Assembly: GCF_004010195.1 (NCBI RefSeq)
Contig: NC_057756.1
Coordinates: 5,813,956-5,851,697 of the forward strand
Direction of reading: 5' to 3'
DNA: 37,742 nucleotides
DNA from: Chiloscyllium plagiosum
Taxonomy: Eukaryota
Of the stretch, positions 1 to 37,742 are shown piece by piece. Under the pieces are notes generated by a model, which had not been told where the DNA came from, made no database searches, and saw only the letters and a list, made by a program, of their open reading frames with translations. The position numbers and the translations under genes are program-made. The stretch's first letter is position 1. The number at the start of each line of letters is the position of its first letter.

Positions 1-360
1 ATGGAGGTGCTGGGCCTCCTTCACCGCCGCTCCCTCACCACCAGATGCCTGGAGGAAGAACGCCTCATCTTCCGCCTCGGAACACTTCAACCCCAGGGCA
101 TCAATGTGGATTTCACGAGTTTCCTCATTTCCCCTTCCCCCACCTCATCCTCGCTTCTAACCTCCAGCAACTCGATCCCTGACCTGTCCGGACTTGTCCG
201 ACCTGCCCAGCTCCTTTTCCACCTATCCACTCCACCCTCTCCTCCCTGACCTATCACCTTCATCTCCTTCCCCACTGACCTATTGTACTCTATGCTACTC
301 TCTCCCCACCCCCCCCCTCCTCTAGCTTATCTCTCCATGTTTCAGGCTCTCTGCCTTTAT

Positions 361-394
361 TCCTGATGAAGGGCTTTTGCCCGAAACATCGATT
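361..394 (+). ncRNA. Minimal PLE-type hammerhead ribozyme motif (AUC variant)
   Basis: CUGAUGA-A-GGGC(UUUU)GCCC-GAAA-CAUC. Confidence 0.6.
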
Positions 395-710
395 TCAAAG
401 CTTTTCGGATGCTGCCTGAATTGCTGTGCTCTTCCAGCACCACTGTTCCAGAATCTGGTTTCCGGCATCTGCAGTCATTGTTTTTACCTCGTTGATTTTA
501 ACCCTACTGCGAATCCTCTTGCAAGGATGCCTGCCTTGAAGAAGTTTTCCTCCTCTCTCTACAAGAATCTCAGGGAGTCTCTCTCTCATTGCAACTCCCA
601 GGTCATTTCCTCAGCCCTGAAGCTCTTACCTATTGTACTCTATGCCACTCTCTCCCCACCCCCACCCTCCTCTAGCTTATCTCTCCACGCTTCAGGCTCT
701 CTGCCTTTAT

Positions 711-744
711 TCCTGATGAAGGGCTTTTGCCCGAAACGTCGATT
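711..744 (+). ncRNA. Minimal PLE-type hammerhead ribozyme motif
   Basis: CUGAUGA-A-GGGC(UUUU)GCCC-GAAA-CGUC with palindromic ACGU; stem I short. Confidence 0.7.
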
Positions 745-858
745 TTGCCTGTCCTCGGATGCTGCCTGAATTGCTATGCTCTTCCAGCACCACTGATCCA
801 GAACCTGATCCCTCTAAACTTTTCCTATTCATGAACTTATCTAAGTGTCTTTTAAACA

Positions 859-1204
859 AAGTTTGTGAGAAGATTTGTAGCTCGGGTGCTCGTTGCTGTG
901 GTCCTGTTCGCCGAGCTGGAGGTTTTTGTTGCAAACGTTTCGTCCCCTGTCTAGGTGACATCCTCAGTGCTTGGGGGCCTCCTGTGAAGCTCTCTCTCTC
1001 TGTGTGCTTCTGTGGTGTTTCCTCTGGCATTTGTCTCATCCACAAACTCCATCAACAAACACATAGACCTGGACCCAATATACCGGCCACCACAGCGGAC
1101 AGCTGAAACTGACAACCGGAAGCGGCAAGGGACAGGCCACTATAAATGCCAGAGGAAACACCACAGAAGCGCTTCACAGGAGGCTCCCAAGCACTGAGGA
1201 TGTC
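859..1204. mobile_element. Second PLE family: terminal fragment with internal inversion, inserted in a CR1
   Basis: Inverted arms at about 957-1032 and 1144-1204; TSD tgtcttttaaaca at 846-858 and 1201-1213. Confidence 0.75.
931..970 (-). ncRNA. Minimal hammerhead ribozyme motif, second family
   Basis: Minus strand GCA-CUGAGGA-U-GUCACC(UAGACA)GGGGAC-GAAA-CGUU-UGC; GCA/UGC stem I and ACGU palindrome. Confidence 0.7.
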
Positions 1205-1760
1205 TTTTAAACATTGTAACTGCAGCCACATTCACCACTTCCTCAGGAAGTTCATTCCACAAGCAAATCACCTCTTTGTAAAAAAAATCGCCCTAATCTC
1301 TTTTTAAAATCTCTCATCTCATCTTAAAGATGTGCCCCTTGGTCTTGAAATCCCATATCCACAGGAAAAGTACCGATCATTAACCTTATCTGTACACTTG
1401 ATAATTTTGTAAACCTCTGTAAAGTCGCTTCTCAACCTCATACGCTCCAGTGAAAGAAGTCCTGGCCGATCCAGCCTTTCTTTAAAACTCAAACCTTCCA
1501 CACCCAGTAACGTCCTGGTTAATTGCTACTGAACCCTGTCCGGCTCAGCAATATCCTTCCTATAACTGGGTGACCAGTACTGGACACAGTATTCCAGAAG
1601 AGGCCTCACCCAATGTCCTGTACGACCTCAAAGTGACATCCCAACTCCTATACTAAAGGACTGAGCAATGAAGGCAAGTACGCTAAAAGCCTTTTTAACC
1701 CCCTCCCCCCCCTCTCTAAATGTGATGCAAACTTCAAAAAATTATGCTATTTTCTTATAT
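1205..1760 (-). mobile_element. CR1 LINE 3' part of ORF2; continues at 808-858
   Basis: ORF 1319-1501 MEGLSFKERLDRPGLLSLERMRLRSDFTEVYKIIK is the typical CR1 C-terminal motif. Confidence 0.85.
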
Positions 1761-2094
1761 TTATCCATGAACCATGTTACTGTGTCTGTCTGTCATTTTT
1801 TTTGCAAAAAGGGGGCTGAAAACAGTTCAGGTTTTCAGGATAGATATTAGATGACAATATTGTTTAATTTTTCTCTGCTAAAATTATTGCATATTTGATC
1901 AATTGTTAAGTCTTTTGTTTAAAATACAAAACCAGTGTCTGGAATTAATCATTTGCAAAGTCTGGAATTGATTATTCAGACGTCTGGTTAGGGGTGTTCA
2001 GCAGTTTTAATTCTCCTGGGTTGTGAATACAGAAGTAGGAAGCTTGCTATGGTTTGGCTGTTGGGACAAAGGGATAGGGATTACTTAACTTTAT

Positions 2095-3852
2095 GAGCTG
2101 AAAATGTGTTGCTGGAAAAGCGCAGCAGGTCAGGCAGTATCCAAGGAACAGGAGAATCGACGTTTCGGGCATAAGCCCTTCTTCAGGAATGAGGAAAGTG
2201 TGTCCAGCAGGCTAAGATAAAAGGTAGGGAGGAGGGACTTGGGGGACGGGCTTTGGAAATGCGAGAGGAGGAGGGAGGNNNNNNNNNNNNNNNNNNNNNN
2301 NNNNNNNNNNNNNNNNNNNNNNNNNNNNNNNNNNNNNNNNNNNNNNNNNNNNNNNNNNNNNNNNNNNNNNNNNNNNNNNNNNNNNNNNNNNNNNNNNNNN
2401 NNNNNNNNNNNNNNNNNNNNNNNNNNNNNNNNNNNNNNNNNNNNNNNNNNNNNNNNNNNNNNNNNNNNNNNNNNNNNNNNNNNNNNNNNNNNNNNNNNNN
2501 NNNNNNNNNNNNNNNNNNNNNNNNNNNNNNNNNNNNNNNNNNNNNNNNNNNNNNNNNNNNNNNNNNNNNNNNNNNNNNNNNNNNNNNNNNNNNNNNNNNN
2601 NNNNNNNNNNNNNNNNNNNNNNNNNNNNNNNNNNNNNNNNNNNNNNNNNNNNNNNNNNNNNNNNNNNNNNNNNNNNNNNNNNNNNNNNNNNNNNNNNNNN
2701 NNNNNNNNNNNNNNNNNNNNNNNNNNNNNNNNNNNNNNNNNNNNNNNNNNNNNNNNNNNNNNNNNNNNNNNNNNNNNNNNNNNNNNNNNNNNNNNNNNNN
2801 NNNNNNNNNNNNNNNNNNNNNNNNNNNNNNNNNNNNNNNNNNNNNNNNNNNNNNNNNNNNNNNNNNNNNNNNNNNNNNNNNNNNNNNNNNNNNNNNNNNN
2901 NNNNNNNNNNNNNNNNNNNNNNNNNNNNNNNNNNNNNNNNNNNNNNNNNNNNNNNNNNNNNNNNNNNNNNNNNNNNNNNNNNNNNNNNNNNNNNNNNNNN
3001 NNNNNNNNNNNNNNNNNNNNNNNNNNNNNNNNNNNNNNNNNNNNNNNNNNNNNNNNNNNNNNNNNNNNNNNNNNNNNNNNNNNNNNNNNNNNNNNNNNNN
3101 NNNNNNNNNNNNNNNNNNNNNNNNNNNNNNNNNNNNNNNNNNNNNNNNNNNNNNNNNNNNNNNNNNNNNNNNNNNNNNNNNNNNNNNNNNTCCACATATC
3201 TTACGAAGAGGCAGGCATAGCTGGGGCCCATGCGGGTGCTCATGGCTACTCCTTTCGTTTGGAGGGAGTGGGAGGATTGGAAAGAGAAGTTGTTCAGGGT
3301 GAGGACCAGTTCAGTCAGTCGAAGGAGGGTGTCAGTGGAAGGGTACTGGTCGGTACAGCAGGAAAGGAAGAAGCGGAGGGCTTTGAGTCCTTCGTGATGG
3401 GGGATGGAGGTGTACAGGGACTGGATGTCCATGGTGAAGGTAAGGCGTTGGGGACCGGGGAAGCGAAAATCATGGAGGAGGGGGAGCGCGTGGGTGGTGT
3501 CCCGAACGTAGGTGGGAGTTCTTGGACTAAGGGGGACAGGACCGTGTCGAGGTAACTCAGCACCGCCTTCCTAACCTGCAATCTTCTTCCTGACCTCTGC
3601 ACCCCTACCCCACTCCGGCCTATCACCCTCACCTTGACCTCCCTCCACCTATCGTATTACCAACGCCCTCCCCCAAGTCCCTCCTCCCTACCCTATCTTA
3701 GCCTGCTAGACACACTTTCCTCATTCCTGAAGAAGGGCTCATGCCCGAAACGTCGATTCTCCTGTTCCTTGGATGCTGCCTGACCTGCTGCGCTTTTCCA
3801 GCAACACATTTTCAGCTCTGATCTCCAGCATCTGCAGCCCTCACTTTCTCTC
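2095..3852 (-). mobile_element. Penelope-like element with RT fragment (3191-3553) and an inverted terminal copy (3554-3852); spans a gap
   Basis: MDIQSLYTSIPH...LVLTLNNFSF...QTKGVAMSTRMGPSYACLFV are PLE RT motifs; hammerhead cores at 2156-2190 (-) and 3722-3758 (+); TSD tacttaactttatgagc at 2082-2098 and 3853-3869. Confidence 0.88.
2279..3190. other. Assembly gap (others at 15547-16046, 19927-20236 and 35430-35477)
   Basis: Runs of N. Confidence 1.
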
Positions 3853-3869
3853 TACTTAACTTTATGAGC

Positions 3870-4615
3870 CAAGGCGTGGAAGTGATGCTGGAATTTTAAA
3901 AATAAAAATGGCTAAGGCAGAGCTGTAGGCAGTCCTCGTATTCATAACATAGGAGAGGTTCGATTGCAATGGGGGAAATCTACCAGGATGGTGCCTGGCT
4001 GGAAAATGTTTGTTATGAATAGTGATTTGACAGGATGGAGTTGTTTTCCTTTGAGAACAGGTTGAGGGGCATGTGATTATAAAGGGGCACAGACAGGAAG
4101 AAACCATTGCCCTTGGTGGAGGGATTAATGACCAGGAATGTAAGGTAAGGGACAGGGGGTTTCCAGGGAAGGTGGGGAAATCCTTTTCATCCAGAGTGTG
4201 CTGGGGAATCTGGAACTCGCTGCTTGTAAGGGTGGGAGAGGCAGAAACCCTCAAAACATTGAAGAGGTATTTCGATGCACACTTGCCCATACCACAGCAA
4301 TGGGCTAAGTGCTGGAAAATAGGGTGAGAATAGTTCATAGAACATAGGACAGTACGGCACAGCACAGGCCCTCAATGTTGTGCTGGCCTTTTATCCTACT
4401 CTAAGATCAGACTAACACACATACCCTTCATTGTACTATCTTCCATGTGTCTATCCAAGAGTCATTTAAATGTCCCTAATGTATCTGGCCCTACTACCGC
4501 AGCTGGCAGGGTATTTCACGCCCTCACCACTCTCTGTGTAAAGAACCAACCTCTGACATCTCCCCTAAACCTTCCTCCAATCACAATGAAATTATGCTCC
4601 CTTGTGACAGCCATT
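3870..4615. mobile_element. Two CR1 3' fragments tail to tail (about 3870-4330 +, 4331-4615 -)
   Basis: FSSRVCWGIWNSL motif; catagaacatag tail. Confidence 0.65.
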
Positions 4616-5229
4616 TGAGTGGGAGCAGCGGCCGAGTTGAGGTGAACCCGGGAGACTACAGCTAAGGTAAGAGTTTTTTTCAAAATTACTTACCTGTAGC
4701 GGGCATCGGTGTTTAGTTCTCTCTCTCCTTCACAGAAAGAGCGGGAGCAGCAGAGGAAGTGACGGCAAGCAGAGGGGCAGCCGGGAAGGAGAACTGTGAG
4801 TATAAATACTCAGTTAGTTTTTTCCCCCTTTAAAAGCGTGAAGGAGAGGAACCCGAGGCACTACACGGGTAGTGCCTCCCACCCGCCCTCCTCCTCTAAC
4901 CTAATAATAACATCTGTTGTGGCAAGCAGGTAAGTGCTGAATTTTGCTTGTATTATTTAGACCCAGTTTTTGTTTAAACAGTTAGCTTTAGAGGGATGGC
5001 AGTGAAGGCAGTGCAATGTTCCTCCTGCAACATGTATGAGGTGAGGGATGCCATCGACGTCCCTGCCGATTACACTTGCAGGAAGTGCACCCATCTCCAG
5101 CTCCTCCAAGACCGTGTTAGGGAACTGGAGCTGGAGTTGGATGAACTTCGGATCATTCGGGAGGCAGAGGGGGTCATAGATCAGAGTTACAGGGAAGTAG
5201 TAACTCCAAAGATGGCAGAGAGATGGGTC
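4616..5229 (+). mobile_element. CR1 5'UTR and ORF1 N-terminus (zinc finger plus coiled coil), 3'-truncated
   Basis: MAVKAVQCSSCNMYEV...YTCRKCTHLQLLQDRVRELELELDELRIIREAE; a homologous degenerate copy at about 9790-9950 precedes a CR1 ORF2. Confidence 0.8.
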
Positions 5230-6554
5230 TAAGGCTTCATTATGAGTTTTAGGACAGCATTCTGACCCATATGACTATCTAAAAGAATGTAAATGATAAC
5301 TAACTGGGTTTCCAGCTCCTAATCACCTTCACTGGATGGGGAAGCTGTCACTCTTCCTGTACACCAGTGATGGCATTTTCACGTCCATCTAAAATTCCAG
5401 TCAGCACATCCTTTCCTGGGGACATTCCATTCATTGTTGGGCCTTGGTATGAATCTGGCAAATCTGTGATGATAAGTAATTGCCTTTTTCTCATTGCCCC
5501 CATTCCAGGTCTCTCAGGTAGAAGCAGGGTTTTGCCTCCAGCAGGGTATTTTACCTGACTCAGAAAGGCTCATGGTCACCTTTTGTAACATAAGAAACAA
5601 TGCTGCGAAAATCTCCTTTCGTTCAAGTTTTCTGAGGTAGCTCAGGAAGGTCCAGAGATGGAGAAGGTGGGTGGTGGGTCCAGAGTGGGTAAAGGAAGTG
5701 CGCGGTGGGTCCGGAGTAGAGTGATTTGGGGAGCAGAGTTAGATCAGGTCTGGAGCGGGGCAAGAGAGAGTAGCAGGTCTGGAATGAGGAAAGGAGGAGG
5801 AGGGGAATGGTTCCAGAGAAGGACAGCTGTGTCAGGTCCCAGGAAGAGAGAGTGATATGTTAGGTTGGTTTCTTAATCAGGAGTTAGACTATATATTTAA
5901 TAGTATAACTTTTCCTGAGTAATTATGTACTTGTTTCCATCAAAACCCTTTATATTAGATTGTCATTTTCAGCTGGCTCCAAATGTAGAGGAATTATTCA
6001 GCAGAATCCATGTGTGGGTTAGGTGCATTGGTCCTGGTAAATGTAGAGTAATTGGGTAGGGTGGGTTACTCTTCAGAGGGTCTGTGTTGACCTGTGGAGC
6101 CGAAGGACCTGCTTCCCCACTGTAGGGCTGTATGATTCTGTGATCTTGCATTTCCACGGCAATTCCTTCAGACTCTATTACAAAGGGGGATTCTGCAGGT
6201 TCCCCATTTGTAACTACCATTTACATTGGAAGAACATCTGCCTGGTCAGTGGAAAAGCTGGGTTATTATATTTCTCAGGCACGTGAGTATCTGCGGCTAG
6301 CATTAAGCTATTAGATTACAACAGGAAAGCATAAATCACTTTGTGATCTGGGTTAGAATCTGAGATCTTTGTACCAAAAGGTCAAATGGTATAACATAGT
6401 AAATATGTGGTAAGCATATCTTTTAAAGATATACTGACACATTGGTCATGAAATATAACACAACAGAAAGCAGAATACCATTCAGAGCTCTTGGGAATAA
6501 TCATGGTGTGAGCACACATATGAACATACAAATGTGGAGCACATTTCCTCCATT

Positions 6555-6900
6555 ATCCAATAGACTCATGAGGAATTGTGAAGGGAAAATAAGGGTCTAA
6601 AAGGAAATGACAATGGTGTTAATTTTTGAAAATTCCCTCAGTTCAGGGAGGGTTCCTGTAGTTTGGAAAATAATGAATTTAACTCCTTTACTCAAAAATG
6701 CAGGGAGAGAGAAAGCAGGATAGACAGACCACTTGGCTTAACATCTGTCATAGGGAAAATATTAGAAGCTACTATTACAGGTATTATAGTACCGCACATG
6801 AAAAAAAAAGGTAATTAGGCAGAATGAACATGGTTTATGAAAGGGAAATCGTGTTTAACTAATTTATTTAAGTTTTCTGAGAAAGTGACAAGTTTACAGG
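6555..6900 (+). mobile_element. Old CR1 RT fragment
   Basis: Degenerate VPxDWK...RPVSLTSVxGKILE...QHGFMKGKSCLTNL coding sequence. Confidence 0.65.
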
Positions 6901-8054
6901 ATAAAATCCATCAGGACTTGGGGACTTGTCAGTACAGTTCAAACAATTTGCTCAGGGCCACTCGATTTGGTTTGATTTATTTATTATCACGTGTGCCTTG
7001 TTACAAAATACAATGAAAAGTGTTCTATAGTGTTGCCACTGTCCAGTGCCATCTGAAAATCTGGAGTCATATGGGGTCAAACTTACAGACAGGTAGTCTC
7101 TTAGGTCGGTTAAGTACAGTGATGGGAATATGAACTGTTGAGGGTATATGAGGTTCAGGAATGGCATTGGGCATGACTAGTCAAAATCATTCATTTCACA
7201 ATTTCATTCGCATGGGGCATGAAATGCCAAGTAGAGGGTCCAGCATATCTCAGCATAATAAATTCAGAGGGGACAGCAGTGTCTGAAGCAAAGGCCTATG
7301 GTAATGCCTTAGGAATAGCTCCTACAAATGTCCCCTCAGTTCAAAGGATGCCAGATTTGGCCTGGAGAGATTTCACTGGAGACTGTAAATTTTCCTGGGT
7401 TTCTCCCTTCCTCCCATTTCCTGAATTAAAACAATTCTTGGGATGCTATTTGTATCCTTGTCATGAAAAATATCTGTTCAATTCATCTGCCATCTCTTTA
7501 TTTTCCATCAGTCATTTGTCAGTCAGTGCATCCAAGTTGATAAACCCTGAAGGATTTACATTTTTCAATGTTAAGAATCTCATTTTTAAAATGTTTCCCT
7601 GTATTCTTTGAACTCTCTCACCATTGCCCATATCATTTAGCTGCTGAGAAAATTCTGGTGCTGTGTATGCACAGTTCTATACAAACGTTTGGACGTTGCC
7701 ATCTGACATACCTCATTCCTCCAAAACTGAGGTACTTTGTGGTGCAGAATTAATCTGGCTTCTCTTGTAGCTCCCAGTTGATCCTTTTCCCTTTTTTAGT
7801 CCCTCATGCCAGCCATGCTAAGCTATGCACCTCACCAACCTGTAATGACACACCCATGCCAGCTTTTAGCGATTCCATGTCCATTAACCAAGAATACACT
7901 TGCAAACACCCACTAACCACCTCATGAATGAAAGCTAGGCTGCCATTTTATTTTAATGCTGATTTTGCCTATGGTTGCCACAGAAACCAAACAGATTTTC
8001 TGCCGGGGACCTTCTCCAAACTAGCCCTGCGTGAAACTGTACCACTCAAAATAA

Positions 8055-8268
8055 AAGCAAAATAATGCAGATTCTGGAAATCTGAAACCAATGCAGACAA
8101 TGCTGAGAAACTCTGGTAGCATCTGTGGAGAGAGAAACAGAATTAATCTTTCAAATCCAGTGTGATTCTTCTTCAGAACTGAGACTTGAAACATTAACTC
8201 TGTTTCTATCTCCCCAGACTCTGTCAGACCTGCCAAGTTTCTCCAGCTTTCTCAGTGTTTGGTTTAAA
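8055..8268. mobile_element. Old fold-back PLE terminal remnant
   Basis: Imperfect inverted arms (ggagagagaaacagaattaat / attaactctgtttctatctcc) around a decayed cttcttcag...gaaac core. Confidence 0.5.
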
Positions 8269-8867
8269 CTTTACCAGTTGACATATGATTCCATAGATTC
8301 ATATAGTCATTGAAATTTCATTTCATCTGATTAGCTTTTCTTACAACCAATGTTCTCTTTGTGACAAATTAGCCAGCTGGAAAAGAAGCTCATTTTCATT
8401 TATAGTCGATTACCATCCCAAAGATTAAGATTACTGGAATAGAATTCAGACAGTAACATAATTCAGACATTACATAACCAATTATGACAAAAGACTGTAA
8501 TGCATAGTTATAAACAGTAATTACATTCAGCTCTGTCCCTTTTTATTATAATTAATGAAAGCAATAAGTTAAAAATAAAGTTGAAACCTATAATTACTAA
8601 ACATTTAGACACAGCACATACCAAGAAAGTTGTGAGCTTGATGTCATATTTTCATTCTTTTCTATGGGAATAACTCCAACCACTCCAATAGATGTAGAAT
8701 TAACACTCTTCCAGAAAAAAACGTCAATCATAAAAATTTGATAGCTTTATAAAACTAAGTTTATTTGGCCCATTTGTATTAATTTTGTGTTATTTTTTGT
8801 GACTGCATATTCAACAGAAATTGCACTATTGCATGCCTCACCAAAGGTATTAAACAATCACATGATA

Positions 8868-9118
8868 TTCAGGGGGGGTAGATATAGGACTGATGTTAGG
8901 GGTAGGTTCTTCACTCAGCGAGTCGTTAGTTCATGGAATGCCCTGCCAGTAACAGTGGTGGACTCTCCCTCTTTATGGGCATTTAAGAGGGCATTGGATA
9001 GGTATATGGAGGATAGTGGGTTAGTGTAGTTTAGGTGGGCTTGGATCGGCGCAACATCGAGGGCCCAAGGGCCTGTACTGCGCTGTATTCTTCTATGTTC
9101 TATGTTCTATGTTCTATG
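8868..9118 (+). mobile_element. CR1 3' end with (ttctatg)n tail
   Basis: RFFTQRVVSSWNALP motif, 3'UTR and tandem tail at about 9088-9118. Confidence 0.88.
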
Positions 9119-9545
9119 AAACAGTCTCTGGCTACCCACTCTATCCAAGCCTCTGATCATCTTGTACACCTCTATCAAGTCACCTCTTATCCTTCTTCTT
9201 TCTAATGAGAAACCCCCAAGTTCTTTCAACCTTTCTTCATCAGACATGCCCTCCAGTCCAGGCAGCATCCTGAGAAATCTCCTCTGCACCCTCTCTAAAG
9301 CTTCCACATCCTTCCTACAATGAGGTGACCAGAACTGAACACAATATTCCAAGTGTGGTCTAACCAGGGCTCTGTAGAGCTGCAACATAACCTGATGGTT
9401 CTTAAACTCAGTTCCCCTGCTAATGAAAGCCAACACACCATATGCCTTCTTAACAATCCTCTCACCTTGGGTGGCAACTTTGAGGGATCTATGGATGTGG
9501 ATCCCAAGATCCCTCTGTTCCTCCACACTGCCGAGAATTCACCGT
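9119..9545 (-). mobile_element. CR1 ORF2 C-terminal fragment
   Basis: LYRALVRPHLEYCVQFWSPH...LERVQRR...RGDLIEVYK. Confidence 0.92.
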
Positions 9546-9679
9546 TTGTATTTGACTGGCACGCATGCAAAGGGCCTTTCTCAACGTGGCAGATCTTTAC
9601 ATCTTTAGTATCATTATTCTCGAGTTGTATTTATGGATTTCAAGAGCTCCTCACTAGAAGCAATGTATGAAGTGGGAGA

Positions 9680-12368
9680 GAAAGTGTAAAGCAACAGTGT
9701 GGGAGTCAAAGGCAGGAAGACAGGACAAATGCAAAGGTAAGGGTTTTTTTTCCTAATTTGTTCAATCTCCTCTCGGCAATTTAGAGCAGAGGGCAGTTGT
9801 ATTCTCTTCTTGCAGAATGTGGAAGGTAAGGGGCATTCACTGGTGTCCCTGCTGACTTCACCTGCGGGAAGTGCACCGAACCCCAGCTCCTCACAGACCG
9901 CATTAGGGAACTGGATGAACTTCGGATCATTCGGGAGGCTGAGGGGAGGCCATCGTACTTAATTTACAGGATAAAGGTAGCTGGGTGACCATCGGGAGAG
10001 GGAGATGGAATAGGCAGACAGCGCAGGGATCCCCTGTAGCCGTCCCCTCAACAATAAGTGGACTGTTTTGGATACTGATGAGGGGGAAGACCTACCAGGG
10101 GCTGCCAGCTCTCTGACACTGACCCTGGCTCTGTGGCTCAGAAGGAAAGAGGGCAGAATAGGGGAGCGATAATGACAGGAGATTCACTGGTGAGGGGGAT
10201 GACAGGAGAGTCGCGAATGAGATTCCTGGGAGGGTTTAAACGGGTTTGGTAAGGGGGTACGAACCGGAGGATGGTTAAGAGGATGGTGTAGCTGGTGAAC
10301 AGAGTGTGCAGAGAGTCTGTGAGGAAGGATAGACAATTGACAGGGCAAAGTTGCAGTCAGTGTGATGGGCTGAAGTGTGTCTATTTTAATGCAAGAAGTG
10401 TCAGGAATAAGGATGCTGAACTTAGAGCATGGATCAGTCCTTGATGTTGTGGCCATTACAGCGGTTTAGCTATCACAGGGGCAGGAATGATTATTGGATA
10501 TTACAGGGTTTAGATGATTCAAAAGATATAAGGGAGAGAGGGAAAAGAGGTGGGGGAGTGGCCTTACTCATCAGGGATAGTATCACAGCTGCAGGAAGGG
10601 AGGTCGGCGAGGAGAGTTTGTCTACAGAGTCAGTCTGGTTGGAAGTCAGAAACAGGAAAGGAGCAGTCACTTTATTGGGAGTTTTCTACAGGCCCCCCCC
10701 CCCCCCCAATAGCAACAGAGACACGGAGGAGCAGATTGGAAGGGGAATTTTGGAAAGGTGTACAAGGTTGTTGTCATGGGTGACTTCAACTTCACAAATA
10801 TTGATTGGAACCTCCTTAGCTCAAACAGTTTGGATGGAGCAGGTGTGTCCAGGAAGGATTCCTGGCTCGATCAGCTGACTAGAAGGGGAGGCCATTTTGG
10901 ATTTGGTGCTTGGCAATGAACCCGGCCACATGGAGTGTGATAGGAGCAGACAGTATGGGAAAGTATTTAATTGGAGGAGGATGTTTTAGATTAGATTAGA
11001 TTAGATTACAGGGTGGAAACAGGCCCTTCAGCCCAACAAGTCCACACTGACCCGCCGAAGCACAACCCACCCATACCCCTACATTTACCCTTTTACCTAA
11101 CACTACGGGCAATTTAGCGTGGCCAATTCACCTGACCTGCACATCTTTGGATTGTGGGAGGAAACCGGAGCACCCGGAGGAAACCCACGCAGACACGGGG
11201 AGAATGTGCAAACTCCACACAGTCAGTTGCCTGAGGCGGGAATTGAACCCGGGTCTCTGGCACTGTGAGGCAGCAGTGCTAACCACTGTGCCACCGTGCC
11301 GCCCACTGTGCCACCATGCCGCCATTAGGCAGAAACTGGGGCGCCTAAATTGGGAACAGATGTTCTCAAAGAAATGCGCAACAGAAATGTGAAGGTTGTT
11401 TGGGGAGCACTTACTGACAGTGCTGAATAGGTTTGTCCCACTGAGGCAGGGAAGGGATGGTCGGGTGAAGGGACCTTGGATGACAAGGGATGTGGAACAT
11501 CTAGTCAAGAGGAAGAAGGGAACTTACATTAGATTGAGGGAAGGATCAGAGGGGGCTCTAGAGGGTTACAAGGTGGCCAAGAAGGAACTGAAGAATGGAT
11601 TTAGGAAAGCTGGAAGGGTAGGATTAAGGAAAACCCCAAGGTGTTCTACACTAAGGGGAGAACAAGAGGATGGCCAGAGTAAGGGTAGGGCTGATCAGGG
11701 ATAGTGGAGGGAACTTGTGCCTGGAGTGGGAGGAGGAAGGGGAGGTCCATAATGAACTCTTTGTTTCAGTATTCACTAGTGAGAGGGACCTTGACATTTG
11801 TGAGGACAGTGTGAAACAGGCTGATACTCTCGAACAGGTTAATGTTAAGAAGGGAGACGTGCTGAAAATTTTGAAAAATGTAAGAATAGATAAGTCCCCT
11901 GGGCCAGACAGGATATAGCCAAGGATGTTACAGAAAGTGAGGGAAGAGATTGCTGTGCCTTTCGCAATGATCTTTGCGTCCTCACTGTCCACCGGAGTAG
12001 TGCCAGATAATTGGAGGATGGCAAAAGTTATTCATGGTTCAAGAAAGGGAATAGGGATAATCCTGGGAATTACAGACCAGTCAGTCTTACATCTGTGCTG
12101 GGCAAATTATTGGAGAGGATTCTGAGAGACAGGATTTACAATTACTTGGAAAACCATAGTTTGATTAGAGATAGTCAGCATGGCTTTATGAGGGGCAGGA
12201 CATGTTCACAAACTTTATTGAATTCTTTGAGAATGTGAGGAAACACATTGATGAAGGTAGAGCAGTGGATGTATTTTGTATACATGGATTTTGATATGGT
12301 TCCCCATAGCAGCTTTGTTCAGAAAGTAAGGAGGTTTGGGATACAGGGAAATAAGTCTATCTGGATAC
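9680..12368 (+). mobile_element. Decayed CR1 LINE (ORF1, APE endonuclease, start of RT), interrupted by a V-SINE and ending at a Gypsy LTR
   Basis: GKRGGGVALLIR...GVFYRPP (endonuclease); KSPGPD; NYRPVSLTSVLGKLLE; QHGF; many frameshifts. Confidence 0.9.
10986..11305 (-). mobile_element. tRNA-derived V-SINE (HE1-like)
   Basis: On minus: tRNA head ggcacggtggcacagtggttagc...ggttcaattcc, V-domain gtggagtttgcac...gggtttcctccgggtgctccggtttcctcccac, (aatct)n tail. Confidence 0.9.
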
Positions 12369-13118
12369 TGTTATGAAGTTGAAAGCATGTACTGTACCTT
12401 TAAGAGAGTGTGAATGCTGTTCTGAACTGAGAGCTGACAAGCGCCTGTCATATGACTAAATGGCAGTCTCAGAGTGTACTGGGAAATTGAAACTATGTAA
12501 CATTTGGCTGTGAAATGGATACCTGAGTTGGTTGCTGTTTTGACAACAATTCAAATGTAACCAATCAATTTAAATTATGCCTCAGGATACTAAAACCCAA
12601 TCGAGTTTGAATTTATTGTTTTGCCAACATCAAACCAATGGGACGATCCAATGTTGGGAATGCAAAAATGCAGACGTTTTAAAAATCGGACTGAGCAACT
12701 GCCATCAACACAGATCCAAACTAGGAAACACTCTCTATCAAAAGGTACCTTTTCATATGAAACATATTCACAGTAAAAAGAAAGATGATGACTCAGGGAA
12801 ATCTTCAGCTAGAAGAAGAAAGACAGCGGCTGTGTGGTTTTGAAATTAAGTCGATGTGATTTTAATAAGTGTTTTATTGGAACAGCATATTGTTATAGAG
12901 CTGGAGGCAGATTGTAAGCAGTTAAGAGAACAGGGGGCTAAGAGCTGTAAATAGTTGTTATTTAATGTTCAATTTGAAGAATAAATTGATATTATTTTCT
13001 TCAAATAGTGGAATTTGGGAGTTCTCTGTCACTCACACTTTAACAGATTACGAGGGGAGGTGATCTTTTCTGGGTGTTTGGTTTAACTAACAGAGGGGTT
13101 CACCTCCGTGTCGTAACA
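12369..13118 (+). mobile_element. 5' LTR (750 bp) of a Gypsy element
   Basis: TGTTA...TAACA termini; followed by tgggggcttgggtctgggat, a degenerate tRNA-Pro PBS (TGGGGGCTCGTCCGGGAT). Confidence 0.8.
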
Positions 13119-15546
13119 GCTTGGGGGCTTGGGTCTGGGATTTGGACAGATCCAGTCTGAGATTTGGACAGATTTGAACAGTTTGGAGAACGAAAGATCG
13201 CAGCAGATTTAAACACTGGCTGATTAGTGTCCTAAATCTTTAAATAAAACGGAGGCGAGATAATTTATATAATTTTGGTTACTTGCGTTTGGTTAAATTA
13301 AAAATGAGGAAAATAGCTCTTAACATTGCAAAAGAGATTCTGGGGTTTGAAGATGCTTCCCAAGGTTGCCAAGAGTGTTTAGAAATACAGTGAAAGGCCA
13401 TACTTTTGGATTGAGCAAATAGGTTAGAATTGGGTCTAACAAGGGACAAAAGGAAAGCTGAAAGTGTAATGGAGCTAGTCAAGCACTTGGGTGTGTCAGA
13501 GAAACAGGAAAGTGCAGGAGAGTTAGAAAAACTTAAATTACAATTGAGGCAAATGGAGTTAGAAGATAAATAAATGGAGAGAAGAGTGATGTTAGATGAA
13601 AGAAAGAAAGAAAGAGAGAGACAGGAACAGAAACAAAGAGAGAAAGAAAGATGAGAAAAAAGAGAGAGAAAGTTCTCAGCTGAGGAAAGAAAGAAGAAAG
13701 CAAAAGGAGAAAGGGAGAGAGAATTTGAACCTCTGAAGTTGTGAATCAGTCAGGAAGGTAAACAGGATAGAGATGACGAGAGAAGGTAGCGATGTATACA
13801 AATATGTCAAAACTGCCACATCTTGATGAGAAAGATGTTGAATCCTTCTTTATTTCATTTGAAAAATCAGCTGGGCAGCTGGAGTAGTCAGACAACTCGT
13901 AGAGAAATGCTAGTTCAGACGAAGCTGGTAGGCAGAGATCGTGAGGTATTTGCCGCGCTGTCAGGTGAAGCGTCAAGAGACCATACAGATTCAAACAGGC
14001 GATTTTGAGTGCTTATGAATTGGTACCAGAAACGTATAGACTGTGATTAAGAAACAAAAAAGGAACCAGGTCAGAGTCATGTTGAGATCGAAAGAAGTAA
14101 ACATAGTCATTTTGATAGTTGGGTGCGATGGTAAGAATTTGTGTGGATGAACAGAAAGTTCAGGAAGTGATCAGAGCAGCACAGATGGCAGATGAATATA
14201 CATTAGTGTATAAGGCAAAATATAGATTCCGTCAGGAATTTCATCCTGTGAGGGATAGAAATTGGGAGAAGGGGAGATCCTATACTACAAAACAAAGAGT
14301 AGAGCACACAGGGGAAAGCTTACCACAGGTTAAAAAAAAACCCAAGAGGGGGGAAGGAGGTGAAAGGCCTCAGCTGTTTTCACTGTAATGGGGTGGGACA
14401 CAGGACATTACAGTGCTGGTGGGTCAGGAAGGACACTGGGAAAAGGGGTTTTCACTGTAATGGGGTGGGACACAGGACATTAGAGTGCTGGTGGGTCAGG
14501 AAGGGCACTGGGAAAAGGGGTTTTCACTGCCAGAAGGTGAGACACATTAAGTCACAGTGCTGGTCATTAAAGAAAGGCATTGTGGGAAAAGTGGTGGTAA
14601 AAGATGTTAAGCCAGTGGCCTTAGTGAAGGTAGTGCAGGAGACCCCACGAAGAGCCGAGGAGCTGCAGGAGAGTGCACAGCCCAGGCTGGGGCTGGGAAT
14701 GGATATAGTGCCCGATCTCTATAAAGAATCCACCTCTATGCGTAAAGTTTACTCTGAAAGAACAGGGGGAGAACGACAAGAAGTTATAATTTAGAGAGAT
14801 GCGGATCTAATTAATCTGTAATAGTAAGAAATGAACATATGTGCTCTCTCTCTGACCTCTTACCCAAGAGAGTAGTAATTTGTGGGATAGATGGACAGAA
14901 ATGAAGCGTTCCCCTCCAAAAGATCAGGTTGGAGAGCCAACTCAGGGGTCCGGAAGTAACAGTGGGAGTGATCGACAGAGTGTTAGTTCCAGGAATGCAG
15001 TTTGTTATTGGGAACAGCAGGATTTAGCAGGACCCAAGTGGGAGTGACACCCCTTGTTGTGGAGAAGCCCAAGAAAGACCAGGGAACTGAGGAGTTAAAC
15101 GAAAAGTACCCTGGAATTTTGCCAGACTGTGTAGTAACCAGATCCCACTATCATAAGTCACAGCACGAAGCAAAAATTAAAGAGAAAGACGAAGGAGTTG
15201 AGGATCAGTTAGCGGACACCCTGTTTGATGTAATGGTACAGGAACACCCTGAACAGGTGGAGGGTCAGGCAGAGGTGTTTAGGCCTGAAAGGCTAATGGA
15301 CCTACAACAGAAAGATGAGACAATAAGTATATATATATATATATTGAAGCAGACTCTGAAAAGGAGGCAGAGAATATTCCTGAGGGTTATTATCTTAAAG
15401 ACAGAATGCTACGACAAAAATGGGGACCATGGCAGGTTTAGTGCAGAGGAGAAATGGGCGGAAGTGCATCAAATTGTGTTAGTGGTAGCATCCAGACAGA
15501 AGGGGTTATGGGTAGCACATGAACTACGAGTGGGAGGTCACCCAGG
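13119..15546 (+). mobile_element. Gmr1-like Gypsy internal region (gag, CCHC knuckles, protease remnant, integrase N-terminus); defective, runs into a gap
   Basis: DEKDVESFFISFEK, LVQTKLVGR, CFHCNGVGHRTLQC, LRDxGS-like remnant near 14790, CVVTRS, then VAHELRVGGH (integrase zinc-binding region) with no RT between. Confidence 0.8.
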
Positions 15547-16609
15547 NNNNNNNNNNNNNNNNNNNNNNNNNNNNNNNNNNNNNNNNNNNNNNNNNNNNNN
15601 NNNNNNNNNNNNNNNNNNNNNNNNNNNNNNNNNNNNNNNNNNNNNNNNNNNNNNNNNNNNNNNNNNNNNNNNNNNNNNNNNNNNNNNNNNNNNNNNNNNN
15701 NNNNNNNNNNNNNNNNNNNNNNNNNNNNNNNNNNNNNNNNNNNNNNNNNNNNNNNNNNNNNNNNNNNNNNNNNNNNNNNNNNNNNNNNNNNNNNNNNNNN
15801 NNNNNNNNNNNNNNNNNNNNNNNNNNNNNNNNNNNNNNNNNNNNNNNNNNNNNNNNNNNNNNNNNNNNNNNNNNNNNNNNNNNNNNNNNNNNNNNNNNNN
15901 NNNNNNNNNNNNNNNNNNNNNNNNNNNNNNNNNNNNNNNNNNNNNNNNNNNNNNNNNNNNNNNNNNNNNNNNNNNNNNNNNNNNNNNNNNNNNNNNNNNN
16001 NNNNNNNNNNNNNNNNNNNNNNNNNNNNNNNNNNNNNNNNNNNNNNTTAACTTCCTGTGGGTAAGACACCCTGAGGCAGTTGGGAGAAAACCCCAGTCTG
16101 TTAGAAGGGAGGTTTGAGTTACAGGCCCAGAACTCAGCAGGATTGGAGTGTGATTGCGTTCGGTGCATTGTGTAAGGCCCAAGGATAGCGATGAGGCTGT
16201 CTGGGAAACATCATGAGATCATGGAAGGCCTAGGCTTGGCCATAACACTGCCCATCATTGACCATCCAGTCACATGATGAATCGGACTGGCCGTGTCTTT
16301 AATTAAGGAGACGACTGGTCTGCCATTTCCAATGGGAGGCTGGAAACAAATGTGTAAAGGTTTCTGTCTTTCCTTCACTCATTAAAAAGACGTTTCTACA
16401 TCCCCCAGAGGGCTCTTCCCACTGGAGTTATTTTAATAAACTCTTCAACGCTGGCAGAGTGATCTATTCAGTCACTTCGCCCCAGCAGTCGCTAAAGTTA
16501 GTTTACCCGGGGACCTCCTCCCCACAGCCTCCCAGCTCCAACCCCATCGAGAGAGTCAGCCCTTCAGCTCAAACTGTCCGTACATCCCCTTTCGATCTTC
16601 GTCCTCAAA

Positions 16610-16850
16610 TCCGCACACAGCACTGTCCGGGTAGAGCTGTTGTTTGACCCATGGAACGTACCTCTTCCTGCCTCATATCGATTTCTTTTCCCCCCTTGTC
16701 CAGTCCTTACATCCACAATTCCGACGACGCGTTACGTCAGTTTCAGAATTCCGAGTTTCCTGTTGCTTCCTCTTATCCATGGACGTGCAATTCCTTTCCA
16801 CGTCCGTCCCCTATCGGGATGGTCTCAGGCCTCTCTGTGTCTGCTGGAGA
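16610..16850 (+). mobile_element. Old PLE RT fragment
   Basis: SPLVQSL...LLSMDVQFLSTSVPYRDGLRPL is homologous to MDIQSLYTSIPHHEGLKAL at 3432. Confidence 0.7.
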
Positions 16851-16880
16851 AAAGGCCCTATAAGGTACGTTGCCTATTAC

Positions 16881-17010
16881 ATGATTCGGAGATGCCGGTG
16901 TTGGACTGGGGTGTACAAAGTTAAAAATCACACAACACCAGGTTATAGTCCTACAGGTTTAATTGGAAGCACCCTAGCTTTCGGAGCGACGCTCCTTCAT
17001 CAGGTGGTTC
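16881..17010 (-). mobile_element. Third PLE-family terminal fragment with a hammerhead core (16971-17008)
   Basis: Minus strand CUGAUGA-A-GGAGC(GUC)GCUCC-GAAA-GCUA with AGCU palindrome; a homologous truncated copy at 24242-24356 (+). Confidence 0.7.
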
Positions 17011-17121
17011 ACAACCTAAAAAGCACGTGCTTCCAATTAAATTGTTAACTTTGCCTATTACAGCGTCACATTGTAATACTGTCCTCACACCATTGTGAGG
17101 CGCTGTTGCACCACCTTTTTT

Positions 17122-17440
17122 TAGATTAGATTACTTACAGTGTGGAAACAGGCCCTTCGGCCCAACAAGTCCACACTGACTCGCCGAAGCGCAACCCACC
17201 CATACCCCTACATTTACCCCTTTACCTAACACTACGGGCAATTTAGCCTGGCCAATTCACCTGACCGGCACATTTTTTTGTTTGGACTGTGGGAGGATAC
17301 CGGAGCACCCGGAGGAAACCCACGCAGACACAGGGAGAACGTGCAAACTCCACGCAGTCAGTTGCCTGAGGTGGGAATTGAACCCGGGTCTCAGGCGCTG
17401 TGAGGCAGCAGCGCTAACCACTGTGCCACCGTGCCGCCCC
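17122..17440 (-). mobile_element. V-SINE (HE1-like)
   Basis: Full tRNA head, V-domain and tail. Confidence 0.9.
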
Positions 17441-17699
17441 AACTTTGTGAGGAGAATTCAAATTCAAAAGGGCAGCAGGGTTAATGGTACACATCTGAGG
17501 TATAAGTGGAAGGTCACAAAGTGTGGTGCTGAAATTGATGACAAACTCCACGTGTGCGTGGCCTGGATCTACTCTGTCACTGGATCTTCCTAATTCCAAA
17601 CCGTCACCAACATTTAGATTAAAGCTACGTGCACACTTAGTCTGCAAGACCTTCCTCAGACTCGTGTCTTTGCATATTGTGATTATAATTGTAATAATT

Positions 17700-18400
17700 G
17701 AGTCATGCAGTCCTTTGGCCCAACCAGTCCATGCCGGACGTAATCCCAAACTAATCTAGTCCCACCTGCCTGCACTTGGCCCATATCCCTCCAAACTTTT
17801 CCTCTTCATGTCCTTGTCCAGATGTCATTTGCATGTTGCTAGTGTCCCCACATGCACCACTTCCCTAGGAAGTTCATCTTACACATGAACCACTCTCTGT
17901 AAAACATCGTTTCTCACGTCTTTTTTAAATCTTGCTCCGTTCACTTTAAACTGTACCCTCTCATCTTGACCTTCCCCCCCCCCGTCGCCGGGGGAAAAGA
18001 CACCTACATTCACCTTAGCTACACCCCTCCTGGTTTTATAAACCTCCCTAAGGTCACCCCCTTCAACCTCCTGCACTCCAGTTAAAAAAAAAACCCAGCC
18101 TATCCGGCCTCTCCTTATGGCTCCAACCCTCCAACATCCTGGTAAATCTCTTCCTAACACTCTGCAGCGTATTAATATCCTTCCTATAACAGGGAGACCA
18201 GAACTGCACACAGTACTCCTGAAGAGGTCTCACCGACATCCTGTCCAACCTCAACATAATGTCCCAACTCCGGCACTCAACTTAATGAAGGCAGCGTGCT
18301 AAAGGCCTTCTGAAATACCCTATCCATATGTGATGTAAACTTCAAAGAATTATGTGCCGAACCCCTGCTTGTTCTGCAACCCTGCCACTACTTTTAATTG
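17700..18400 (-). mobile_element. CR1 3' fragment
   Basis: VRPLQEYCVQFWSPCYRKDI...RFTRML motif plus 3'UTR. Confidence 0.85.
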
Positions 18401-18744
18401 GAAAAGTGCTGTCCTTGTTTGTTTGATCAGAATGCTAGATTGTCAGCGTGTTTCATTCTCCCCAGCTGTACAATGGCTAAACTGTAATGTTCGCCTGAAC
18501 CAATGACATGGCTCAAGGTGAGTTTGCTACGAGTGGACACATTCCCTCTTCCCTCCAGCCCGTTGGGATAGTTTGACACGCGGCACTGTTACATTGGTCC
18601 TGATCCAAGCGTGTTGGCAGACATCACGAACCTGTCTCTCTCTCTCTTCAACAGAGATAGAATCGTCGTCGTGCAGAACGGTGTCCCACCCAACCCCTGT
18701 AACCATGTCTCACCCACCGAGCCTACACGTCACTCGCCACTATG

Positions 18745-19061
18745 GACGGCACGGTGGCACAGTGGTTAGCACTGCTGCCTCGCAGCGCCAGAGACCCGGG
18801 TTCAATTCCCGACTCAGGCGACTGACTGTGTGGAGTTTGCACGTTCTCCCCGTGTCTGCGTGGGTTTCCTCCGGGGGCTCCGGTTTCCTCCCACAGTCCA
18901 AAGATGTGCAAGTCAGGTGAATTGGCCATGCTAAATTGCCCGTAGTGTTAGGTAAAGGGGTAAATGTAGGGGTATGGGTGGGTTACGCTTCGGCGGGTCG
19001 GTGTGGACTTGTTGGGCCGAAGGGCCTGTTTCCACACTGTAAGTAATCTAATCTAATCTAA
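18745..19061 (+). mobile_element. V-SINE (HE1-like), full length
   Basis: Head, V-domain, (aatct)n tail; flanking actatggac at 18739-18747 and 19062-19070. Confidence 0.92.
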
Positions 19062-19234
19062 ACTATGGACAATTTAGTGTGAAGATTAGAGCAGTGCTGG
19101 AAAAGCACAGCAGGTCAGGCAGCGTCTGAGGGAGCAGGAAAATTGCTGTTTTGGGCAAAAGCCCTTCATCAGGACTCTAAGCTCCAGCACCCACTTCTAC
19201 CCCGCTGATTTTAACCTTACTGTAATTTAGCATG

Positions 19235-19453
19235 GCTGGAAATGTGTTGCTGGAAAAGCGCAGCAGGTCAGGCAGCATCCAGGGAACAGGAGAATCGCTG
19301 CCAGAATGGCACACTTCCCTCATTCCTGAAGAAGGGCTCATGCCCGAAACGTCGATTCTCCTGTTCCCTGGATGCTGCCTGACCTGCTGCGCTTTTCCAG
19401 CAACACATTTTTCAGCCCTGATCTCCAGCATCTGCAGCCCTCACTTTCTCCTA
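19235..19453. mobile_element. Fold-back PLE terminal insertion with hammerhead core (19321-19358, +), inside older PLE/SINE remnants
   Basis: CUGAAGA-A-GGGC(UCAU)GCCC-GAAA-CGUC; TSD taatttagcatg at 19223-19234 and 19454-19465. Confidence 0.8.
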
Positions 19454-19714
19454 TAATTTAGCATGACCTGCACATCTATGGACTGTAGGAGGAAACAGGA
19501 AGAAACTCACACAGACATGTGGAAAATGTGCAAACTCCACACACACACACACACACACAGTCCCCCAAGGCTGGAATCGAACCCAGGTCCCTAGCGCTGG
19601 GAGGCAGCAGTGCTAACCACTTGTCTAATGGTTACTCTCCGTCCAACTGTGGACAGAAGAAAACAGGAGACTGTTCTCCGTCACCAGGATTGATATTCCT
19701 GAAGGTTACACACT

Positions 19715-19926
19715 CATAGAGTCATAAAGATGTAGGGCATGGAAACAGACCCTTCGGTCCAACCCGTCCATGCCGACCAGATATCCCAACCCAATCTAGT
19801 CCCACCTGCCAGCACCCGGCTCATATCCCTCCAAACCCTTCCTATTCATATACCCATCCAAATGCCTCTTAAATGCTGTAACTGTACCAGCCTCCACCAC
19901 ATCCTCTGGCAGCTCATTCCATACAC
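19715..19926 (-). mobile_element. Young CR1 3' end, near-identical to about 37585-37742
   Basis: aaacagacccttcggtccaacc...cccatccaaatgcctcttaaatg shared by both copies. Confidence 0.8.
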
Positions 19927-20236
19927 NNNNNNNNNNNNNNNNNNNNNNNNNNNNNNNNNNNNNNNNNNNNNNNNNNNNNNNNNNNNNNNNNNNNNNNNNN
20001 NNNNNNNNNNNNNNNNNNNNNNNNNNNNNNNNNNNNNNNNNNNNNNNNNNNNNNNNNNNNNNNNNNNNNNNNNNNNNNNNNNNNNNNNNNNNNNNNNNNN
20101 NNNNNNNNNNNNNNNNNNNNNNNNNNNNNNNNNNNNNNNNNNNNNNNNNNNNNNNNNNNNNNNNNNNNNNNNNNNNNNNNNNNNNNNNNNNNNNNNNNNN
20201 NNNNNNNNNNNNNNNNNNNNNNNNNNNNNNNNNNNN

Positions 20237-20418
20237 TTAGCATGGCCAATTCACCCTAACCTGCACACCTTTGGACTGTGGGAGGAAACCAGAGCACCCG
20301 GAGGAAACCCAAGCAGACACGGGGAGAATGTGCAAACTCCACACAGACAGTCGCCCGAGTTGAACCCGGGTCTCTGGCGCTGTGAGGCAGCAGTGCTAAC
20401 CACTGTGCCACCGTGCCG
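20237..20418 (-). mobile_element. V-SINE 5' half
   Basis: Head and V-domain; 3' part lies in the gap. Confidence 0.85.
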
Positions 20419-20920
20419 AGGGGGTGCAGAGGAGGTTCACTCGGTTGGTTCCGGAGTTGAGGGGGTTGGTTTATGAGGAGAGACTGAGTAGACTGGGATT
20501 ACGTTCATTGGAATGCAGAAGAATGAGAGGGGATCTTATAGAAATATATAAAATTATGAAGAGCATCGATCAAATAGAAATAGAGAGGATGTTTCCACTG
20601 GTGGGTGAGATGAGGACAAGAGGGCATGGCCTCAGGGTTAGAGGAAGCAGGTTTAGAATAAACTGAGAAGGGACTTCTTCACCCAGAGGGTTGTTAAACG
20701 ATGGAATTCCTTGCCCAGGGAAGTAGTCGACGCTACTTCAGTAATCACTTTTAAAGCTAAGGGAGATACTTTTTTTGAAAAATAAAGGAATTAAGGGATA
20801 TGGTGAAAACGCGGGTAAAGTGGAGCTGAGTCCATGAAAGGATTAGCCATGATGTTATTGAGTGGCTGTGCAGGATCGAAGGGGCCGGACGGTCTTCTCC
20901 TGCTCCTGGTTCATGTTCCT
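20419..20920 (+). mobile_element. CR1 3' fragment
   Basis: QRRFTRLVPELRGLVYEERLSRLGL...RGDLIEIYKIMK...TRGH. Confidence 0.88.
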
Positions 20921-20999
20921 ATGAAATCAGCGAGTGGTGAAAACAGCCCCTTTATTCGGCAAGCACAGCACAATTTCAATGCAGCGATAGAATCCCCGA

Positions 21000-21465
21000 A
21001 GAGGAGAGAGTGAGGACTGCAGAAACTGGAGATCAGAGTCGAAACGTGTGGCGCTGGAATACCACAGCCAGCCAGGCAACATCCAAGGAGCAGGAGAGTC
21101 AGTGTTCTGGGCATTCCTGCACCACATTTCTCAGTTGTTACGAGAGCCCCTTTATTCACAGTTCTTACAAGATAGTCTGCCTAGTCTCCTGGACGGGGTG
21201 CGGACTTAGCAAGTGCTCACTCTGTCAATCTCATTGAAGTGAAACAGCAGCGGGGAGGGGCTTCAGTAATACTGCAGGCCCCTTACACACATGGGGGGTG
21301 GGTGTGTGTGTCTGCTCAGAAACAAACCCTGAGACAGAGAGAGGCAGCCCTTCCTGATGAAGGGCTTTTACCCGAAACGCCGACTCTCCTGCTCCTCGGA
21401 TGCTGCTTGACCCTGCTGTGCTTCTCCAGCATCACTCTAATCTTGACTCTAATCTCCAGCATCTG
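21000..21465. mobile_element. Scrambled PLE terminal remnants; hammerhead-like core at 21352-21385 with a mutated cleavage triplet (GCC)
   Basis: cctgatgaagggcttttacccgaaacgccg. Confidence 0.6.
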
Positions 21466-21469
21466 CCGA

Positions 21470-21604
21470 GATGGAGCAAGGCAGGCAGAACGAGGGAAAA
21501 CTCCGAATCCCAGAGGAGAGGCATTGAATCGGTTATCCGAATAATCAATTGTCCAAACAAAATACAGTCCACCATCTCGTTCGGATAATCGAGGTTCCTC
21601 TATA
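21470..21604. mobile_element. Possible Tigger/pogo-type DNA transposon end
   Basis: ggataatcgaggttcctctata resembles the reverse of a CAGxxGAACCTCGATTATCCG terminal inverted repeat, with an internal ttatccgaa echo; partner end not seen. Confidence 0.45.
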
Positions 21605-21627
21605 TTAAAATTCCATTAGGCTGTGTT

Positions 21628-21942
21628 GGGGCGGTATTATAGCTCAGCAGTTAGCACTGCTGTCTCATGGCACCAGGGACCCGGGTTCAATTCCTGCCTC
21701 GGGTGACTGTGAGCAATTTGCACATTCTCCCCGTGTCTGCGTGGGTTTCCTCCGGTTTCCTCCCACAGTCCAAAGATGTGCAGGTCAGGGTGAATTGGCC
21801 ACGCTAAATTGCATGTGGCAGTAGGTGCATTAGTCAGGGTGAATGTAGGGGAATGGGTTTGGGTGAGTTGCTCCTCGGAGGGTCGGTGTGGACTTGTTGG
21901 GCCGAAGGGCCTGTTTCCACACTGCAGGGAATCTGATCTAAT
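21628..21942 (+). mobile_element. V-SINE, older subfamily
   Basis: Head, V-domain with a short deletion, tail. Confidence 0.85.
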
Positions 21943-22955
21943 CCGTGGTACATAAAGGTTTGAAGGACCTCTGCCTTGGGAGACAGGAGATGGGTTATAT
22001 GTGCTAAATGCTATTTCTGATGGGATCAAGAGTGTGTGGCTGGTCTGCTTGCATACCTAAGTGTTGTTCGTCCTTTTGTCTTTCAAGTTAGTAAAACTAC
22101 GAGGCCTATATGCTCTAAATAAATTAAAAATTGTACCTTTTACTTAATAAAAGCCTGATGACTGCAGTTGAATTGTGAGATTTGTTTCGTATTTACCGGT
22201 CTGCGTTTCATTCATTCATGCAGTATCATGGAAGCGCTGTTTCTTCAAGGGACAATGGCCCAGTTAAAAAGGTATTTAACAGGTACTTCCTAATCAGGGA
22301 ATCTATTCAGGTCCAGGAGACGGTAGGTAAGGGCTGATTAATAAGGTAAAAACAATGACTGCAGATGCTGGAAACCAGATTCTGGATCAATGGTGTTGGA
22401 AGAGCACAGTAGTTCAGGCAGGAGATGGTAGGTAAGGGCTGATTAATGTTATAATGTTCCATGGTGACTTGGTGGGGGCTGTATTGTTTCCGATATTGAC
22501 ACCTGTTCAGCAGTAGCTATGCCTGATCAGGTGTGAAAACACAGTAATGTGTTTGAAAGGGCTGTTTTAGTTAGAAAGAGTTGCTGGAATTTGGTCCATC
22601 TTGTGATAGTAAAATAGAATATAGAATTTTATGAATGAATGAATAAAGCTGTGTTATAGTGAACAACGGGTTAGTAAAGGGTTATGAATGGATGAACCGG
22701 AACCCGATGTTAATGAATACAGCATGCTGTTGAGTGATTTAGTAAAGATTACCTAAAACACAATATCTCACAGTCCCCCCCGCTCTTTGATTCCACCGAC
22801 ATCTTTCGAACAGAATCACACAATTCTTATCCTGGCTTACAGACTTTTGATAAATTGAAAACTACACTTTACAAAGAGCAAACATGCACAGTTGGCGTAA
22901 CAGTAACAAGCATCAGGGTGGTCAGTCAGTCCCTGGTCCCATTGTACTTTTTTTT

Positions 22956-23266
22956 TAGATTAGATTCCTTACAGTGTGGAAACAGGCCCTTCGGCCCAAC
23001 AAGTCTGCACCGACCCACCGAAGAGTAACCCACCCATTCCCCTACATTTACCCCTTACCTAACACTACGGGCAATTTAGCATGGCCAATTCACCTGACCT
23101 GCACATCTTTGGACTGTGGGAGGAAACCGGAGCACCCGGAGGAAACCCACGCAGACACGGGGAGAACGTGCAAACTCCACACAGTCAGTCGCCTGAGGCG
23201 GGAATTGAACCCCGGTCTCTGGCGCTGTGAGGCAGCAGTGCTAACCACTGTGCCACCGTGCCGCCC
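22956..23266 (-). mobile_element. V-SINE inserted in the ERV
   Basis: Full-length copy. Confidence 0.92.
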
Positions 23267-23761
23267 AAACTGTGAAAGGTCCATCAGATGTGGGAGGCAT
23301 GAATCCAGACCTCCTTTCCTCAGCCCTGGTATGGGGGTCCTTTCCCACTTCCCATCTGCGGGGGGTGGGGGGGGGTCCTTCTGGGTCTTTTTCACAGGAA
23401 CCCACTTGCCTAGTATGGTGTCGGGACCTCCATCTGGCAGGGCTATTCCAGGCAGCTGATGCCCAGGGAGGGAGCAGACTGCACAGCCTCGGTTAGTACT
23501 TTGTGTGGGACGATAATGACAGTCTGCAGCACACCGGGAGCCTGTGTAAACGTTGGCGGCCTGATCCTCTGCTGTTCTGCAGGCTTCAGTCAGAGCCCAT
23601 AATTCTGAGGGCTGTACAGGCTTCCCAATACCAAGACAGCTGTGGAATGGCGTGACCGAATTTCCCATGATCCATTTCCCACAGGGCCACACTGGGCTGT
23701 TAGAGGTACTGTGGGTTTTTAATTCAAGTCCCTTTTTCCTGCTTGGTACAAGGTAAAGGTG

Positions 23762-23993
23762 AAAATGTGTCGCTGGAAAAGCGCAGCAGGTCAGGCAGCA
23801 TCCAAGGAGCAGGAGAATCGACGTTTCGGGCATGAGCCCTTCTTCAGGAATGATTCCTTCCTCATTCCTGAAGAAGGGCTCATGCCCGAAACGTCGATTC
23901 TCCTGCTCCTTGGATGCTGCCTGACCTGCTGCGCTTTTCCAGCGACACATTTTTCAGCTCCGATCTCCAGCATCTGCAGTCCTCACTCTCTCC
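23762..23993. mobile_element. Fold-back PLE terminal insertion: perfect 92-bp inverted repeat with back-to-back hammerhead cores
   Basis: Arms 23762-23853 and 23862-23953, 8-nt spacer; TSD acaaggta(a/g)aggtg at 23748-23761 and 23994-24007. Confidence 0.9.
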
Positions 23994-26034
23994 ACAAGGT
24001 AGAGGTGTTCTTGTCAGAATGGTGGGTTCCATTTTCAGTTCCCTGAAGTTAGCCTTGTCTATAGCCCAACACTTAAATTCTTCCCTTTGTAGGGTTCTGA
24101 TGGACCACATTACCCATCCCTCATCGAAATAGAAAGAGGAATTCAGCTGGGTGAGGTTAATCATCCTGAGCAGCGGCTGGTCAACAAGTCCAACTATTAC
24201 TAACTCGTGGGGGCAGAATTCAAGATGTATGGGATTGGTCAAAGTTAAAAATCGCTCCGAAAGCTAGTGGTTCCAATTAAAACTGTTCGACTATAACCTG
24301 GTGTTGTGTGGTTTTTAACTATGTACACCCCAGTCCAACACCGGCATCTCCGAATCATGGGATTGGTCAGTTTGATTTCAACCCTGTCAGCTCTTGCTCC
24401 ATGAGCTGTCCTCACTGTCCCATCGACAGGGAGTTTGCTCTCATACTTCTAGGGTAGGCACGTCAAATCTACTCCTGTGCGCAAACGTCCAGGTCCCCCG
24501 CCCTCATGTTCCCATACAGCCCATCCCCCCTCTGCTAGCAGAAAGCCAGTAGGAGGGTAGAGGGCGAGCTCTTTCAGTTCTTTGTCAACGCTAGCCGTTC
24601 CTTACTCCCAGCCTCCAGGCTCTCCTCTTCCTCGTTAGACAATTTCTTTCTTTTTCCCCTTTGGCCAGTACCCCCTTGGCCCAGTGACCTTCCTTCCCAG
24701 AGAAGTGACGCTTCCCTGGTCTTTGGTCTTAGGTCTTCTGAGCATTACCGTGGGTCTGTTTCATCCGTTCTGCCTGAAGGGCTCACAATGTGGCACCCAC
24801 GTCTCTGTTGAGCCAGTCGGCTCGGTCCATGAAGTCACAGTAATTCGTCTCCCCCTCCCAATCCCACTCTGGTCTGGTGGGCTTTAACATTTTGCTGAGC
24901 TCAGGTTGAAGTCCAGCCACTAAAGTAGGCCTCAGCAGGCCGGAATTGCAACCTTCAAAATCCCTGGCGCATTTGGGATTCCTGTATTTGCACCCCGTCT
25001 CAGGGATTTCCCCACAACCGGTCTAGGCTTTCCCATGTCTTCATTGGCCTCTTCTCCGGGTGAGGCTTTTCTTTCGGTCACTTGCCTCGATTCTCAAGGG
25101 TCAGAGGTCACTGTGTGTATTTCAGTCTCCAGTATCAGCTCAACTACCTCAGAGCCATCTTCTAATCTCTGCCTGATCATCTTTCAATCTTTACTTTCCT
25201 GGTTTTAAGGGGTTGTTAAAAACGATATCAGGGATACACAAGTCCTCATCGCTTTCCCTGCTAGAGTTCCTCTGGTGCCAGGGCAGTAGCTTTGTCTTTC
25301 TGAATCACTTCCTGGATGTCTCAGGTGGCCGAGTACAAATTCTGTGCGGGCCTGGGAACCTGGGAAGAAACTGACAGGGCTGTTATCGCATCCTCCTGTT
25401 TCTTCTTCCCTTTTTTCAAGCTCCTGATCTTTCTGCAGCTGTTCACGTGCTGCGTTTAACTGCTTTTTAAGTTGGATTACTTCATGATCATGGGCTGATC
25501 AGGTCATGACTTCGTTTCTCTGGTGAATTTGTCCCATAAACGCGAGGGATCATTTAATTCTGCCTTTATTTTTCTGACGGGTGTTTGTTTCCCCCAGACC
25601 CAATTTGGGGATGATATTGTTTCCGATATCGACAGCTATACAAAGGCAGCTTGGCCTAAACGTTGCTTGGAGCAAAGGCTGATAAGGTATGAAAATGCAG
25701 TAATGTGTTTGAAAGGGTTGTTTTAAATTCGAACAGTAAAATAGAACTACAAAACCGCAGTTTTATGAATGAATGAATAGAGTCGTGTTATAGTGAACAA
25801 CGGGTTAGTGAAGGGTAATGAATGGATGAACAGGAACCTGGTGTTCATGAATATAGCATGCTGTTGAGTGATTTAGTAAAACATAATATCTCACAATTAT
25901 TAAGGATTAGATTGCAGAATACTTGGAAATCATGATAAAATAGGGTTGAGTCAGCATGGCTTTGTTATGGTGAGGTTGTGTCTGACACATTTGTTAGAAT
26001 TCTTCAAGGAAGCAAATTAGACAAAGGAGAGCCA

Positions 26035-26696
26035 TCCACATCCACCAATATCATCTATTGTATCCGTTGCTCCCGATGCGGTCTCCTCTACATTGGGGAG
26101 ACTGGTCGCCTCCTAGCAGAGCGCTTTAGGGAACATCTCCGAGACACCCGCACCAATCAACCACACCCTCCCGTGGCCCAACATTTCAACTTCCCCCTCC
26201 CACTCTGCCGAGGACATGGAGGTCCTGGGCCTCCTTCACCGCCGCTCCCTCACCACCAGACGCCTGGAGGAAGAACGCCTCATCTTCTGCCTCGGAACAC
26301 TTCAACCCCAGGGCATCATTGTGGACTTCACCAGTTTCCCCATTTTGCCTCCCCCCACCTTACCCCAGTTCCTACCTTCCAGCTCAGCACTGTCCTCATG
26401 ACCTGTCCTACCTGCCTATCACCCTTCCCACCTATCCACTCCACCCTCCTCCCTGACCTATCACCTCCATCCCCTCCCCCATCCACCTATTGTACTCTTT
26501 GCTACCTTCTCCCCAGCCCCACTCCCTTCCCATTTATCTCTCCACCCTGGAGGGTCCCTGCCTCAATCCCTTATGAAGGACTCCATCCTGAAATGTCGAT
26601 TTTCCTGCTCCTCGGATGCTGCCTGACCTGCTGTGCTTTTCCAGCACCACTCTGATCTAGACTCTGATTTCTAGCATCTGCAGTCCTCACTTTTAC
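26035..26696 (+). mobile_element. 5'-truncated Penelope-like element: GIY-YIG endonuclease plus terminal repeat
   Basis: NIIYCIRCSRCGLLYIGETGRLLAERFREH; TSD caaaggagagcca at 26022-26034 and 26697-26709. Confidence 0.92.
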
Positions 26697-27055
26697 CAAA
26701 GGAGAGCCAGTGGACAACATCTATTCAGGTTTTCAGAAGGCTTTTGACAAGCTGCCACAATAGGAGGCTGTGAATTAAAATGAGTCCATGGTGTTTAGGG
26801 GCAAGGTATTGGCTTGGATAGAGGATTGGCTGATTGGCAGAAGTCAGAGAGTGAGGATAAAGGGATCTTTGTCAGGATGACAGCTGGTGACTAGCTAATT
26901 TCCAAGGGTCAGTGTTGGGACCACAACTATTCACATCATACGTTGATGATCTGGATGAAGGAAATGGGGAAATTGTTGTTACATTTGCAGAGGACACAAA
27001 AACTGAGGGACAGGTTGTGTTGAGGAAGTGGAGAGGTTGCAAAAGGACTTGGTCA

Positions 27056-27377
27056 TTAGATTAGATTTTTTTTTAGATTACATTACAGTGTGGAAACAGG
27101 CCCTTCAGCCCAACAAGTCCACACCGCCCCGCCGAAGCGAAACCCACCCATACCCCTACATGTACCCCTTACCTAACACTAGGGGCAATTTAGCATGGCC
27201 AATTCACCTGACCCTGCACATCTTTGGACTGTGGGAGGAAACCGGAGCACCCGGAGGAAACCCACGCAGACACGGGGAGAACGTGCAAACTCCACACAGT
27301 CAGTCGCCTGAGGCAGGAATTGAACCCAGGTCTCAGGCGCTGTGAGGCAGCAGTGCTAACCACTTGCCACCGTGCCG
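27056..27377 (-). mobile_element. V-SINE
   Basis: Full-length copy. Confidence 0.9.
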
Positions 27378-28060
27378 GTGGTCATGCCCGGCAAGTGGAC
27401 ACAGAAGTGACAGAGAGGACACAATGTGGGAGACTATGAGGTTAGTGCAAAAGGCTTTGGAAATCTGAGGCGCAGAGAGACTTGGGAGATGCTCTGGCAT
27501 TGGCAGGTGCTGAATCGAAAAGTGTGGCGCTGGAAAAGCACAGCATCCGAGGAGGAGAAGTGTTGACATTTCGGGCACGAGTCCTTCATCTCCTGCTCTT
27601 CAGATGCTGCCTGGCCTGCTGCATTTTTCCAGCACCACACTTTTCAACTTTGACTAAAAAGGCTTGACATATGAGGGCTCTGGGTCTGTACTCAATGGAA
27701 TTTAGTTGGATGAGTGCGGGGGAGTCTGATTGAAACTTTAAAATACTGAGGGACCTGGATGGAGTGGACGTGGATAAGATGTTTCCACAAGGAGGAGAGG
27801 TCAGGGTGTGATGGCACAGCCTCAGAGTGCCCTGAGTTGAGGAAGAATCTCTTCAGAGAGTGGTTAATCCGTGGAACGCATTGTGGCAGAGTGCTGTAGG
27901 GGCCAAGTCATTGAGAGTATTTGAGACAGAGATAGATCAGTTCTTGATTAGTAAGGGGATCAAGTGTTACCGAGAGAAGGCAGGAGGATGGGGTTGAGAA
28001 ACAATTCACCAGGATGAAATGGTGGGGCAGTTTTCATGAGCTGAATGACCTAATTCTATC

Positions 28061-28385
28061 AGGGCAGCACGGTGGCTCAGTGGTTAGCACTGCTGCCTTA
28101 CAGCACCAGGAACCCGAGGTTGATTCCAGCCTCAGGGGACTGTCCGTGTGGACTTTGCACATGCTCCCTGGGTTTACTCCAGCCGCTCCGGTTTCCTCCC
28201 ACAATCCAAAAGTGTGCAGATTAAGTGAATTGGCCATGCTAAATTGCCCATGGTGTTGAGGGATGTGTAGGTTAGCTGCATTAGTCAGGGGGAAATGTAG
28301 AGTATTAGGGGAATGGGTCTGGATGGGTTACTCTTTGCAGGGTCGGTGTGGAGTTGTTGGGCCAAATGGCCTGTAGGGATTCTAT
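28061..28385 (+). mobile_element. V-SINE, diverged
   Basis: Head ggcagcacggtggctcagtggttagc and V-domain. Confidence 0.8.
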
Positions 28386-28543
28386 CTTATCCTAAATCTG
28401 AATGATGCTGTAGATCCCTGGCCATATGATGGTAAGTTTGATTTGACTCTCAGTGACCCAGCAGAACAATGTATAATCCCATTCCAGCTCCTGGGCACAG
28501 TGTCAAGGCAAACACTCTAATGTAGCTGGAACTGAACAACCCT

Positions 28544-28591
28544 GGTCCCAGGGTCACAACCAAACCCAGGTCCCAGGGTCACAACCAAACC
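28544..28591. repeat. Short tandem duplication with 25-bp period
   Basis: ggtcccagggtcacaaccaaacc at 28544 and 28569. Confidence 0.9.
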
Positions 28592-28707
28592 TGCTCCAGT
28601 GATGTATTGATGTAAGAGTAATGATTGGTCAGTGGAGGCAGTTTTAAACGGTGTTTTGATTTGACAGTGATCTCCAACACCCCCAACAAACCCCACCTCC
28701 TCCCATG

Positions 28708-29066
28708 GATACCGCCCTCTAACTGGATGTCCTGGTATGTTTCTGCCCAGATACCGCCCTCTGATTGGATATCCTGTTGTTCTCTGCCCAGATACCGCCC
28801 TCTGATTGGATATCTTGTTGTTCTCCGCGCAGATACCGCCCTCTGATTGGATATCCTGTTGTGCCCAGCCCAGATACCGCCCTCTGATTGGATATCCTGT
28901 TGTTCTCCGCCCAGACACCGCCCTCTGATTGGATAGCCTGTTGTTCTCCGCCCAGATACCGCCCTCTGATTGGATATCCTGTTGTTCTCCGCCCAGATAC
29001 CGCCCTCTGATTGGATATCCTGTTGTTCTCAGCCCAGATACCGCCCTCTGATTGGATATCCTGTTG
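28708..29066. repeat. 41-bp promoter minisatellite, about 8.7 units, consensus gataccgccctctgattggatatcctgttgttctccgccca
   Basis: Unit starts at 28708 (degenerate, 42 bp), 28750, 28791, 28832, 28873, 28914, 28955, 28996 and 29037 (partial). Confidence 0.97.
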
Positions 29067-29190
29067 GAGCACGCTCGGATGCGGATCGCTGATTGGTCGA
29101 GAGCTCGGACGCGGCGGTTTATTGTGGAGGAAGCAGAATCATAAAGGTGTGTGACGTCACATCCTCTGCCAACGGGTCACAGGAAATAAC
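29067..29190 (+). promoter_or_regulatory. RABAC1 proximal promoter with inverted CCAAT box, CRE palindrome and ETS-like site
   Basis: ctgattggtc (GACCAATCAG on minus) at 29089-29098; tgtgacgtcaca 12-bp palindrome containing TGACGTCA at 29150-29161; caggaaat near 29180; local CpG retention; no TATA box seen. Confidence 0.7.
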
Positions 29191-29198
29191 AGAAACAG
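29161..29198 (+). other. RABAC1: Probable untranslated first exon of RABAC1 (5' end approximate)
   Basis: Donor CAG|gtacga at 29198/29199 just after a CpG-containing promoter-like region; the ATG exon has a strong acceptor, so an upstream exon is expected. Confidence 0.55.
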
Positions 29199-29219
29199 GT
29201 ACGAATTTACATTTTCCTT

Positions 29220-29765
29220 CAGAGCCTATGGATATAATGTACACCCTATAGACACTATATAGATCTCGTGTGCATCCTAAAATACCCCTATAGATTCCGT
29301 GTGCCCCCCGTAGTTATCCTACAGATACCCTATAGGCACCATATAGAGCCAAGATACTCTATAGATACCCCAGACACTCCCTATCGACCTATATGCTACC
29401 TATAGACACACTATAGGCCCTGTACGCTAACTATAGACACCCTATAGACCCTGTATGCTAACTATAGACCCTGTATGCTCCCTATAGACTCCCTATAGGC
29501 CCTGTATGCTAACTCTAGACACCCTATAGACGCTGTATGCTAACTCTAGACCCTGTATACTCCCTATAGGCCCTGTATGCTAACTATAGACACCCTATAG
29601 ACGCTGTATGCTAACTCTAGACCCTGTATACTCCCTATAGGCCCTGTATGCTAACTATAGACACTATACAGACCCTGCATACTCCTGGCGGATACCCTAC
29701 AGACCCGTGCACTCCTGACAGACCCCGTGCGCTCCCTATAGGCACCCGTGGATGCCTGATATAGA
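29220..29765. repeat. CTATAG-based intronic minisatellite with a 71-bp higher-order repeat
   Basis: 20-bp (ctatagaccctgtatgctaa) and 11-bp (ctatagacacc) subunits; 71-bp period at 29513, 29584 and 29655; degenerate continuation to about 30785. Confidence 0.9.
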
Positions 29766-30014
29766 CTCTATGCAGTTCTCAGGAAGGGTCACTGGACCCA
29801 AACCGTTAACTCTGAGTTCCCTGCACAGATGCTGCCAGACCTGCTGACTGTTTCCAGCAATTTCTAGTTTTGCTTCAGATATGTGGAGCCCTTGGAAGAC
29901 CCATATGTACCTTTAAAATGATTCAGTGCACTCTATGGCCCTCAGTAAACCCTATAGAGATACTGGATCCTGGGTATACTCGATAGAGCCCAGCTAGACT
30001 CTATAGAGATTGTA

Positions 30015-30440
30015 CATACATCGGACAGGCAGGCAGGAAAATAGGCCCCAGGATATACCAGCACCAACTAGCCACCAAAAGACATGACCAACTATCACTG
30101 GTATCCATACACACAGATGAAGAGGGACACAGTTCAACTGGAACAGTACATCCAACCCGGGACAGGCTAAACAAAGACACACACGGGATTTCTGAGAGGC
30201 CTGGCATTCAAACAGGAACTCCATAACAAACATATTGATTTGGTCCCCATTAACCAGCCCTTGAGAAAAAGAATCTGAAGTGATATCACCTACCTCGACA
30301 GACCCAGACAGATAAATAGCAAGTGGGACAGACCACCAGCATTTCACTGGAGGCTCCCTGATGATGTTACCCATCATGGAGTCAAAACATCTGAGAACAA
30401 ACCTTCCAGCTCAGCGAGCAAACTTACAACCTGAGCCACA
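30015..30440 (+). mobile_element. PLE GIY-YIG/3' end remnant (same family as 859-1204) in RABAC1 intron 1
   Basis: YIGQ-like start (tacatcggacag), aactccataacaaacatattgatttgg homologous to 1045-1075, decayed ctgatga core near 30358. Confidence 0.7.
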
Positions 30441-30928
30441 ATGGTAGAGACTGTACAGCCTGTAGGTACACTGTAGACCCTGCGGCAGTCCTATTGAGAA
30501 TTATAGAACTGATATAAACCTTTTAGAAAACTGATTGTTTATAAACCCTTAAATTGCCTGTAGAGATAATCTGTTCAGATTCTCTAGAGACCTTTCAGCT
30601 TGCATAGAGACCCTATTGCAATCCTATTGAGAAACCATAGACAACCTATAGAACCAAATAGATATCAAAGACTCCATAGAAACCTCATACTATCTGTACA
30701 GACCTGATTGACCCAGTATAAATCCTATAGAGTACTTGTAGGTACCACACAGCGTTATGGAGAGGGCCATCTATAGACGCTGTATGAGCTGGTTTATTAC
30801 TGTGATATTGTCTCTGGTCTTCCTAACTGTGAGGAGAGTCAGTCACTGTTTTACTGATGAAGATTCTTTCTCCCAATTTGTTTCTTTGTTCTAGGTATTC
30901 CCAGCTCTCTGCTCACTTTCCGGAGGCC

Positions 30929-30996
30929 ATGAGCTCCAAGCCTGATGACGTCTTCTCCCTGACCAAAGAGGAGGAAGCAAGCGGGGTGACCGGCAG
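30929..30996 (+). CDS. RABAC1: Prenylated Rab acceptor 1 (PRA1 family), first coding exon; the exon starts at 30895 with 34 nt of 5'UTR
   Basis: Acceptor tttgtttctttgttctag ends at 30894; Kozak-like gaggccATG at 30929; reads MSSKPDDVFSLTKEEEASGVTG(R). Donor AG|gtgaag at 30996/30997 is phase 2 and joins the next exon in frame. Confidence 0.8.
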
Positions 30997-31919
30997 GTGA
31001 AGTCACGCGAACCCCTCGCTGGCAGGTCGTCTCAGCTCATGGGTTCCAGCTCTCCCTCCCGGGAAACACCCAGTTAGAAAACCAGGGGCCCTTTTAAGGA
31101 GTGGTCTGAGGGCAGGTGATGCTCTCTCCCTCTTGAATTGAAAAGTTACATTGTCCCGGAGTGTGTTAGAACATGTCTGAGCAGAATGCTTAAAAATATC
31201 TAAGCAGCCCTCAGTAAAATCGCACTGCTGCCGACAATGTACAACAGCATTTCTGTTTGAGTGAATTCTTGATAGAAAGGGGGAGGAAACAAATACTGTG
31301 TTCTTTCCCAGTGGAGACCTTTGCATCTCGGAGTCCTCTTACTTTTCACGAGCAGCCTGGGAGAGAAGGTGTTTCACACGGCTGGCAGGTGGGACTAGAT
31401 TGGGTTGGGGATCTCTGCTCGGCATGGACGGGTTGGACCGAAGGGTCTGTTTCCATGCTGTACACCTCTGATTCTATGAGAACAGTTTTGTTAAACCGAA
31501 CCCAGAGTAGTTGAGAGACTTAGCCATGAATTGACTTTCATTTATGATTTTGATTTGGTAAGAATATTTGGTTTAAACAAAACCTCAATTTAAAAGTACC
31601 TAAATTTATAGAACATAGAAGAATACAGCGCAGTACAGGCCCTTCGGCCCTCGATGTTGTGCCGATCCAAGCCCACCTAACCTACACTAGCCCACTATCC
31701 TGCTTCCACACCAGGGTTGGCGGGGGGAGCGACAGAGAGAGAGAGAGGGGGGGAGATTCCATGTGAACAACAAACGATATTTGGCCACTCAGCCCTTCAA
31801 GCGTGCTTCACCGTTACCAAAGCAGGAGACCATTCTGTCCGTCCTATCTGCACCAGCTGTTGTAATGAGCATGATAATCCAGTACTAACCTCCTGCCCTT
31901 TCCCCACGTCCCTGCCCGT

Positions 31920-33435
31920 GAGTTCTCTGTGCATGAATCACAGAGGGTCGGTCTGCAGGTACAGCAGGTAATTAGGAAGGCAACTGGAATTTTGTCCTTC
32001 ATTGCTGAAGGGATTGAGTTTAAAAGCAGGGAGGTTATGATACAACTGTACAAGGTGCTGGTGAGGCCACACCTGGAGTACTGTGTGCAGATTTGATTAG
32101 ATTAGATTTGTTTCCCTACAGTGTGGAAACAGGCCCTTCGGCCCAACCAGTCCACACCGACCCTCCGAAGAGTGACCCACCCAGGCCCATTTCACTCTGA
32201 CTAATGCACCTAACACTACGGGCAACGTAGCATGGCCAATTCACCCTGACCTGCACATCTTTGGTCTCCTTACTTGAGAAAGGACAGACTGGCACTGGAG
32301 GGGCTGCAGAGGAGGTCCACCAGGTTGGTTCCGGAGTTGAGGGGGTTGGCTTATGGGGAGAGACTGAGTAGACTGGGATTATATTCGTTGGGATTTTGGA
32401 AGAATGAGGGGGAATCTTATGGAAACATCAAATTATGAAGGGAATAGATAAGATAGAAGGAGAGAGAGGATGCTTCCAGTGGTGGGAAACTCGAACAAGG
32501 GGGCAAAGCCTCAAAATGAGGGGGAGCAGATTTAGGACTGAATTGAGAAGGAACGTCTTCACCCAGAGGGTTGTGAATCTGTGGAAATCCCTGCCCAGGG
32601 CAGTGGTTGAGGCTTCCTCAGTAAATGTTTTTAAGCTAAGATGTTTGGAACAGTAGAGGAATTAAGCGTTATGGTGAGAGCACGGGTGAGTGAAGCTGAG
32701 ATCATGAAAGCTCAGCATGATCTTATTGAATGGCAGAGCAGGGTTGAGGAGCTGGATGGTCTACTCCTCCTCGTTCTTATATTGCGTTCAATCCAAATTG
32801 TCATCCACTCCCCGAGTCATGGTCATGCAGCAGAGAAACGGCCCCTTTGGTCCAACCGCTCTATGTTGACCACAATCCCAAACTCCACTCGTCCCACCTG
32901 CCTACTCCATCCCTCCAAACCTTTCCCATTCACATACCTGTCCAAATGTCTTTTCAACACCTCGACTGTACTTTCATCCACTACTTCCCCAGGAAGTGCA
33001 TTCCACCCACTAGCCATTCAGTGTCTAAACATTTTTTAAAAAAAAAACAAAATTGCCCCTCATGTCTTTTTAAGATAGTCACAGAGGTGTATAGCTCGGA
33101 AACAGACCCTTCGGTCCAACTCGTCCATGCCAACCAGATAGCCCAACCCAATCTAGCACTTGGCCCATATCGCTCTGAACCCTTCCTAATCATACACCCA
33201 GCCAGCTGCCTTTTAAATGCTGTCATTGTACCAGCCTCCACCACATCCTCTGGCAGCTCATTCCACACACAGACACCACCCTCTGTGTGAAAAAGTTGCC
33301 CCTTCAGTCTCTTTTATATCTTTTCCCCTCTCACCCTGAGTTCTGGACTCCCCCATCCTGGGGAAAAGACTTTGTCTGTTTATCCTATCCATGCCCCTCA
33401 TGATTTTATTATCCTCTAAGGTCATCCCTCAGCTT
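31920..33435. mobile_element. CR1 fragments (+ about 31920-32790 with a SINE tail inserted at about 32095-32265; two minus-strand 3' ends at about 32820-33435)
   Basis: LYKVLVRPHLEYCVQ, FTQRVVNLWKSLP and WNELPEDVVEA motifs. Confidence 0.8.
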
Positions 33436-33453
33436 CGACACAGCCCCGGCCGT

Positions 33454-33770
33454 GGGGCGGCACGTTGGCTCAGTGGTTAGCAGTGCTGCCTCACAGCACC
33501 AGGGACCCGCTTTCGATTCCAGCCTCAGGCGACTGTCTGTGAGCAATTTGCACATTCTCCCCATGTCTGCGTGGGTTTCCTCCGGGTGCTCCGGTTTCCT
33601 CCCACAGTCCAAAGATGTGCAAGTCAGGGTGGATTGGCCATTATAAATTGTCCATAGTGTTAGGTGCATTAGTCAGAGGGAAATGGGTCTGGGTGGGTTA
33701 CTGTTCGGAGGGTCAGTGCGGACTGGTTGGGCTGAAGGGCCTGTCCCCACACTGTAGGGAATCAAATCTA
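33454..33770 (+). mobile_element. V-SINE
   Basis: Head, V-domain, tail. Confidence 0.88.
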
Positions 33771-33877
33771 TCGCTTCACAATGAAATCGTGTCAGTCTTT
33801 CCATGTCTTCGGGGATAGTATGCAGGCTGTGACCTCCACCCACACTCACCCCCTCCCTCTCTCCCTCCTTCCCTCAG

Positions 33878-34090
33878 GATATATATTCCGAAGATCATCT
33901 CCCAGGGCCCAGCGAAGGAATGGATAGAGAGGCGCAGGCTCACCATTCGACCCTGGGCCTCCTTCATCGACCAGAAACGTTTCTCCCGGCCGAAGAACTT
34001 TGGCGAGATGTGCAAGCGGCTGGTGAAGAACGTGGAGTACTTCCAGAGCAACTACGTGTTTGTGTTCCTGGGCCTGATCGTGTACTGTGT
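33878..34090 (+). CDS. RABAC1: PRA1/RABAC1 coding exon 2 (213 nt)
   Basis: Pyrimidine tract plus cag acceptor; reads (R)IYIPKIISQGPAKEWIERRRLTIRPWASFIDQKRFSRPKNFGEMCKRLVKNVEYFQSNYVFVFLGLIVYC(V), the PRA1 signature (IRPW...NVEYxQSNYVFVFLGLI); gtaagt donor at 34091. Confidence 0.96.
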
Positions 34091-34489
34091 GTAAGTGAGA
34101 GGGACGCGGGCAGGGGGTTAGTGAGGACTAGGGTAACGGCAGCCACACCGTGTTCCTCAGTCTTGTGGGGATGTTGGGGTGTGGAGTCGGCGATGGAGCT
34201 GCTGCAGCCTCCCCTGAGCTGTCCCCAGCCCAGGACTGCTCCCAGTACCTGCCCCACGTCCCCTCCCTGCCTGACTGGCCATATTCTCCAGGCTCCAAGA
34301 GAGGCCCAGATTCCCAGGTGAAACTGTGTTCCCCAGAGCACTGAGGGACCCTCTCCAACATTCCAGGGTGTTGGACGTGGTGCTTTTTCCAGTTCCTAGT
34401 ACCCAGACACTGGGGGATGATACATACTCCTCATTCCCAAATCTGGGCCACTTGGACCCCATGTACTCACGAATGTAATGTGTTGCACT

Positions 34490-34930
34490 CTGTTCCGTCA
34501 TTTTCATTGTCCCTCTGTTTGTGTGTGTGAATTTGTGTGTCTTTTGTGCTCTCTCACAGACACTTTCTCATCTCCAATTCTCTTTCACACGCTCATTTTC
34601 TCGCTATCTCTCACACACTCCCTCACACTACCTTTCCACAGTGCACTCTGTCTCCCCCTCTCTTTGCCACACACCCTCCCTCTCTCTCTCTATCTCTCCC
34701 TATCTCTCTTTGAGACACACTCTCACTCAGAATCTCTTGCACACACTCTGTCATCTCACCAGCGTGCCCTCTCTCTCTCATATGCTTGCTCTCAGTCCTG
34801 CACTCCGTTCTCTCTCATTCTCCTGCTCGCTGACTCTCCCTCTTGTTCACACTCTTTCTTTCTCTATCTCTCTACTCTGTGTGAATCTCTCTCAATTTCA
34901 CTCGCTGTTCCCTTCCCTCACTCTCATTCC
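34490..34930. repeat. CT/CA-rich low-complexity intronic tract
   Basis: Degenerate (ct)n/(ca)n; the ORFs over it are spurious. Confidence 0.85.
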
Positions 34931-34939
34931 CATGCTGAG

Positions 34940-36545
34940 TGGTTTAGACTAGGGGGGAGTCAATGGATGTTATCTGCCTGGTCTTCAAGAAGGCCTTTGA
35001 CAAGGTGCCACACAGGAGGCTCCCAAGAAAGATCAGGGCCCACGGTGTTAGAGGCAAGGTGCTAGCATGGATAGATGTCTGGCAGAAAGCAGAGAATGGG
35101 GATAGAAGGGTCCTTCTCAGGATGGCAGCCGGTGGTGAGTGGCGTTCCGCAAGGCTCTGTGTTGGGACCACAATTTTTCACTTGATACATTAACGACTTA
35201 GATGAGGGAACTGAGGGCATTCTGGCTAAGTTTTCAGATGATATAAAGATACGTAGAGGGAGCACTGAGGAGGCGGGGAGGCTGCAGAAGGAGTTGGACA
35301 GGTTAGAGTAGGCAAAGCACTGGCAGATGTGGGAAAGTGTGAGGTCATGCACTTTGGGACGAAGAATAGGGGCATGGACTAATTTCCAAATGGGGAGATT
35401 ATCCAGAAGTTCCCCCCCCCCCCCCCCCCNNNNNNNNNNNNNNNNNNNNNNNNNNNNNNNNNNNNNNNNNNNNNNNNGTGGGGAGAAAGTAGCATAGAGT
35501 ACAATGGGTGAGTGGGGGAGGGGATGAGGGTGAGAGGTCAGGGAGGAGAGGGTGGAGTGGATCAGTGGATCGCTGGAAAAGGAGATAGGCAGGTAGGACA
35601 AGTCCGGACAAGTCAATGGGACAGTGCTGAGCTGCACATTGATGCCCTGGGGTTGAAGTGTTTCAGGCATCAATGTGGACTTCAACAGTTTCCTCATTTC
35701 CCCTTCCCCCACCTCACCCTGGTTTCAAACTTCCAGTCCCCTTGACCTGTCCGGACTTGTCCGACCTGCCTATCTCCTTTTCCACCTATCCACTCCACTC
35801 TCCTCCCTGACCTATCACCTTCATCTCCTCCCCCACTCACCCATTGTACTCTATGCTACTTTCTCCCCACTCCCACCCTCCTCTCGCTTATCTCTCCACG
35901 CTTCAGGCTCACTGCCTTTATTCCTGATGAAGGGCTTTTGCCCGAAACATCGATTTCGAGCTCCTTGGATGCTGCCTGAATTGCTGTGCTCTTCCAGCAC
36001 AACTAATCCAGAATCTGGTTTCCAGCATCTGCAGTCACTGTTTTTACCTAGAATATCCAGAAGTCTGAAGTGCAATGAGACGAGGGAGTTCTAGTCCAGG
36101 ATTCTCTCGAGGTAAACTTGCAGGTTGACTGAGTAGTTAGAATGGCAAATTCAGTGATGGCATTTATTTTGAGAGAAATTGAATATAAAAGCAGGGATGT
36201 ATTTCTGAGGCTCTGGTCGGACCACATTTGGAGTATTGTGCGCAGCTTTGGGCCACATACCTGCGGCCTGTTCAGAGGAGGCCCACGAGAAAGGTTACGT
36301 TTTTCAATCCTGGGACCAATGAGGAATGTCTGGGGACTCTGGGTTTATATTCAATGGAGTTGGAGAAGGATGAGGAGGGATCTACTTGAATGGCCTGGAC
36401 AGAATGGGTGTTGGGAAGATGTTTCCATTGGTCAGAGGGACTGGGACCCGAGGAGAATGGGGTTGAGAAACTTAACAGCCATGGTTGAACGGCAGAGCAG
36501 ACTCAATGGGCAGAATGGCCTAATTTCTGCTCCTATGCCTTATGG
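34940..36545 (+). mobile_element. Decayed CR1 RT, interrupted by a PLE insertion at about 35411-36053
   Basis: DVICLVFKKAFDKVPHRRL, QGSVLGP, FSDD; the PLE has inverted structure, TSD tatccagaagt at 35400-35410 and 36054-36064, and a hammerhead core at 35922-35955. Confidence 0.82.
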
Positions 36546-36591
36546 TCTCTCTCTCTCTCTCTCTCTGTGTTCTCCTCCTCCCACCCCCCAG

Positions 36592-36689
36592 GATCACCTC
36601 TCCGATGCTGCTCATCGCCCTGGTGGTGTTTTTCGGAGCTTGTTACATTGTTCACCTGCGGGCCTCCCAGTCTCGCCTTGTCCTGTTCG
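36592..36689 (+). CDS. RABAC1: PRA1/RABAC1 coding exon 3 (98 nt); the gene continues beyond the window
   Basis: (ct)n/pyrimidine tract plus cag acceptor; reads (V)ITSPMLLIALVVFFGACYIVHLRASQSRLVLF(G), matching mammalian VTSPMLLVALAVFFGACYILYLR; gtaagt donor at 36690; phase consistent with exon 2. Confidence 0.96.
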
Positions 36690-36769
36690 GTAAGTGCCCA
36701 TCCAGATGCTTCGTCAGCGTCGAGTAGCTGCCTGCACCACCCTCTCTGGGCAGCACAGTCACTCGGGTC

Positions 36770-37170
36770 TCCCCTGAGCCACTCCCTCCTCACCTTAAAC
36801 TGATGCCTGCTGCTCTGAGACACATCTGCCCTGGAGGAAAAGATTTGCACCGTCTGTTCTTGTAATGTCGGATACCTCGATCGGGGAAAACAAACCCAAT
36901 ATCTCCTCATAACTGAAGCTTTCCATCCTAGGCAACATCTGAGTGAATCTCCTCTGCACCTTCTCCACTGCAATCACATCCTTCCAATCGTGTGGTGACC
37001 AGAACCATGCCCACTGTTCTATCTGGGTCTTAACCAATGTCTTCTAAGACCTCCCTGTGTCTGTCCTCTACGCCTCGGCTAACGAAGGCAAGCATCCCAT
37101 ACGCCTCTTTCCCCACCCTGTCTTCCTGCACTGATACCTTCAGCAATGTATGGCCTTGTACACCAGGGTC
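36770..37170 (-). mobile_element. CR1 ORF2 C-terminal fragment
   Basis: FWSPHDWKDVIAVEKVQRRFTQMLP. Confidence 0.8.
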
Positions 37171-37742
37171 CCTTTTCAAATAACTACACGGAGGCTGGTA
37201 TCCCATAACCAAGTCGCCCTTTAGTTAAACATCTACGGTACATGACACTGACCCAGCCAGCTCTGAGAGAACAGAACCTCTGTCACTCCTGTTTATAGCT
37301 ATCAGCCAGGGCTCCCTGATTGGGGCTGTCAATCAGGGATCTCCTATTCTGCAGTCCATCTGGCTGACCTCATTCTAATCATTGTACCTTTTATTCCTCA
37401 ATTTTCATGTCATCTGCACATTAGCTAATTATATCTTCAGTGTTCACATCCAGGTCATTAATGTACAAAACAAATACCGGGTTTTCCTTTATTGGTCAGA
37501 GTATTGAATACAGGAGTTGGGAGGGTCATGTTGTGGCTGTACAGGACATTGGTTAGGCCACTGTTGGAATACTGCATACAATAGAGACGTAGAGCACAGA
37601 AACAGACCCTTCGGTCCAACCTGTCCATGCCGACCAGATATCCCAACCCAATCTAGTCCCACCTGCCAGCACCCGGCCCATATCCCTCCAAACCCTTCCT
37701 ATTCATACACCCATCCAAATGCCTCTTAAATGTTGCAATTGT

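Follow-up and report, generated by a model that had tools for sequence, protein, structure and literature searches.

Short tandem arrays of CCAAT boxes are known from a human enhancer and from a retroviral one. The human ABO enhancer contains four tandem 43-bp units that bind CBF/NF-Y and vary between alleles; the repeat has reporter activity in one cell line and a disputed effect in vivo (PMC7187371 and PMC11318969, in the portions available). Tandem E repeats of ~41 nt, 5–17 in number, with a conserved CCAAT and bound by NF-Y, are carried by the U3 enhancer of ERV-9/LTR12 (excerpts of PMC11853044 and PMC3730095). Pairs of CCAAT boxes show spacing peaks at 31, 41, 52 and 63 bp in promoters and at 24 and 41 bp in LTR12, with a minimum NF-Y spacing of 24 bp (accessible text of PMC4982600); pair spacings of 19, 24–28, 35–37 and 43 bp are also reported (accessible text of PMC4889920). 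The kind of array described below is thus already represented by the ABO minisatellite, LTR12 repeats and promoter VNTRs. An array at the RABAC1 promoter was not found in a literature search with most subscription journals outside its reach, and the available sections of PMC4973313 (on a BORIS minisatellite), PMC3583665 and PMC10329844 hold nothing on one.

Located upstream of the predicted start site of the Chiloscyllium plagiosum gene assigned to RABAC1 is a 41-bp minisatellite of ~9.0 units, spanning positions 28697–29066 of the 37,742-nucleotide stretch of DNA analysed here (the window). TRF finds a period of 41 with 8.7 copies and 93% matches, free of indels (28708–29066; score 602, far beyond chance), and alignment places the beginning of similarity to the unit near 28697; together with the unit table, this bears out the original prediction of a 41-bp array of about nine units. 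Each unit is composed of a variable 10-bp linker and a 31-bp core that holds one GC box and one CCAAT box in reverse orientation, and the eight intact units differ pairwise at 0–5 of 41 bases. Starts of CTGATTGG are found at 28761, 28802, 28843, 28884, 28925, 28966, 29007, 29048 and 29089, every step being 41 bp, just as predicted for nine CCAAT boxes at a constant period; the background of ATTGG on the plus strand in the rest of the window is 0.0012 per base. Motif scans place the boxes of the eight intact units on the minus strand (28761–29055), each preceded by AT rather than by two purines. The motif is therefore present in eight of the nine units, which are tens of bases long, and in the end unit described below.

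The unit at the 5' edge (28697–28738) is degenerate: by alignment and in its minus-strand context, it carries small insertions and a broken CCAAT box, with the GC box intact. A CCGCCC ahead of the box is present in all nine array units, and a second one, said to occur in several, is confined to three of eight linkers (at 28907, 28948 and 28989). About 100 bp upstream of the main array is a separate short repeat with a 25-bp unit in 2.2 copies (28538–28591).

Closing the array on its 3' side is a diverged end unit (29067–29098, minus strand; recognized by its matches to the unit and an RRCCAAT scan), which contains the ninth box. The NF-Y consensus is RRCCAAT, and only two boxes have two purines ahead of CCAAT: that at 29089 and a further one at 28621–28630 (minus strand, from motif scans), which is out of phase and 140 bp from the first intact box. 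As the two purines are absent from the array boxes, these may bind more weakly than the consensus-type boxes. Around the upstream box (28622–28670) are two similar 13-base words 36 bp apart, one holding a CCAAT box and the other a near miss, possibly an older duplication.

The box at 29089 was originally described as unique sequence following a largely unrelated interval, which the comparison with the unit contradicts. The 22 bases before it match the unit at 10 positions in the window, at 15 in organism B and at 13 in organism C, two of three organisms compared below; the figure for the window has a p of 0.02 by shuffling and is reached at 4 of 80 other ATTGG sites. Changes towards the unit consensus account for 6 of 8 last-interval differences in B and 3 of 5 in C, and no indel is listed in this interval in either organism despite the 8 and 5 substitutions. 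By its sequence the interval is the worn end unit of the array, so the phase of its box is a product of descent and not separate evidence of selection or design. The proposal that a two-CCAAT promoter grew by duplication of one inter-box period is a fair description of the origin. In organism B, array sequence seems to have spread into the last interval, which needs in-register pairing. Positions 29067–29088 differ from organism C at 5 of 22 bases, against 6 of 171 in the nearby intron, a faster change for which partial conversion by the array is one option.

Twenty of the 24 runs listed, from organisms A, B and C, contain part of 28400–29380; no RNA data set is listed for that span, which counts neither way. 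Four runs were compared over 28995–29375 only, with the 5' units, the upstream flank and the joint between exons 1 and 2 lying outside. The array is present at this locus in contigs of all three organisms, with differing linkers, and its length apparently differs between them. In organism A (run X1), the array contigs have a depth of 23–31 against 3.9 in the flank, a ratio of 5.9–7.9, and in organism B (X9) the ratio is 10.7–12.3; both values are rough and are not copy numbers, with one run per organism. The commonest 31-base words of run X1 are found 4–6 times in the array of the window, and this run may be the source of the window's assembly, though three places in the flank differ (29098, 29099 and 29109). 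Organisms B and C share the X1 letter at 29109, where the window may carry an error or a private allele. The commonest unit of organism B has three differences from the eighth unit of the window, all of them in the linker.

Organism C (X14) yields a 319-base contig at flank-like depth with several different linkers. Eight whole cores and a partial one precede the end unit, as read from this contig and an overlapping one across a putative join. The interval is 41 bp in eight cases and 35 bp in one, which has four letters where ten are expected (one contig, depth 9.9), and the core GC box of the last array unit carries two changes. Core changes in this organism are left uncounted, as zero-difference calls for three pieces of the 319-nt contig conflict with the record's 90–95% likeness bin. 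The collapsed high-depth contigs of A and B and the long multi-unit contig of C argue against an assembly artefact.

The gene downstream is, judged by its domain and its identity to named orthologues, RABAC1/PRA1, in agreement with the original assignment. The PRA1 domain is encoded by the exon at 33879–34090 (plus strand; Pfam PF03208, E 3e-17), which is 100% identical over 71 aa to C. plagiosum PRA1. Preceding it is the exon with the start codon (30896–30996, plus strand; ATG at ~30929), whose translation matches the N-terminus of protein P0001, and following it is a coding exon at 36593–36690 (plus strand), whose translation matches P0001 and P0003. The named Chiloscyllium RABAC1 proteins P0001 and P0002 extend beyond the exon end at 36690, the last exons being outside the window; they are without the C-terminal part of 189-residue relatives, and the models look truncated.

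Next to the array is a conserved promoter-like block (29089–29198, plus strand) that includes a predicted non-coding exon 1. The block contains what we take to be a TATA-like CATAAAG at 29140, a palindromic CRE at 29152 and an ETS-like site at 29180, and the CA at 29170–29171 is the predicted start. With B and C pooled, 1 of its 110 sites differs, against 13 of 137 intron bases (p 0.004, or 0.046 when a cluster of six differences counts as one event); that one position is changed in run X1 of organism A as well. The predicted 5' splice site of exon 1 (29197–29204, plus strand; donor at 29198) reads AG/GTACG in the window, and in B and C an A at 29202 gives the donor consensus GTAAG. The conserved block and this consensus donor are in favour of a promoter in 29089–29198 with a predicted short, non-coding first exon. 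Run X21, a single-cell polyA library of which about 2 in 100 were read, gave one read inside the array among 12,955,460 records, none on exon 1 and no spliced read at the exon 1 donor, so it is motifs and conservation that place the start site; the single read is too little for claiming upstream transcription. No divergent gene was seen by eye in 3191–26999, Rfam gave no hit at the gathering threshold in 27500–31100, and no DECA (TALE) composite motif, as defined in the available text of bioRxiv 10.64898/2026.02.16.706105, is present in 28380–29260. A bacterial promoter scan found nothing, its models being irrelevant to a vertebrate.

Other repeats are found in the window. At the start of RABAC1 intron 1 (29240–29750, fading to ~30790) are unrelated CTATAG-rich subunits of 11, 20 and 31 bp with a higher-order period of 51–82 bp, and the 5' edge of this array has indels in B and C. 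Farther upstream, two direct repeats ~3 kb apart (~22475–22750 and 25610–25880; 75% similar over 239 bases) have the look of paired termini of an old LTR-type element. The stretch at ~13200–15550 is presumably a decayed Gypsy-like retrotransposon, judged by eye, and within it is a 72-bp tandem duplication (14376–14564).

Changes among the eight intact window units are concentrated in the linker: 9 fall in the linkers, which total 80 bases, and 3 in the cores, which total 248 (Fisher p 0.0002, or 0.007 once the post hoc boundary is allowed for), and columns −3 to +15 are invariant. The NF-Y footprint and contacts, reported as −7 to +17 in the accessible part of PMC4982600, cover 25 of the 41 columns and contain 3 of the 12 changes (p 0.013). 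Counting distinct changes gives 3 of 10 (p 0.048), leaving out the edge-adjacent unit 1 gives 3 of 8 (p 0.16) and including the main unit of organism B gives 3 of 11 (p 0.025); changes that share descent are not independent, and these p values are to be taken accordingly. This bias of change towards the linker, outside the footprint, gives modest support to the predicted binding of NF-Y at the units. Identical cores between close relatives are not significant alone at 4–7% intron divergence.

Of the two GC boxes, the constant one at +9 is inside the reported footprint (available text of PMC4982600), and the free one at +20 is present in 3 of 8 units and absent from the main unit of organism B; no GC box free of the footprint is kept in every unit. 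The location of the first and the poor retention of the second favour an array of NF-Y sites over the NF-Y/Sp1 cassette originally proposed, which now appears doubtful.

With a minimum NF-Y spacing of 24 bp, the 41-bp period leaves room for one NF-Y per unit. The spacing suits adjacent NF-Y binding without showing array-wide phasing. A 41-bp unit makes 3.90 turns at 10.5 bp per turn, and the drift is about −34 degrees per unit, or ~274 degrees over eight intervals, becoming small at 10.2; among periods of 20 to 70 bp, 13 of 51 are within 0.1 turn of a whole number. Owing to this drift and to the 35-bp interval in organism C, the sites are not all on one face and the period is not without exception, contrary to the helically phased array of the original prediction.

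On balance we favour a locus-specific, promoter-born 41-bp minisatellite that would have grown by in-register unequal exchange, bind NF-Y at several units and give modest, redundant help in opening the promoter. Its plausible source is a CCAAT module of the RABAC1 promoter in this shark; the array abuts the promoter-like block, and 41 bp is among the NF-Y pair spacings reported (accessible text of PMC4982600). An old duplication would have produced two related modules 41 bp apart, and mispairing between them would then have multiplied the interval, fixing the period and, incidentally, keeping the last box in phase. Inner units would be homogenized by concerted evolution, with decay at both edges. 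Most of the activity is predicted to come from the CRE and the final box, which is of consensus type; the boxes of the array would be weaker NF-Y sites and in large part redundant, and NF-Y would mostly cover the constant GC box, without co-binding of Sp1. The array is integral and its edges are worn, as suits a promoter-born array; counting against a functional one are the lost box of the first unit and the nearby arrays without such a motif, for example at 29381–29750. If functional, the array would exemplify in-place amplification of the CCAAT module belonging to a promoter, retained in related sharks, and its alleles would form a natural series in which NF-Y dosage varies at a housekeeping gene.

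A neutral passenger is rather unlikely, and is the reading that best survives beside the promoter-born, modestly helpful array. Under it, slippage would have produced a minisatellite that took in a CCAAT box through its location and has no effect itself, and all that matters is the box at 29089 with the sites downstream. The non-consensus letter at −1 of the array boxes, the decay of the edge units, the other arrays near the locus and the p of 0.16 in the strictest footprint count would all fit such an array, as would a C-to-T change at the CpG of the linker, seen in two units of the window and in the main unit of organism B, which fits methylation. At ABO, an allele lacking three of the repeats has normal transcript levels (PMC7187371 and PMC11318969, as far as available), a further point on this side. 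Set against it are the concentration of changes in the linker, in the window and in B, the core CpG, intact in all nine window units, and the persistence of the array in three organisms.

It is improbable that the array is a selected, helically phased series of NF-Y/Sp1 sites whose copy number tunes RABAC1 expression. A period of 3.90 turns that is also a reported NF-Y pair spacing speaks for it, together with 41-bp intervals in 8 of 8 cases in the window and 8 of 9 in organism C, a last interval free of listed indels in B and C, and depth ratios that faintly suggest greater length or uniformity of the array in B. The last-box phase, however, follows from homology, the drift over eight intervals is large and many other periods come equally near to whole turns, organism C has its one 35-bp interval, and the constant GC box falls within the NF-Y footprint. 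The effect of copy number is, moreover, disputed in the closest human case, ABO (PMC7187371 and PMC11318969, in the parts available).

A bolder version, which we regard as a long shot, would have a selected NF-Y lattice over the upstream 400 bases of a housekeeping promoter, replacing nucleosomes, with the number of units setting the output. Concerted evolution would renew the linker while preserving the NF-Y footprint and a period of about 10.25 bp per turn, and by a rigid toy model the DNA, bent by 80 degrees nine or more times, would form a left-handed coil with a radius of ~10 nm. If such a lattice exists, it would be a natural test bed for the number and phase of NF-Y sites in promoter opening, and NF-Y arrays of 41–43 bp would have arisen separately in LTR12, at ABO and at RABAC1.

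A decayed LTR U3 enhancer or a dispersed satellite copy co-opted as promoter, or an assembly artefact, is barely credible: the unit length and CCAAT content resemble LTR12 E repeats and the window is rich in transposon-like sequence, but the window contains no second copy of the unit or its flanks and no plus-strand AATAAA near the array, the flanks have low, even depth in the three runs, records matching 28995–29375 at 80% likeness number only 4, 4 and 2 (A, B and C), and the contigs described above speak against an artefact. The few matching records and an array depth ~6–12 times that of the flank in A and B indicate no high-copy or large dispersed family.

Among the known systems, the LTR12 enhancer resembles the array in its units, both having repeats of ~41 nt with a conserved CCAAT, and the E repeats lie upstream of a start site as the RABAC1 array lies upstream of a predicted one (PMC11853044 and PMC3730095, as excerpted). 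LTR12 differs in being a dispersed retroviral family with GATA-2 and MZF1 as partners, whereas the RABAC1 array appears to be single-locus; by the window search, the flank depth and the matching records it does not belong to a dispersed multi-copy LTR family, no LTR features were found at the array, and the unit contains no consensus WGATAR site. Like the array, the CCAAT-box pairs of vertebrate promoters are direct repeats with preferred spacings, 41 bp being a secondary peak in PMC4982600 and 35–37 and 43 bp being given in PMC4889920; in the accessible text of both, these are pairs or small clusters in unique sequence, in contrast to a nine-unit minisatellite under concerted evolution. The MAOA repeat and other promoter VNTRs share with the array the potential of repeat units to change the density of factor sites; length polymorphism and an effect on expression are shown for MAOA, and at RABAC1 both would be predictions (PMC12776774, in the portion available). 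The likeness to the ABO minisatellite, beside which we set the array by description and not as a homologue, is that both lie upstream of a cellular gene as short tandem runs of CCAAT units, each spanning about four helical turns, with a copy number that varies between alleles at ABO and apparently between organisms here (available parts of PMC7187371 and PMC11318969). The ABO repeat, for which binding and reporter activity have been shown, has four copies or a single one 3.8 kb upstream (same sources, same parts); at RABAC1, ~9 or more units run into the proximal promoter, and the end unit is the promoter's own box.
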